Sequence record: PZ445437.1
Reading direction: 5' to 3' (one strand)
Source: a phage
DNA: 64,000 bases
In this document: piece by piece, positions 1 to 64,000 of the stretch
How the letters are laid out: each line of letters begins with the position of its first letter
Numbering within the stretch: the first letter of the stretch is position 1
The notes under the pieces: model-generated
The model's database searches: none
What the model saw: only the letters and a program-made list of their open reading frames with translations
Told to the model about the DNA's origin: nothing
Position numbers and translations under genes: made by a program

Positions 1-84
1 ATGAGCAGGAAGGTCTTTAGGCGCCTTTGAGAAAACCACTTCACAGAAATTTTTGCGGGTATCAAAATAAGTAGTCATAAACAT
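1..84 (-). CDS. hypothetical protein, partial (start in window, runs off left edge)
   Basis: Hand translation: GAGGAAAA SD then ATG near 82-84, open frame continues to position 1; not in ORF track. Confidence 0.3.
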   Translation of the reverse strand, partial: MFMTTYFDTRKNFCEVVFSKAPKDLPAH

Positions 85-101
85 AATATTTTCCTCAGTA
101 A

Positions 102-117
102 GGGGCCGAAGCCCCTC
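102..117. other. GC hairpin GGGGCCGAAGCCCC (RNA structure, possible plus-sense terminator)
   Basis: Perfect inverted repeat followed on plus strand by TCATTTTATTTTT; no T-run in minus sense. Confidence 0.3.
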
Positions 118-126
118 ATTTTATTT

Positions 127-504
127 TTAAATATCAAATTCGTTAAGAACTACATCAAAGATTGCTTCCAAGTGCTCAGGTTTAGCTTTGTTACTCAGAA
201 TATGACGAATCCAAGTTTTAACTAAGAGTTTACGATTAGCACCATTCCAGCAAGGATGAGTCCCTAAATCGCGTTGGCGGAAATCATCATCCAGAGCGAT
301 TTTGAAGTTGGAACCTTTCATCGTGATTGAAACCGTGATACCGTTTTCAAATCGCATATAAACGTAGTTAGGAGTCATATACTGTTCAATTTCGCATACT
401 GATCCGTTTTGATGTTTCCAGAGGCAAATAGTATCAATAGAACCTGCAATACCATTAGAAACATATTTACGTTCAAAGTTGATGTAGTTCATTTTATTCT
501 CCAA
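127..504 (-). CDS. hypothetical protein (125 aa)
   Basis: ORF track; tightly packed in minus-strand early gene array. Confidence 0.6.
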   Translation of the reverse strand: MENKMNYINFERKYVSNGIAGSIDTICLWKHQNGSVCEIEQYMTPNYVYMRFENGITVSITMKGSNFKIALDDDFRQRDLGTHPCWNGANRKLLVKTWIRHILSNKAKPEHLEAIFDVVLNEFDI

Positions 505-559
505 GATGTTTAATTGCGGTACAGGTATATAATATCATATCCTGTACCAAAGTAAACAA

Positions 560-892
560 TTATTTTACTACTTTCCAATGCTGCATGTCAAGTTTACCAA
601 CTTTTTTCATCTTCTCAATTAAGCGTTCTGCACGTTGGCGAGCTGTAACATAATGCCATTCGCCTAATTCATTTTGTTCAATTTTTCCAACGATTACTGT
701 ATTCAATTCATAAATCCAACCAGTAAAGAAATTATGAACTTGAATTGTAAAGGTGAAATCTGTTCCCATACCTTCTGTTGTTTCTACTTCAATAATATCA
801 CCTTCAACTGCCATTAAGAACCACATAGTTTCATTATATTTACCATTGAAGCATTTAGTTTTAACTGCAGCGTTCAGATTAATCGTTTTCAT
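560..892 (-). CDS. hypothetical protein (110 aa)
   Basis: ORF track; co-oriented with neighbours. Confidence 0.6.
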   Translation of the reverse strand: MKTINLNAAVKTKCFNGKYNETMWFLMAVEGDIIEVETTEGMGTDFTFTIQVHNFFTGWIYELNTVIVGKIEQNELGEWHYVTARQRAERLIEKMKKVGKLDMQHWKVVK

Positions 893-973
893 TTTATTCT
901 CCTTTGTTTGTGTAAGATAATACTATCACAAAGGAACTATACTGTAAACAACTTTATGCAATCTTTGGAAAAT

Positions 974-997
974 AAAAAAGGACTCCCGAAGGAGTCC
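974..997 (-). terminator. rho-independent terminator
   Basis: Hairpin GGACTCC-TTCG-GGAGTCC followed by T-run in minus sense, directly after stop of ORF ending at 1003. Confidence 0.6.
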
Positions 998-1002
998 TCA
1001 AC

Positions 1003-1179
1003 TTATGCTTTCTGCTTACCAAAACGAGAAGCATCATCTCGAAGAACCGCACGTGCTCGGCGCATGATCTTCTCAACAGTTTGATTGATACGAGAGTTCG
1101 ACCCACGCTTGTAACCAGCGCGTTTAGAATCACCAACTTTCTTTTCAACTGCTTTCTTTGCTTTAACTTGTTTTGCCAT
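1003..1179 (-). CDS. small basic protein (about 58 aa; ORF extends to 1221 with alternative start)
   Basis: ORF track 1003..1221; internal Met (MAKQVKAKK...) preceded by AAGAGA; lysine/arginine rich. Confidence 0.5.
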   Translation of the reverse strand: MAKQVKAKKAVEKKVGDSKRAGYKRGSNSRINQTVEKIMRRARAVLRDDASRFGKQKA

Positions 1180-1211
1180 TATAAATTCTCTTTTAAATGA
1201 AAATGCAGGAC

Positions 1212-1400
1212 TTATTGGCATTGCCTGCGCAAGCCCTCAAAGGGGTACTTAGGTTTTGAATATTTACCGACAGGATAACCATAAACCTCGTCATCATACC
1301 ACCAAGACTTACACAGATAACACTTTTCTGACGCATGATAGTAACATTCAAGAGGTACACCATAAAACTGCCGGGGTCTTAAAACTATAATGATTCGCAA
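1212..1400 (-). CDS. hypothetical Cys/Tyr-rich small protein (62 aa)
   Basis: ORF track. Confidence 0.4.
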   Translation of the reverse strand: MRIIIVLRPRQFYGVPLECYYHASEKCYLCKSWWYDDEVYGYPVGKYSKPKYPFEGLRRQCQ

Positions 1401-1468
1401 ATCATTAATCAGACAGTTCGATGGCTCCTCGATTTTAGCTCACACTAAGGCAGTGAATCTCCAATAAA

Positions 1469-1717
1469 TTACTTCAATGTTACCACAAAGTGACGAACTG
1501 CTTTTCGTGCAGCAGAAGCCAGAGGCTTAGCATACTTAAGTTCATCTTTTTCCTGAAGCTCAGCAGCTAATGCAGTTTGAGCAGGATTCAGATGTTTGAA
1601 ATAACGCAGGATTTCAAGAGCTTCGGCTTCAACATCAATAGATGCGCCATAGTTTTCGTGACCATTATTCCATGCGTTTCGTTGCAGTTCAAGAGCGTGT
1701 TGTAATTGTTTAATCAT
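1469..1717 (-). CDS. rIII: rIII lysis-inhibition accessory protein (82 aa)
   Basis: Length and sequence match my memory of T4 rIII; position downstream of gene 31. Confidence 0.8.
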   Translation of the reverse strand: MIKQLQHALELQRNAWNNGHENYGASIDVEAEALEILRYFKHLNPAQTALAAELQEKDELKYAKPLASAARKAVRHFVVTLK

Positions 1718-1843
1718 TTAAAAATTCTCGTTAGAGATTAAAACTCGGTAGTCACGTTCTTCTGAATTTCATCTTCTTTCGACAGATCTCTCAGTTGTAG
1801 ACTACCACATAGAATTGAAACTCAATTCATATTATTATTTATA

Positions 1844-2179
1844 TCACTTATAAAGACACGGAATAGCTTTATAGTGACAAGTAACGAATTTTTGTTTAAT
1901 TTCTTTTGGCTGCTTAAGACCCAGAGCTACAAAAGGATGCGGAACATTTCGAATTTGACCAACTGGAAGAGAAGTCAAATCGCCAACTTCGCAGAAACCT
2001 TCAGGAACATCAGGACCAACAGAGTGAACTACACACAGTTCAGGAACTTCACCTTGAACACGTTTACCGATAATAAGTCCTGATTCTGTAACTTCTTCAT
2101 CACCGGCTTGTGCAGGTTCAGAAACTAAAATAACATATTCACCGACAGCACGAATTGGTAGCTGTTGTACTTCAGACAT
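1844..2179 (-). CDS. 31: gp31 co-chaperonin (GroES analogue), 111 aa
   Basis: Protein starts [30 protein letters not shown]..., recognised as T4 gp31; length 111 aa. Confidence 0.92.
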
Positions 2180-2235
2180 CGTTTTTCCTTTTTGTTAACA
2201 GATGAATTAATAATAACAAATAATTCTTAAAGCAT

Positions 2236-2544
2236 TTATTTACCAATAAATTGAAGCAAATGCTCAACTTTCATACCATTAACAGAAATCAATTTGTCAA
2301 TAGAAAAACCTCGCCATGCACCAAGCTCAACATCAAACACTGGAATCATGTCAGTAGATTCTTTCCGAGTAGATTCAGTCAATTTACCAGTTTGCATGGT
2401 TGGCATAAAGTCTGCATCACGAGTACCTTTCATAGTACGAATAGTACCATCAGACTTTTCAAAAACTACGTTTGAAACACCCATGGACAATTTAGTTTTC
2501 AAAATTTCACGAATTGCTACTTTCTGCTCAGTTGTCAGTTTCAT
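2236..2544 (-). CDS. hypothetical protein (102 aa)
   Basis: ORF track; between cd and 31. Confidence 0.6.
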   Translation of the reverse strand: MKLTTEQKVAIREILKTKLSMGVSNVVFEKSDGTIRTMKGTRDADFMPTMQTGKLTESTRKESTDMIPVFDVELGAWRGFSIDKLISVNGMKVEHLLQFIGK

Positions 2545-2781
2545 TTATTTACCTATTACAGTTTTAATATGAGTTGTTCCACGTTCTTTAAGGGTGGAAA
2601 GTAATTTTTGGCATTTTTCTAAATCAGATTTCCAACTATATGGTCTATCAATACTAGTCCAATCAGTTTTATAATACTGTTTCCATTTAGAGAAAAAATA
2701 TTTCTTATACTCTACAGCAAATGAGATGTTCTCGTTAGAATAAGAACTAATTGCTGTGAGCTTTACCAAACGAAATTTCAT
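2545..2781 (-). CDS. hypothetical protein (78 aa)
   Basis: ORF track; abuts cd stop. Confidence 0.55.
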   Translation of the reverse strand: MKFRLVKLTAISSYSNENISFAVEYKKYFFSKWKQYYKTDWTSIDRPYSWKSDLEKCQKLLSTLKERGTTHIKTVIGK

Positions 2782-3362
2782 TATTCACCACAGAATTCGT
2801 TGATATTTTCCCAGTTTAACTTATTCAAGTTTTTCTTGGGAACATTAAACACTTCAATACCTGCATTTCGCAGAATATCATCCCAGCCAGGTTTATTTTT
2901 ATCATATGTTTCGCAATAAACCAGCTTTTTAATACCAGATTGAGCTATCGCTTTTGCGCAATCTGGACAAGGAGAAAGTGTTACATACATAGTAGCACCT
3001 TCAATAGAAGAACCATTTCGTGCAGCAAACAAAATTGCATTTAGTTCAGCATGAATTTCATTTTTAGACGACCATTCAGAGTGAGCGCTACGGTGTTCTT
3101 TCGCCAAGACAAAGCGATCAGTTGAACCAAATGATACGCATTCAGGCTTATGGCCTTGGATGATAGTATGTTTAGGTTTATTCAGCAACCAACCTTGCTC
3201 AGCGGCATAATCACAACAGTTCACACCTCCTGCGGGTGAACCGTTATACCCAGTAGAAATAATACGTCCATTCTTTTCAATTACTGCTCCTACCTTCCAG
3301 GAGCAACATTTTGATTCTTGTGATACTAAATATGCAATTTGAAGTACTGTACTCGCTTTCAT
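2781..3362 (-). CDS. cd: dCMP deaminase (193 aa)
   Basis: HAE...PCPDC zinc-binding deaminase motifs; length equals T4 Cd. Confidence 0.9.
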   Translation of the reverse strand: MKASTVLQIAYLVSQESKCCSWKVGAVIEKNGRIISTGYNGSPAGGVNCCDYAAEQGWLLNKPKHTIIQGHKPECVSFGSTDRFVLAKEHRSAHSEWSSKNEIHAELNAILFAARNGSSIEGATMYVTLSPCPDCAKAIAQSGIKKLVYCETYDKNKPGWDDILRNAGIEVFNVPKKNLNKLNWENINEFCGE

Positions 3363-3697
3363 TTCATAATCACCAGATAAGCAGATTTAGCAGTTTCAAC
3401 ACGATAAATTTCATGACGAAGTTTAGTTATACTTTTAATAACAGAACTAATTATATTCTGTCCGTCTTTAAAGCGGTTTTTCTTATCAATAAAAATTGCG
3501 CCAACCATCTTTTTGTGAAGCTCAACTGGATACTTCGTCACAATAATAGCATCATATACAGAAGGATGAATACTATTTACTAGAGTGTCATTCATTAAAG
3601 TTATTCTAATGAACTGTGCTGTTTCAGAGTCAAGCGCTCTATGATCGCCAGTATCATTTTCAAGACAATTATCAATTATATCAGTTAAATTCATCAT
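3359..3697 (-). CDS. hypothetical protein (112 aa)
   Basis: ORF track; start/stop overlap with neighbours. Confidence 0.6.
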   Translation of the reverse strand: MMNLTDIIDNCLENDTGDHRALDSETAQFIRITLMNDTLVNSIHPSVYDAIIVTKYPVELHKKMVGAIFIDKKNRFKDGQNIISSVIKSITKLRHEIYRVETAKSAYLVIMK

Positions 3698-4029
3698 AGT
3701 ACGCCATACACCCTTTGTGCTTCAACTAATCCATCAAAATCCAGTTTAAGATGCGATATTTGATCGCCATCACCTGGATTCACAATTACTAATACTGAAC
3801 GAGGAGTTTCGGTAATAACACGAACCGATGTTTCAGGAAATCGTTCAGAAACCTTATTTACCAATTCCTGAGCAAATAGTTTAACTTTTTCTTGGAATTC
3901 TTTAACAGTAATTGGTTTTTCACTTAGCAGCATTTTGTTTTCCTCATTTGTTTGGTAGAGCCATAATATCACAACTCTACCGTAAAGTAAACTATTAAAT
4001 CGCTTTGAATTCCGCAGTTTGAGATTCAA
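3694..4029 (-). CDS. hypothetical protein (111 aa)
   Basis: ORF track. Confidence 0.55.
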   Translation of the reverse strand: MNLKLRNSKRFNSLLYGRVVILWLYQTNEENKMLLSEKPITVKEFQEKVKLFAQELVNKVSERFPETSVRVITETPRSVLVIVNPGDGDQISHLKLDFDGLVEAQRVYGVL

Positions 4030-4270
4030 AGCGAATGTCGCCTTTGATAACTAACTCAGCATCAAGACCGAATACGACAATGATATGCGCGGAACCTGGA
4101 TACAGCGTAATGGCAACAGAATCCACCTGGTCTGGAAGCAAAGTGTTTAATACATGAGTCACTTGAGCATGGATTCGAAGCTCGGCTGCGTTATCAAGCT
4201 TTTCAAACATATTATTAGCGATAATTTGACTAAACACTACTTCTACGATTTTAGAATAAGTCGGAAACAT
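3995..4270 (-). CDS. hypothetical protein (91 aa)
   Basis: ORF track. Confidence 0.55.
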   Translation of the reverse strand: MFPTYSKIVEVVFSQIIANNMFEKLDNAAELRIHAQVTHVLNTLLPDQVDSVAITLYPGSAHIIVVFGLDAELVIKGDIRFESQTAEFKAI

Positions 4271-4272
4271 AT

Positions 4273-4473
4273 TTACCTCACATAATTTTCTTCAAGCCAA
4301 TCAATAACATCCAAAGCGTTATCAAAAGTTGAACCATCTACTTTGTCTTCTGTTTCATAATCAAGAACATCTAAGCCTACTCTTCCGTCAACAATAGGCC
4401 ATAAACAAAATAGATATTTCTTTTCTTTTTCAATTTTATCACAAAGACGATAAATCTTTTCTATGTTATTCAT
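4273..4473 (-). CDS. hypothetical protein (66 aa)
   Basis: ORF track. Confidence 0.5.
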   Translation of the reverse strand: MNNIEKIYRLCDKIEKEKKYLFCLWPIVDGRVGLDVLDYETEDKVDGSTFDNALDVIDWLEENYVR

Positions 4474-4662
4474 AAGTTTTCCATGGTAAAGGCAGTTTAG
4501 TTTTCTTTACTGTTAGTTCAACATCAGGATTCTTTTCTCTCAATTTAAGACATTCCTCCCAAGCTCTGATTTCACTAGTGAATACACAAAATTGCCCATT
4601 ACTAGTACCGACTAAACCACTATTTACAATAATAATAGCCCAAGTTTCATGATGCCACGCCA

Positions 4663-4663
<1 letters not shown>
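4466..4663 (-). CDS. hypothetical protein (65 aa)
   Basis: ORF track. Confidence 0.5.
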
Positions 4664-5875
<1,212 letters not shown>

Positions 5876-5879
<4 letters not shown>

Positions 5880-6112
5880 TTATTTTTCTCAACTAATGAT
5901 TGAATATAATCATGCAGGTCTTTAGATGCTTTACCCCACTTATTTTGATATTCATTTTTGAGATTAGCACGTGATTGAGCTAATAAAACATCATTAGTTG
6001 GAGGTAAAGATTCTAACCGCTGAATCTGGCGTCCATAAATCATTGCAGCCATCTCGGATTCATAAATCAATCCTTTGAGATGTTCAAATTGATGCCATGA
6101 AATCATTTGCAT
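5876..6112 (-). CDS. hypothetical protein (78 aa)
   Basis: ORF track. Confidence 0.5.
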
Positions 6113-6402
6113 TTATCCTCTTTTAACTCTTGACGATAATAACATATCATAGTTTTCTGGTCATGTACATATCGTTTTACATCATTAAGCCAAATACGAA
6201 ATTCCTGGGAATCTTCAAATGGCATACCGACCCAAGCTTTACCATCAATAACTTTAACTTGCCAAGATAGTTTAGCTTCGTCATATGACTTTATTTGTAC
6301 AGGCCAGTTAGGATGAACTGTTTCTTTCTTTACTTCTAGAGGCTTTGTCGAACAACCAGCTAGAAGACCAATAGATAATATTACTGCGGATAGTTTAATC
6401 AT
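6103..6402 (-). CDS. predicted lipoprotein (99 aa)
   Basis: N-terminal signal peptide ending in lipobox LLAGC. Confidence 0.55.
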   Translation of the reverse strand: MIKLSAVILSIGLLAGCSTKPLEVKKETVHPNWPVQIKSYDEAKLSWQVKVIDGKAWVGMPFEDSQEFRIWLNDVKRYVHDQKTMICYYRQELKEDKCK

Positions 6403-6752
6403 TTAGAAAGATCCTGGATGTCTTCTGCGAACTTGTTGAAGGAGTTGTTGATTTGTTTTTCAACCAATCCTGGCTTATGAGCCACCACATCCGCCTTCTT
6501 TGCGTCTTTGCGCAGTTTTTCATTTTCACGCTCAATAGCAGCAATTGCCTCACGATTTTTATTATTCATCGCATCAATATAATTATACTGAATTCGCAAA
6601 TTATTTAATGCTAAAGCGTTTTCATTGGCTGTTTTTGTAATTTCAGTAACTGATGTTTCTAATCTTTCTACCTTATTTTTTAAAATAATAGATGTTCCGC
6701 CCAACGCAATTACAATTAATAACAAGCCTGCTGTCGTATTACTTAATTGCAT
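6399..6752 (-). CDS. membrane-anchored coiled-coil protein (117 aa)
   Basis: N-terminal hydrophobic helix then charged heptad-like region. Confidence 0.55.
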   Translation of the reverse strand: MQLSNTTAGLLLIVIALGGTSIILKNKVERLETSVTEITKTANENALALNNLRIQYNYIDAMNNKNREAIAAIERENEKLRKDAKKADVVAHKPGLVEKQINNSFNKFAEDIQDLSK

Positions 6753-7249
6753 AAAGTTTTAATAACCTCTATAATATCGTCTTGAGAAAGACCGTTAATT
6801 AAAATATGATGTTCAGCTGGAGATTTAGAAATTTTAAAGCATGCCGCAACATCTTCTGCCATATCTGATGCACTACGATTTGGATTACTAATTCCAAGAC
6901 GATGTTTTCCCGTCAAAGGATTAACGATGATATAACATTTGCAGCTATTGATATGAACATTAGGCTGAGTCTGATTAATGAATACTTCGCACTCATACTT
7001 AGCGAGTTGATTTTCTAAAAAGACTTTCATCTCCTCAACCGCATCAGGAAGCATATCACGGGCTTGCTCAAGACGACGATTTCGATATTCTTTAATGGTC
7101 GTTTTCCGCTTGACTTGCTTAGCTAAATCTTTCTTAAGATCGGTGATATATCCAACTCGACGATTTCCTTTGAATACAGAAATCCCATCTGTAGTATCAC
7201 CGTATGCTTCAACGACCATTTCAGTAGTAATAAGCTGTAAATCCATCAT
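6743..7249 (-). CDS. alc: Alc-like transcription terminator of host (cytosine-DNA) transcription, 168 aa
   Basis: Length and position (between pseT cluster and gene 63) as T4 alc; sequence recognised with moderate certainty. Confidence 0.7.
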   Translation of the reverse strand: MMDLQLITTEMVVEAYGDTTDGISVFKGNRRVGYITDLKKDLAKQVKRKTTIKEYRNRRLEQARDMLPDAVEEMKVFLENQLAKYECEVFINQTQPNVHINSCKCYIIVNPLTGKHRLGISNPNRSASDMAEDVAACFKISKSPAEHHILINGLSQDDIIEVIKTLCN

Positions 7250-7269
7250 AAAGTCCTCATGTTATGTCA

Positions 7270-7310
7270 GTAAAACTACTATAACACAACATGAGGGACT
7301 TGTAAACAGC
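7270..7310 (-). promoter_or_regulatory. T4-type early promoter (GTTTAC -35, TATAGT-like -10)
   Basis: Minus-sense GTTTACAAG...GTTATAGTAG upstream of alc start. Confidence 0.4.
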
Positions 7311-8898
<1,588 letters not shown>

Positions 8899-8904
8899 AA
8901 TAAA

Positions 8905-8922
8905 ATGGGCCTTGCGGCCCAC
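8905..8922 (-). terminator. hairpin terminator after nrdB
   Basis: GGGCCGCAAGGCCC followed by ATTTTATT in minus sense. Confidence 0.45.
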
Positions 8923-8925
8923 TCC

Positions 8926-9428
8926 TTAAAAGTATTTTTTAAAACTCATCATAACTTTATCATCAACATCATTATCAATCTGTGCAACAAGGTAAGATGA
9001 CAGTTCTACTTCTTGTGGCGCGGATTGAACATTATCAGAATTAAGATATTCACGAATCCAAGGATATGGATGTTTAACCGGAGCATCGGTAATTGGGCAT
9101 GGAAGACCACACTGTTTCATACGAGATACAGTTAAGTAATCAATAAAGCTCCACATGCTATTTGTATTTAATCCAGGAACATCGCCATCTTTAAATAAAT
9201 GAACTGCCCAATCTTTTTCTTGGCGGTTAACTTCCATAAAAATATCAACTGCTTCTTGTTCACACTCTTTGGCAATTTTAACCCATTCATCGCCGTCAGT
9301 GCCAAGTTGAAGTTGACGAATAATATATTGGGTGCCTTTAAGGTGAAGCTGTTCATCACGTGCAATGAACTTCATAATCTTGGCATTACCTTCCATGATT
9401 TCCATGTTCTTATGGAAGTTAAAGGTAC
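8926..9428 (-). CDS. nrdB: ribonucleotide reductase small subunit, exon 2
   Basis: Frame encodes TFNFHKNMEIMEGNAKIMKFIARDEQLH (R2 iron-ligand region); no in-frame ATG upstream (track used TTG); joined to exon 1 by inferred splice. Confidence 0.8.
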
Positions 9429-9563
9429 CGTATGTTCGATTGAGCTCGCTAATTCTCAACCCGTTCTCTTATGAACTGCTGCATGTTACCATGCAGTCCA
9501 GACTATATCACAATCCCGGAGGGATTCTCCCCATTTCGAGTCGCTTGACCCTACGTCCGAAGA

Positions 9564-10373
9564 CTAGTCGTTGAACCTTGTTTTGCAATTGTCGCCGTGC
9601 CATCGTTTATATGTTGATGGTGATAAATCTTTCTTACCACAATATGGACAATTCAATTGAATTCTATTTGGATTTAATTTACATCTGTCATTATGTTTTA
9701 GATAAAATCCAGGACCTTTACCAATGTGACCACAGAAATCACATGTGATTTCTTTTTGTGCAGGATGGGTCCCGTTCTTAACCATTTCTAATGTTTTTGC
9801 TGATGTTCTTTTCTTATGGTCTTCTGATAAGAAATGATGTGAACCGTCATTTACCCGTTTTGATTGAGTTTCTGACTGCATTTTACCACCGCAAAATACA
9901 TGAGTACCTTCTTTTATAGCTGCAATATTGCGTTCTTTAACTTTTGCAATATGCTCAGCTTGTTGAAAATTATGTATACCTAATGCAACTCTATTTAAAT
10001 TAGATTTACGCTGTATTTCACCATCTAAAAGATGAAATGTACCATTTTCTATCTTAGATTTAATAGAGGCAATATTTTTAGCTCGTACTTCAGGGATATT
10101 AAAAATCTGGATTTCTCTAGATTTTGCGGCTTTAGAAGCTAATTCAGAAATTTCTTCAGGAGAATATTTCATTCTAAGCTTTATAGCATGACAAGCCTGG
10201 TAATCTTTTTGAGCTAAATGTATATCATAATGTTCCTGTATAGAAAGGCACATCAAATTATCTAAATCATTATTTTCACGGTTACCGTCTTTATGATGGA
10301 TTTCGTATGTTCTTCCATCAGAATCTTTAGGTATAGGTCCGTTAGCATCTATCCAAATTTTTCTATAGTTCAA
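9564..10373 (-). CDS. intron-encoded HNH homing endonuclease (I-TevIII-like), 269 aa, apparent TTG start
   Basis: EIHHKDGNRENNDLDNLMCLSIQEHYDIH HNH motif plus C-terminal CxxC...CxxC zinc finger; lies wholly inside the inferred intron. Confidence 0.85.
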   Translation of the reverse strand: MNYRKIWIDANGPIPKDSDGRTYEIHHKDGNRENNDLDNLMCLSIQEHYDIHLAQKDYQACHAIKLRMKYSPEEISELASKAAKSREIQIFNIPEVRAKNIASIKSKIENGTFHLLDGEIQRKSNLNRVALGIHNFQQAEHIAKVKERNIAAIKEGTHVFCGGKMQSETQSKRVNDGSHHFLSEDHKKRTSAKTLEMVKNGTHPAQKEITCDFCGHIGKGPGFYLKHNDRCKLNPNRIQLNCPYCGKKDLSPSTYKRWHGDNCKTRFND

Positions 10374-10400
10374 TTGTGCATCCTCTTAAAAGTATAATCA

Positions 10401-10408
10401 TATTTATA
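10401..10408 (-). promoter_or_regulatory. late promoter TATAAATA upstream of intron endonuclease
   Basis: Minus-sense TATAAATA about 28 nt upstream of the ORF start, followed by AAGAGGA. Confidence 0.4.
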
Positions 10409-10517
10409 TTATACTAATTAAAGGTGCAAGCAAAACCTTGGCTGCTAGTTTTCCATAAAGGACTTTCCAGCAATTAAAGGAGTTTTCGATAAACGTTACC
10501 GTTTAAAGGCGCATTTT

Positions 10518-11193
10518 ACGCAAAAGATACATAAAAACGAATAGCTTCCAATGCGTTGATTGCATGGAGGCAAAGGTAAAGAGATTTCATTAAAGCACGT
10601 TTAGCTTCGGCTTCTTGTTTAATAGCTCGGTTTAAACGAAAGACAGCATCAGGAGATTCTTTAGCTAGTTCTACAAATTCTTTAGCGTTTTCCCAATAAC
10701 GAGTTTTAATCAGAACATCATCATAATAACGTCCAATGGATTCAGCACGTTTCATAATAGCTTCATCTAATACAATTTCATCAAATACCTTCGATGGATC
10801 AGTATAAAGATTTCGCATGATATGTGTATATGAACGGCTGTGAATAGTTTCACTAAAAGTCCATGTAGCAACCCATGTATCAAGGCTTGGGTCTGAAATT
10901 AACGACATAAGTACAGCAGACGGCGCACGACCCTGAATGCTATCCAAAAGTGATTGATACTTCAGATTATTAGTAAAAATATTTTGCTGATACTGAGGAA
11001 GCTTATTAAACTGTGCAGCATCCATCATCAAGTTTACTTCTTCAGGACGCCAGAAAAATGATAATTGCTTTTCGGTTAAATCTTCAAAAACTTTATGGCG
11101 TTGAATATCATAACGCGCAATACCAAGACCTGAACCAAAAAACATAGGTTCTTTTAAAACATCAACTGGATTTGTATTAAAAACTGTGCTCAT
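10518..11193 (-). CDS. nrdB: ribonucleotide reductase small subunit, exon 1
   Basis: N-terminal R2 sequence ending ...LEAIRFYVSFA then stop that is the first intron nucleotide. Confidence 0.8.
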
Positions 11194-11244
11194 AAATTTT
11201 CCACTTAGTTAATAGATAGTGACTCGTCCATGAGTCAAATTATA

Positions 11245-13509
11245 TCATAATTTACAGGATGAACAATCTTCAGCTTTTGGAGTTTCTATTTCATAATCAT
11301 CAGTACCAGAACCATCACGGGTATTATGATAATAGAAATTTTTTCCGCCAAAATACCAAAAATACAAAAGGTCATCAATCATTATTGACATTGGAACCTT
11401 TCCTTTTGGAAAAATCTGTGGGTCATAATATGTATTCGCTGAAGCTGATTGACATACCCATTTCAGCATAATAGCTACCTGCGTAAGATAAGGTTTATTA
11501 CCTTTCTTAGCTAATTTCCATGTATAATCATAGAGGTCTATGTTATGCTCAATATTGGGCACGACTTGATTAAAGGAGCCCTCTTTTGATTCTTTAACAG
11601 AGACTGGTCCACGTGGAGGCTCGATACCGTTTGTACTGTTAGAAACTTGGGAAGATGACTCACATGGCATAAGTGCTGATAATGTGCTATTACGGATGCC
11701 AAAGAGCTTAAGGTCTTCCCGCAGCGACGACCAGTCACAAACGTATTTTGGAGCTGCGATTTGGTCAATCTTTTTATTGTACCAGTCGATAGGTAATTCG
11801 CCTCGAGACCAACGAGTGTCTGAATAATATTCGCAAGGTCCTTTTTCTTTGGCGAGCTTAATGGATGCTTTAATGAGTCCATACTGTAATCTCTCAAATA
11901 GTTCATGTGTTAAATCGTTAGCATCTTCATAAGAAGCAAAGTTACTTGCCAGCCAAGCTGCATAGTTAGTAACACCTACACCAAGGTTTCGACGCTTTTT
12001 AGCTTTTTCTGCTTCAGGAACTGGATATCCTTGGTAATCCAAAAGATTATCAAGAGCACGAACTTGAACTTCTGCTAATTCATTAATTTTATCTTGGTCT
12101 TGCCAATCGAAGTTATCCAGCACAAATGCAGAGAGAGTGCACAATCCAATTTCAGCATCAGGGCTATTCACATCATTTGTTGGAATAGCAATTTCACAGC
12201 ACAAGTTACTCTGACGAATAGGTGCCTTTTCACGAATAAACGGAGTATAGTTATTCGTATTATCAATGAACTGCACATAAATCCTTGCTGTTCCTGAGCG
12301 TTCAGTCATGAGCAATTCAAATAGTTCACGGGCTTTAATGCGCTTTTTACGAATATTAGGGTCTTTTTCTGCTGCTTCGTATAATTCACGGAAACGGTCT
12401 TGGTCTTTAAAATAAGAATAATAAAGCTCGCCACCCATTTCATGCGGACTGAACAAAGTAATGTAATCGTTCTTTCCGAATCGTTCCATCATCAAATCAT
12501 TCAGCTGAACACCATAATCCATATGACGAATGCGGTTTTCTTCTACGCCTTTGTTATTTTTCAAAACGAGAAGATTTTCAACTTCCAAATGCCAAATAGG
12601 ATAATAAGCAGTAGCAGCGCCGCCACGAATTCCACCCTGTGAGCATGATTTAACTGCAGTCTGAAAATGTTTCCAAAAAGGAATAACACCAGTATGACGT
12701 ACTTCACCCATGCCAATCTTAGAACCTTCGGCACGAATCATACCAACATTAATACCAATTCCAGCGCGTTTAGAGATATATTCAACAATTGAAGCGGAAG
12801 CCTTATTGATAGACTTCAATGAATCACCTGCCTCAATAACAACGCATGAACTAAACTGTCGAGTCGGAGTACGACAACCAGCCATAATAGGAGTTGGCAA
12901 TGAAATCTGTCGAGTAGATACTGCTTCATAAAAACGAATAACGTGTTTTAATCTATCAACAGGTTCATCTTGATGCAAGGCCATTCCAATAGTCATAAAT
13001 GCAAACTGTGGAGTTTCATAAATTTGACCAGTGGTTTTATCTTTAACTAGATATTTTTCTTTTAATTGCATCGCCCCGGAATAAGTAAATTCCATATCAC
13101 GCTCGTGCTTAATTTTTGATTCTAAAAATGTAATTTCTTCTGCTGAATATTTTGACAATAATTCAGGGTCATATTTACCTGCATTTACACAATAAGAAAT
13201 ATGGTCAATAAATGAACGCGGTTCATACTGCCCATAAACATGCTTACGAAGAGCAAACATTAAACAACGTGCAGCTACATATTGGTAATCAGGCTCTTCA
13301 ACCGAAATAGAATTCGCAGCGGCCTTAATGACAATAGTCTGAATATCATCAGTTGTCATTCCATCACGGAGATAAGATTTAATATTTTCATATAATTCAT
13401 AAGGATCTACTGATGTTCCTTCAGCTGCCCAAGATAAAACTTTAATAATTTTTTGTGGGTCAAAGCTCTGAGAAACACCACTACTTTTGATAACATTAAT
13501 TAATTGCAT
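11245..13509 (-). CDS. nrdA: ribonucleotide reductase large subunit (754 aa)
   Basis: Class I RNR alpha: ATP-cone N-terminus, NLCCEI active-site cysteine region; length equals T4 NrdA. Confidence 0.95.
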   Translation of the reverse strand: MQLINVIKSSGVSQSFDPQKIIKVLSWAAEGTSVDPYELYENIKSYLRDGMTTDDIQTIVIKAAANSISVEEPDYQYVAARCLMFALRKHVYGQYEPRSFIDHISYCVNAGKYDPELLSKYSAEEITFLESKIKHERDMEFTYSGAMQLKEKYLVKDKTTGQIYETPQFAFMTIGMALHQDEPVDRLKHVIRFYEAVSTRQISLPTPIMAGCRTPTRQFSSCVVIEAGDSLKSINKASASIVEYISKRAGIGINVGMIRAEGSKIGMGEVRHTGVIPFWKHFQTAVKSCSQGGIRGGAATAYYPIWHLEVENLLVLKNNKGVEENRIRHMDYGVQLNDLMMERFGKNDYITLFSPHEMGGELYYSYFKDQDRFRELYEAAEKDPNIRKKRIKARELFELLMTERSGTARIYVQFIDNTNNYTPFIREKAPIRQSNLCCEIAIPTNDVNSPDAEIGLCTLSAFVLDNFDWQDQDKINELAEVQVRALDNLLDYQGYPVPEAEKAKKRRNLGVGVTNYAAWLASNFASYEDANDLTHELFERLQYGLIKASIKLAKEKGPCEYYSDTRWSRGELPIDWYNKKIDQIAAPKYVCDWSSLREDLKLFGIRNSTLSALMPCESSSQVSNSTNGIEPPRGPVSVKESKEGSFNQVVPNIEHNIDLYDYTWKLAKKGNKPYLTQVAIMLKWVCQSASANTYYDPQIFPKGKVPMSIMIDDLLYFWYFGGKNFYYHNTRDGSGTDDYEIETPKAEDCSSCKL

Positions 13510-13826
13510 AAGTCCTCAACTTGAAAATCGTCTTTAAACAATCGGTTAACTATATGAGCTATTATATCACCATGACACGGCTTTGGTTTACATGTGCATC
13601 CTAGCCTCATTCCACGTAAAGGCTCTAAATGTGCTTTAGTTATTTCTCCGGATTTAATTCGACGTATAAAATCTTTTTTGAATAATTCAATGGCAGCCTC
13701 CCGGCTGCCAGCATCTTTACCGACGTAATTTCCCCAAAATGTACCACGGTGAATATTAACATCAAAGTCGGATTTATATTTATTCACTACCCGGCATAGA
13801 CGGCCCGCGCGGTTGTAGGTGTTCAT
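13500..13826 (-). CDS. hypothetical Cys-containing protein (108 aa)
   Basis: ORF track; between nrdA and td. Confidence 0.55.
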
Positions 13827-14055
13827 ATTGTTCTTCCGTTAAAACAGTAATATCGTAGTAACAGTCAGAAGAAGTTTTAACTGTGGAAATTTTATTATCA
13901 AAATACTCACGAGTCATTTTATGAGTATAGTATTTTTTACCATAAATGGTAATAGGCTGTTCTGGTCCTGGAACTTCTAACTCGCTTGGGTTAGGAAGTG
14001 TAAAAAGAACAACGCCAGAAGTATCTTTAAATCGTAAAATCATACATCCTCGCAA
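13780..14055 (-). CDS. hypothetical protein (91 aa; start may be downstream Met)
   Basis: ORF track; 47-nt overlap with next ORF suggests one start is mis-set. Confidence 0.5.
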
Positions 14056-14063
14056 TAATAAAA

Positions 14064-14924
14064 TTACACCGCCATTTTTCCTTTAATTGGCAGATGAGAT
14101 ACATAGTTGTTAAGAACAAAATTATGAGGCTTTGCAAATTGACTCAACCAAAATACCTGCGATTCTGTGTCCCATTCATCAAATTCATCTGGAAATTTTA
14201 ATTGTAATTCGCATAAATCCATAGGTTCACGACGTAAAATTTCTTTACATTGTTCTACGTGATTCATATAGATATGAGTATTACCACCAGAAAATATCAA
14301 ATCTCCAGGAATAAGATTACACATTTTAGCTACAATATGAACTAACGTAGCATATGATGCAATATTAAATGGAAGACCGAGGAAAACATCTACCGAACGT
14401 TGATACCACTGCAAATCTAAATAGCCATTACGCACATTAAACTGATAGAACATATGACAAGGCGGTAATGCCATATATTTAAGTTCAGCTGGATTCCACG
14501 CAGAAACAATTTGACGCCTATCATTTGGCAGTTTTTTAATACGATCAACAACTTCTATAATTTGGTCTACACCGCCAAAATCACGCCACTGTTTTCCATA
14601 AATTGGACCAAGTTCACCACTATGGTATCCTAAATCTTTTGCCTGATTTTCGTAATTTTCATCCCAAACTGTTTTGCCTTGGATTAACGAATCGTGTTGA
14701 ATTAATCGTAAATCATTGACATTTGTGCTTCCCGATAAAAACCATATTAGCTCAGCAATGCATGCATTCCAGGCGAGCTTCTTAGTTGTTACTGCAGGAA
14801 AACCTTTGGTTAAATCCCATCGTAATTTAGTACCGAACAAAGCAATTGTTCCTGTGCCCGTTCGGTCATCGGTTTCATAGCCATTTTCAAAAATGTCTTT
14901 AATTAAATCTTGGTATTGTTTCAT
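14064..14924 (-). CDS. td: thymidylate synthase, uninterrupted (286 aa)
   Basis: Continuous ORF with ThyA motifs (active-site PPCH, DLGPIYG); no intron. Confidence 0.92.
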
Positions 14925-14969
14925 TTAGTACCTTATATAAATTATAATACATTTTATGAAGCTAAATAA

Positions 14970-15317
14970 TCAATACGATTTAGCATCAAATTTTCTCTCA
15001 ATTTCAGGCGTGAAATATAATTCTTTACCGCGTTTGGAAAAGCGACCAATAATATGATAATTATTCTCATCAAACGTGATATTACCAATATCCATAGCTT
15101 TCAACCAAATATCGATATTTCTATCCAGCTTTATATCAAAATTCCAATACGGAGAACTATTACCGAAAATAATGCAAGCGGATTCAGTGAAACAACTGCT
15201 ATAAATCTTGTCTTTAGGAACTACTAATTGATAGACACCTTTAATAAACTGAGGACCCTGCCACTTTGGCTGTTTCTCGTCTTTTTCTAACAGAATAGGG
15301 TAATAATTAAAATTCAT
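14970..15317 (-). CDS. hypothetical protein (115 aa) between td and frd
   Basis: ORF track. Confidence 0.55.
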   Translation of the reverse strand: MNFNYYPILLEKDEKQPKWQGPQFIKGVYQLVVPKDKIYSSCFTESACIIFGNSSPYWNFDIKLDRNIDIWLKAMDIGNITFDENNYHIIGRFSKRGKELYFTPEIERKFDAKSY

Positions 15318-15336
15318 ATTTCCGCCACGCGTTATT

Positions 15337-16163
<827 letters not shown>

Positions 16164-16174
16164 ATCATCTCCAA

Positions 16175-16507
16175 TTAAAAAGGATCAGGAACGTATCCGC
16201 TAGCTTTAATCATTTTAATTAACGTTAACATTCCTTTGTTAACTGCTCGTGAGATTTCATCAAAAGCTTCAGGATTAAAAAGTTCTAACACGCCCTTCTG
16301 AACTTTTAATTTACAGCCAACAATTTCTTCATCGCCTATAGTAAATTCATTACCACCAATTCCTCCGAAAAACTTAATTACACCAGTTAACTGTCTTCCA
16401 CGAGAATATGGGTCGTGTGATAAATTAATATGAGTCACCCCGGGTACAGTTTTAAATTGGCAGCGAATGTTTACTTGGGAAATTCCAGTTACATGAATAT
16501 CAGACAT
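16175..16507 (-). CDS. hypothetical protein (110 aa)
   Basis: ORF track. Confidence 0.55.
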   Translation of the reverse strand: MSDIHVTGISQVNIRCQFKTVPGVTHINLSHDPYSRGRQLTGVIKFFGGIGGNEFTIGDEEIVGCKLKVQKGVLELFNPEAFDEISRAVNKGMLTLIKMIKASGYVPDPF

Positions 16508-16517
16508 AATATTTTCC

Positions 16518-16817
16518 TCAAACAGACTTTTTCACAATTTTCCAATCAGCTTTAAACTGTTCAACGTCAGAATGGTAAATCCAGAATCCTGCGCTTTCTC
16601 CATCCTCATAAAGAGGGCATCCATCACATTCATCTTCCCATCCCATATCACGCAAAAGACGTTCAGCTTTTTCAACAAGTTCAGAATCTTTACCAATAAT
16701 ATTAAAATACCATTTACCTCTAACTTCTGAATCTTTGATACTCTGACGTTGTAATCTCATTTTATTCTCCTTAGTTGATAAGGCTATAGTATCACTACCA
16801 TAGCCTGTTGTAAACAA
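16518..16817 (-). CDS. hypothetical protein (99 aa)
   Basis: ORF track. Confidence 0.55.
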   Translation of the reverse strand: MFTTGYGSDTIALSTKENKMRLQRQSIKDSEVRGKWYFNIIGKDSELVEKAERLLRDMGWEDECDGCPLYEDGESAGFWIYHSDVEQFKADWKIVKKSV

Positions 16818-17120
16818 TTATTTTTGAATTTTATCGAGCCACTTACCAAGCTTAATCATTTCTTTAGTAGCCTTTTCCATACTTCTGAACTTAACCAATA
16901 GAGGATAGGTATCGACACCCATAACTAAACTGGTTACAAGACTGTGTTCACCCACAAGCCATAACGAATACGTTTGAATATCGAGCCCGTAATTTCTGTC
17001 TTTGTGGACCCGTACACCCATCACTTCAAATTTCTCACTAGCTTTTTCTACCGCATTCAGGAAATCATCTTTAGTCATATTAGGCCTTAAAAGTTTTTCG
17101 CAAAAGTTCAATGATTTCAT
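16818..17120 (-). CDS. hypothetical protein (100 aa)
   Basis: ORF track. Confidence 0.55.
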   Translation of the reverse strand: MKSLNFCEKLLRPNMTKDDFLNAVEKASEKFEVMGVRVHKDRNYGLDIQTYSLWLVGEHSLVTSLVMGVDTYPLLVKFRSMEKATKEMIKLGKWLDKIQK

Positions 17121-17460
17121 CTACATTGTTTTCGTCAACAATACAGTGAATTTTTGTTACGCCAGAAACCTTGTCTTTGACTTCATCTTTTTCAGAAGTC
17201 GGTTCTTTATACTCACGAAAACAATGAAATTCGTCTTCGCAAATTTCTAAAAGTCTATCTTTGAGGTAAAAATGCTTTCCATTTGCGCATTCAATGTGTT
17301 TTACTGCTTTATATCCATTAGCGACGGAAACTTCTTTAACTTCAAACCATCCGCCATTATCTCGAATCGCTTTAACTATTGATGAATTAGAACGTGGGCT
17401 ATAATTAATAAATGTATCAATAAGTCTTGGAACAAGCTCATACTTTTTACCGGTATACAT
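17080..17460 (-). CDS. hypothetical protein (126 aa)
   Basis: ORF track. Confidence 0.55.
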   Translation of the reverse strand: MYTGKKYELVPRLIDTFINYSPRSNSSIVKAIRDNGGWFEVKEVSVANGYKAVKHIECANGKHFYLKDRLLEICEDEFHCFREYKEPTSEKDEVKDKVSGVTKIHCIVDENNVDEIIELLRKTFKA

Positions 17461-17504
17461 TACGTTTTCCTCATTTTAATAGGGGCTTAATAGCCCCTTG
17501 ATAA

Positions 17505-17732
17505 TTATTGTTCAATCAGTCCCATGTAAAATTCTGCGTCTTCGGCATCCATGCCATCACAATATTCATTAGCCATAAAGCGGGTGAGGTCTTCAAGAGG
17601 ACCTTCAATAACGATTTGAATACTCCAAAACTTAGAATCTTGCACGCTTGTGATACTAAGTTCAGGATAACGATTACGAATAATTTCTTCGATATATTCA
17701 AAATCAACGATGTCAATATCAACTTTAGCCAT
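17505..17732 (-). CDS. hypothetical acidic protein (75 aa; tracked ORF extends to 17795)
   Basis: Internal Met MAKVDIDIV preceded by AAGAGGAAAATAAT; the upstream part of the tracked ORF overlaps the promoter. Confidence 0.5.
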
Positions 17733-17764
17733 ATTATTTTCCTCTTTAATCATCAGCAGTATTG

Positions 17765-17815
17765 CCGATAGTTGTATAGTACCATGGAAGGACAAGGATG
17801 TAAACCGTTTTGTGA
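17765..17815 (-). promoter_or_regulatory. T4-type early promoter
   Basis: Member of the repeated gtaaac...tatagtacca family; minus-sense GTTTAC then -10. Confidence 0.45.
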
Positions 17816-17830
17816 AAAAATTTTTGAAAT

Positions 17831-17856
17831 AAAAAAGGGGACCCTAGAGGTCCCCA
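17831..17856 (-). terminator. rho-independent terminator after gene 32
   Basis: GGGGACC-TCTA-GGGTCCCC hairpin followed by TTTTTT in minus sense. Confidence 0.7.
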
Positions 17857-17877
17857 ATTAATTAGTAATATAATCTA

Positions 17878-18783
17878 TTAAAGGTCATTCAAAAGGTCAT
17901 CTAGGTCCGTGTCATCAGCACTAGATGAACTGCCAGAGCTTGAGCTCATAAAATCATCTTCAGTTTTTGTATTGAAGTCATCAACATTGAATGCATCCAA
18001 ATCATCAGCAACTTTATCAGCTTTCTTAGCAGCAGTTGCAGCGGCACCGCCCATCACAGCAGTTCCCATGACTTGACCGAATTTAGTGCTCAGTTCTTCA
18101 AACGATTTGAATTTATCTTTAGAAGTCATTTCAGAAAGGTCAACCATTTGTTCGAACAGTTCTTTCTGGAAAGATTCATCGTCAATGTTTGGAATCGCAG
18201 ATTGATTTAGGAATTTAGATTCATCGTAGTTACTAAATCCAGAAACCTGTTTAACTTTCAGTACAAAGTTAGCACCTTCCCACGGACAAGTTACATCAAC
18301 TGGAGTTTCACCCATTTCAACATCAACCGCAATCATCGCGTTGATTTTATCCCAGATTTTCTTACCGAAACGATATTTAAATACTTTACCTTCATTTTCT
18401 GGAGCAGCTGGGTCTTTTACAACAAGAATATTAGCCCAGTAAGAAGTTTTACGTTTAACAAGACTGTACTCTTTATTGTCAGTGTTGTACAGATCATTTT
18501 TACTGATGTACTGACATACTGGGCAAGAATCGTAATCACCGTGGGTAGATGAACATGTTTCAATATACCATTTACCATTTTTCTTGAAACCGTGATTTAC
18601 AAGAATTGCGAATGGTGCTTGTTCATCATTTTTAGACGGAAGAAAACGAATTACTGCTTGACCGTTACCCGCATTATCGAGTTTCAGTTTCCACTCGCCT
18701 TTATCTTCAGAAGAAAAACCTTTATTGCCATTCAGTTTAGCCATTTGTGCAGCAAGTTCAGCAGTAGATTTACGTTTAAACAT
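17878..18783 (-). CDS. 32: single-stranded DNA-binding protein gp32 (301 aa)
   Basis: Protein [23 protein letters not shown]... with zinc-site cysteines and acidic C-terminal tail; recognised as T4 gp32. Confidence 0.95.
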
Positions 18784-18845
18784 TTTATTTCCTTTTTAAT
18801 TTAATTTAATTTAATTAACAGTTGGTGCTATGACACTTTACCTCA
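18784..18845 (-). promoter_or_regulatory. gene 32 autogenous translational operator
   Basis: Minus-sense ...GTGTCATAGCACCAACTG TTAATTAAATTAAATTAAATTAAAAAGGAAATAAA ATG: structured element plus UUAAA repeats before the start. Confidence 0.6.
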
Positions 18846-19475
18846 TAGCTGGCATAATTCGCAATACTCTGGGTCTTCGAGAGGTATCCAACCTGAGTTG
18901 AAATACTTTACCATCGATTTAGCAGTTGTATCAGTTATATTTATATTACCTTTAACTCTTCGCCATCCAGGAGTTTTACCGTACAGATTAGAGGATAATA
19001 ATAACACATAATTCTCGTAAGCAATATGAGATAATTTCCAAGACTCTATATTAGCTCGTGATGTTTTCCAAGGTCTAAAATCGTCACGGTTCATATAATT
19101 AGCCAATCTCATATGCTCTCTAACTTCCGGGTCTTTGGCTGGATGAGTTTCACCACTCACACCAAATCCACCACCAGCATATACCAGATTAAAATAGTCT
19201 GGATTATCTCTGGCATTTACTTCAAGTTGGTATTTTCGTTCTGCTTCAATAACATCCAAGTCATCATCAATTTGAATTATTTTAACGCTCGGTTTTTGAA
19301 GCATTAGCGCATTCAAAAATCTTTTTTGTTTACATGAGCTCCAGTATTCCTTTCCGGAAGAGTCATATATTATTCCGTTCTCAAATGAGCAATTTAATTT
19401 ACTACCGATATAGTAGTATGGCGGAGTCTTATTTTTGACACGGTCTTCAAATGTAAACCAATATACTATATTCAT
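18843..19475 (-). CDS. segG: free-standing GIY-YIG homing endonuclease (SegG-like), 210 aa
   Basis: N-terminal IVYWFTF...(11 aa)...YYYIGSK GIY-YIG motif; sits between 32 and 59. Confidence 0.65.
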   Translation of the reverse strand: MNIVYWFTFEDRVKNKTPPYYYIGSKLNCSFENGIIYDSSGKEYWSSCKQKRFLNALMLQKPSVKIIQIDDDLDVIEAERKYQLEVNARDNPDYFNLVYAGGGFGVSGETHPAKDPEVREHMRLANYMNRDDFRPWKTSRANIESWKLSHIAYENYVLLLSSNLYGKTPGWRRVKGNINITDTTAKSMVKYFNSGWIPLEDPEYCELCQL

Positions 19476-19476
19476 A

Positions 19477-20130
19477 TCAATACTTGCAAGATTTCACAGT
19501 TTCAATGAAAACATTTTTAGCTTTCTGTGAATCAATATTTAAAATTTTTCTATAAGCCTTTAACTTTATAGAATAATTATTCCAGACTAAATTATCAGTC
19601 TGTTCATCATGTTTATCAATTATATTTAAAAATGAATCAAGCAAGATAAACGTCTCAAACGAAATTATGTTCGACTGAAGCAGTTTAAAAATATAACTTG
19701 ATTGAACTTTTGGATTATATTCAAAGATTTCTTTAAAAGCAGAAACTTCAACTTTTTTACTAAAATAATAAATGTTGCGAATATCTTCTTCAAACTTAAA
19801 TTTAATTTGCTTTAAGCGTCCGATATATTCACGATAAAACACAAGTGCATCAGCGTCAGAGATGTCACCAATCCAAGCATCTTGGTTAGCAACCAAATTG
19901 CTTATAAAGATTAAAGCAAGTTCCTTTAATTTATATTTTTCTGATAACTTCTGGAAAAAATACTTATCCCTTCGCTTTTGATAAGCAGCATCAGACACCC
20001 GCATGCACCAATTATACTTAATAACATCATACTTTCCATTCATATGCTGTTTTATCATTAAGTATAATTTATAAACTGATTTACCATCAATGTATCTTTC
20101 ACCACCAGCAGGCATGCGGAGTTTAATCAT
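19477..20130 (-). CDS. 59: helicase loader gp59 (217 aa)
   Basis: Length and N-terminal sequence as T4 gp59; position between 32 and 33. Confidence 0.85.
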   Translation of the reverse strand: MIKLRMPAGGERYIDGKSVYKLYLMIKQHMNGKYDVIKYNWCMRVSDAAYQKRRDKYFFQKLSEKYKLKELALIFISNLVANQDAWIGDISDADALVFYREYIGRLKQIKFKFEEDIRNIYYFSKKVEVSAFKEIFEYNPKVQSSYIFKLLQSNIISFETFILLDSFLNIIDKHDEQTDNLVWNNYSIKLKAYRKILNIDSQKAKNVFIETVKSCKY

Positions 20131-20465
20131 AGCAGAAAATCTAATGTATTAGTTTTTTCACAACGAACAACAGAAGGACGTAAAAGATTTTCGTCAATAG
20201 CTTCTGACTGAATTTTTTCAATTATACCCGAAGGAATAAATTTAGCAAATTGAGTTTCAGGAATAGAGTTTTCTTCTAAGAATGCTGTCGTAGCTTCAAG
20301 ATAACTCATTCCAAACTCTTCTACCATTTTTTCAATAATAAATCCATTTTCTTGACGATCAAGAAGCTTTGCTATTTCATCCTTTTCTTTCTTGATTGAA
20401 AGTTCTTTTTCTGAAAGACCGGTCTCATCGACCGGGCGAATATCATTTAGAGAAAACTGTGTCAT
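20127..20465 (-). CDS. 33: late transcription co-activator gp33 (112 aa)
   Basis: Acidic small protein in conserved position; start placed at MTQFSLNDI. Confidence 0.75.
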   Translation of the reverse strand: MTQFSLNDIRPVDETGLSEKELSIKKEKDEIAKLLDRQENGFIIEKMVEEFGMSYLEATTAFLEENSIPETQFAKFIPSGIIEKIQSEAIDENLLRPSVVRCEKTNTLDFLL

Positions 20466-20712
20466 AAAGTTCAACTACCTCTTCAGTTTCAGCTTCAAAC
20501 ACATCACGGTTATCTTTATGATACAAAGCTAATAGACGATTAAACATCTTACCATCAACGCCAAGTTCATCTTTGGCACGAATTCGAATATCTTTAATCA
20601 GTTCATTATAACCGGAAATTTTCAGTTTATGATCAGATGCTTCTTTAATAAATTTAGCCAAGTCTTCGCCATGGATAGCTTCATCAAATTCAACCATTTC
20701 TTTTTTAGCCAT
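20443..20712 (-). CDS. dsbA: dsDNA-binding protein DsbA (89 aa)
   Basis: Length and position between rnh and 33 as in T4. Confidence 0.75.
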   Translation of the reverse strand: MAKKEMVEFDEAIHGEDLAKFIKEASDHKLKISGYNELIKDIRIRAKDELGVDGKMFNRLLALYHKDNRDVFEAETEEVVELYDTVFSK

Positions 20713-20720
20713 TATTCACC

Positions 20721-21638
20721 TCAAAATTCATTAATGCTATTAGTTAATTTAGAAAGACCCGCTTTTACAAAATATGAATAAATTTTGCCACGCGGTGGTA
20801 ATTTATATGAATTATAGTAATTCACAATGTTTGAAGCAATATTATCAGGAATATAATCAAAATCAATTAGAACTAAATTTTCTTTATAACGATTATATTC
20901 AGATTCTGTGAGAAGCACCTTAGCTTGCTCACGGTCATTAGCAATAGCTTCAACGATTGAAGTTTTCATTGAAGGAGTTCGTTCACCTTCAACTCTGGTA
21001 AACCAAAAGTCAGATCGTACTTTAACTGAAGCAACGTTATCCTTTTTGTCGCCTTTAAGGATTTTAGTCATGCAATCAATTTCAGCAGAACCGCTTTTAA
21101 TTTTAACCCATTTCTTATGCATCGGTGACCATTGCTTAACATTTGGATATTTGTGAAGCTGTGTAAAGTCACCATCCGATGAAATGATTAAAATCTTGTG
21201 TCCTTCTAAAGAGAACTTTTTAACAAGAACAGCAATGTGGTCATCCGCTTCATACTTATCAATATCCATAACAATGTATGGCATATAAGCTTTCAATTCA
21301 TCTATAACTTTATGGCTGGATTCAAAATAACCTTCCCAGTCCCAAGTAGATTCTTCTCGTGCTTTTCCACGGTTTTTCTTATAATAATAAGCGAAATCAC
21401 GACGCCAGTATCCAGATTTCGCGTTATCAATACACAGTACAATTTTAGTGTATCCAAGCGTTTTTGCTTTTTTGACATTAAACTTAATTGAGTTCAATAT
21501 CAAATGACGAACCATTGATAAATTAATTTTTTCTTTATCTGGGAAGTTTACTAAAGCAGTTGAAAGCGCAATTTGACTAAAGTCAATAAAGCAAATTCCT
21601 TCTTTGTAATCTTCATCCAACATCATTTCTAAATCCAT
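20721..21638 (-). CDS. rnh: RNase H / 5'-3' exonuclease (305 aa)
   Basis: FEN-family acidic motifs (CIDNAKSGYWRR, SSDGDFTQL); start placed at MDLEMMLDED. Confidence 0.88.
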   Translation of the reverse strand: MDLEMMLDEDYKEGICFIDFSQIALSTALVNFPDKEKINLSMVRHLILNSIKFNVKKAKTLGYTKIVLCIDNAKSGYWRRDFAYYYKKNRGKAREESTWDWEGYFESSHKVIDELKAYMPYIVMDIDKYEADDHIAVLVKKFSLEGHKILIISSDGDFTQLHKYPNVKQWSPMHKKWVKIKSGSAEIDCMTKILKGDKKDNVASVKVRSDFWFTRVEGERTPSMKTSIVEAIANDREQAKVLLTESEYNRYKENLVLIDFDYIPDNIASNIVNYYNSYKLPPRGKIYSYFVKAGLSKLTNSINEF

Positions 21639-21700
21639 ATGAACCTCGTTCAATTAGTGAGATTTCTATTATATACCATCCAAATCTTAAAGTAAACAAG

Positions 21701-21708
21701 TATAAATA
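21701..21708 (+). promoter_or_regulatory. late promoter TATAAATA for gene 34
   Basis: Exact TATAAATA about 35 nt upstream of gp34 ATG, then GGAG SD. Confidence 0.6.
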
Positions 21709-21742
21709 CTTATTATTGAAAACACAATAGGAGCCCGGGAGA

Positions 21743-24700
21743 ATGGCCGAGATTAAAAGAAAGTTCAGAGCAGAAGACGGTCTGGACGCAGGTGGCGATA
21801 AAATAATCAACGTAGCTTTAGCTGATCGTACCGTAGGAACTGACGGTGTTAACGTTGATTACTTAATTCAAGAAAACACAGTTCAACAATATGATCCAAC
21901 TCGTGGATATTTAAAAGATTTTGTAATCATTTATGATAACCGCTTTTGGGCTGCTATAAATGATATTCCAAAACCGGCAGGAGCTTTTAATAGCGGGCGC
22001 TGGAGAGCATTACGTACAGACGCAAACTGGATTACGGTTTCATCTGGTTCATATCAATTAAAATCCGGTGAAGCTATTTCGGTTAATACTGCAACTGGAA
22101 ATGACATCACGTTTACTTTACCATCTTCTCCAATTGATGGAGATACTATCGTTCTCCAAGATATTGGAGGAAAACCTGGAGTTAACCAAGTTTTAATTGT
22201 AGCTCCAGTACAAAGTATTGTAAACTTTAGAGGTGAACAAGTACGTTCAGTACTAATGACTCATCCAAAGTCACAGCTAGTTTTAATTTTTAGTAATCGT
22301 CTGTGGCAAATGTATGTCGCTGATTATAGTAGAGAAGCTGTAGTTGTAACACCAGCGAATACTTATCAAGCGCAATCTAATGATTTTATCGTGCGTAGAT
22401 TTACTTCTGCTGCACCAATTAATGTTAAACTTCCAAGATTTGCTAATCATGGCGATATTATTAATTTCGTCGATTTAGATAAACTGAATCCACTTTATCA
22501 TACAATTGTTACTACATACGATGAAACGACTTCAGTACAAGAAGTTGGAACTCATTCCATTGAAGGCCGTACATCGATTGACGGTTTCTTGATGTTTGAT
22601 GATAATGAGAAATTGTGGAGATTGTTTGACGGGGATAGTAAAGCACGTTTACGCATTATAACGACTAATTCTAATATTCGTCCAAACGAAGAAGTTATGG
22701 TATTTGGTGCGAATAACGGAACAACTCAGACAATTGAACTTCAGCTTCCTACTGATATTTCTGTTGGTGATACTGTTAAAATTTCCATGAATTACATGAG
22801 AAAAGGACAAACAGTTAAAATCAAAGCTGCAGGTGAAGATAAAATTGCTTCTTCAGTTCAATTGCTGCAATTCCCAAAACGCTCAGAATATCCACCTGAA
22901 GCTGAATGGGTTACAGTTCAAGAATTAGTTTTTAACGGTGAAACTAATTATGTTCCAGTTTTACAACTTGCTTATATAGAAGATTCTGATGGAAAATACT
23001 GGGTTGTACAGCAAAACGTTCCAACTGTAGAAAGAGTTGATTCTTTAAATGATTCTACTAGAGCAAGATTAGGCGTAATTGCTTTAGCTACACAAGCTCA
23101 AGCTAATGTCGATTTAGAAAATTCTCCACAAAAAGAATTAGCAATTACTCCAGAAACATTAGCTAACCGTACTGCTACAGAAACTCGTAGAGGTATCGCA
23201 AGAATAGCAACTACTGCTCAAGTGAATCAGAACACCACATTCTCTTTTGCTGATGATATTATCATCACTCCTAAAAAGCTGAATGAAAGAACTGCTACAG
23301 AAACTCGCAGAGGTGTCGCAGAAATTGCTACGCAGCAGGAAACTAATACAGGTACTGATGATACTACAATCATTACTCCTAAAAAGCTTCAAGCTCGTCA
23401 AGGTTCTGAATCATTATCTGGTATTGTAACTTTTGTATCTACTGCAGGTGCTACTCCAGCTTCTAGCCGTGAATTAAATGGTACGAATGTTTATAATAAA
23501 AACACTAATAATTTAGTTGTTTCACCTAAAGCTTTGGATCAGTATAAAGCTACTCCAACACAGCAAGGTGCAGTAATTTTAGCAGTTGAAAGTGAAGTAA
23601 TTGCTGGACAAAGCCAAGAAGGATGGGCAAATGCTGTTGTAACGCCAGAAACGTTACACAAAAAGACATCAACTGATGGAAGAATTGGTTTAATTGAAAT
23701 TGCTACACAAAGTGAAGTTAATACAGGAACTGATTATACTCGTGCAGTCACTCCTAAAACTTTAAATGACCGTAGAGCAACTGAAGGTTTAAGTGGTATA
23801 GCTGAAATTGCTACACAAGTTGAATTCGACGCAGGCGTCGACGATACTCGTATCTCTACACCATTAAAAATTAAAACCAGATTTAATAGTACTGATCGTA
23901 CTTCTGTTGTTGCTCTATCTGGATTGGTTGAATCAGGAACTCTCTGGGACCATTATACCCTTAATATTCTTGAAGCAAATGAGACACAGCGTGGCACACT
24001 TCGTGTAGCTACACAAGTTGAAGCTGCTGCAGGAACATTAGATAATGTTTTAATAACTCCTAAAAAGCTTTTAGGTACTAAATCTACCGAATCACAAGAA
24101 GGTGTTATTAAAGTTGCAACTCAGTCTGAAACTGTGACTGGAACATCAGCAAATACTGCTGTATCTCCAAAAAATTTAAAATGGATTGTGCAGAGTGAAC
24201 CTACCTGGGCAGCTACTACTGCGATAAGAGGTTTTGTTAAAACTTCATCTGGTTCAATTACATTCGTTGGTAATGATACAGTCGGTTCTACTCAGGATTT
24301 AGAGCTATATGAGAAAAATAGCTATGCAGTATCACCATATGAATTAAACCGTGTATTAGCAAATTATTTGCCGTTAAAAGCAAAAGCTGCTGATACAAAT
24401 TTATTGGATGGTCTAGATTCATCTCAGTTCATTCGTAGGGATATTGCACAGACGGTTAATGGTTCACTAACCTTAACCCAACAAACGAATCTGAGTGCCC
24501 CTCTTGTATCATCTAGTACTGCTGCGTTTGGTGGTTCAGTTTCGGCAAATAGTACATTAACTATTTCTAATACTGGAACGGCAACTCGTCTGATTTTTGA
24601 AAAAGGACCTCAAACTGGAACTAACCCAGCACAGACGATGACTATAAGAGTTTGGGGAAATCAGTTTGGTGGCGGATCAGATACAACACGTTCTACTGTA

Positions 24701-25612
24701 TTTGAAGTTGGTGATGAAACATCTAATCACTTTTATTCTCAACGTAATAAAGCTGGTAATATTACGTTTAGCATTAATGGTACTGTGATGCCAATAAATG
24801 TTAACGCTTCCGGTTCATTGAATGCGAATGGCGTAGCAACATTTGGTAGTTCAGTTACAGCCAATGGTGAATTCATTAGCAAGTCTGCAAATGCTTTCAG
24901 AGCAATAAACGGTGATTATGGATTCTTTATCAGGAATGATGGCGGCAGCACATATTTTATGCTTACTGCATCTGGTGATCAGACCGGTGGATTTAATGGA
25001 TTACGTCCATTATCAATTAATAATCAATCCGGTCAAGTCACAATTGGTGAAAGCTTAATCATTGCCAAAGGTGCTACTATAAATTCAGGCGGTTTAACTG
25101 TTAACTCGAGAATTCGTTCTCAGGGTACTAAAACATCTGATTTATATACCCGCGCACCAACAACTGATACTGTAGGATTCTGGTCAATTGATATTAACGA
25201 TTCAGCCACTTATAACCAGTTCCCGGGTTATTTTAAAATGGTTGAAAAAACTAATGAAGTGACTGGGCTTCCATACTTAGAACGTGGCGAAGAAGTTAAA
25301 TCTCCTGGTACACTGACTCAGTTTGGTAACACACTTGATTCGCTTTACCAAGATTGGATTACTTATCCAACGACGCCAGAAGCGCGTACCACTCGCTGGA
25401 CACGTACATGGCAGAAAACCAAAAACTCTTGGTCAAGTTTTGTTCAGGTATTTGACGGAGGTAACCCTCCTCAGCCGTCTGATATCGGTGCTTTACCATC
25501 TGATAATGCTACAATGGGGAATCTTACTATTCGTGATTTCTTACGAATTGGTAATGTTCGCATTATTCCTGACCCAGTGAATAAAACGGTTAAATTTGAA
25601 TGGGTTGAATAA
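21743..25612 (+). CDS. 34: long tail fibre proximal subunit gp34 (1289 aa)
   Basis: 1289 aa as T4 gp34; fibre-type internal repeats; first gene of the 34-38 block. Confidence 0.93.
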   Translation: MAEIKRKFRAEDGLDAGGDKIINVALADRTVGTDGVNVDYLIQENTVQQYDPTRGYLKDFVIIYDNRFWAAINDIPKPAGAFNSGRWRALRTDANWITVSSGSYQLKSGEAISVNTATGNDITFTLPSSPIDGDTIVLQDIGGKPGVNQVLIVAPVQSIVNFRGEQVRSVLMTHPKSQLVLIFSNRLWQMYVADYSREAVVVTPANTYQAQSNDFIVRRFTSAAPINVKLPRFANHGDIINFVDLDKLNPLYHTIVTTYDETTSVQEVGTHSIEGRTSIDGFLMFDDNEKLWRLFDGDSKARLRIITTNSNIRPNEEVMVFGANNGTTQTIELQLPTDISVGDTVKISMNYMRKGQTVKIKAAGEDKIASSVQLLQFPKRSEYPPEAEWVTVQELVFNGETNYVPVLQLAYIEDSDGKYWVVQQNVPTVERVDSLNDSTRARLGVIALATQAQANVDLENSPQKELAITPETLANRTATETRRGIARIATTAQVNQNTTFSFADDIIITPKKLNERTATETRRGVAEIATQQETNTGTDDTTIITPKKLQARQGSESLSGIVTFVSTAGATPASSRELNGTNVYNKNTNNLVVSPKALDQYKATPTQQGAVILAVESEVIAGQSQEGWANAVVTPETLHKKTSTDGRIGLIEIATQSEVNTGTDYTRAVTPKTLNDRRATEGLSGIAEIATQVEFDAGVDDTRISTPLKIKTRFNSTDRTSVVALSGLVESGTLWDHYTLNILEANETQRGTLRVATQVEAAAGTLDNVLITPKKLLGTKSTESQEGVIKVATQSETVTGTSANTAVSPKNLKWIVQSEPTWAATTAIRGFVKTSSGSITFVGNDTVGSTQDLELYEKNSYAVSPYELNRVLANYLPLKAKAADTNLLDGLDSSQFIRRDIAQTVNGSLTLTQQTNLSAPLVSSSTAAFGGSVSANSTLTISNTGTATRLIFEKGPQTGTNPAQTMTIRVWGNQFGGGSDTTRSTVFEVGDETSNHFYSQRNKAGNITFSINGTVMPINVNASGSLNANGVATFGSSVTANGEFISKSANAFRAINGDYGFFIRNDGGSTYFMLTASGDQTGGFNGLRPLSINNQSGQVTIGESLIIAKGATINSGGLTVNSRIRSQGTKTSDLYTRAPTTDTVGFWSIDINDSATYNQFPGYFKMVEKTNEVTGLPYLERGEEVKSPGTLTQFGNTLDSLYQDWITYPTTPEARTTRWTRTWQKTKNSWSSFVQVFDGGNPPQPSDIGALPSDNATMGNLTIRDFLRIGNVRIIPDPVNKTVKFEWVE
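23140..24140 (+). repeat. in-frame repeats within gp34
   Basis: Recurrent 20-aa units such as TATETRRGIARIATTAQ, TATETRRGVAEIATQQE, ATEGLSGIAEIATQVE, ETQRGTLRVATQVEAAAG. Confidence 0.5.
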
Positions 25613-25620
25613 GAGGTATT

Positions 25621-26736
25621 ATGGAAAAATTTATGGCAGAGTTTGGACAAGGATATGTCCAAACTCCATTTTTATCGGAAAGCAATTCAGTAAGATACAA
25701 AATAAGTATAGCGGGTTCTTGCCCGCTTTCTACTGCAGGACCATATGTTAAATTTCAGGATAATCCTGTAGGAAATCAAACATTTAGCGCAGGTCTTCAT
25801 TTAAGAGTTTTTGACCCTTTCACAGGAGCATTAGTTGATAGTAAGTCATATGCTTTTTCGACTTCAAATGATACTACATCAGCTGCTTTTGTTAGTTTCA
25901 TGAATTCTTTGACGAATAATCGAATTGTTGCTATATTAACTAACGGAAAGGTTAATTTTCCTCCTGAAGTAGTATCTTGGTTAAGAACCGCCGGAACGTC
26001 TGCCTTTCCATCTGATTCTATATTGTCAAGATTTGACGTATCATATGCTGCTTTTTATACTTCTTCTAAAAGAGCTATTGCATTAGAGCATGTTAAACTG
26101 AGTAATAGAAAAAGCACAGATGATTATCAAACTATTTTAGATGTTGTATTTGACAGTTTAGAAGACGTCGGAGCTACCGGATTTCCAAGAAGAACGTATG
26201 AAAGTGTTGAGCAATTTATGTCGGCAGTCGGTGGAACTAATAACGAAATTGCGAGATTGCCAACTTCAGCTGCTATAAGTAAATTATCTGATTATAATTT
26301 AATTCCTGGTGATGTTCTTTATCTTAAAGCACAGCTATATGCTGATGCTGATTTACTTGCTCTTGGAACTACGAATATATCCATTCGATTTTATAATGCA
26401 TCTAATGGATATATTTCCTCGACACAAGCTGAGTTTACTGGGCAAGCTGGGTCATGGGAATTAAAGGAAGATTATGTAGTTGTTCCAGAAAACGCAGTAG
26501 GATTTACGATATATGCACAAAGAACTGCGCAAGCTGGCCAAGGTGGCATGAGAAATTTAAGCTTTTCTGAAGTATCAAGAAACGGCGGTATTTCAAAACC
26601 TGCTGAATTTGGCGTCAATGGTATTCGTGTTAATTATATCTGTGAATCTGCTTCACCTCCGGATATAATGGTACTTCCTACGCAAGCATCGTCTAAAGCT
26701 GGTAAAGTGTTTGGACAAGAATTTAGAGAAGTTTAA
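25621..26736 (+). CDS. 35: long tail fibre hinge connector gp35 (371 aa)
   Basis: Length and position as T4 gp35. Confidence 0.9.
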   Translation: MEKFMAEFGQGYVQTPFLSESNSVRYKISIAGSCPLSTAGPYVKFQDNPVGNQTFSAGLHLRVFDPFTGALVDSKSYAFSTSNDTTSAAFVSFMNSLTNNRIVAILTNGKVNFPPEVVSWLRTAGTSAFPSDSILSRFDVSYAAFYTSSKRAIALEHVKLSNRKSTDDYQTILDVVFDSLEDVGATGFPRRTYESVEQFMSAVGGTNNEIARLPTSAAISKLSDYNLIPGDVLYLKAQLYADADLLALGTTNISIRFYNASNGYISSTQAEFTGQAGSWELKEDYVVVPENAVGFTIYAQRTAQAGQGGMRNLSFSEVSRNGGISKPAEFGVNGIRVNYICESASPPDIMVLPTQASSKAGKVFGQEFREV

Positions 26737-26741
26737 ATTGA

Positions 26742-26765
26742 GGGAGCCTTCGGGTTCCCTTTTTC
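26742..26765 (+). terminator. hairpin terminator after gene 35
   Basis: GGGAGCC-TTCG-GGTTCCC followed by TTTTTCTTT. Confidence 0.45.
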
Positions 26766-26767
26766 TT

Positions 26768-26775
26768 TATAAATA
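26768..26775 (+). promoter_or_regulatory. late promoter TATAAATA for gene 36
   Basis: Exact TATAAATA about 24 nt upstream of gp36 ATG. Confidence 0.55.
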
Positions 26776-26798
26776 CTATTAAAATAAAGGGGCATACA

Positions 26799-27464
26799 AT
26801 GGCTGATTTAAAAGTAGGTTCAACAACTGGAGGCTCTGTCATTTGGCATCAAGGAAATTTTCCATTGAATCCGGCCGGTGACGATGTACTCTATAAATCA
26901 TTTAAAATATATTCAGAATATAATAAACCACAAGCTGCTGATAACGATTTCGTTTCTAAAGCTAATGGTGGTACTTATGCATCAAAGGTAACATTTAACG
27001 GCGGTGTTCAAATACCATATGCTATAAACAATACAAATCAATCTGGTATTTATCCTGGTAATGGAGATGCAGCTACTTTTGTTACAGCAAATATTGATAT
27101 TGTTTCATGGTATGGCGTAGGATTTAAATCATCACAAGGATCTGCCGGTAGAACTGTAGTAATTAATACACGCAATGGTGATATTAGCACAAAAGGTGTT
27201 GTGTCGGCAGCTGGTCAAGTAAGAAGTGATGCGACTTCTCCTATAGCAGCGAATGACCTTACTAGAAAGGACTATGTTGATGGAGCAATAAATACTGTTA
27301 CAGCAAATGCGAACTCTAGAGTGTTGCGTTCTGGCGACACTATGACAGGTAATTTAACCGCGCCAAACTTTTTCTCACAGAATCCTGCATCTCAACCTTC
27401 ACATGTTCCACGATTTGACCAAATCGTAATTAAGGATTCTGTTCAAGATTTCGGCTATTATTAA
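26799..27464 (+). CDS. 36: long tail fibre distal connector gp36 (221 aa)
   Basis: 221 aa as T4 gp36; position. Confidence 0.9.
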
Positions 27465-27472
27465 GAGGACTT

Positions 27473-30400
27473 ATGGCTACTTTAAAACAAATACAATTTA
27501 AAAGAAGCAAAACCGCAGGTGCACGTCCTGCTGCTTCAGTATTAGCCGAAGGTGAATTGGCTATAAACTTAAAAGATAGAACAATTTTTACTAAAGATGA
27601 TACAGGAAATATCATTGATCTAGGTATTGCTAAAGGCGGTCAAATTGATGGAAATGTAACTATTGATGGAACTTTACGCGTCAATGGACCAATAAACAAC
27701 TTTGGAAATTTTTCTACAAGTGGTACTATTACGGCAAGTAATATTGTTTCTGCTACAGTATTCAGATCAACATCTGGTTCATTTTATACAAGAGCAATAA
27801 ATGATACTGCAAATGCCCATCTTTGGTTTGAAAATACAAATGGCTCAGAACGTGGCGTTTTATATTCAAAACCGCAGTCTGAAAATGAAGGCGTAATTAC
27901 AATGCGTGTTCGTCAAGGAACCGCTGCGGGAGCTCAAAATTCAGAATTTCATTTCATTTCTACTGATGGCGGTATCTTCCAGGCACGCAAGCTAACTGCT
28001 TTAACTTCTATTAGTACACCAACTATTAGTGTTAATTTAATTAATCATGATTCTAAATCATTTGGACAATACGATTCACAGTCTTTGGTTAACTATGTTT
28101 ATCCTGGAACCGGTGAAACAAATGGTGTAAACTATCTTCGTAAAGTTCGCGCTAAGTCCGGTGGTACAATTTATCATGAAATTGTTACTGCCCAAACAGG
28201 CCTGGCTGATGAAGTTTCTTGGTGGACTGGTAATACACCATTATTTAAACTATACGGTATTCGTAACGACGGCAGAATGATTATCCGCAATAGCTTGGCC
28301 ATTGGTACTGTGACGCAAGGGTTTCCGTCAAGCGATTATGGCAATGTTGGGGCACTAGGAAATATATTTCTTGCTTTAGGTGATAATGGAACTGGTCTAG
28401 TTTATAGAAAAACCGGGGTATTTGATTTCGTTGGTTCTGGTTTATCTTTGGCATCTATTACTCCTGATAGTTTCCGTAGTACCCGTAAAGCGATTTTTGG
28501 TCGTTCCGAGGACCAAGGTACAACATGGATTATGCCTGGAACGAACGCTGCATTTTTATCAGTTCAAACACAAGCTGATACTAACACTGCTGGCGACGGC
28601 CAGACGCATATTGGCTATAACTCAGGCGGAAAAATGAACCACTATTTCCGTGGTAAAGGCAAAACTAATATTAATACCCAAGAAGGCATGGAAGTTAACC
28701 CGGGTATTCTTAAACTAGTGACTGGCTCTAATAATGTAATGTTTTATGCTGATGGCGGTATTACATCTGTTAAGCAGCTTTCAATATATAACGGCATATA
28801 TTTAGCAGCTAATAATTCTACTGCTGGGCTAACATTCGCTCCAACTACTACAGTTGATGGCACTAAGCAAATTTTGTGGGAAGGTGGTACTCGTGCTGGG
28901 CAGAATAAAAGCTATGTAACTGTTAAAGCATGGGGTAATTCATTTAACGCATCTGGCGATCGTTCCCGTGAAACGGTTTTTGAAGTATCAGATGGGCAAG
29001 GTTACCATTTTTATTCTCAGCGAGTTGCTCCCGGATCAGGTTCTACTGTCGGACCTATTCAATTTCGAGTTAATGGTGGTTTATTAACTTCAGGTAGTAT
29101 TGTTGCTTCTGGTTCTATTACAACTGAATCTTCTTTAAATGTTAATAATGGATTGTCTGTAAATGGACAAGCTAAATTTGGTGGAACAGCAAACGCATTG
29201 AGAATTTGGAACGCCGAATATGGCGCTATTTTCCGTCGTTCAGAAAGTAATTTTTATATTATTCCAACCAATCAAAATGAAGGCGAAAGTGGAGACATTC
29301 ACAGCTCTTTAAGACCTGTGAGAATAGGATTAAGCGATGGCATGGTTGGGTTAGGAAGAGATTCTTTTATAGTAGATCAAAATAATGCTTTAACTACTAT
29401 AAACAGTAACTCTCGCATTAATGCCAACTTTAGAATGCAATTGGGGAAGTCGACATATATTGATGCAGAATGCACTGATGCCGTTAGACCCGCAGGGGCT
29501 GGTTCATTTGCTTCGCAAAATAATGAAAACGTCCGTGCTCCGTTCTATATGAATATTAATCGCACAGATACAAGTACTTACGTTCCAATTGTTAAACAGA
29601 GATACGTACAAAATAATAGTTGCTATTCTATTGGTACTTTAATTAATGGCGGTAATTTTAGAGTTCATTATCATGAAGGTGGTGATGGCGGTTCTACTGG
29701 CGCGATTATAAAGGATTTAGGTTGGGAATTTAATAAAAATGGTGATTTTTACTCTCCTGGTAAATTAGGTGCTGGAAATATTCGTATCGGAACAGACGGT
29801 AATATCACGGGTGGTTCTGGTAATTTTGCTAACTTGAATACCACATTAAACCGTAAGGTCAATTCCGGATTTGTAACATACGGTGCAACTGCTGGATGGT
29901 ATAAATTCGCTACAGTAACGATGCCACAATCTACTTCTACTGTTTCATTTACTATAACTGGTGGTAAAGGATTTAATACCGGACTGTTTACACAGTGTGC
30001 TATAACAGAAATTGTTCTTCGTACTGGCAATGACCGCCCAGCAGGTTTAAACGCCGTGATGTATACCAGAACAGCTGCAGGTCTTACTGATATTGCTGTA
30101 GTTAATACCTCAGGAAATACATATGATATCTATGTTGAATCGGGTACTTATGCCAACCAATTAGCTTATACTTGGCATACAGTTGATAATGCTACCGTAG
30201 AAGTTATCGGCGCTTTTGGTCCTACTCAAAACCCAGTAGATTCTTTGCCGGTTGATTATGTTAAAGGTCAAGTAGCTAACATGCTTAACAACCTGGTAGA
30301 CACTGGTAAAGTAAAACGCTATGTAGCAGAGTCGGAAATTGCTATTAATAACCCAACTGGTATTCGTATTACGAGTAATTCTGATAGATCAGGTTCTAAT

Positions 30401-31411
30401 TCCGTTTTATTTCGAAATGACGGTGGAAGCTTCTATATTTTACTGACCGACAAAAACTCTTCAGACGGCGATAATAAAGCAACTGAAGGTGATTGGAATG
30501 GAAAACGACCATTTTCAATTGATATGACTGCTGGTACTGTTCGTCTTGGCGAAAATACTTCTTTTGGTAAAGATGTTACTATTGATGGAAGCATTAATTC
30601 ACGAGTTAAAGTTGTCGGACAGTGGAATGTTAGCTTTTCTGATATTTCAGATGTGACTCGTGACCGTTCTGCATTTTTAGTGAATACGGGTGGCATTTCC
30701 AAGACAAGTCAATCTTATTACCCGCTATTTTCTGGATACAGTTTTTTAACTGACGCAGGTTATCGACAATCGTTTGAATTTGGATGGTTAGGTGTTTCTG
30801 GTACTTGGCGTCAAGGCATTATTCGCATGCGTGGTGACAACCCATCGGGGCAACAGGCTCGTTGGACTTTTGATATGGACGGAACATTTTATGCTCCTAT
30901 ACTATCATGCGGATCTGCGAGAGCATTCGGTGTCAATGCATCAAATGGTCTCGGTGGAAACAGTATAACATTTGGTGATAGCGATACTGGTATTAAGCAA
31001 AATGGCGATGGATTATTAGACATATATGCGAACAGCGTACAAGTGTTCCGTTTCCAAAACGGTGATTTGTACTCATACAAAAATATAAATGCTCCAAACG
31101 TTTATATTCGTTCTGATATTCGTTTAAAATCCAACTTCAAACCTATCGAAAATGCACTTGATAAAGTTGAAAAACTTAACGGTGTCATTTACGATAAAGC
31201 TGAATACATCGGTGGAGAGGCAATTGAAACTGAAGCTGGTATTATAGCTCAAACGTTACAAGACGTTTTACCAGAAGCTGTCCGTGAAACAGAAGACAGT
31301 AAGGGTAATAAAATACTCACTGTTTCTTCTCAAGCCCAGATTGCTCTTCTAGTTGAAGCTGTGAAAACACTTTCTTCTCGTGTAAAAGAACTTGAATCTA
31401 AACTTATGTAA
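27473..31411 (+). CDS. 37: long tail fibre distal subunit gp37, T2-type (1312 aa) with C-terminal chaperone-like domain
   Basis: Conserved N-terminus [13 protein letters not shown]; longer than T4 gp37; C-terminal about 110 aa ([27 protein letters not shown]...) resembles intramolecular-chaperone/self-cleaving domains. Confidence 0.9.
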
Positions 31412-31432
31412 AGGAGGGCTTCGGCCCTCTAA
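31412..31432 (+). other. GC hairpin between genes 37 and 38
   Basis: GAGGGC-TTCG-GCCCTC immediately after gp37 stop; weak T-run. Confidence 0.35.
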
Positions 31433-31441
31433 GGATTTTTA

Positions 31442-32233
31442 ATGGCAATTGTAGGTGTTCCTGGCTGGATTGGTGAATCTGCCGTGAATGAAACTGGACA
31501 ACGCTGGATGGACGCTGCGATGAAAGCTGTTCGTGTTTCAGTTCCCGGTTGGATGAGTTCAATGGCTGGGCAATCTAAAGAAGTATATTATAGCGTTGGT
31601 GCTAGCAATTCTTACAATAAAGACACACTAATAAATTGGATAAAAGCCCAAGGCAGTACTCCTGTTGTTATTACTATTACAGGAAATATTGTTTCTCAAT
31701 CTACTGGTGTTCCATGCTTAGATTTTCCTAGCTCATTAACTAATGCATATGTTACCTTAAATATTAATAGTGGGGTTCATGTATTAGGTCGGGGAGGAAA
31801 TGGCGGAAGTAACTCTGCTGGCGGAGCAGGAGGAACTGCAATAAATAACGGAATTGGAACTCGTTTAAGAATAAACAATAATGGTATTATTGGTGGCGGC
31901 GGAGGTGGCGGCGCTGGTGCTAGATACCATCCTTTCCCTCAAATGGATATGATATTTGGTGGCGGCGGAGGTCGTCCATTTGGCGCAGCTGGCGCAGCAG
32001 GAGGTGGCGCAGCGGCAGCATCCGCTGGTACAATTTCTGCTCCTGGTAAAGGTACTGTTTCTGGGGTTCACTATGGAGGAAATGGTGGAGATTTGGGAGC
32101 TGCTGGCAAATCTTCATATATTAAAGGTGGTACTGGAGGAACTGTTCACTCGGGTGGTGCAGCAGGTAAAGCTGTTACTGGTAATGCTCCAACTTGGACT
32201 AAAGTTGGCACAATATATGGTTCAAGAGTATAA
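31442..32233 (+). CDS. 38: receptor-recognising adhesin gp38, T2-type (263 aa) with glycine-rich motifs
   Basis: N-terminus MAIVGVPGWIG; several poly-Gly tracts (GGGGGGGAG, FGGGGGRPFGAAGAAGGG) bracketing short variable segments. Confidence 0.85.
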   Translation: MAIVGVPGWIGESAVNETGQRWMDAAMKAVRVSVPGWMSSMAGQSKEVYYSVGASNSYNKDTLINWIKAQGSTPVVITITGNIVSQSTGVPCLDFPSSLTNAYVTLNINSGVHVLGRGGNGGSNSAGGAGGTAINNGIGTRLRINNNGIIGGGGGGGAGARYHPFPQMDMIFGGGGGRPFGAAGAAGGGAAAASAGTISAPGKGTVSGVHYGGNGGDLGAAGKSSYIKGGTGGTVHSGGAAGKAVTGNAPTWTKVGTIYGSRV

Positions 32234-32265
32234 TTTTTGAATAAATATCCTTAAAAGGAGGGTCT

Positions 32266-32922
32266 ATGGCAGCACCTAGAATATCATTTTCGCCCTCTGA
32301 TATTCTATTTGGTGTTCTAGATCGCTTGTTCAAAGATAACGCTACCGGGAAGGTTCTTGCCTCCCGGGTAGCTGTCGTAATTCTTTTATTTATGATGGCG
32401 ATTGTTTGGTATAGGGGAGATAGTTTCTTTGAGTACTATAAGCAATCAAAGTATGAAACATACAGTGAAATTATTGAAAAGGAAAGAAATGCACGCTTTG
32501 AATCTGTCGCCCTGGAACAACTCCAGATAGTTCATATATCATCTGAGGCAGACTTTAGTGCGGTGTATTCTTTCCGCCCTAAAAACTTAAACTATTTTGT
32601 TGATATTATAGCATATGAAGGAAGATTACCTTCAACAATAACTGAAAAATCACTTGGAGGATATCCTGTTGATAAAACTATGGATGAATATACAGTTCAT
32701 TTAAATGGACGTCATTATTATTCCAATTCAAAATTTGCTTTTTTACCAACTAAAAAGCCTACTCCCGAAATAAACTACATGTACAGTTGTCCATATTTCA
32801 ATTTGGATAATATCTATGCTGGAACAATAACCATGTACTGGTATAGAAATGATCATATAAGTAATGACCGCCTTGAATCAATATGTGCTCAGGCGGCCAG
32901 AATATTAGGAAGGGCTAAATAA
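32266..32922 (+). CDS. t: holin T (218 aa)
   Basis: 218 aa; single N-proximal TM segment then large periplasmic domain; follows gene 38 as in T4. Confidence 0.9.
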   Translation: MAAPRISFSPSDILFGVLDRLFKDNATGKVLASRVAVVILLFMMAIVWYRGDSFFEYYKQSKYETYSEIIEKERNARFESVALEQLQIVHISSEADFSAVYSFRPKNLNYFVDIIAYEGRLPSTITEKSLGGYPVDKTMDEYTVHLNGRHYYSNSKFAFLPTKKPTPEINYMYSCPYFNLDNIYAGTITMYWYRNDHISNDRLESICAQAARILGRAK

Positions 32923-33195
32923 TTATTTGTTCGTATACATCTCTAGATATCGATATACACCCTCAAAACCCTCGTTGAATTCGTCGATGAGGGTTTTCTT
33001 ATCTTCTTGAGTTAATTCAGAAACAATTTTACGGAATGAATTCTGATTTAATTTTCTACCTTCATGCGTTACTCCAATCTCATTCAGAAATGCAATAAAA
33101 TTAGCACGATTTTCAACAATATCTTCTCTGGAAAATTTAATCAAAATAGACGCAACAGTAATAATTTCACGAACTGTATTAATGTTTTTATTCAT
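32923..33195 (-). CDS. asiA: anti-sigma70 factor AsiA (90 aa)
   Basis: 90 aa, MNKNINTVREIITVASILIKFSRED... recognised as T4 AsiA. Confidence 0.88.
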   Translation of the reverse strand: MNKNINTVREIITVASILIKFSREDIVENRANFIAFLNEIGVTHEGRKLNQNSFRKIVSELTQEDKKTLIDEFNEGFEGVYRYLEMYTNK

Positions 33196-33207
33196 TAACT
33201 ATACCAC

Positions 33208-33360
33208 TCAATTAGTTGACTTTGTTATAATATCATCAGACGTTTGATTTGTAAACTGGTCTGTGTTATTTTCTTCAAAAATTTTTTCTACGAATTCTTT
33301 GAACGACTCACGTTCCTGAGCTACATTATGCTCGATTACCATTTCAAGATTATGACTCAT
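33208..33360 (-). CDS. small acidic ORF (about 49 aa), not in ORF track
   Basis: Hand translation MSHNLEMVIEHNVAQERESFKEF...; ATGA overlap with arn stop. Confidence 0.3.
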   Translation of the reverse strand: MSHNLEMVIEHNVAQERESFKEFVEKIFEENNTDQFTNQTSDDIITKSTN

Positions 33361-33635
33361 TCGAAATAATCTTCAATTTCGTAATCATGGACATAAATCA
33401 TTATAGTTTTTAATACATCATCGATACTTTTTCCCGGAGCTGGAATTACGTAAAAATATCCTGCTTTTGAGAGGTCTTTATAAGTTCCAACCAAGAAATC
33501 ATTATTCTCAAGATGCAGTTCTTCAACTAATTCATTAACAATTGAACGGTATAAATTTGGTAAAAACTTATATAGCTTTTCTAGAATATCAATTTTGATT
33601 GTATATTGAACCACGGACTGAGAATCAATAATCAT
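33357..33635 (-). CDS. arn: anti-restriction nuclease Arn (92 aa)
   Basis: Length and position next to asiA as T4 arn; acidic protein. Confidence 0.8.
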   Translation of the reverse strand: MIIDSQSVVQYTIKIDILEKLYKFLPNLYRSIVNELVEELHLENNDFLVGTYKDLSKAGYFYVIPAPGKSIDDVLKTIMIYVHDYEIEDYFE

Positions 33636-33718
33636 AGACCTTCCCCTTATGTTTCTGTTTGCGATTAGATTCTTTAAACGCTTTCTTCTTATCCTTATGA
33701 ACAGAAGCTTTATTAAAA

Positions 33719-33937
33719 TTATGTTTTGCGACTAAATTGTTCATAGTGCTGAATTACCTCTCTTAAACATTTGCATGTGAATGAAAACTTTTTAGCTACA
33801 CCACATTCAAATATATGTTCTCTTAAATCGCGTGTATCGGTATATCCCATCTCAACAATAAAATGCCGTATTAGATTTTTATCTTTATCATTGAGAGAAT
33901 TAAAATAATCAGATTTTGAATTAATTTCCCTGGCCAA
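33719..33937 (-). CDS. hypothetical protein (72 aa)
   Basis: ORF track. Confidence 0.5.
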   Translation of the reverse strand: MAREINSKSDYFNSLNDKDKNLIRHFIVEMGYTDTRDLREHIFECGVAKKFSFTCKCLREVIQHYEQFSRKT

Positions 33938-34217
33938 ATTGAATCACCTTCAGTTGACGTTTTAATTCTTTTATCATTTCTTCGTTCATCGCAATATAAA
34001 GATCGCGTAAAGCAGGTTTTAGCATTCCATTTACCGGAGAACTAAATGGGCATACATAATCTTTTCCTACGAGCTTTTTAGTGAATTCCATATCACAGAA
34101 CTTAAATCCCGGCTCATTGGTATAAATTCCCCAATTAGTTGACATCATTTTATTGGCATATTCTAGTGCCTGGATTTGATTCATAATTCCATCAATTTGA
34201 AACTTTTTAATATTCAT
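33921..34217 (-). CDS. hypothetical protein (98 aa)
   Basis: ORF track. Confidence 0.55.
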   Translation of the reverse strand: MNIKKFQIDGIMNQIQALEYANKMMSTNWGIYTNEPGFKFCDMEFTKKLVGKDYVCPFSSPVNGMLKPALRDLYIAMNEEMIKELKRQLKVIQFGQGN

Positions 34218-34678
34218 TAGTAAAGGTCCTCAGAGTAAAGTTCTTTTTCACTACCACCACGTTCAATACGTACTTGTCCGGCATAAGTTGCAATAATCAT
34301 TGCTTCTTCACGTGTCCAATAATTACTATATTGGTCAATAAATCCTTGGTCATCATCACAAACTTGCTGAGTAACTAATTGAGGTTTAACTACATCTAAA
34401 ACTTCTGCCATATCTTTAGAATAATGACGAGCACCTGGAATAATAAGAGTTCGTCCATCTTTTAATTTAAAGCGATTTGCTGCACAGACAATTCGTCGTT
34501 GATACTTTTGGTTTTCATCCCAATATGCAGTCTGCCAACAGATTTCAGGAACTTCTTTCAGAATATCTTCTTCTGTGCATTTATAACCATGCGCTTTAAA
34601 TTTTTGAACAAGACTCTCCGGAGTCTCACGAGATAAAGGAACATTCAGCATTTTTAAACGATTGATAAATGGGTTCAT
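34217..34678 (-). CDS. hypothetical protein (153 aa)
   Basis: ORF track. Confidence 0.6.
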
Positions 34679-35004
34679 TTAAACCATCCTTTAATACGCT
34701 GCCACAAAGTTTTCTGTTGAGCTTTGTTAACACCAATTGAGCGAATAACTGGTTGAGATTCCTGGAATTCTTTATAATCAGCAAGGTAAATTTCGTAAGC
34801 TGCATCCGTAAATGAACTTATCGCTGCCATAAAATTATTGCGAATACCTACTGGAGCATCTTTACTTTCACGAATAATCATGTATTTACCAGTCTTAATC
34901 TTTACGATAGTTCCAAGATAAGCTCCATGATACCAGATGTCCCACCCCTCTTGAGTGGGTTCTGCACAACGACGAAGTTCATTGACAATTTCTAACTTGT
35001 TCAT
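34675..35004 (-). CDS. hypothetical protein (109 aa)
   Basis: ORF track. Confidence 0.55.
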
Positions 35005-35014
35005 TATTTATTCC

Positions 35015-35650
35015 TCACAGTTCAGATGCTACAGTGATTACAGCTTCAATGTTTTCTGCCGAGCGTTTAATGTCAAGATACACATTACCGTTTTTAGCGA
35101 TTTTACATGACATTCCGATATCAGTAAATTTCTGAATATGATGTTCCATCATTTTGTATCCAAAAATTCGCATATTTCCATTGTTGTTAATTTCAAAATT
35201 ACGAATTCCGTGAGTGCGTTTTTCTAAAATAGCGAGATAGTTACTGCGATAAGTTTCAACCTTTTTAAGAACAAATCCATTTTCATCTAAAAGTTTTAAC
35301 ATGAGGTCTTTATCTTCTTCCATATCGGAAGTAATCTCACGAGCTTTACGAGTTGCTCGTTTTTTCAGTAGTTCCGGAGCATTTTCCTGTGCGTATAAAG
35401 TTGCTGCATTTGAAATAATATCCTGAGCTTCACCTGTAATGATTAATCCATCACCAGATTTCTCCACCAGGCCTTTTTTAATCAATACCCCAATATTACT
35501 ATTAACTACTGCGTTACCTAAATCTGGATGCACCTCACGAACTTCTGCAGCTGTAATGAAATCTTTCTTAGCAATGGTAATTAAAATCGCAGCAGTTTTT
35601 TCATTCAGAACATCGTTAGAAGCTTTGATGATGTAAGTTACTTTAGACAT
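35015..35650 (-). CDS. motA: middle-transcription activator MotA (211 aa)
   Basis: 211 aa; sequence recognised as T4 MotA; position between arn cluster and 52. Confidence 0.9.
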   Translation of the reverse strand: MSKVTYIIKASNDVLNEKTAAILITIAKKDFITAAEVREVHPDLGNAVVNSNIGVLIKKGLVEKSGDGLIITGEAQDIISNAATLYAQENAPELLKKRATRKAREITSDMEEDKDLMLKLLDENGFVLKKVETYRSNYLAILEKRTHGIRNFEINNNGNMRIFGYKMMEHHIQKFTDIGMSCKIAKNGNVYLDIKRSAENIEAVITVASEL

Positions 35651-35684
35651 TTTCTAATCTCCGTAATTCTGTATCAGTAGTTGA

Positions 35685-35735
35685 TAGTTGTATAGTACCA
35701 CAGTATGCTTTGGTTGTAAACCGTTTTGTGAAAAA
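35685..35735 (-). promoter_or_regulatory. T4-type early promoter upstream of motA
   Basis: Repeat-family element gtagttgatagttgtatagtacca...ttgtaaac. Confidence 0.45.
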
Positions 35736-35753
35736 AATTTTAAAATAAAAAAA

Positions 35754-35773
35754 GGGAGAGCCTCGGCTCTCCC
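35754..35773 (-). terminator. rho-independent terminator
   Basis: GGGAGAGCC-GA-GGCTCTCCC followed by TTTTTTT in minus sense. Confidence 0.6.
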
Positions 35774-35778
35774 TAAAA

Positions 35779-35928
35779 TTACTGCATGACTGTGATAACT
35801 GTCATGATAACACGTTGAATTCCGAACGCAAGAAGACCTCCTGCTACAGCTGGAACAACGCCTAAACCCGCCAGTAAAATGCTACCGGATACTAATGCAG
35901 CGCTTGTAATACCAATGAATGGACTCAT
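35779..35928 (-). CDS. small hydrophobic membrane peptide (about 49 aa), not in ORF track
   Basis: Hand translation MSPFIGITSAALVSGSILLAGLGVVPAVAGGLLAFGIQRV...; GAGGAAATCAA SD; ATGA overlap with gene 52 stop. Confidence 0.35.
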   Translation of the reverse strand: MSPFIGITSAALVSGSILLAGLGVVPAVAGGLLAFGIQRVIMTVITVMQ

Positions 35929-37253
35929 TTGATTTCCTCTAAATCTTTAGTGTATTCAGTAACTACATCAGTAGTTTTCCAATATTCGTTTTCTTCTTTT
36001 TTAGCTTTAGCTTCTTCAGCAAGTTTCTTTGCTTCGTCGGAAGTCATATGAAAAATATTCATTCCGACTAGTTTATCAACATAAGAAGAATACATCTCAA
36101 TTTTAGAAAGTTCTTCGGTCAGTTCTTTACGAGTTTTACCCTGCACAACGATTTCACCTGAAATTACTTTCTTAATGAAATGTGCCTTGGCAAAGGCTAA
36201 ACGAAAAGCTGACTCAGTTTCTTTAATTTTGTTATCAATTCGTTTTTGGACATAAGTTTTACGAACTTCAACGAAATCTTTAATTAAATCAACTACGTTA
36301 TCGTAAACTTGTAGTTTTCCTTTCTCATTAATAACCGTAATATTCTGAGAACGACGCTCAATCAACCCGAAGTCTTTCATAATTTTTGCATGACGTTCTT
36401 CTTCATTATCGCTCAAAGAATATTCTTTGCGGAATTTAACTTTGAATCCAAAACCATGCTCACCACAAGCATCATCCCATGCAATGAAGCCTTTATCTTC
36501 AAGCGGGTCTAAGATTTTACTCACATAAGTTTCACGATCATACTTATACGGAATCTCAGTGATATGCATTTGAGTTCGTGAAGTAAACTTATATGTTCCA
36601 CGAATTTCATATTGCCCATCAATTTCAACGACTTCACCACGAAATTCTGGGAATTCTACTTTCGGTTTAGTTACTTTCTTTCCTTGAAGAGCTTGTAGTA
36701 CAGCTTTCTTAACAGAAGAAACACTATGAGGAAGAATGTAAGTTGCATAACCAGTTGCAATACCGGAAACGCCATTAAGAAGAACAGTAGGAATAATAGG
36801 CAAATAGAAAGCAGGCGGAATGTGTTCTTTATCTTGATGTACCGGAGCATATTCAGTATCTTTATATACGTTATAGAAATTTTTACTTACACGAGCAAAA
36901 ATATAACGACTTGCTGCTGCTTTTTGGACGGTACGAGAACCAAAGTTTCCTTGACCATCTAACAGAGGAAAGTTATTATTCCAAGTGTTAGCCATCAAAG
37001 CACCTGCATCTTGTGCAGAGTTTTCGCCATGGTGATATCCAAGGTCCGCTACACCACCTGCAATAGAAGCGAGTTTGTGAAACTTATCTTTATTTCCTCG
37101 TGCCAAATCAAGAGCTCGAGCAATAACAAATCGTTGAACTGGCTTAAATCCGTCAATCATATTTGGGATAGCACGATTTTCAACCGTGTACATAGCATAA
37201 GCCAATGCTTCATTATCAATGATACTTTTTAAATCGCGATTATTCAGTTGCAT
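35925..37253 (-). CDS. 52: DNA topoisomerase II medium subunit gp52 (442 aa)
   Basis: GyrA-like N-terminal cleavage-domain sequence; 442 aa as T4 gp52. Confidence 0.92.
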   Translation of the reverse strand: MQLNNRDLKSIIDNEALAYAMYTVENRAIPNMIDGFKPVQRFVIARALDLARGNKDKFHKLASIAGGVADLGYHHGENSAQDAGALMANTWNNNFPLLDGQGNFGSRTVQKAAASRYIFARVSKNFYNVYKDTEYAPVHQDKEHIPPAFYLPIIPTVLLNGVSGIATGYATYILPHSVSSVKKAVLQALQGKKVTKPKVEFPEFRGEVVEIDGQYEIRGTYKFTSRTQMHITEIPYKYDRETYVSKILDPLEDKGFIAWDDACGEHGFGFKVKFRKEYSLSDNEEERHAKIMKDFGLIERRSQNITVINEKGKLQVYDNVVDLIKDFVEVRKTYVQKRIDNKIKETESAFRLAFAKAHFIKKVISGEIVVQGKTRKELTEELSKIEMYSSYVDKLVGMNIFHMTSDEAKKLAEEAKAKKEENEYWKTTDVVTEYTKDLEEIK

Positions 37254-37257
37254 AAAT

Positions 37258-37398
37258 TTACCATACTAGTGAATGTAGTGCCATAATAACATCAGAAATG
37301 AAAAGCACGACTTGAATTAATCCGAACATTACTCCATAATATAGTGCTACCAATAAAGTAGCAAGGGCTAGTGAATAGCCCAAGATTTTCTTAATCAT
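37258..37398 (-). CDS. small hydrophobic peptide (about 46 aa), not in ORF track
   Basis: Hand translation MIKKILGYSLALATLLVALYYGVMFGLIQVV...; position of T4 52.1. Confidence 0.35.
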   Translation of the reverse strand: MIKKILGYSLALATLLVALYYGVMFGLIQVVLFISDVIMALHSLVW

Positions 37399-37549
37399 TA
37401 GTAGATAACAACACAAATGTTAAATATGCACACATACCCTGGGCTAAAGCTTGTGAAAACACACTGCTAGCATCGATACAGATAGTTAAAACACATGCTA
37501 CTATCCAACAAATAAATGAAATAACTCCTAATAATTTTGCAATATTCAT
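37391..37549 (-). CDS. small hydrophobic peptide (about 52 aa), ac-like, not in ORF track
   Basis: Hand translation MNIAKLLGVISFICWIVACVLTICIDASSVF...; between 52 and stp where T4 ac lies. Confidence 0.35.
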   Translation of the reverse strand: MNIAKLLGVISFICWIVACVLTICIDASSVFSQALAQGMCAYLTFVLLSTND

Positions 37550-37556
37550 ATTTTCC

Positions 37557-37637
37557 TCACTGGCGTCCGAAGACGCCTTTAGTTTTAAGATTATTACGAT
37601 AGAACTGCATCACGTGTTCGTTGTGGAAATTACTCAT
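37557..37637 (-). CDS. stp: Stp peptide (26 aa)
   Basis: Hand translation gives [26 protein letters not shown], matching the T4 Stp peptide as I recall it; ATG overlaps ndd stop (TAATG). Confidence 0.8.
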
Positions 37638-38095
37638 TAATATGCCTGCAAAACGAATTTAAAGTTATCAGCCAACATACGGTTCATTTCTTCAAGTGTT
37701 TGATACTCGGAATGATGATTACGGGTAAACGCCAAAGCTAACTGACCTTTACCAAATCCTGTCGTCAGAGGTTTCATCTTAGAAGCAGGCAGATAAAATA
37801 CTGTGTATACCATATTGTTATTTGCAATAGTACGTGCAAGCTGAGACCGACGTTGACGAATATGACTTAGAACTGCACTGAATCCTTGCTTAGAACGCTG
37901 ATTACCTACATAAAATCGTGCAGACACACATGGATTACTAAATGGACGACCATCTAATTTACTTACTAAAAAGTAAAATCCAGGTTTAGATAAAATATCT
38001 TTATGCGGAGTTCCCAAAAACCACTCACCACCCTTGATTGTACCAATAACAGTTGCGCCTGCATTATTCAGATCAGTAACAGTCATATATTTCAT
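37637..38095 (-). CDS. ndd: nucleoid disruption protein Ndd
   Basis: Sequence [26 protein letters not shown]... recognised; start placed at internal Met preceded by GAGGAAA. Confidence 0.8.
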
Positions 38096-38155
38096 ATTAA
38101 TTTCCTCTAAATTATTTTCTACTCCAAGGTCGCATGAATACACGCGGCCATTAAA

Positions 38156-38371
38156 TTAATCGTCGCAGTCGACGCTCAATTCCCAAAACTCTTCTACGGT
38201 ATAAGTTTCAGTATCATTTTCAATACAAAAACGTTCATTACTGTTATTTGCTAAAGTAGCATTAACTGTCGGTTTCTCGCTAGTGCTCTTAAGAGGTGAA
38301 ATGCGAATTAACTGATCACCGTTATCTAAACAGAAAATTTCACCAACTTTTACATCTTTAAAACTTTTCAT
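38156..38371 (-). CDS. hypothetical acidic protein (71 aa)
   Basis: ORF track. Confidence 0.5.
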   Translation of the reverse strand: MKSFKDVKVGEIFCLDNGDQLIRISPLKSTSEKPTVNATLANNSNERFCIENDTETYTVEEFWELSVDCDD

Positions 38372-38486
38372 AATTCACCTCAAGGAGTATAAAATCCAAA
38401 TGCAGTTGTTGACCATCCCATCCAATATGGAAAATTTGCACCAATGTAAAACATAAGAATATAAAACCAAATGTTTAGTAAATTCA

Positions 38487-38705
38487 TTATTTTACACCAT
38501 TCCAAATTGTTTCAACTACAGATTTTAAGCCATTTTGATGAATGTCCATTCCGACTACCGCCATCAAATAGATTCCAACTACAACTGAACCTAAGGCAAA
38601 AATCAGCATGAAAATGAATAAAGCCGGAAAAATATTATCGAAAAACCATTCAATAAATGTAAAAGCACTGCGTTTACGCTTCATATTTTCCTCACATAAA
38701 TCCAA
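38487..38705 (-). CDS. small membrane protein (72 aa)
   Basis: ORF track; two hydrophobic segments. Confidence 0.45.
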   Translation of the reverse strand: MDLCEENMKRKRSAFTFIEWFFDNIFPALFIFMLIFALGSVVVGIYLMAVVGMDIHQNGLKSVVETIWNGVK

Positions 38706-38805
38706 AGTAAACGTTTAATACATCAATCATTAAAACGATTGGGAATATACTCAAAACTATTAGTATTATAACTACATTCCATATAGCTTTAACAATCTTT
38801 TTCAT
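38692..38805 (-). CDS. small membrane peptide (37 aa; tracked ORF extends to 38901)
   Basis: Internal Met MKKIVKAIWNVVIILIV... preceded by GGAGG; the upstream part of the tracked ORF overlaps the promoter repeat. Confidence 0.4.
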   Translation of the reverse strand: MKKIVKAIWNVVIILIVLSIFPIVLMIDVLNVYFGFM

Positions 38806-38819
38806 TTTCTGTTCCTCCG

Positions 38820-38870
38820 TAGTTGATAGGGTAATAGTACCACGGAAGAACAGTCTTGTAAACAACTTTT
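38820..38870 (-). promoter_or_regulatory. T4-type early promoter
   Basis: Repeat-family element ccgtagttgatagggtaatagtaccac...ttgtaaac. Confidence 0.4.
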
Positions 38871-39047
38871 TAAAAATATTCGTAATAAATGTGAATACCA
38901 ACTACTACCGCTGAAACCTGTGCAACCCACCACGCACAAGCAATAAGTACAGAATTCAAAATTTTCATAATAACCTCATCACAAAAGTAAATGTTAAACA
39001 AATTACTGGAATACTAATTAACCAAACAAAACACCACCATAATGAAC

Positions 39048-39311
39048 TCATAGTTCAATCTCAATGATTTCAAGATTATTTTCTTTAATAGCTTTCTTTA
39101 AATCATCGTAAATAAGAACTTCCCAAGAATTGTTTAAATCACCATTCAACAAACGCTCTTGTTGCAATTTATCAGTAAGATACGGTTGATCTGATTCATA
39201 TTTAGACAATCCCAATGAAATAAATGATGTTGCATCGTCAATTTCAGAATATTGTACATGAACAAATTCACCTGTGATTTTATGTTTAGCGTAATAAAAT
39301 TTAAATTTCAT
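39048..39311 (-). CDS. hypothetical protein (87 aa; tracked ORF extends to 39404)
   Basis: Internal Met MKFKFYYAKHK... preceded by GGAGGAG; the upstream part overlaps the promoter repeat. Confidence 0.5.
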   Translation of the reverse strand: MKFKFYYAKHKITGEFVHVQYSEIDDATSFISLGLSKYESDQPYLTDKLQQERLLNGDLNNSWEVLIYDDLKKAIKENNLEIIEIEL

Positions 39312-39319
39312 TTTTACTC

Positions 39320-39375
39320 CTCCGTAGCTGATAGTTGTATAGTACCACGGTCCTTGTGGTATGTAAACCATTTTG
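39320..39375 (-). promoter_or_regulatory. T4-type early promoter
   Basis: Repeat-family element ccgtagctgatagttgtatagtaccac...gtaaac. Confidence 0.4.
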
Positions 39376-39385
39376 TGAAATTTTT

Positions 39386-39943
39386 TTAAATGGAAAGATA
39401 CCATCCGTTGTAGTTGCTTTTTCTTACAACCTTACGAAGGTCTTCTCTGTCACCGATGAACTTCGGAGTGTACTGGATGACACCTGGATGAATTTCTTTA
39501 GTGTTGAATATAATTATACAGTCAGCGACTTGATGATTTAGAATGGGCCCTAGATTTATTCCAGAACCGTATGGATACTCTCCGCTGCATCCTGTTGTTA
39601 CAGAAATCCAACGTGAGTCAGTTTGGTGTGTCTTAACTTCTACACGAAGCCCGCAGTATCTTGGATGCGCCAATACATCCCATGCGTATGTATACGGGTC
39701 ATTAACATCTTCTTGACCTTTATTAACATATCCGCTTAGCCAATCTGCCACAAAAAACTCTGCGTACACAGCGATACGGCATCTTTCGATAACTTCTGCT
39801 TTATCCTGGTTCGGGTTTTGTTTTAAAGAGTATCTTGCTGTATCAGCAATTTTGACCTTCATTTCAGTAGTCAAGTCACTGTTCGATAGGGTAAATGTCG
39901 GAATCTGAAATAGTCTCTGTAAACCCGGATTCGTTTTCTGCAT
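39386..39943 (-). CDS. denB: endonuclease IV (185 aa)
   Basis: 185 aa; position between ndd cluster and rIIB as in T4. Confidence 0.75.
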   Translation of the reverse strand: MQKTNPGLQRLFQIPTFTLSNSDLTTEMKVKIADTARYSLKQNPNQDKAEVIERCRIAVYAEFFVADWLSGYVNKGQEDVNDPYTYAWDVLAHPRYCGLRVEVKTHQTDSRWISVTTGCSGEYPYGSGINLGPILNHQVADCIIIFNTKEIHPGVIQYTPKFIGDREDLRKVVRKSNYNGWYLSI

Positions 39944-40205
39944 TTAAACTTTCCTTTTTACCGCTGAGATAAGCGTTATACACTTTAAGAGTACCGTAGT
40001 AAATTCGGTCATTTTCATCTAAAGACACACGGTCAAGTTCATCAAGTTCCTTTTTATCCATGACTATAACATCATTGCAATAAAGAAACCCAAGTTTTTC
40101 GTGACCAAACTCAAATTTATTACAGTACACAATATTAGCGTGATGATTTCCGTGCAGTTTAATCTCTTTTATGTCGGAATCACCGATATTCATACAATAA
40201 ATCAT
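39876..40205 (-). CDS. hypothetical protein (109 aa)
   Basis: ORF track; overlaps denB start by 68 nt so one boundary is uncertain. Confidence 0.5.
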   Translation of the reverse strand: MIYCMNIGDSDIKEIKLHGNHHANIVYCNKFEFGHEKLGFLYCNDVIVMDKKELDELDRVSLDENDRIYYGTLKVYNAYLSGKKESLNAENESGFTETISDSDIYPIEQ

Positions 40206-40243
40206 AATTTTTCCTTAAAACAAAAGGGCCGAAGCCCTTTATT

Positions 40244-40438
40244 TTACTTGAATTGTGCAATTCTTTTCTCTAGACATTCAGCATAAGATTTCATTGAGAT
40301 GAACTGTGAAAGCAGCAGTTCTTGCTCAACTGCACTAACCGTTAGAAACTTTGTGCTTTCTAAAAATTTGCTCAGTGCATTAATTTTGAGCATTAATTGA
40401 TCGTATTCTTCTTTTACTCGTGCTTGATAACCTAACAT
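40244..40438 (-). CDS. hypothetical coiled-coil protein (64 aa)
   Basis: ORF track; bracketed by GGGCCGAAGCCC hairpins. Confidence 0.5.
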   Translation of the reverse strand: MLGYQARVKEEYDQLMLKINALSKFLESTKFLTVSAVEQELLLSQFISMKSYAECLEKRIAQFK

Positions 40439-40466
40439 AATTTTCCTTAGTTAAGGGCCGAAGCCC

Positions 40467-41405
40467 TTATTTAAATTGCTCAGTAACGTCTTCAACTACT
40501 TCGTATTGGCAAGTACGCATTTTAGCATCGTTGTAATCAATCGGAATTGATACTACATCACGCGGATGTACTTTAACTTTTACGACTCGGCTGGTTGAAC
40601 TGCCAAAGTGACGAATATAAGATTTAGAACACACATGCAGACCACGAGAACAAGTTTGTGTATCATCGTCATTCACACGAGTACGCGGCATTTTAACTAC
40701 TTTACCAGGACTGTTATCAAAGGTGTTTGAGTGACAGTCAAAGTAGTTGTCACGAACTACTTTCCAAGCATAGAAGTAACCATCTTCTGTAATTTCAATA
40801 TCGTTTGCTACCAAGAAATCAAAGAGTCGAGATACCGCTTTTTGGCTTGGGTTTTCCAACAGATTTTCCAAGAACGGAAAATAAAATTCAAAGTTTTCGC
40901 CTTTTTCCATCGAGTCAAGAATACGATCAACCAAACCAGACCGCAATTCAATATTTTGATAGAACAAGCTTCCACCTTCAATTCGAACATCGCCGGAAAT
41001 ATATTTTTCAACAGCACGACGAACATTAATTTTTTGTGCCGCTTCTTCCAGCTTATCTGCTACAAGCAGATTAAGAATTTCCTGGAAGTTTGAATGAGTA
41101 TTAGGAGTTGCGTTATAAGTTACACCGTCAACAGTAATTGAAATGAATTTTTTAGATGCATTCCAAATAATGTCAGATTTAGCAACTGGAGCAATAACTG
41201 CATCGCTATTAACTTTAATTGTAATATCACCGCTAATAGTAACTTTAGAGCGTTTAGCTTCTTCAGCATTTTTCAAAACACGACGAATTGTGTCAACCGA
41301 TACACCTTGCCAATCAGCCAATTCCTGTTGGGTGTAATTACCACTTGAATACAGCTTAACAATTTCAGCTTGTTCGTTTTTGGTCAGGCATTTAATATTG
41401 TACAT
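40467..41405 (-). CDS. rIIB: rIIB (312 aa)
   Basis: 312 aa; MYNIKCLTKNEQAEIVKLYSSG... recognised as T4 rIIB. Confidence 0.92.
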   Translation of the reverse strand: MYNIKCLTKNEQAEIVKLYSSGNYTQQELADWQGVSVDTIRRVLKNAEEAKRSKVTISGDITIKVNSDAVIAPVAKSDIIWNASKKFISITVDGVTYNATPNTHSNFQEILNLLVADKLEEAAQKINVRRAVEKYISGDVRIEGGSLFYQNIELRSGLVDRILDSMEKGENFEFYFPFLENLLENPSQKAVSRLFDFLVANDIEITEDGYFYAWKVVRDNYFDCHSNTFDNSPGKVVKMPRTRVNDDDTQTCSRGLHVCSKSYIRHFGSSTSRVVKVKVHPRDVVSIPIDYNDAKMRTCQYEVVEDVTEQFK

Positions 41406-41416
41406 AATTTTCCTTA

Positions 41417-43594
41417 TTAGGCCGCAAGGGCCTTCATAGTTTTAGCGATTTGGGAAACTTCATCATCACTTAAAGAGTTGCGATAACCGATGAAGTCGGA
41501 AACAATACGGAATTTCTTGGTAAACTCAGCAACCATTTTATCACTGTTTTTTGAAGCATTATTTGATAGTACATCAAAAAGATTAGTTACTGTCCAGATG
41601 TCATGACCGATGGTATCTTTTCCACCATTAAAATATACGCCGCGCAATGAACTAACTATATTAGCGAGTCGTGTATATTCTTCAGAAACTTCATCTGTAC
41701 TGAAGTACTTCATCATAAAATCTAGTTCAGGATACTTGATAATTTTATCAATATATCGTTGAGCTGAACTTGAATAACCTACATACTTATCATAATCTAC
41801 ATCATCAAAAGCATCTACATATAAATCACGCAAAGCTTCAAAAATACATTGGCACTGACCGAGTTCTTTTACCTTTTTCTGTAAAAGCGGACGAATAACA
41901 TAAAATTCATTAATGCCAATAAGATTAGCCATACGAATCAAAATATTCATAGATGGATGACAAAGCGATGTAGTACCATCCATAGAGAAAATATCAGAAC
42001 GATGCATATACGCTACATAACCAGTAATTTCATCTGCTTCTGACGTGAGTGTAAATAGTTCCTCTTTTTCCCATCGCCCATCTTTAATTTCAAATTTAAA
42101 TGCTGTAGCAGCTTTAGGACGAGGAGCTTTACTTTTAACTACCTTTGGAATATAGCTTTTAACTAAAGCTTCAATTTCTGACAAATAATGAATGTTAACT
42201 TCATCACTTTCAAACATTGCCATAATATCAGGTAGTAAATCAATCTGCGATTCTACTTCCGGATTAATAAACAGAAGACGCTCATTGTGATGAATATTTA
42301 AGGTGTTATTAAATTCACTATCATCTAATGCACGTGCTAATCCACGGACAATATTAACACGATTTTTAATATTATCAATAACAATATTAATTTTTGTCGT
42401 ATTAATACCAAACAGACGATAACTTGATGCAACGGCTGAAGTTTCATGACTTTGCTTAATACGCTTCAGTCGAGGGTCAAGATTTACTTCATACACAACT
42501 CCTGCATTGCATAACTTACTGTCAGGTTCAAACATGCTCTGCATCTTCTTATATGACAGATTTTTAGTCGTGAATTTGACTGAATTACTAATCATATAAT
42601 CTCGAGCAGAATACCCCATCTTCATCAATTCACGATATGTATGACGAGGAGATGTAGATTCTTTAAATCGTTTTACATCTTCATTAAATGCTTTCTCACT
42701 GAGTTCTTTAACTCGTTCAATAATATTTTTACGAGTACGATCATCTAGTGAAAGAGCCTCACGAGATGGAGCAATATCAAGTGAACCCATTGGAAACTTA
42801 ATGTAATTCACTTCATTGCGGATGCTTAGCCAGTTACGGTCTCTAATAACACCATCGATAGGATAAACAATACCGCCATAGATAGCATATAATCCACCAC
42901 GATCTGGCCAGTATCTTTCTGGATTTACGCCATAATAATCATCAAAATCCGGAAAATAATCAATTTCGCGGTCAAGACCATTAATGATAGCCAAATCTTT
43001 GAACGGTCGCATGATATAAGAAACTTCATAAGCAAAGTTTCTAAAGTCTTTTTCTTCAACTGGAACTACGATTTCAATACCAGTTTTATCATCTGGACCC
43101 ATTTCTTTTACGAATGTAGGTTTAATCTGTGGGCCATCACCATCCATGTAAGCTACATAACCACGAATTTCACCTTTATGATACGAAGTAATACTAAACG
43201 TATCAGTATAACTAAACGGAGATTTAGAACCTAAACCAAATCCGCCAATGAAATCGTTAGATTCAGCCTTAGATGAACTGAAGTATGAATTATACAGTCC
43301 AGGAGAATTATCATCACCCTGAATATCAAAATCACTCATACCCGGACCAAAATCTCGGCAAACAAATCGCGGGTCTAATCGTCCTGGAACTTGAATGATA
43401 AATTTTTCAGGATTTCCATTGAGAGCATGGGCATCAATCATGTTAGTAATCAATTCACGAACTACTGCGCGAATCTTGTTTGTATACAAATCAGATGACA
43501 GAATTTTAAATACTTTAGGAGACGCTGTGATGCTAAATGCTTTTGATTTAGAACCATTACCAAGAATTGTTTCTTTTTCAGTGGTGATAATCAT
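41417..43594 (-). CDS. rIIA: rIIA (725 aa)
   Basis: 725 aa; GHKL-type ATPase-like N-terminus; recognised as T4 rIIA. Confidence 0.95.
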
Positions 43595-43604
43595 AATTTC
43601 CTCA

Positions 43605-43808
43605 TTAATTCATATTACGCTTAATAACTTCAGCAACTTCTAGTAGTTCATCTTTAGTTGCGGTGTCGGATTGAATTTTATCTCTAATATCTTTAAAGCG
43701 GTTTTTAAATTCTTCGGCTTCTCCCATATCGAAAAAGCGTTGAATGATTCTATATTCTCGATGAACTGCTTTATCAAAAAGCTCTAAATTTACTTTATAT
43801 GATTTCAT
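43605..43808 (-). CDS. hypothetical protein (67 aa), rIIA.1 position
   Basis: ORF track. Confidence 0.6.
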
Positions 43809-43824
43809 TTCAATATCCTCATTT

Positions 43825-43862
43825 GCCCAATTAATTATACCACATCCTTGTGGTAAAGTAAA
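43825..43862 (-). promoter_or_regulatory. T4-type early promoter
   Basis: attataccac...ggtaaagtaaac element upstream of the rIIA.1-position ORF. Confidence 0.35.
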
Positions 43863-45683
43863 CTACTGGCTCATCCATTCTTTACGAAGGTCAGCATTAT
43901 CTCCCATGAGCATTTCAAAAAGCTCTTTCCAGTTCTCAGGAAGTTTAACAACATCATATACTGGGTTTTGAATCATCTCACGATATTCAGATTTTTCCAA
44001 AGAGCCAAGTCCCTTAATATAACGGATGCTATGTTTAGGTAGAGCATCTTTGGCACTCTCATATTCAGCGACTGTATAAAACCATTCTTGTTTTTTACCG
44101 ACCTGAGCGATGATTACAGGAGTTTTGACAAAGCGAATTCGTCCTTGCTCAAACAATTCTGGCCAATTACTAAAAAACCCGAGCAGAGAAGGATAAATGC
44201 TTCCTAGACCATCATGGTCAGCATCAGTCATAATAGCAATATTATGATAATTCAAGTTTTCAGCTTTTTCACCAAGAACTAATCCAGTGATTGCGCAAAT
44301 ATCAAATAGTTCTTTATTTTTAAGCATATCAGCATATGACATACCCCAACTGTTGAGAACTTTACCACGCAATGGATAACCACCATGAAGTTCTTTATCA
44401 CGAACATCAATAAGATATCCGATAGCAGAATCACCCTCAGTCAAGAAAAGAGTAGTATCAGCATCTTTACCGCAAAGATTCGCTTTGATATGTTTATGAA
44501 CCTTAGCTTTAGAAGCCTTTTTAGCTGCTTTAGTTTCTGCTGCTTTTTCTGCCGCCAATTTACGAGCCAAAGCAGCTTCAATAATCGGCATTAGAATTGC
44601 TTCATTATTTAGAATAGCACGTGAAATCTTTTTAGCATCAAGTTGAATATGACTACGGATTTCACCAAATGGAGAAGTCAAACGCTCTTTAGTTTGAGAA
44701 TCAAATCGCATGTTTTTCATATCACGGACAAACATAACGATAGTCAAACATTCTTTGACACGTGCTTTAGTTACATCAATTTTGAACTTACGTTTGATTT
44801 GTGGAATAAGGTCTTCACAAATATCATCCATAACACAGTCAATGTGATGGCCACCATTCTTAGTATGAATGTTATTGACGTATGTTAATTGACGAAAACC
44901 ATCTGGTGAACGACCAACCGCAATAGAACAATTTTCTTGTTCTTGAACGATAGCATGTTCATCATACTGTCGTGCGTATTTCTTAAAATTACCCTGAACC
45001 TTTTTACCATTAAAGGTAAATTGAATATCAGGATAAACAACAGCAAGTGTCTGGAGACGATCCAGTGTAATGTCAAGATAAACTTGGGACAGCTCATTAG
45101 TTTCAAATGACATAAAATCTGGAATGAAAGTAACACGAGTTCCTTTCCATTTTCCAGGAATAGTTTCCCAGGATTTATTTTCCATGCCATTTGAACAACG
45201 AACTACAATATTATTTTGACCATCGCCAGTTTCACCGACAAACATCACAGAAAAAATGTTAGTTAAACTAGAACCAACACCATTCATACCACCGGTGACA
45301 CGTTCTTTATCATCACCAAAGTTACCACCCGCTTTTGGAATAGTCCAAGCAGCAACTGGACCAGGAATTTCTTCACCGGTAGGTGTTTTAACCATCGCTT
45401 GTGGAATACCACGACCGTTATCTTCAACTGTTACTTGATTGTTTTTGATAGTAACATTAATTTTATTTGCGAATTTAAACTTAGTACGAATACCTTCATC
45501 TACTGAGTTATCGATAATTTCATCAATAAGCTTAACAAGACCAGGTACATACTGAACACTTTCCCATTTACCAAACAGAAAGCGCTCATGCATTTCATTA
45601 GCAGAAGAGCCAATATACATGCCGCTACGCTTTTTGATATGTTCAATATCGCTCAGAATTTTAATTTCATTCTTAATCATCAC
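43863..45683 (-). CDS. 39: DNA topoisomerase II large (ATPase) subunit, unsplit gene 39 (606 aa)
   Basis: GyrB-like GHKL ATPase plus TOPRIM region in one continuous ORF; equals T4 gp39 plus gp60 fused. Confidence 0.92.
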   Translation of the reverse strand: MMIKNEIKILSDIEHIKKRSGMYIGSSANEMHERFLFGKWESVQYVPGLVKLIDEIIDNSVDEGIRTKFKFANKINVTIKNNQVTVEDNGRGIPQAMVKTPTGEEIPGPVAAWTIPKAGGNFGDDKERVTGGMNGVGSSLTNIFSVMFVGETGDGQNNIVVRCSNGMENKSWETIPGKWKGTRVTFIPDFMSFETNELSQVYLDITLDRLQTLAVVYPDIQFTFNGKKVQGNFKKYARQYDEHAIVQEQENCSIAVGRSPDGFRQLTYVNNIHTKNGGHHIDCVMDDICEDLIPQIKRKFKIDVTKARVKECLTIVMFVRDMKNMRFDSQTKERLTSPFGEIRSHIQLDAKKISRAILNNEAILMPIIEAALARKLAAEKAAETKAAKKASKAKVHKHIKANLCGKDADTTLFLTEGDSAIGYLIDVRDKELHGGYPLRGKVLNSWGMSYADMLKNKELFDICAITGLVLGEKAENLNYHNIAIMTDADHDGLGSIYPSLLGFFSNWPELFEQGRIRFVKTPVIIAQVGKKQEWFYTVAEYESAKDALPKHSIRYIKGLGSLEKSEYREMIQNPVYDVVKLPENWKELFEMLMGDNADLRKEWMSQ

Positions 45684-45728
45684 TTATCCTCGTTTGGTTT
45701 CGGGAATATTATACTCCGGTAATCATAA

Positions 45729-45748
45729 AGCTAAAGGCCCGAAGGCCT
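45729..45748. other. GC hairpin GGCCCGAAGGCC (terminator-like)
   Basis: Inverted repeat flanked by A/T runs between gene 39 start and upstream ORF stop. Confidence 0.35.
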
Positions 45749-45749
45749 T

Positions 45750-46019
45750 TTATTTAAAACGAATAGTTGAATCCTTAAAGAACAGCCCAGAACATACTGT
45801 TCCTTCTACTTTCTGCCCAGTAGGTCCAACAGCACGAAATCCAGTATGTTGGAAATCATTTTCAGAGCAACCGAACCAGTTATATCCAGTGATTTCAATA
45901 TTCGTAAAACCACTTGATGATAAAATTTTAGTTGCATTATCAGCATCAGTGCATCCTACTAAAGATACTGCTAATACTAATGCTGCGATAGAACGATTAA
46001 CATATTTCATAATTTTCAC
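45750..46019 (-). CDS. predicted lipoprotein (89 aa)
   Basis: Signal peptide with lipobox LVGC. Confidence 0.55.
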   Translation of the reverse strand: MKIMKYVNRSIAALVLAVSLVGCTDADNATKILSSSGFTNIEITGYNWFGCSENDFQHTGFRAVGPTGQKVEGTVCSGLFFKDSTIRFK

Positions 46020-46387
46020 TTAAATTTAATGGCTTGAAGGAGACTAATAATTCTTAAACGGCTTCTTTCATCTTTAACTGTAAAAGAAAGAGGGTCGCCA
46101 GATTTCATAGTAATAGTGCATTCAAAATCAAAATCTTCTGTGACTTCTTCGAAGAAGTCAAATTCTTCATCATAAATTAGAACACTACTTTGCAGACTGT
46201 GGAGAGTTTTTCCAGCATTTCCAGATGCTGTACCAATCATTGTAACATTATGACCTTTCATATCTTCAACGATAAATTCGTTTGTCAATATTACAGCATT
46301 AATAGAACTATTCCTATTACTAACAGAAAGTAGAAATTTCTGTTCTTCACCTTCACGAATACGATATTTCTTACCAATTTTAAACAT
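46016..46387 (-). CDS. hypothetical protein (123 aa)
   Basis: ORF track. Confidence 0.55.
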   Translation of the reverse strand: MFKIGKKYRIREGEEQKFLLSVSNRNSSINAVILTNEFIVEDMKGHNVTMIGTASGNAGKTLHSLQSSVLIYDEEFDFFEEVTEDFDFECTITMKSGDPLSFTVKDERSRLRIISLLQAIKFK

Positions 46388-46389
46388 AA

Positions 46390-46566
46390 TTACCCTTTAA
46401 GTAAGTCGTAAAAACCACCATTCACATGCTTAGGAGCAGAAGGCCGACGAGTAGACAGACGATGACATTTAGGGCAAACATCATTTTCTCGTTCAGAAAT
46501 CTTTTTAATTTTTTCATATTCATGCCCGCAATCTTCGGATTGGCATTTATAATCATACATTGGCAT
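46390..46566 (-). CDS. small zinc-ribbon protein (about 58 aa), not in ORF track
   Basis: Hand translation MPMYDYKCQSEDCGHEYEKIKKISERENDVCPKCHRLS...: CxxC...CxxC. Confidence 0.35.
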   Translation of the reverse strand: MPMYDYKCQSEDCGHEYEKIKKISERENDVCPKCHRLSTRRPSAPKHVNGGFYDLLKG

Positions 46567-46568
46567 AA

Positions 46569-46994
46569 TTATTCCTTAAAATGTGCTTTCAACATCTGAT
46601 ACAAGGACCATGCATGTTCATTATTTTCAATAGTAACTTTCATGACCGGGAATTCTGTGAAATCTTCTATTTGTTCTTGCTCTTTCTCTTCCTGCTCTTG
46701 CTCTTCGGCTGCCTGGTATGGATTTTCCACTTCATCAAAGAATACAGCTTCGCTCGTTGAAAGCCAGATAAAATCTTCATCCAAAATATCTTTACCAGAA
46801 GATAACGCCAATTTTCCACTAGATGTCACAAGTTTAGTAGGACGACCAAGATAGTCAATATCTGTAACTCTAAAAGGTTCCATACCAAGACGACGTGCAT
46901 AAATTCCGTTTTCAGTATGGTCCTTGATAAAATCTTCTTGAGCTTGTTTATTTTTAAATTGATACCATTTATTAACTTCAAATTTAATAGCCAT
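46569..46994 (-). CDS. hypothetical acidic protein (141 aa), goF-position
   Basis: ORF track; length equals T4 goF but identity not verified. Confidence 0.5.
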
Positions 46995-47209
46995 TAATAA
47001 GTTTCCTTCCAGTAAGTTGTGCCATCTTCAGTAATTTCACGAAATACACCGTAAATTGGTTGTTTATCACCAACCTTTTCATACACATAAACCGAAGTCA
47101 AGTGAGTAAACTTAACGGTATGTTCTTTTTGAACTACTACCAAATCTGGATCGAATAGTACATCTTCAAATTCGTCATTAGTGCAATTCTGAACAATTTT
47201 ACGTTTCAT
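46994..47209 (-). CDS. hypothetical protein (71 aa), cef-position
   Basis: ORF track; length equals T4 cef but identity not verified. Confidence 0.45.
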
Positions 47210-47222
47210 TACAATTTCCTCA

Positions 47223-47504
47223 TTAATTGAACAGTGGAGCGATGCGTTTCAGAAGAGTAGCAGCACCTTTAGCGAATTTTACATCATGAAAAACAGTTTC
47301 TTCTTCCGTTACAACACGAGCTTTAATGTTTTCACAATCCCAATTTTTGCGAACAATCTTCAAAAGCTGCAGTAAATCTTTACATTCAGCAATATCGATA
47401 ACACATCCACGAGAATCTTCCATTATCGCACGATAACCGTAAGCCATACCATAATCATTGAAAGATTGCTCGATGATAATTAAATTTTCCATTTTATTCT
47501 CCAA
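47223..47504 (-). CDS. hypothetical protein (93 aa)
   Basis: ORF track. Confidence 0.5.
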   Translation of the reverse strand: MENKMENLIIIEQSFNDYGMAYGYRAIMEDSRGCVIDIAECKDLLQLLKIVRKNWDCENIKARVVTEEETVFHDVKFAKGAATLLKRIAPLFN

Positions 47505-47589
47505 GTTGTTTTCTGTATCAGTAGTTGATATTGATATAGTACCATAATCAACTACTGATGTATATAGTTTTATGAAAAAATTTTAAACT

Positions 47590-48081
47590 TTATGCATAGC
47601 GAGCTTTGCTATAGTGTTTAATCCAACTTTCAGGAATGACTTTGTATGTTCCTAAAAATACCGCGTTGTATAACTTAACGCCATCTTCTACCCATTGATC
47701 AGTAATGTATGCACACATAGCGCGAGTACGGTTAACAACACCTTCCTCACCTTCAGTAAATTCAAACTCATAAGGAGCAACGAACTTAATAGCCTGACCG
47801 AGTTTCCACTTAAAGTCTACACCTACATGCGAAGTATCAATCGTTTCAATTCCTTTAGCAGGAACAGCTTTCAAAAACGCAGATTCAAGAAATTTCGCAC
47901 GAACATAGCCAAACTGAGGTTTAGACTTTCCATCTTTAGGAATGATACGCACTTTTACTTCAGAATCTTCATCTTTAACACCGTGTTTAAGCTGAATGCT
48001 TACAACTTCGACCAATTTTCCTGCCGCTTTAGAGCGGGATTTATCAGATACACGAGCTAATTCACCAATATTAATAATCAT
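47590..48081 (-). CDS. motB: MotB-like protein (163 aa)
   Basis: Length and position as T4 motB. Confidence 0.65.
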   Translation of the reverse strand: MIINIGELARVSDKSRSKAAGKLVEVVSIQLKHGVKDEDSEVKVRIIPKDGKSKPQFGYVRAKFLESAFLKAVPAKGIETIDTSHVGVDFKWKLGQAIKFVAPYEFEFTEGEEGVVNRTRAMCAYITDQWVEDGVKLYNAVFLGTYKVIPESWIKHYSKARYA

Positions 48082-48094
48082 AGTTATCTCTCAC

Positions 48095-48160
48095 TTGTTA
48101 AAAAGATTTTATACTCCACGGGACCATTATACTCTGGTCCCAAGAGTTTGTAAACTAGCT
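48095..48160 (-). promoter_or_regulatory. T4-type early promoter upstream of motB
   Basis: ccattatactc...tttgtaaac element. Confidence 0.4.
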
Positions 48161-48592
48161 TACACGAACATTAATCACTGCGCTGCGAGGAACTACAGAG
48201 TACTCTCCAGCATGAACTACGTTCAGAAGTTCAACACCATCTTCAATCCACTGATCAGTCACCCATCCACCCACAGGATTCGCGAATGGACGACGAATAT
48301 AAACTGCCTTACACAGTAGATCAGTTGGATCTTCAGGTTTTTCAATTTCTGTCAATAGACTAAAATCTTTTTCATAAATAATAAGCGGTGATACCATTCC
48401 ATAATAGTTTCTAATTTCAATATACATCATACCGATAAGAATTCCGCTATTAACACTAATAACAGTAAAAGGATATCCGCCAGTTAAACCAAGAAGTTCA
48501 CAAAACTTATTATGAGCTGTATTAGACAGTACCGAAAAATTCTTAATTTCATCAAATTTTTTCAATTGATAAACAGCATTATTTTTAATCAT
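48155..48592 (-). CDS. hypothetical protein sharing C-terminal domain with MotB (145 aa)
   Basis: C-terminus WVTDQWIEDGVELLNVVHAGEYSVVP parallels MotB YITDQWVEDGVKLYNAVFLGTYKVIP. Confidence 0.6.
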   Translation of the reverse strand: MIKNNAVYQLKKFDEIKNFSVLSNTAHNKFCELLGLTGGYPFTVISVNSGILIGMMYIEIRNYYGMVSPLIIYEKDFSLLTEIEKPEDPTDLLCKAVYIRRPFANPVGGWVTDQWIEDGVELLNVVHAGEYSVVPRSAVINVRVS

Positions 48593-48602
48593 AATTTTCT
48601 CT

Positions 48603-49154
48603 TTAATCTAAGGTAATAAAGCCTTTTAATTCGGCATGTGACTTGCGGAACATTACTTGATGCCCACCAATGATAACTTGGTCATCTGGCACTTCATAAA
48701 TCGCAATGTACATTCCACGTTCTTTTAAGTCTTCACGCTCTTCTCGAGTGAACCATCTCATCATATCATATTCGCTAGCGAAAGCAAAATGATATAATGC
48801 AATAAACCACAATGGAATATAATTTTCAATTCGTGAATAATCTTTATTCCATTTAGTTTTAATAACATCATTAGCATTTTCAACTAATAACTTATCATCG
48901 TGTGGAATAGGAATACTTTCATGGCTTTCATAATTATCGCTATGATGATGAAATGACGATGAATTAATACCGCAAAATTTTAGCCAAGTTCGAGTTTTCA
49001 TAGAATCAAATCCACGATAAGGAGTTGATTGAACGCATAACTCTTGCCTAATTTTGACTATACCACTATCATCATTTAATGCGCTAAACGATGATTCAAC
49101 ACGATAAATTTTCATTTTATTATCCTCAGTAGCTATGGTGTTATAATACCACAA
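48603..49154 (-). CDS. hypothetical protein (183 aa)
   Basis: ORF track. Confidence 0.55.
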   Translation of the reverse strand: MWYYNTIATEDNKMKIYRVESSFSALNDDSGIVKIRQELCVQSTPYRGFDSMKTRTWLKFCGINSSSFHHHSDNYESHESIPIPHDDKLLVENANDVIKTKWNKDYSRIENYIPLWFIALYHFAFASEYDMMRWFTREEREDLKERGMYIAIYEVPDDQVIIGGHQVMFRKSHAELKGFITLD

Positions 49155-49178
49155 CTAACCGAGGAAGTAAACAACTTT
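49125..49178 (-). promoter_or_regulatory. T4-type early promoter
   Basis: gttataatacc...aagtaaac element. Confidence 0.35.
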
Positions 49179-49862
49179 TTATCGTTTTGTTGGAAGAGAT
49201 AGAGGATCGCACTCTTCCTCTGACGGAGCATCTTCAAGACCCATAGCATAGCGCAAAGCATACTTCATCATCAGGATGTCTTTCGCACAGTCATGAATAG
49301 AATCATGTGCAACGAATCCATCTAAAGTTCCCTTTGGAAGAGGACATGTGGTCATATCACGAACAAGCAGAAGTGCTTCAATTCTGGTACGAATATCACG
49401 CTGATTCCAGAATTTACAAGGTTCTAACTTAAACGTATCAAGCTCATTCTCGGAAACGCCGTTAAGACGTTGAATATCGCGAATGAGATCGACTAAAATT
49501 GGAAAATCAAACGACATTCCACGGCACCAACCTTGAGATTTCCAAGGATCGATATTATGTGCATTGATGTAATCATTAAATTTTGCAATACCATCGATAG
49601 TGCTTACATCTTCATCGGATGGTGCAATATTTTTTCGAGCTTCAGGAGACTGATTTTTCCACCATTCGATAGTGCTTTTAGTAAAAAGACGGTGTCCTTT
49701 TTGACTTTTTAAGTCAAATTTAATTTTAATGCCACGTGAAACTAATTCATCAAATGTTTCAACGACTTCTGGATTAGGGTCAAAAGCAATTACAGCCAAA
49801 TCAATAACAGCTGCTTTTTCACCGCTTCCCATTGTTTCAAAATCTATAATAAAATCAAACAT
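49179..49862 (-). CDS. dexA: exonuclease A (DEDDh 3'-5' exonuclease), 227 aa
   Basis: N-terminal DFETMG exo motif; 227 aa as T4 DexA. Confidence 0.85.
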   Translation of the reverse strand: MFDFIIDFETMGSGEKAAVIDLAVIAFDPNPEVVETFDELVSRGIKIKFDLKSQKGHRLFTKSTIEWWKNQSPEARKNIAPSDEDVSTIDGIAKFNDYINAHNIDPWKSQGWCRGMSFDFPILVDLIRDIQRLNGVSENELDTFKLEPCKFWNQRDIRTRIEALLLVRDMTTCPLPKGTLDGFVAHDSIHDCAKDILMMKYALRYAMGLEDAPSEEECDPLSLPTKR

Positions 49863-50119
49863 TAAACTTTCCTCGCTAAATCGCGAATTTGGCCTACAGT
49901 ATAGTCTTGAATATAAACTTTATTAATAGGCTCATCAATAAATTTTGCCATAGATTCAATATCTTTTTGTATCTCTTTAAGACTGTATACTATCTTTGAA
50001 GCTTTTTCGCGAATAGTAATATTTTCAGGACCTGGATTTTCTTCAATGACAGCTTTAACATTTGTCATAAGAGATTTAAACTGGTACCAACTCAACTCAA
50101 TCATTAATAATCGCCTCAT
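49862..50119 (-). CDS. hypothetical protein (85 aa)
   Basis: ORF track; paralogous to next ORF. Confidence 0.55.
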   Translation of the reverse strand: MRRLLMIELSWYQFKSLMTNVKAVIEENPGPENITIREKASKIVYSLKEIQKDIESMAKFIDEPINKVYIQDYTVGQIRDLARKV

Positions 50120-50357
50120 AAAGATAGCTAATTTCGCCTAAAACGTAATCATTGATTGTAACAGTTTTCACTTCACCGCAAAAGAATTCTAACGCAATTA
50201 AATCTCGTTCAATTTCTTCTAATTGAAGCATCAACTTATTAGATTCAATTTTTACAGTTTCACGATTTTTACCATGAGCAATTTCATAAATTTCGCTAAC
50301 TTTATCCTGAAGAAGATAAAACTGATCTTTAGTTATTTCCACGAATAGCTTCCTCAA
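50097..50357 (-). CDS. hypothetical protein (86 aa)
   Basis: ORF track; paralogous to previous ORF. Confidence 0.55.
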   Translation of the reverse strand: MRKLFVEITKDQFYLLQDKVSEIYEIAHGKNRETVKIESNKLMLQLEEIERDLIALEFFCGEVKTVTINDYVLGEISYLYEAIIND

Positions 50358-50589
50358 ATTTAATTAGTAATTTACAGACACTTTCATCTAGTGTAATTAC
50401 CGTATCTGTATTACTGTGATATGATTGTTTTTCAATTCGTTTAATTGCTAATATAGTATCACTTATAAGATAAAGCTTATGAAGGAGCTCAGCTCCTGTT
50501 ACCATAACATTAAGATTATCTTGCTTATTAGTATGCTTCCTTATACCATCTATTAGACGATTTAAATATTTTGAATTGATGTTAATCAT
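50329..50589 (-). CDS. hypothetical protein (86 aa)
   Basis: ORF track. Confidence 0.5.
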   Translation of the reverse strand: MININSKYLNRLIDGIRKHTNKQDNLNVMVTGAELLHKLYLISDTILAIKRIEKQSYHSNTDTVITLDESVCKLLIKFEEAIRGNN

Positions 50590-50595
50590 ATAACC

Positions 50596-51915
50596 TCACA
50601 CATAAAACACATCATAACGACCACGGGTAACACCAACATAAAGAAGTTGTTGGGCCAATTCAGCATCTGCATAATGAATACAAGGCGTATAAATGAAAGC
50701 ACGGTCTACAGACATACCCTGAGCTTTATGGAATGTTGATGCAGGAAGTGCTTTCACTTTACTAAACTGTGATTTAGCATCCCAAAAATCACTCCACGGA
50801 GCTTTTCCGCCTTTGTTCCAATTTTTATAAGTTTCTGCCGTTTTACCTAAAAATAGGTTAAACTTATACAATTCTTCATCGGATGAAATTATTTTAATCT
50901 TTTCACGATAATATTCATCATCGCCGTAAGTTTCTACTGTTAAATCCCAATGACGAATTAGATATTCTCCAGGAACACCACGAGCTTTAACAAACGTCGA
51001 TGTATACTCTGCTTCTATAATACGAACTAATTGTCCGTTATTAAAAATAATTTCTGACACAGGCTTTCCATCAATTTTATATGTTTTAATTAATGGTTCC
51101 TGCATTACAATAATTTCACCGACAATAAAATCTTTATCAGTTTCAAAAATCTTTTTACGAATAATGCTATTTAACTTGTCAACAGATTTATTCGTAAATG
51201 CCATTACGCGATTTTCAAACAAATCATCTAAAGATTTGACGATTGAAAAATAATTTACCATAAAATCGCGTAAAGCGGTATCACCAGTAAATCCACGTAC
51301 TCCATGCCCGTCAACAACTTTATCATAAATCCACTTACCGTTACGAACGTCAGTAGCTACATCAATAATAGGAGCATTACTGCGTTTAACTTCAGTGAGT
51401 TCACACTGATAAAAATCTTTGTGTGTAAAGAACGGACTGATATAAGCAGTGTTTTCTCCTGGGTCAACAGGTCTAATTTGCTTATTATCGCCTATTCCAA
51501 TTATAGTACACCATGGTGGAATAGTTGAAAGCAGAATTTTAAATAGCTTTCTATCATACATTGACACTTCGTCGCAGATTAATACCCTGCATTTAGCTAA
51601 ATCTGGTACTTCCTTCTGCTCAAAAAGAACATTTTCTTCATATGTTACTGGGTTAATTTTAAGAATACTATGAATAGTACTTGCTTCTTTCCCTGATAGT
51701 TTTGAAAGAATCTTTTTAGCTGCATGAGTAGGAGCTGCTAAAATAATACCAGTTTCACCCGTAGATATTAAAGCTTCAATGATGAACTTAGTAAGAGTAG
51801 TCTTACCGGTACCGGCAGGTCCATTAATAGTTACATGGTGTTTCTTTTCTTTAATAGCCTTCATAACAATGTTAAAGGCATTTTTCTGGCCTTCGGTCAA
51901 ATCATCAAATGTCAT
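50596..51915 (-). CDS. dda: Dda DNA helicase (SF1B), 439 aa
   Basis: Walker A GPAGTGKTT, DEVSM Walker B; recognised as T4 Dda. Confidence 0.93.
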   Translation of the reverse strand: MTFDDLTEGQKNAFNIVMKAIKEKKHHVTINGPAGTGKTTLTKFIIEALISTGETGIILAAPTHAAKKILSKLSGKEASTIHSILKINPVTYEENVLFEQKEVPDLAKCRVLICDEVSMYDRKLFKILLSTIPPWCTIIGIGDNKQIRPVDPGENTAYISPFFTHKDFYQCELTEVKRSNAPIIDVATDVRNGKWIYDKVVDGHGVRGFTGDTALRDFMVNYFSIVKSLDDLFENRVMAFTNKSVDKLNSIIRKKIFETDKDFIVGEIIVMQEPLIKTYKIDGKPVSEIIFNNGQLVRIIEAEYTSTFVKARGVPGEYLIRHWDLTVETYGDDEYYREKIKIISSDEELYKFNLFLGKTAETYKNWNKGGKAPWSDFWDAKSQFSKVKALPASTFHKAQGMSVDRAFIYTPCIHYADAELAQQLLYVGVTRGRYDVFYV

Positions 51916-52223
51916 CGTAAATTCCCTGCAATTGGTATACTAACAATACGCCCAGTATCTAAAATTCGCTGATATAATCTTTGCGTGTCTACATCAGGCT
52001 TAACATGTTTAACTTCTATTTTATTAAACCAAAATTTACGTGGGGTCTCAACTAATCTCGGAATTCCCTTACCTAAAGCTAGTCGATACTGCTCTTTAAG
52101 AGTAGTAAATACTTTATCAGCAATCTCCCTTTCAAAAAATACAGCAGGACGATGTTCATCAAGTGGAACTGGCGCTGTAAATCCGTCTTTGTCTCGGTAA
52201 ACTATCGCATATACATAAACCAT
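51912..52223 (-). CDS. hypothetical protein (103 aa)
   Basis: ORF track. Confidence 0.55.
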   Translation of the reverse strand: MVYVYAIVYRDKDGFTAPVPLDEHRPAVFFEREIADKVFTTLKEQYRLALGKGIPRLVETPRKFWFNKIEVKHVKPDVDTQRLYQRILDTGRIVSIPIAGNLR

Positions 52224-52224
52224 A

Positions 52225-52971
52225 TTATCCTCGGATAAGTTTAAAAATTGAACAATTTAGCGGATATCCTCTTTTCAGTTTAAGTTTATCAATAAAAGAC
52301 AAGTTTTGATACCGCTCTACACCTTGAATAATTTTATCACACATATCATATTGCATTTCTGCTTCTGACAACTTTTTCACAGTTTTCCAATCCGAGCCTT
52401 TAAGAAGAACGTTCAATTTAACAACTTCAGCGCCTTCAGCTATGCGAGAACCATCAATACGAGCTTTAAGTGCTATAATCCTCAGCTTAATGTCAGAGGT
52501 CTGTTTTGATTTAGAAAGCTGAGAAATGTGTTCAATTCGGTTTTCACGTTTTTTCTGTATAGCTTTAATTTGATTATAAGTCTTTTTTATTTTAGCCCAT
52601 TTCTTTTCATCTAAATTTAGTTTATGAACTTTTTTCGCAGATGAACGACCAATTCGCAAAGCAAATAAATCACGCTTTTCAATCAACTCTTCTAAAGTAT
52701 AATCAGAACGAAATGTATTATACTTTTTCTTTACTGCAATAACATTCCCTTTAATGTATCCAACGTTATTATCAAAACGTTCTAATGATAATTTCTCTCC
52801 TTCAACACGATTATCAAAAGGTTCTCCTGAGTAAGCACAAACTTTCTGATCTAAAATGTTCTTAATGTAATTGAAGTCTAAGTTAAAATCTTTAGAACGT
52901 CTTTTTGCAGATGCCTGGGTATGCTCTAGACGACGTTTAATTTTACGAATTTGGTTATTAGACAGCTTCAT
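52225..52971 (-). CDS. srd: Srd-like protein (248 aa)
   Basis: Length and position between dda and modA as in T4; basic protein. Confidence 0.65.
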   Translation of the reverse strand: MKLSNNQIRKIKRRLEHTQASAKRRSKDFNLDFNYIKNILDQKVCAYSGEPFDNRVEGEKLSLERFDNNVGYIKGNVIAVKKKYNTFRSDYTLEELIEKRDLFALRIGRSSAKKVHKLNLDEKKWAKIKKTYNQIKAIQKKRENRIEHISQLSKSKQTSDIKLRIIALKARIDGSRIAEGAEVVKLNVLLKGSDWKTVKKLSEAEMQYDMCDKIIQGVERYQNLSFIDKLKLKRGYPLNCSIFKLIRG

Positions 52972-52999
52972 ATTTTTCTCACATCTTACGGACGGTTAA

Positions 53000-53040
53000 C
53001 TACTTATACTATAACATTTTTACTTTAACTTGTAAACAAC
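53000..53040 (-). promoter_or_regulatory. T4-type early promoter upstream of srd
   Basis: tatactataac...ttgtaaac element. Confidence 0.4.
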
Positions 53041-53093
53041 TTTATGAAAAATGCTTTAAAACTTTCATGGTATAATGAATCTAAGTCCTTCCA

Positions 53094-53696
53094 TTATAGA
53101 TTAAATCCTTCAAAATCAAGAGTATAGATAGTGTATGTTGAATACTTTTTGTATTCATATCTATCTGCAATTCTAAATACACTTCCAGCTGGTATCATTA
53201 CTTCTTGTTCATCTGAAACTAATTCCATATTACGATAACGATGACTATCCGGAAACTTAAAGTTTGGATTGTATTCTTTACAGCGCAGAGCTTTTATAGC
53301 ATACTCCTGGAAATTGAATACCATAGGAGCTTTGAATTCAAAAATAACCTGTGTGTTATACTCTAAACCAGAAGCAAAATGTAGAGCTATATTTTTATCA
53401 TATGAAGCTGATACGACTTTATCAAATGTAATAATATCAATTCCTTGATTTAACACCTGCTTAGTCTCAGCTGGAACACCTCTCCAAAGAGGTTTATCGT
53501 TTGGAACCAAACGAGATTTGATTATTTCATTTAACCAAGTATGGTCATCTGGCTTATTAGTAATACAATGAATTAAAAGTTCAATTTCAGATAAATTAAA
53601 CCCTTCAGAAAGCAATTCTTCACGAATAGAAGCACGCACCGATGCATCCATTGATTTTATTTTAAAATCTTTTAGTTGCATTACTGAGTATTTCAT
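53094..53696 (-). CDS. modA: ADP-ribosyltransferase ModA (200 aa)
   Basis: R-S-E ART signature (LWRG, SAS, EQEVMIP); 200 aa. Confidence 0.85.
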   Translation of the reverse strand: MKYSVMQLKDFKIKSMDASVRASIREELLSEGFNLSEIELLIHCITNKPDDHTWLNEIIKSRLVPNDKPLWRGVPAETKQVLNQGIDIITFDKVVSASYDKNIALHFASGLEYNTQVIFEFKAPMVFNFQEYAIKALRCKEYNPNFKFPDSHRYRNMELVSDEQEVMIPAGSVFRIADRYEYKKYSTYTIYTLDFEGFNL

Positions 53697-54316
53697 TCAA
53701 CTACCTCAATATCATAAACTTTAAATGTTCCAAATGAATCGTGTAATTTTTCTTTTGAAATAGAAGTTATTTTATACTTTCCAATTGGAATCATCCATTC
53801 TTGTTCATGCACAATCATCATTAAGTTATCAGTACGCTCTGAATCTAATCCATCAGTATCTTCATATGTATACTTAAACTCAGTATTAGGAGAAGAAAGT
53901 ATAATATCGCTGATATGGTCAGAATAATTAAAAGCTTTATCAGTTTTTAAACGAAGTATTGTTTCAGTGAAATATTCAGCATAAGAAAAAGAACACGCTG
54001 TGTGTAAACTAGTAGTAAATGAATCTACCCTGTTCGTTGAAAACACTTCTCCAACCTGTAAATCTTTAATAAGTTCTTTTGTCGATTTTGATATACCACG
54101 ATATAATTGATAAGGCGATTTAGTTAAATGCTTTTTAATGATTTTATTCAACTGTCTGTGAAGAGCTTCATTCTTTTTGGCTTCCATACATTGCCAAAGA
54201 ACAGACTGCTCGAAGTCAGTAAATTTTTCACAGACTTTTTTATACATATCATATTGAAAATCAACGCTTTCAGCTTTTATAGATAACTGTTCAACATCTG
54301 CAGGATTAATAATCAT
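53693..54316 (-). CDS. modB: ADP-ribosyltransferase ModB (207 aa)
   Basis: Paralogue of ModA with LYRG...EQEWMIP; 207 aa. Confidence 0.85.
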   Translation of the reverse strand: MIINPADVEQLSIKAESVDFQYDMYKKVCEKFTDFEQSVLWQCMEAKKNEALHRQLNKIIKKHLTKSPYQLYRGISKSTKELIKDLQVGEVFSTNRVDSFTTSLHTACSFSYAEYFTETILRLKTDKAFNYSDHISDIILSSPNTEFKYTYEDTDGLDSERTDNLMMIVHEQEWMIPIGKYKITSISKEKLHDSFGTFKVYDIEVVE

Positions 54317-54334
54317 GATAGCCTCCGTATACTT

Positions 54335-54380
54335 CAGAAGCTATCATATCATCGTTAGAAAGGAAAGTAAACAACTTTTT
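54335..54380 (-). promoter_or_regulatory. T4-type early promoter upstream of modB
   Basis: ctatcatatcatc...aagtaaac element. Confidence 0.4.
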
Positions 54381-54383
54381 GAA

Positions 54384-54566
54384 TTATTTTGCCCAGGGAG
54401 CCCAAGGCGGAGGGTCAAGATGGTATGAAGCTAGTTCTTCTAGAAGAGCATCTGGGGCTTCAATTCCATAATTCTGTAATACTATACGGTATTCTTTCTT
54501 ATAATCACTAGAATCATTCTGGATATTCGTAGAATGATTATCTTCTAACATCTCAAATAAATCCAT
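54384..54566 (-). CDS. hypothetical protein (60 aa)
   Basis: ORF track. Confidence 0.45.
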   Translation of the reverse strand: MDLFEMLEDNHSTNIQNDSSDYKKEYRIVLQNYGIEAPDALLEELASYHLDPPPWAPWAK

Positions 54567-54574
54567 ACTAATTC

Positions 54575-55045
54575 CTAGCGATAAAAACCAAATTGACGAT
54601 TAGCTTCAATAATCTTTCTTTCTTCTTCGGACATTCTCCAGCGTAGTCCAACATCAAAATGAGCCCAGACCATCTTAACAAATGCATTTATATCTTTAAT
54701 ATCTTCAATAATGAATGTTTTACTTTTAGAAGGTTGACTCGCTAATTTAACTTTATCGTCTTCAAACATGTCAAAAAGACCATATTCATGAGCTCTTTTA
54801 TAGCCTTTAATAGTTAAAGCTTCGGAAGAAGAAAACGGTGAATCAGTATTCTGCAAAATATCTTCAGTATGCTTTATAATTAGAATAACATTTTCTGGAT
54901 ATTTTCTTTCTTTTATATCTTTAATTAAAATATCCGGATTTTCTGCTAAAGGAATAATTAACGAGCATTTTTTATCAAGTGTATTTACTGATTTACCTTC
55001 TTTAGACATAAATTCTATTGAATAGTGTTTTGCTACTTCAATCAT
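54575..55045 (-). CDS. hypothetical protein (156 aa)
   Basis: ORF track. Confidence 0.55.
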
Positions 55046-55198
55046 GTGATTTCCTTTTGCCTACTAATGGACCGTCAGGAATTTTGTTTTCCTGAATGTA
55101 TTTCTCATTTTCTTCCATCATTTTACTGCCAATTTTAAGAAGCAAATCCATTGCTTCATTTGCTTTAGCTTTAGCCTCTTCTAACGTCATATCTCTGT

Positions 55199-55402
55199 TC
55201 ACGATTTATCCCCATAGATGTCTCTCATTAATTTAAGCGCTGAGCGTTCTAATTTCTTTTCTTTCTCAGCACTAATCATTGATTTCATCCATTCTTCTGA
55301 TTCGTTCTGCATTTCTTTATTTGCTTGTTCAACCCAACCATCATCAATATACATTGAGTTTGGTCTATTGAACCATTCAAGCATCTTCTTCAGAACTTTC
55401 AT
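55199..55402 (-). CDS. hypothetical protein (67 aa)
   Basis: ORF track. Confidence 0.5.
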
Positions 55403-55874
55403 CTGTTTTACCTAAAACAACAGTAGGAGCATCATCAAACTCATGAATTTTTAGCAAATTTGGATGTAAACTATTCCATACAGAAGAAATAAAGTATGAT
55501 AAAGCATCTTCGTCCACAATTATAAATTTATTTCCTTTATCTATTTTCCAACTATATACTGAATCGTACGAATAAAAAGATAAAGGTTCATCATTATATT
55601 TTTCTGTGTTAACATTAATGTATTCTGATTTAGTAAATGCTTCAATTGCTCTAAATGGAATATTTGGCACAGTTTCAATAATACCAATCTTTTTAAGTTT
55701 TATTTCAGCATCTTCTGGAACTGGCATTGAAACGAAATTTTCTACGAGATACATTGGGTCACAATAACCCTTATCAATCATTACCGCTACGGTAATTGGA
55801 ACATCTTTAGCAAACGACAAACTATTACTGCTAATATACATTTCAAACAAAATCGCTTCCATAATTTTCCTCAA
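55377..55874 (-). CDS. hypothetical protein (165 aa)
   Basis: ORF track. Confidence 0.55.
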
Positions 55875-56104
55875 TCACAAGATGTAGATGAACAACTAGA
55901 ATCACAAGAACTTCCGCATGAATCGCCCGTCCATACATGAACAGGAACATTAGTATCATATGAATCAGAACTAGACTGTGTATTCTGCGTATTAGATGAT
56001 GTAGGTGTTGACCAACGCCAAGGATTTTTATAATATTCCTGGGCTTCTTCATAAGTCATAGTAACTGCTTCTACTGTTCCATCTCCCATATAAACCATAT
56101 TCAA
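55871..56104 (-). CDS. hypothetical Cys/Ser-rich protein (77 aa)
   Basis: ORF track. Confidence 0.5.
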
Positions 56105-56209
56105 CTACAGTTAAAGGAAGGTAGTCATTTGAAATAGGAACTACACCTTCTCCGGGAGTTGTAGAGAAAAAATCCGTAAAGAAACTTTTAAACCAATTAA
56201 AGATAAACA

Positions 56210-56416
56210 TTACAAAAAGCCTCTTTTGAATTCGACTTGCTTTTCGCCATAATCATATCGAATCTCTGCATTAAATTCGACAGAACCATCTGCGTACATC
56301 ATAAATGAATGCACAACAACTTCTGTAGACCATGGCTGTAGTTCATATTTCTTCATTACATGCCGTGAAATGATAATATCTAAATCTTCATTTGGTTTAA
56401 TCCAGCGATTTAACAT
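56210..56416 (-). CDS. hypothetical protein (68 aa)
   Basis: ORF track. Confidence 0.5.
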   Translation of the reverse strand: MLNRWIKPNEDLDIIISRHVMKKYELQPWSTEVVVHSFMMYADGSVEFNAEIRYDYGEKQVEFKRGFL

Positions 56417-56439
56417 AGTGCTCTCCTCTATAAGATAAT

Positions 56440-56480
56440 TCTATTATACCATACTCATTTTGGAAAGTAAACCATTTAAA
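56440..56480 (-). promoter_or_regulatory. T4-type early promoter
   Basis: ctattataccatac...aagtaaac element. Confidence 0.35.
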
Positions 56481-56487
56481 TGAAAAA

Positions 56488-56505
56488 GGACTCCCGAAGG
56501 AGTCC
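56488..56505 (-). terminator. rho-independent terminator after soc
   Basis: GGACTCC-TTCG-GGAGTCC then TTTTT in minus sense; same hairpin as at 980-997. Confidence 0.6.
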
Positions 56506-56513
56506 TTGAATTA

Positions 56514-56750
56514 TTAACCACCTATTTCTGTAGGTGTAAACATTGCAGCATTCTTAGTTTTCCAAGTTGCTGCATCGGAAACTACATCAGAATAAGCTGC
56601 TTTTTCTGACGGAAAGATTTGATAATGAGAATCTGCAATACGGTGTTCATTTGAATATACATCAAATGCTACAGAAACTTCCATACCTTTAACTTCTTTG
56701 CCTTCACCTGCTGGATGAGTAAAGGTCTTGATGTTAACGAAACCACCCAT
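56514..56750 (-). CDS. soc: small outer capsid protein Soc (78 aa)
   Basis: Motifs VNIKTF, VSVAF, HYQIFPSEKAAY as in T4 Soc. Confidence 0.8.
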   Translation of the reverse strand: MGGFVNIKTFTHPAGEGKEVKGMEVSVAFDVYSNEHRIADSHYQIFPSEKAAYSDVVSDAATWKTKNAAMFTPTEIGG

Positions 56751-56782
56751 AATAAACTCCTTTATTGTTTAATTACAGGTGT

Positions 56783-56790
56783 ATTTATAT
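56783..56790 (-). promoter_or_regulatory. late promoter TATAAATA for soc
   Basis: Minus-sense TATAAATA about 33 nt upstream of soc ATG. Confidence 0.5.
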
Positions 56791-56934
56791 CAGTCTTCAA
56801 TGAAAACTTGTGCCAGGAATTCGTGTTCATCTTGAATTTGTTTATATAAAGCCATTACAGCATTTATATTAGAGCTATCTACTTTAAGTTGATAGGCATA
56901 CCACTCGTGTAAATTAATTAAAGCTTTTTGTCGT

Positions 56935-57159
56935 CTAATAAATTCTTCTTTGGATATTTTCATTTGAATGCTCTATAATTAATTTTAAGGCTTCTTTACT
57001 GACAAAAATTTCATCAAGACCTTCTTCTACACCCCAATCAACTGCACGAAGCTGATTAGATAAGAGCTCGTATGTGAGCTCTTTGTCATAATTTTTAAAT
57101 AGCTGGTCAATACGTTTCTTGTGGGCTTTCTTAAGCTGGCGTTTATTTAAACGAGCCAT
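56935..57159 (-). CDS. hypothetical basic protein (74 aa)
   Basis: ORF track. Confidence 0.5.
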   Translation of the reverse strand: MARLNKRQLKKAHKKRIDQLFKNYDKELTYELLSNQLRAVDWGVEEGLDEIFVSKEALKLIIEHSNENIQRRIY

Positions 57160-57677
57160 TAATAACCTCGGTCTTGACGAGCGAAGTTTTCAGCATTTTT
57201 CAAATAATAAAGTTTAAAGATTTCTTCAGCCGTAAGACCGAGACCTTGGAACATGTTCAGAACGAAATGAAGAATATCAATCATTTCGAATTTAATTTCC
57301 AACTGGTCTTGTGGAGACAAATCAGTAATCAGAGTTTCACGTCGTTCACCATGTTGAGCTTTCCAAGGCTTCCATACAGCAGATGCATCTTTTTCACCAT
57401 TGCTCATACCACCAAGAGAAGTCAATAGTTCGCGGAATTCATCATCAATATAATCTTTCTGATTACGCAACCAATCAACAACTTCGCCTGCGGTAGCCAA
57501 ATCATCAGGATGACGGTTATATTCAGGTTTATCTTTAGCTAAACGAACCTGAAGAGATTTCTGCATATCAAGCATAACTTGCAGCGGGTCTTTTTCATCA
57601 CCGAGAATATCCCAGTATTCATTTTGAGCTTTATCAGCGCCTTCAATCAGTTGTGAACATTCATTAAAGTATGCCAT
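57159..57677 (-). CDS. 56: dCTPase/dCDPase gp56 (172 aa)
   Basis: MazG-like pyrophosphatase; start placed at MAYFNECSQL; length as T4 gp56. Confidence 0.82.
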   Translation of the reverse strand: MAYFNECSQLIEGADKAQNEYWDILGDEKDPLQVMLDMQKSLQVRLAKDKPEYNRHPDDLATAGEVVDWLRNQKDYIDDEFRELLTSLGGMSNGEKDASAVWKPWKAQHGERRETLITDLSPQDQLEIKFEMIDILHFVLNMFQGLGLTAEEIFKLYYLKNAENFARQDRGY

Positions 57678-57748
57678 TATTTTTCCTTTCAATTCATGGG
57701 TTAGTAGATTAATTATACAATAAATATATAAAGCAATAAGGAGGACAT

Positions 57749-57949
57749 ATGGTACAAAAATTAATGGCACTTGTTAATGCCATAAAAGGTAATAAAAAAC
57801 GTATAGCTTTTACTATTTCTGCTACGGTAGGAATTTTACTCTGGAATTTTGTTTTATCACCAATTGCTATTGCTCATGGTGTTAATATTCCAGTAATTAC
57901 TCTTGATACATTCGTAGATTTATCATTTGCTTTGGTTGGGTTAATTTAA
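57749..57949 (+). CDS. small hydrophobic protein (66 aa) on opposite strand
   Basis: ORF track; AGGAGG SD 5 nt upstream of ATG; stop overlaps gene 61 stop. Confidence 0.4.
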   Translation: MVQKLMALVNAIKGNKKRIAFTISATVGILLWNFVLSPIAIAHGVNIPVITLDTFVDLSFALVGLI

Positions 57950-58974
57950 ATCTTAGCATATTTAGATAGCCGCATTTTAGCCATCAACCCTTGGGCAATA
58001 TTATTTTTCATATATTCCATAATTTGTTCAGGGGTTGCACCTTCCTTTCTAATCATATCATTAACATCTTTTGATTTCCAGGGAGATTTGTCCCAAAACA
58101 TAACCCTTTCTCCTGCATCAACCAATTTAGTCATTCGTTTAATAGTGTCAGGATGACGAGGTTCATTATCTAAAACCCATACACGTCTATCTTTAAATGG
58201 AACAATTTCTAGGTCTAATTGACCACCCGTAATAGCTATACCATTTTCAATAAAAAGTGAATCTATAGGTCCTTCTAGAACATATACATCACCATCTTTG
58301 ACTCGTTCGACTCCATAGATTTTTGTTGCCTCAGGATAAGCTTTGATGGTGATATATTTTTGAGGAGCATCTTTCTTTAATGCACGTCCTTGAAAAGACT
58401 CAGCTTTTCCATTAGCATTATAAATTGGAATAACAAGACGAGGCTCAGAAATTTCCTTTTTGTATGTTCCCGGTGCTATGCTATTAACTAATTTAGGCCA
58501 TTCGGTTGTAAACCAAAGATATTTCCATTTATCCTTTGGAATACAACGAGCTTTTACATATTTTATAATTGGATGGTCTTCCGCCAGTTTATCTAATCTA
58601 ACACATGACGGAAGAGATTTAATTATTTTCTTCTCAGGTTGCTTAGGAAGTTCTTTAGGTTTTTCTACTGGACGACTTTTACCTTTTTCTTTTCTTATTT
58701 CAAAGATATACTCACGATATAAATCAGGTTCAAACTCCTTTAAATATATTCCGATTGGTGCATGATAATTACAGTTATAACAATGAATATTTCCTTCATT
58801 ATTATCACCATAATACCATCCACGAGCTTTATTCTGGTCGGTTTTTGAATCTCCACAAACAGGACATCTAAACCGCAATTTAAAAGTTGAACTATTATTT
58901 ACTTGTGTGAATTTAGGTAAATGAGCTAATGCACGGTATGCAAACTCATTATCAATCCAAGGTATTGATGACAT
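57946..58974 (-). CDS. 61: DNA primase gp61 (342 aa)
   Basis: N-terminal zinc ribbon CPVC...CYNC and TOPRIM EGPIDSL; 342 aa as T4 gp61. Confidence 0.92.
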   Translation of the reverse strand: MSSIPWIDNEFAYRALAHLPKFTQVNNSSTFKLRFRCPVCGDSKTDQNKARGWYYGDNNEGNIHCYNCNYHAPIGIYLKEFEPDLYREYIFEIRKEKGKSRPVEKPKELPKQPEKKIIKSLPSCVRLDKLAEDHPIIKYVKARCIPKDKWKYLWFTTEWPKLVNSIAPGTYKKEISEPRLVIPIYNANGKAESFQGRALKKDAPQKYITIKAYPEATKIYGVERVKDGDVYVLEGPIDSLFIENGIAITGGQLDLEIVPFKDRRVWVLDNEPRHPDTIKRMTKLVDAGERVMFWDKSPWKSKDVNDMIRKEGATPEQIMEYMKNNIAQGLMAKMRLSKYAKI

Positions 58975-58976
58975 TT

Positions 58977-59141
58977 TTACTCTTCTTTTTCTTTAGATTC
59001 CTCTTTTTTCTTTTTAGGAATCTGTTCAGGACCTTTATTTACTACAGCGCCTGATGTTATTCCAGTAGAGATATTTTCAGGATTACCACCTGAATCTCCA
59101 GCGACCATATCTTCTTTGATAAATTCTTTATATGTTTTCAT
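58977..59141 (-). CDS. small ORF (about 54 aa), not in ORF track
   Basis: Hand translation MKTYKEFIKEDMVAGDSGGNPENI...KKKKEESKEKEE. Confidence 0.3.
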   Translation of the reverse strand: MKTYKEFIKEDMVAGDSGGNPENISTGITSGAVVNKGPEQIPKKKKEESKEKEE

Positions 59142-59142
59142 A

Positions 59143-59499
59143 TTAACCTCTATTCATAAAAGCATTAAAAATTTGGTCATCAATAGATGGTGCAGTAATA
59201 TTTTCTGCATCATTTAGCAAATCATTAATTTCATCAGATAGCATAACACATGTACCTTTATTTCCTGTAATTGTTACTGCGCAATTACGAACGTTTTCTT
59301 TATTAAATTTTAGGTTAATATTTTCGTAATGAAAATCCTTTAATGCCGAATATATCTTTAAAATGAAATTGTCTTTTACTACAATAAACCCAACCTCACT
59401 ATTAAAACGTGGTTCATGGAAACTGTAATAAACCTTTTCATCTATAAAATCGTATGAAATTTTTTCCATTTTTAAATATGAAAATTCAGAACTATACAT
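59143..59499 (-). CDS. hypothetical protein (118 aa)
   Basis: ORF track. Confidence 0.55.
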   Translation of the reverse strand: MYSSEFSYLKMEKISYDFIDEKVYYSFHEPRFNSEVGFIVVKDNFILKIYSALKDFHYENINLKFNKENVRNCAVTITGNKGTCVMLSDEINDLLNDAENITAPSIDDQIFNAFMNRG

Positions 59500-59511
59500 A
59501 CTAACCTCTAA

Positions 59512-59805
59512 TTACTCACCTACCACTTCAGCGATGATATTTTTATTATTAAAGTTTTTATCACAATACAGAACATAATTATACTGCATTACACCACCAG
59601 ACTTAAGCTGTTTTTGCACTTCAGCTTTCATTTCAGGGCGATCGCGCTCAACGATATTCATAATATCTGCTTCAATTTGAGTTTCAACCTCAGTCTGATC
59701 TGCCGTCATAGACCATTCGCACAAATCTTTATCATAACCTGCCATAGCAGGCTGAGCAGCACAAGAAGCTAAAGCAAAAATTGCGGCAAAGATAAATTTT
59801 TTCAT
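59512..59805 (-). CDS. predicted lipoprotein (97 aa)
   Basis: Signal peptide with lipobox LASC. Confidence 0.55.
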   Translation of the reverse strand: MKKFIFAAIFALASCAAQPAMAGYDKDLCEWSMTADQTEVETQIEADIMNIVERDRPEMKAEVQKQLKSGGVMQYNYVLYCDKNFNNKNIIAEVVGE

Positions 59806-59865
59806 GATAATCTCCTCAGTAGTTTATGTTTATATAGTATCTCAATTTCCAACAAAAGTAAACAG

Positions 59866-60123
59866 TTATTTTAAAACTTCTGCGTAATCACATGTTACAA
59901 ACTGTTTCTCTAGCTTGACGATTTTACGAAAGTATCTTTTACATTGACGAATCTGCCTCTTCGTAGGGCGAACAGCAAACTTAATAAATTCCACTCGACC
60001 AAATGGAGGGCTTTCTTCTGCTGGAATATCTAACACCAATTCCCACGTATCTGCAATAAGTGCTTTGAATTGCGTATTTTTCCTGACGTTATACGGAGTA
60101 GGTTTAAATAAAACAATATGCAT
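59866..60123 (-). CDS. hypothetical protein (85 aa)
   Basis: ORF track. Confidence 0.5.
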   Translation of the reverse strand: MHIVLFKPTPYNVRKNTQFKALIADTWELVLDIPAEESPPFGRVEFIKFAVRPTKRQIRQCKRYFRKIVKLEKQFVTCDYAEVLK

Positions 60124-60124
60124 A

Positions 60125-60307
60125 TTATCCTCGGCAATCTACTTCACATACTTTCTTGTCATCAATGAAAGCTTTAACTAATGCTTTATTAACTTCAGCA
60201 TATTGAGTAGTAGCCCATTGAACGTCATCTTTCATCATTGTGGTTTCTTTAGTAAACATGCTTTCATTCTTAAACCACCCCATAAAAACTACCTTTACCA
60301 ATTCCAT
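60125..60307 (-). CDS. dmd: Dmd-like antitoxin (60 aa)
   Basis: 60 aa ORF immediately downstream of gene 41 (gene 61.5 position); identity from position and length. Confidence 0.65.
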   Translation of the reverse strand: MELVKVVFMGWFKNESMFTKETTMMKDDVQWATTQYAEVNKALVKAFIDDKKVCEVDCRG

Positions 60308-60324
60308 AACAATCTCCTCATTTA

Positions 60325-60366
60325 ACCAACAAGACTACTATACCATAGTCTTGTCAGCTTGTAAAC
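60325..60366 (-). promoter_or_regulatory. T4-type early promoter upstream of dmd
   Basis: ctactataccat...cttgtaaac element overlapping gene 41 stop. Confidence 0.4.
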
Positions 60367-61793
60367 TAAAATTTTAATTCATTTGCCAAAGCATCTAACT
60401 GAGCTCGAGTGGATTCATTTCTTTGATAGCGATTCTGCTCAGCCTGAATCTGTTGTGAACCTGCTACTTCACTCACTTCAGTTGGAGTAGAATCTTGTTC
60501 AATTTCTACCCATTTTTGATTTCCTTTTTGAACACCCATCAAAAACTTATTCCATTTGTTCTTATCACCATATCGTGATTTGATTTGCTTAATGAGTTGT
60601 TGTTCAGCAGCTGCTAGCTCCTCGGTTTCAATGACCGCAAGCATAAAATCGGCTGTTGCTGGAAGACCAGCAGATTCTGCAATATCGCTCATGTTAACAT
60701 CAGAAGAATCCCAAGCCTGTTTACCAACCTGTGCTGCAGTCCAAAGAACAGTTTCGGTTTCAACAGCAAGAGCACGCAATTCCTCTGCAATAGCTTTAAC
60801 AGTTGTGTAACTATTTTCTGAATAAACTCTGATGCGGCAAGATTTACAAATACCTAGATAGTCGACAATAATGATTGTTGGAACAAAATTTTTCTTGAGC
60901 TTCAATTCATTCAAGAGAGACCTGAATGTGTTAGCATCTGCCCCACCAGTAGGATACTGTTTAACGATTAAACGACCGAGAGTAGATTTCTCACGCCATT
61001 TTTCCATTTTTCCTTTATACTCAGCGTAAGAAATATGCCCATCATCAATGTCATCAAGAGAAACATCAAGCATATTAGCATCAATACGCTTAGCACAGAC
61101 TTCTTCTGCCATTTCCATGGAGATGTAAAGAACATTATGTCCGAGCTGCAAATAATCTGCTGCCAATGAACACAATCCTAATGACTTACCAACGTTAACG
61201 CCAGCCATTAAAACGTTCAGTGTTCCAGTCTCAGCTCCGCCTTTAGTAATTTTGTTCAGAATTCTGAGTTTAAATGGAACCTTACGAGCTTTATTCATAT
61301 AAGATAGCCAACGTGCTTCGTAGTCATCCATCCAATCATGACCAACGTAGCTATCAAATGAAATTGATAATGCTTGACGCATAATGTCAGGAATAGCACC
61401 AACATCCGGCATTTTCTTATTTCGTTTTTCCGGAGGAAGCTCAGCATTAGTTTGAATTTCGATTATTTTAGACGTAGCATTAAACATCGCCCTTTGCTGA
61501 ACATATTTTTCTGTTTCTTTTATTAACCAGCTGTGGTCTTCTGGAGAATCAGCCAGTTTTGAAATAAGTGTTTTTACACCAGAATATTCTGTTTCAGTAA
61601 ATGAACTATTTTCTAATGCAACATTTAACGCATTAATAGATGGAACGCTATGATACTCATTAACATGAGATTTAATTAATTTGAACGTATTTTTAGCTGG
61701 ACCACTTTCAAAATATTCTGAATCCATATATGGCCAAACTTTTGAAAAATAAGCTTGATCAAATATAAGATGAGAAAGAATAATTTCTACCAC
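60366..61793 (-). CDS. 41: replicative DNA helicase gp41 (475 aa)
   Basis: DnaB-family Walker A GVNVGKS; 475 aa as T4 gp41. Confidence 0.95.
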   Translation of the reverse strand: MVEIILSHLIFDQAYFSKVWPYMDSEYFESGPAKNTFKLIKSHVNEYHSVPSINALNVALENSSFTETEYSGVKTLISKLADSPEDHSWLIKETEKYVQQRAMFNATSKIIEIQTNAELPPEKRNKKMPDVGAIPDIMRQALSISFDSYVGHDWMDDYEARWLSYMNKARKVPFKLRILNKITKGGAETGTLNVLMAGVNVGKSLGLCSLAADYLQLGHNVLYISMEMAEEVCAKRIDANMLDVSLDDIDDGHISYAEYKGKMEKWREKSTLGRLIVKQYPTGGADANTFRSLLNELKLKKNFVPTIIIVDYLGICKSCRIRVYSENSYTTVKAIAEELRALAVETETVLWTAAQVGKQAWDSSDVNMSDIAESAGLPATADFMLAVIETEELAAAEQQLIKQIKSRYGDKNKWNKFLMGVQKGNQKWVEIEQDSTPTEVSEVAGSQQIQAEQNRYQRNESTRAQLDALANELKF

Positions 61794-61802
61794 ACTTACT
61801 CC

Positions 61803-62165
61803 TTAAAAGAATTTAAACTTTTTCTTTGATCTTTTATTAAATGCATCTTGTAGTTGCATTGTAATACATTTTTCTACATGAGGAGCTAACTCAGCTTTTC
61901 TTTCTTGGTCAAGAACAGCAAAGTCCATTACAACCTTTCCATCAACCCAATCCAGTTTAGTTACATACACTATATGCGTAGAACCATCTTCTAGTTTAAT
62001 GACAATCTCCTGGATAACATTTTCCATAGCAGATTTAATTATCTTAAGAGACTCATTAAAAAGACGTTCTTTTCTTTCTTCTTCCCCCTCCGAAGAGGGG
62101 GATTCATCGATAATTTCTAGATCTAAATCTAAATCATCTTTATTCATTAAATTCTTCCATATCAC
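61803..62165 (-). CDS. 40: gp40-position acidic protein (120 aa)
   Basis: Position between 41 and uvsX. Confidence 0.55.
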   Translation of the reverse strand: MIWKNLMNKDDLDLDLEIIDESPSSEGEEERKERLFNESLKIIKSAMENVIQEIVIKLEDGSTHIVYVTKLDWVDGKVVMDFAVLDQERKAELAPHVEKCITMQLQDAFNKRSKKKFKFF

Positions 62166-63321
62166 TTAACTGTTCGAGGTCAGTTTCTAAATCAGCAGCT
62201 GATTTACTTTTACTTTCTGGAGATTTAAATTTTTCAACCTTTGAGTTAATCAATTCATCAACTTCAGCTTCAACAATTTCATTACTATCAATAGCACCTA
62301 ACTGATAAGCACGTTTAATAGCATCTCGGAATGGTTGATGCTTAAATAAAGGACCCCAGAATGTAGTGCAGTTGGTATCTTTTGCACGCCAAGATTTTTC
62401 TTCGCGAATCATCTCACCGGTTTCTTCATCAAGAAATTCACGGGCATACCAGCCATTTTTAGGTTTTACTACAAATCCTAATTCTAGAGCCATATCTAAC
62501 AATCCAGAATAAGGATCGATACCACCGTCAAATTTAACATCAATAAAGAATTTACTTTTTTCTTTAACGGTACGAGATTTTTCTACATTTAGAACAAATT
62601 GATACCCCTGAAGATCAGAACCATCTTTAATCTGGCGTTTACCGATAATGAATACAGTATCAGCCGAATACATTACGCCTGTACCACCTGTCATCACGGT
62701 TTTACTAAACATTTCAATTGTTTCAATTGTATGGTTAACCGCAACACATGGAATATTTTTAATGCTAAAATAAGGAGTAACAATACGGAATAATGACTTC
62801 AGTGATTTAGCACGAGTCATATCTGCCACAGATTTTTCATTCAAGGCGTCTTCCGTTTCTTTCTTAGAAGCCATATTACCAATTGAGTCGATGAATACAA
62901 TAACCTTTTCACCGCGCTCAATAGCTTCAAGCTGGTTCACCATATCAATTTTCAGCTGTTCAACTGACTGAATTGGCGTATGAATTACTCGTTCTGGGTC
63001 AACTCCCATGGATCGTAAATAAGCTGGAGTAATACCAAATTCACTATCATAGAATAGACAAACCGCGTCAGGATATTTGTTCAAATATGCCGCAACCATA
63101 GTCAAAGACATATTTGATTTAAAGTGTTTAGAAGGCCCTGCGAAAATAGTTAAACCAGACTGCATGCCGCCATCAATCGCACCAGAAATAGCAATATTAA
63201 GCATTGGGATTTTTGTACGGATTACATCCTTTTCATTAAAGAATTTAGATGTAGTCAGTTCAGCAGTCATTTTAGAAGTGGAAGCTTTAATCAAACGGGA
63301 TTTTAAATCTGCAATAGACAT
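62140..63321 (-). CDS. uvsX: UvsX RecA-like recombinase (393 aa)
   Basis: Walker A GPSKHFKS; sequence recognised as T4 UvsX. Confidence 0.95.
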   Translation of the reverse strand: MSIADLKSRLIKASTSKMTAELTTSKFFNEKDVIRTKIPMLNIAISGAIDGGMQSGLTIFAGPSKHFKSNMSLTMVAAYLNKYPDAVCLFYDSEFGITPAYLRSMGVDPERVIHTPIQSVEQLKIDMVNQLEAIERGEKVIVFIDSIGNMASKKETEDALNEKSVADMTRAKSLKSLFRIVTPYFSIKNIPCVAVNHTIETIEMFSKTVMTGGTGVMYSADTVFIIGKRQIKDGSDLQGYQFVLNVEKSRTVKEKSKFFIDVKFDGGIDPYSGLLDMALELGFVVKPKNGWYAREFLDEETGEMIREEKSWRAKDTNCTTFWGPLFKHQPFRDAIKRAYQLGAIDSNEIVEAEVDELINSKVEKFKSPESKSKSAADLETDLEQLSDMEEFNE

Positions 63322-63398
63322 TCATTTTTTCCATAGGCATCATTATATTTTCCTCACTGGTTAAAGATAGAGTAATTATAACACAATAAATTTAGGCA

Positions 63399-64000
63399 TT
63401 AATCAACTGCTATTGGATGAATAGCATTAAACTTATGAAATGCTTCTGATTTTTCTTTGCGCGAAACACACATGCGAAGAACCTTTAATGGCTCGTCTTC
63501 TTCACCCAACGATTTTCGTTTTTCAATATTAGAAGTTTTCCAACGAGCTTGCTCTGGAAACTCTATATTGATTTGCTCAAGCGCTCTATTATGTTTAGAA
63601 TTACTGCGAATTGAACTGCACCCGCCAGGAGCTTGTGCTTTTCCAGATACAACTAGATATTTGAACAAGGCCAAATGCGGATAACCTTGATTAATTAAAT
63701 TGAGAAATGCATACATATCTTCGCATAAATCAATTTTTCCATACCCAATTTGTTCTGTAGTAAGTTTTCCAAGGTCATACCATGTATTCGTGAATCCATA
63801 TGAATTTTCACGATAATTACCCCAAGATGAAGTAATTTTAAAAATAGGTAGACGAGCATGGCCATGATAATACCCACAATCCATGGCATCCTCAACATAT
63901 TGAATCAATTCATAGAACTGTTCACGAGTCAATTGATTGACTTTATCTACGCAACGACGATCATCTCTTTTTCGCATTGAACTCATACGAATAGTAGTAT
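63399..64000 (-). CDS. hypothetical protein, probably partial (frame open to right edge)
   Basis: ORF track 63399..63986, but no in-frame stop between 63986 and 64000; does not resemble T4 beta-glucosyltransferase as I recall it. Confidence 0.5.
   Translation of the reverse strand, partial: TTIRMSSMRKRDDRRCVDKVNQLTREQFYELIQYVEDAMDCGYYHGHARLPIFKITSSWGNYRENSYGFTNTWYDLGKLTTEQIGYGKIDLCEDMYAFLNLINQGYPHLALFKYLVVSGKAQAPGGCSSIRSNSKHNRALEQINIEFPEQARWKTSNIEKRKSLGEEDEPLKVLRMCVSRKEKSEAFHKFNAIHPIAVD

Follow-up and report, generated by a model that had tools for sequence, protein, structure and literature searches.

Does the junction between genes 56 and 61 of this phage, where dam is missing and a small open reading frame lies on the opposite strand, depart from what is usual among T-even phages, and is the small frame a gene? 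We examined these questions in a 64-kb window, the whole stretch of DNA that was analyzed, which is a segment of a T4-like (Tequatrovirus) genome. A first-pass annotation made from the sequence alone had pointed to both features as unusual. We think it probable that the junction is the common dam-less form of an interval that is polymorphic among T-even phages, and that the small frame, here called ORF66, is a fixed component of this interval and most likely a genuine late gene.

Layout of the interval between genes 56 and 61

The interval spans 57678–57945 and measures 268 bp, in keeping with the ~270 bp estimated previously. The features of the junction are as follows.

57159–57677, minus strand: gene 56, dCTPase/dUTPase of 172 aa (phrog_173, E = 1.1e-46; Pfam dUTPase_2)
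57712–57737, minus strand: MotA-type middle-promoter-like site for gene 56 (sequence match only)
57719–57726, plus strand: late-promoter-like box AATAAATA, an A(−13) variant of TATAAATA, 22 nt 5' of the ATG of ORF66
57739–57744, plus strand: Shine-Dalgarno sequence AGGAGG, 4 nt 5' of the ATG of ORF66 (AGGAG(G) in all lineages)
57749–57949, plus strand: ORF66, 66 aa (phrog_2024, RB32ORF030w, RB69ORF029w; PHROGs, tblastn and AF2)
57764–57783, minus strand: weak terminator-like hairpin ATGGCATT-AACA-AGTGCCAT followed by TAATTTTTG, in ORF66 codons 6–12 on the primase-sense strand
57946–58974, minus strand: gene 61, DNA primase of 342 aa (phrog_47, E = 1.3e-106)

The boundaries of gene 56 are those of the annotated CDS in phage teqskov. 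A longer gene 56 ORF that starts with GTG is an artefact, and the true ATG gives a product beginning with MAYFNEC; its PHROGs match, phrog_173, is annotated as an NTP pyrophosphohydrolase. Phage PinkRuby has a primase that matches the product of gene 61 at 100% identity. The neighbors of ORF66 are genes of replication and nucleotide metabolism.

The first-pass annotation had described a hydrophobic, 66-aa ORF on the plus strand, with a stop codon that overlaps the stop of the primase gene in convergent orientation. Both points are borne out. The ORF has a GRAVY score of 1.17, and its TAA (57947–57949) overlaps the TAA of the primase gene (57948–57946, minus strand) inside the palindrome TTAA (57946–57949). 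The same annotation had reported a near-perfect Shine-Dalgarno sequence 5 nt before the ATG; the AGGAGG is there and is perfect, but the spacing is 4 nt. As this spacing is the only point that differed, the original observation was accurate in all but one detail.

Distribution of ORF66

ORF66 belongs to a catalogued family. It matches phrog_2024 with an E value of 1.4e-30 (105.9 bits), residues 2–66 aligning to positions 1–65 of a profile of 65 positions. Searches with tblastn found ORF66 in 692 phage records, 687 of which match over at least 80% of its full length, with identities of 86–100% in 502 Tequatrovirus records and of ~50% in the 190 others. Among the matches listed, ORF66 adjoins the primase gene, and in the relatives examined the family copies sit between genes 56 and 61, in the reverse orientation to these two genes. 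The copy in teqskov is 100% identical to that in the window. In phages RB14 and vB_SsoM_113 the gene carries the name RB32ORF030w and is noted to be "similar to RB69ORF029w". Membership in phrog_2024, presence in this many records and the names carried over from RB32 and RB69 together make the 66-aa ORF a conserved named gene, against the earlier view of it as unusual.

The genera holding ORF66 are Tequatrovirus, Mosigvirus, Gaprivervirus and Jiaodavirus. Its diversity was drawn from GenBank phage records, as a scan of IMG/VR gave only seven loci. Homologues compared to the window copy include the following.

Mosigvirus phiC120: 65 aa, 49% identity
Gaprivervirus TH40 and Yersinia phage P8: 65 aa, 48–54% identity
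Jiaodavirus ValerieMcCarty05: 63 aa, 29% identity
Klebsiella phage Clarke_MM3: 66 aa, 20% identity

Two loci show other arrangements. In vB_YenM_P8, an insertion at 2209–3047 of the locus separates the ORF66 homologue from the primase gene; it carries a homing endonuclease gene and a 33-aa ORF mislabelled "DNA packaging ATPase", and the stop-to-stop overlap is lost while the small ORF is intact. Karamvirus vB_EclM_AS6 lacks an opposite-strand ORF between genes 61 and 56 and has a same-strand ORF of 94 aa instead (2523–2807 of the locus).

T4 itself holds an intact ORF66 at 17738–17938 on the plus strand, full length and with 91% amino acid identity by tblastn. It is located in an unannotated gap of 309 bp between dam and gene 61, with GATAAATA (17709–17716) and AGGAGG upstream. 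The ORF is without annotation in NC_000866 and AF158101, and in MT984581, a re-sequenced T4, the primase is the sole product given at this place. The gene order in T2 is 56, dam, a 181-aa ORF, ORF66 and 61, and in RB14 it is 56, RB32ORF030w and 61. Hence the ORF does not mark a dam-less junction, since T4 has it between dam and gene 61. Judged from these gene orders, ORF66 is no substitute for dam and occurs with and without it.

Beyond its own family, ORF66 has few relatives in databases. Scans of Pfam and NCBIfam at E ≤ 10 gave nothing useful, and a profile search against 1.84 billion representatives returned only seven hits, all of them members of the ORF66 family or noise. With Foldseek against BFVD, E ≤ 0.001 was reached only by a member of the same family. 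Weak BFVD matches (E values of 0.08–0.17) were to two proteins of 63 aa, one of which is from the T4-like Enterobacter phage vB_EclM_CIP9.

Evidence for ORF66 as a probable coding gene

Across five genus-level lineages the frame of ORF66 is open and encodes 63–66 aa. Within Tequatrovirus, dN/dS is 0.2–0.36, values that derive from small counts of 5–7 synonymous and 3–7 nonsynonymous differences per pair. Between genera, synonymous sites are saturated (pS of 0.68–0.79) versus a pN of 0.32–0.38, and the frame is still open. Six residues are invariant (W32, N33, P38, G44, P48 and G64), position 53 is always acidic, and these motifs are kept in copies with as little as 20–29% identity. The pattern of substitutions suggests that ORF66 is a real gene under purifying selection. 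A literature search, which covered sources other than the start-site table of a T4 dRNA-seq study, returned no mention of ORF66, nor any mapped transcript start, footprint of ribosomes or peptide assigned to it. That dRNA-seq study gives 150 phage start sites, of which 22 are antisense.

Promoter-like signals around ORF66

In six of six lineages, the heptamer ATAAATA is present 15–22 nt 5' of the ATG and is followed by AGGAG(G), with flanks that have fully diverged. The upstream box in Clarke_MM3 is a perfect TATAAATA. Within the window ATAAATA is depleted, with 15 copies versus 36 ± 6.5 expected from shuffles. The sites include 21702+, 26769+, 32241+ and 56788−, and several closely precede the late genes 34, 36, t and soc. 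The variant found before ORF66, AATAAATA, also precedes gene t in the window at a similar distance to the ATG. ORF66 thus has what is expected of gp55-dependent late genes, a TATAAATA-type box ~6 nt upstream of the presumed transcript start and near a Shine-Dalgarno sequence. We infer that RNA polymerase with gp55 would initiate at the AATAAATA box, that the transcript would start at ~57732, and that its 17-nt leader bearing AGGAGG would direct translation of the 66-aa protein.

The strength of this candidate promoter is another matter. The base at −13 is never T in Tequatrovirus copies, being A in the type found in the window and G in T4 and T2, and because the canonical T is missing throughout, the promoter of ORF66 may be weak. 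Published T4 late promoters comprise 50 sites, of which 32 are perfect and nine have an A at −13 (PMC2988020). A or T is frequent at −13 in other T4-like phages (PMC1524935).

On the opposite strand, a middle-promoter-like site precedes gene 56. It consists of a mot box, ATTGCTTTA, at 57737..57729, a spacer of 11 nt and a −10 element, TATAAT, at 57717..57712. It occupies the position that P(M)16.53, the promoter of the oriA primer, has in T4, and X01416 annotates the T4 counterpart as a mot box and −10 element upstream of gene 69/56. The 71-bp spacer between gene 56 and ORF66 therefore holds both promoter-like signals, the late box being located within the 11-nt spacer of the middle promoter. 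The late box keeps its register with ORF66 despite a change of setting: in the window it is in the spacer of the gene 56 promoter, and in T4 it is beside the putative dam promoter P(E)17.40. No plus-strand intrinsic-terminator-like site was found in the 3.9 kb downstream of ORF66, and a late transcript would consequently continue antisense into gene 61.

An alternative reading is that ORF66 is untranslated and that the 200 bp are kept as nucleic-acid signals, whether as the 3' UTR and terminator of gene 61, as minus-strand promoters of dam or gene 56, or as the 5' part of a late antisense RNA that silences primase mRNA. The terminator-like hairpin inside ORF66, which is on the primase-sense strand, would fit the first of these, but it is confined to Tequatrovirus and absent from other genera; it therefore cannot explain the conservation of ORF66 and was rejected as its cause. 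The minus-strand middle-promoter-like site in the spacer would fit the second. The third is consistent with the missing plus-strand terminator, which makes any late transcript antisense to gene 61, and with the transcription of some T4 sites on both strands (PMC2988020), but an antisense role could coexist with coding. That the curated T4 reference annotation leaves out ORF66 also fits a region that is not translated. On the other side, the frame, the length of 63–66 aa, the Shine-Dalgarno sequence and the invariant residues persist where synonymous sites are saturated. Moreover, the ORF of YenP8 is intact although a homing endonuclease gene parts it from gene 61. We consider it improbable that the region is conserved for nucleic-acid signals only.

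Predicted product of ORF66 and its possible role

If ORF66 is a translated late gene, as we favor, its product is predicted to be a small membrane protein. AlphaFold2 (AF2), run with a shallow alignment of eight sequences (mean pLDDT of 76), predicted helices at residues 2–12, 16–42 and 52–62. The best 19-residue hydropathy window, residues 23–41, scores 1.87. Net charge is +5 in the N-terminal flank and −2 in the C-terminal flank, and the copies in Mosigvirus and P8 likewise have +5 and −2; the asymmetry is weaker in two copies from Klebsiella phages. On the basis of these flank charges and the positive-inside rule, the N terminus is predicted to face inward and the C terminus outward. The product is thus predicted to be a single-pass protein of the inner membrane, in which the Lys/Arg-rich residues 1–18 would be cytoplasmic, one helix at approximately residues 19–42 would cross the membrane, and an acidic tail of ~24 residues would be on the periplasmic side. 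A conserved motif, W-N-[FLY]-x4-P-x5-G-x3-P-x4-[DE], would extend over the outer end of the helix into the beginning of the tail.

The features of the predicted protein could also be those of a second holin or an antiholin-type lysis protein. In favor are the small size of ORF66 and its single predicted transmembrane helix, the name "Holin" that UniProt gives to the copy in vB_EcoM_OE5505, and the AATAAATA box of ORF66, which is the same variant, at similar spacing, as that before the holin gene t in the window. The UniProt label, however, looks like an unsupported automatic name, and no holin family of Pfam or NCBIfam was matched, even at the permissive threshold used. The C terminus of ORF66 is hydrophobic and acidic (net −2), whereas holins typically end in a charged, basic tail. 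Its location is away from the genes of the endolysin, the spanin and t, and the phage already has holin T (start at 32266). A holin or antiholin function is for these reasons unlikely.

For the preferred reading of ORF66 as a late coding gene, the best guess is that the product is an accessory factor that acts on the envelope late in infection and would influence lysis timing or envelope integrity. We put forward only tentatively the fuller proposal that ORF66 is a functional late gene missing from the T4 annotation, with a product in the inner membrane that has a specific role at the envelope, for instance in the timing or inhibition of lysis or in the exclusion of superinfecting phages, and with an unterminated transcript that might also be antisense to primase mRNA.

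Absence of dam and its presence in relatives

The first-pass annotation placed dam of T4 between gene 56 and the primase gene. This is confirmed, with T4 dam at 16846–17625. It is also correct that dam is missing from the junction under study; the interval measures only 268 bp, and tblastn with T4 Dam identified no homologue in the 64-kb window (best E = 2.3). For a search at the scale of a whole genome, teqskov served as proxy. Its complete genome, joined from five pieces, is 165,017 bp; its identity to the window is 92–98% overall and 99.9% at the junction. No Dam homologue was found in it with the same query (best E = 0.82), and its annotation has no product carrying a methyltransferase name. 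A crude scan for the catalytic motif [DNS]PP[YFW] identified no plausible methyltransferase candidates in the window or in teqskov. The window is 64 kb of a ~166-kb genome and Dam homologues are placed elsewhere in other T4-like genera (e.g., beside denV in an Aeromonas phage), but a dam gene that was relocated, or replaced by another adenine methyltransferase, elsewhere in the genome is highly improbable considering that neither the window nor teqskov has a Dam match, that teqskov has no product named as a methyltransferase, and that dam is in the 56–61 interval in all four of the fetched Tequatrovirus loci that have it.

The first-pass annotation regarded the absence of dam as a peculiarity, and this is contradicted by its distribution. 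T4-type Dam at ≥90% identity is present in ~182 phage records, versus ~502 records with ORF66 at ≥80% identity, which mark the Tequatrovirus set (both by tblastn). In 14 of 18 fetched loci there is no dam between genes 56 and 61, including seven of seven loci from outside Tequatrovirus. The only carriers among the 18 are T4, T2 and two IMG/VR contigs. Dam-less loci of Tequatrovirus type are those of RB14, teqskov, vB_SsoM_113 and three IMG/VR contigs, and those outside the genus belong to Mosigvirus, Gaprivervirus-type, Jiaodavirus, Karamvirus and Clarke_MM3 phages. The order 56-ORF-61 without dam is found in RB14, phiC120, YenP8, TH40, ValerieMcCarty05 and Clarke_MM3. From the record counts and the fetched loci, most junctions are dam-less, and this is also how the interval is organized outside Tequatrovirus. 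A count of 352 records with ≥80% coverage was dropped as a measure of dam-less junctions in favor of the tblastn counts of Dam, because pieces up to 1 kb apart had been joined and dam-containing genomes may have entered the count.

By these comparisons of sequence, dam is an optional cassette, with T4 and T2 among its carriers. The phage does differ from T4 by the absence of dam, and this part of the initial interpretation stands. The remainder does not, as neither the arrangement nor the ORF is unusual; junction and ORF66 are common and already catalogued in the annotations of RB69, RB32 and RB14 and in PHROGs. What is new is the evidence for a conserved gene of a small predicted membrane protein, probably late, that is unannotated in T4.

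The interval has at least three forms: without dam, with dam alone, and with dam and an extra ORF. The third is that of T2-type genomes, in which the additional 181-aa ORF between dam and ORF66 (1365–1910 of the T2 locus) is mislabelled "head outer capsid protein". We propose that the optional cassette, made up of dam and its upstream promoter region, to which the T2 type adds one more ORF, lies between gene 56 and a fixed ORF66. In dam and dam-less forms alike, ORF66 would abut the 3' end of the primase gene from the opposite strand.

Significance for the window itself is small. The arrangement is the usual dam-less one, most relatives likewise do without this accessory gene, and the absence of dam mainly predicts that there is no phage-directed GATC methylation. 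Of more general relevance, the T4 reference omits a small ORF that is under purifying selection in at least four genera and that has a conserved late-promoter core and Shine-Dalgarno sequence. Adding ORF66 to the genes listed for T4, a virus studied more closely than most, would close a small gap and correct the misnames "holin" and "head morphogenesis protein". There would be a modest upside if ORF66 acts in the envelope of the cell late in infection or in antisense control of primase.

Neighboring differences and annotations

The same early region has other differences from T4. Between soc and gene 56 (56790–57159, minus strand), the window has two small ORFs of 57 and 74 aa, whereas in T4 this place is taken by segF, a homing endonuclease gene; the 74-aa ORF is annotated as soc.2 in relatives. 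Downstream of 61.1 (59143–59499, minus strand), an RB32ORF033c-type ORF of 118 aa replaces T4 gene 61.2 (208 aa), which is a further difference in presence and absence. Relative to teqskov, the closest catalogued relative, the window is a mosaic with identities of 81–98% by segment and several gaps, e.g., 27661–32241, the distal tail-fibre region.

Many small early genes in the teqskov RefSeq record and in T2 AP018813 have what appear to be wrong names carried over from other records, among them "molybdenum ABC transporter" for homologues of modA.2-4 and "major capsid domain-containing protein" for 61.1. In some entries ORF66 is labelled "putative head morphogenesis protein", a name that looks unsupported.

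Comparison with known systems

The T4 antiholin RI and the spanin subunit PseT.3 are small type II (N-in) envelope proteins. The predicted ORF66 protein differs from them in that its periplasmic part would be only ~24 residues, and searches found no sequence similarity to any named family. By analogy, it would resemble them in having a short, cytoplasmic or signal-like N terminus, one transmembrane helix, a C-terminal part in the periplasm, and late or lysis-related expression.

The T4 late genes t, soc, 34 and 36, which have gp55-dependent promoters of the TATAAATA type, are like ORF66 in that an ATAAATA core is followed by a strong Shine-Dalgarno sequence.

The 56-dam-61 interval of T4 has genes 56 and 61 and an ORF66 that are orthologous to those of the window. 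Of the two, only T4 has a further ~0.88 kb, which comprises dam and, upstream of it, the stretch that bears the putative P(E)17.40, and which is located between the middle promoter of gene 56 and the promoter and Shine-Dalgarno region of ORF66.

RB32ORF030w and RB69ORF029w (phrog_2024) share with ORF66 their position, their orientation on the opposite strand and the overlap of their stop codon with that of the primase gene, and they are without substantive difference from the gene in the window.

Follow-up and report, generated by a model that had tools for sequence, protein, structure and literature searches.

A probable T2/T6-type beta-glucosyl-HMC-alpha-glucosyltransferase gene, cut by the sequence end, beside uvsX in phage record PZ445437.1

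The reading frame next to uvsX

The window, meaning the whole stretch of 64,000 nucleotides of phage sequence record PZ445437.1 that was analysed, ends within a reading frame on the minus strand. This single frame (63399-64000) is closed by a TAA codon at 63399-63401 and stays open up to base 64000; its C-terminal end is ...LRMCVSRKEKSEAFHKFNAIHPIAVD. A sequence-only reading had described an ORF beside uvsX that contains YHGHARLP, had quoted its C-terminal end and had taken it to be probably truncated by the window edge. Both the motif and the quoted end were present in the minus-strand translation (last residues ...LKVLRMCVSRKEKSEAFHKFNAIHPIAVD), and the truncation was borne out, there being no stop codon up to 64000 and a protein of 280 aa in relatives. 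The start of the 195-aa ORF at 63986 is an internal methionine (M86); the four codons preceding the ATG at 63986-63984 (T-T-I-R) are all open as well, so the ORF is cut by the window. The identical DNA of AdolfPortmann (Bas44) runs on to encode a full protein of 280 aa, the window covering residues 82-280 with 100 % identity. Outside the window lie codons 1-81, among them the start codon and those of a DDD motif; codon 81 is represented by two bases only (63999-64000).

The window part of the gene differed from that of phage T6 by 13 synonymous and two non-synonymous codons, and from that of phage Solly by nine synonymous codons and one non-synonymous codon. By this comparison of sequences, the frame is under purifying selection. 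Because the differences were mostly synonymous and the protein matched PHROG 842, the frame was regarded as a real gene and not a chance ORF. Two plus-strand ORFs (63457-63684 and 63858-63980) run antisense to this conserved coding frame and were rejected as spurious.

The coordinates of the gene, its motifs and its neighbour are listed in Table 1. Downstream of uvsX, genes 40, 41, dmd, 61.4 and sp followed in the usual T4-like order. Four promoter-like sites were found in 62000-64000, compared with 7.9 in shuffled controls, and no terminator was detected in this interval. Neither tRNA genes nor Rfam families at the gathering threshold were found in the whole 64-kb window.

Table 1. Features of the uvsX-proximal end of the window
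Feature	Position	Strand	Remarks
Probable ba-gt (ggt) gene, 3' part (beta-glucosyl-HMC-alpha-glucosyltransferase, TAGT family)	63399..64000	-	Codons 82-280 and stop; identity to Bas44, PHROG 842
Internal Met86 codon, not the true start	63984..63986	-	True ATG 255 bases upstream of Met86, ~241 past the window edge
YHGHARLP, residues 125-132	63846..63869	-	Inside the family-conserved D-x-G-Y-x-H-G-G block (consensus of 73 homologues)
E174-D175	63717..63722	-	D175 invariant in the family; first residues of modelled helix 174-184
G206-G207 of the GGCS motif	63621..63626	-	G207 invariant, G206 at least 90 % conserved
Spacer of 77 bases, ba-gt stop to uvsX start codon	63322..63398	-	No terminator-like hairpin in scan
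uvsX (RecA-like recombinase), downstream neighbour	62140..63321	-	Landmark gene

Relatives and alleles

A megablast search with positions 63300-64000 (701 bases) as the query matched 522 of 50,697 phage records, 474 of them at a query coverage of at least 80 %. This end of the window matched teqskov and AdolfPortmann (Bas44), both Escherichia phages, with 100 % identity, T2 and RB18 with 99.4 %, and Solly and EH2 with 98.6 %. The matched gene is annotated as beta-glucosyl-HMC-alpha-glucosyltransferase (ba-gt, ggt) in teqskov, Bas44 and T2, where it adjoins uvsX, and the majority of the matches listed carried the same label (ba-gt, b-gt or ggt) at the same position. Both Bas44 and T2 have a gene of 843 bases with 280 codons. 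PHROG 842, the family of beta-glucosyl-HMC-alpha-glucosyltransferases, was matched both by the full-length Bas44 protein (E=2.1e-88) and by the window fragment (E=1.9e-49). The suggestion in the sequence-only reading that the locus might encode a different hmC-modifying transferase, as in some other T-even phages, was thus supported, the gene being of the T2/T6 ba-gt type with DNA 99.4-100 % identical to T2, teqskov and Bas44. Winkler and Rueger (Nucleic Acids Res 1993) are reported to have cloned the T2 and T6 genes and determined their sequences.

The DNA and protein were nearly identical to ba-gt of T2 and T6, which occupies the same place upstream of uvsX, and there was no substantial difference here beyond the allele and the restriction of the window to residues 82-280. 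In the window part, 197 of the 199 residues were shared with T2 (changes I226R and P251S), 197 of 199 with T6 (R106H and I226R) and 198 of 199 with Solly (I226R only). The alleles are therefore Ile226/Pro251 in the window, Arg226/Ser251 in T2 and Arg226/Pro251 in T6 and Solly. Ile226 was common to the window, teqskov and Bas44, whilst Ser251 was confined to T2 among the five alleles compared.

It is very improbable that the gene is a remnant or an inactive copy damaged within its N-terminal 81 codons. The 5' end does lie beyond the window, and in one T6 entry codon 10 is an amber codon; however, the 600 bases inside the window match, with 100 % identity, two phages in which the 280-aa gene is intact, and the mostly synonymous differences from T6 and Solly also argue against decay. 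We infer instead that the unseen 81 codons are intact and that the gene is active in the source phage.

Protein family and predicted fold

The full-length Bas44 protein matched PF20691 (TAGT, TET-associated glycosyltransferase) over residues 3-207 with 38.9 bits, passing the curated cutoff of 27.5, and P0001 scored 40.1 bits against the same family. PF20691 was its sole Pfam family. The 199-residue window fragment on its own gave no Pfam match because the TAGT model requires the N-terminal third, a part that the window lacks, and NCBIfam returned no match either for the full protein or for T4 beta-gt. Eight close relatives were found by a word-indexed search, most of them with PF20691. With a threshold of E<=1e-3, an exhaustive search yielded 359 representative clusters, of which 63 also passed E<=1e-10; the first of these counts indicates that the TAGT family is broad. 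Despite the family name, no TET/JBP dioxygenase was annotated in the flanking regions inspected. The hmC of T-even phages is made at the nucleotide level by the dCMP hydroxymethylase gp42.

Conservation was scored on an alignment of 73 family members. Residues D80, D175, G186 and G207 were invariant in these homologues, and I6, R11, R63, D79, D81, G206 and R212 were conserved in at least 90 % of them. The D79-D80-D81 triplet (within WMIDDDT), which lies just beyond the edge of the window, was found in Bas44, T2 and T6.

The predicted structure of the full-length protein (pLDDT 94.6) is a glycosyltransferase of the GT-A fold with one Rossmann-like domain for nucleotide-sugar binding, in which strand 74-78 leads into the DDD triplet, at the position that DxD occupies in GT-A enzymes. 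By analogy with such enzymes, DDD (79-81) would bind Mn2+/UDP-glucose. Several of the closest structural matches were inverting GT2-type enzymes. The GT2-like inverting GT-A enzymes of known structure (TarS/TarP, the K4CP chondroitin polymerase, BcsA, WrtF and AvpGT) shared 7-15 % identity with ba-gt and act on polysaccharides, teichoic acids or small molecules, and not on a sugar carried by DNA. With UDP-alpha-glucose as the donor, a beta linkage can arise only by an inverting mechanism, and D175 is a putative catalytic base by analogy with the GT2-type enzymes. A profile search of PDB sequences produced a chance match only (polycystin-2, E=0.99), so that no TAGT member with a solved structure was detectable by sequence.

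Family membership, the DDD, ED and GG motifs and the GT-A model place the protein in the TAGT family. We consider it very probable (about 0.93) that the frame represents the last 199 codons of a T2/T6-type beta-glucosyl-HMC-alpha-glucosyltransferase (ba-gt/ggt; TAGT, PF20691), a metal-dependent, inverting enzyme of the GT-A fold. This is a long-known enzyme and the usual product of the uvsX-adjacent gene in T4-like coliphages, and nothing in it is new; the main value of the identification is a correct annotation, with little beyond.

A C-terminal tail of ~70 residues extends past the end of the Pfam model at 207. Its last ~45 residues (KTSNIEKRKSLGEEDEPLKVLRMCVSRKEKSEAFHKFNAIHPIAVD; residues about 235-280, window 63399-63539) are charged, partly helical by prediction and modelled with the lowest confidence (pLDDT 76-92). 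For most of the distant homologues, the alignment ends at about 230-240, before this part, which could be a DNA- or partner-binding element specific to the T-even clade.

DNA modification and arrangement of the locus

The reaction of ba-gt, the beta-1,6 transfer of glucose from UDP-glucose onto alpha-glucosyl-hmC in DNA, is taken from the literature. After replication, the phage alpha-glucosyltransferase would place an alpha-glucose on 5-hydroxymethylcytosine in the phage DNA, to which ba-gt would then add a second glucose, beta-1,6 to the first, from host UDP-glucose to give gentiobiosyl-hmC. This bulkier base would be one of the layers that shield phage DNA from the nucleases and glycosylases of the host. 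The family PF20691/TAGT has been equated with the enzyme of T2 and T6 that converts alpha-glucosyl-hmC to 5-gentiobiosylmethylcytosine by glucosylation, and the T6 enzyme as modelled with AF3 adopts a GT-A fold and groups beside GT2 as its sister, whereas alpha-GT and beta-GT are both GT-B (PMC13216743). Gentiobiosyl-hmC, the product of the homologous ba-gt, makes up 72 % in T6 and 5 % in T2 (PMC6024577), and HPLC/MS of Solly, EH2, QOTSP and others revealed about one-third hmdC and two-thirds alpha-gentiobiosyl-hmdC (PMC13390438). The presence of ba-gt indicates a modification of the T2/T6 type (hmC, alpha-glucosyl-hmC and gentiobiosyl-hmC) and not of the T4 type (alpha- and beta-glucosyl-hmC). 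The T2/T6 type predicts how sensitive the phage would be to modification-dependent defences, for example GmrSD-type nucleases and Brig1-type glycosylases.

The partner gene, alpha-gt, lies between gene 47 and gene 55 in Bas44, about 12 kb past the position of the window end, and we assume that the source genome carries it. In a tblastn search of the 64-kb window with alpha-gt and T4 beta-gt, only chance-level matches were obtained.

With the enzymes of T2 (~5 % gentiobiosyl-hmC) and T6 (~72 %) almost identical, the sequences give no obvious clue to what governs how much second glucosylation takes place. Single-residue differences between alleles (226, 251) might tune the di-glucosylated fraction, which we regard as improbable; if they did, the hmC : glucosyl : gentiobiosyl ratio of the source phage could be out of the ordinary.

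A TAGT enzyme of another specificity, using another sugar or linkage or acting directly on hmC, would give the source phage a modification unlike that of T2 and T6. The breadth of the family (359 representative clusters) leaves room for this, and since homologues occur paired with alpha-GT, paired with beta-GT or alone (PMC13216743), specificities within it probably vary; the window allele also has I226 in place of the R226 of T2, T6 and Solly. Residue 226, however, is outside the conserved motifs, and the window part shares 197 of 199 residues with T2 and with T6 and 198 with Solly, in whose DNA gentiobiosyl-hmC has been measured. Another specificity is accordingly rated as very unlikely, and the T2/T6-type reaction is preferred.

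The T4 enzyme deserves separate comparison, as the sequence-only reading had placed beta-gt directly next to uvsX in T4 and had judged the present ORF to be unlike it. The first point was not quite right: in T4 (T4T 3001-6070), the direct neighbour of uvsX is segA, which encodes a GIY-YIG homing endonuclease, and beta-gt and then gene 42 come after segA. No segA gene is present in the window at 62140-64000, where ba-gt follows uvsX directly across the short spacer. The second point held. According to the literature, both T4 beta-gt and ba-gt use UDP-glucose as the donor and phage hmC DNA as the substrate and form a beta linkage, but the acceptor is hmC itself for the T4 enzyme and the glucose of alpha-glucosyl-hmC for ba-gt. 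The two genes are also syntenic; a TAGT gene is syntenic with T4 beta-gt in Tequatrovirus phages (PMC13390438).

This shared position, between uvsX/segA and gene 42 in T4, is all that speaks for a diverged orthologue of T4 beta-gt (GT-B, GT63) that would attach one beta-glucose to hmC itself. In BLASTP, the full-length Bas44 protein showed no similarity to T4 beta-gt (E=0.51), and nothing resembling an end-to-end alignment was obtained. T4 beta-gt matched PF09198 (325 bits) and a GT-B family, whereas PF09198 was not matched by the full-length ba-gt protein. The T4 enzyme is a two-domain GT-B protein (PDB 1JG7, cited in PMC13216743) as opposed to the single-domain GT-A model of ba-gt, and no T4 beta-gt structure was among the PDB matches listed for that model. 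Beta-glucosyl-hmdC was, moreover, absent by HPLC/MS in Tequatrovirus phages with a ba-gt gene (PMC13390438). An orthologue of T4 beta-gt is therefore hardly credible.

The segA gene at the uvsX junction of T4 and the known plasticity of the region (PMC6024577) might also point to mobile DNA, for example a homing endonuclease gene, with the His-rich YHGHARLP as a nuclease motif, but this can be set aside, given that no nuclease family was found in Pfam or PHROGs, that the model has a GT-A fold and that H126-G127 falls within a conserved block of the glycosyltransferase family.

A ba-gt gene was found beside uvsX in about 520 phage records. The arrangement of T4, with segA and beta-gt, is rare among its relatives, and ba-gt is the rule. 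The alpha-GT and beta-GT pair of T4 was present in only 6 of 753 genomes, most phages combining alpha-GT or beta-GT with a TAGT (PMC13216743). The common assumption that beta-gt at the uvsX locus is the norm is thereby corrected, T4 being the exception.

The interval between the polymerase gene and uvsX is highly plastic (PMC6024577). Over the last 25 kb of the window (39001-64000), the best records were only 96-97 % identical. For uvsX, the best of the matches listed was 303Ecol101PP (99.4 %), whereas the ba-gt end was 100 % identical to teqskov and Bas44; these differing best relatives are the usual mosaicism of Tequatrovirus.

Gene 42 (dCMP hydroxymethylase) adjoins ba-gt in Bas44, T2, T6 and Solly and would lie past the edge of the window. 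The start codon of ba-gt overlaps the stop codon of gene 42 by four bases in Bas44 (4939-4942), and the T2 gene likewise overlaps gene 42, which suggests translational coupling of the genes for hmC synthesis and hmC hypermodification.

In the deposited genome of phage T6 (MH550421.1), codon 10 of ggt (3138-3980, minus strand) is TAG instead of the CAA (Gln) found in Bas44 and T2, and ggt has consequently been annotated from Met20 as a protein of 261 aa. Such a protein would be missing R11, which is nearly invariant, as well as the beta-strand that opens the GT-A core. The amber codon also accounts for the 53-base gap that is annotated between gene 42 and ggt in T6 in place of the overlap. It may be a stock-specific mutation or a sequencing error, or be overcome by read-through or restart, T6 DNA having ~72 % gentiobiosyl-hmC. 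At the level of the deposited sequence, MH550421 shows that apparent defects of this kind occur in ba-gt entries.
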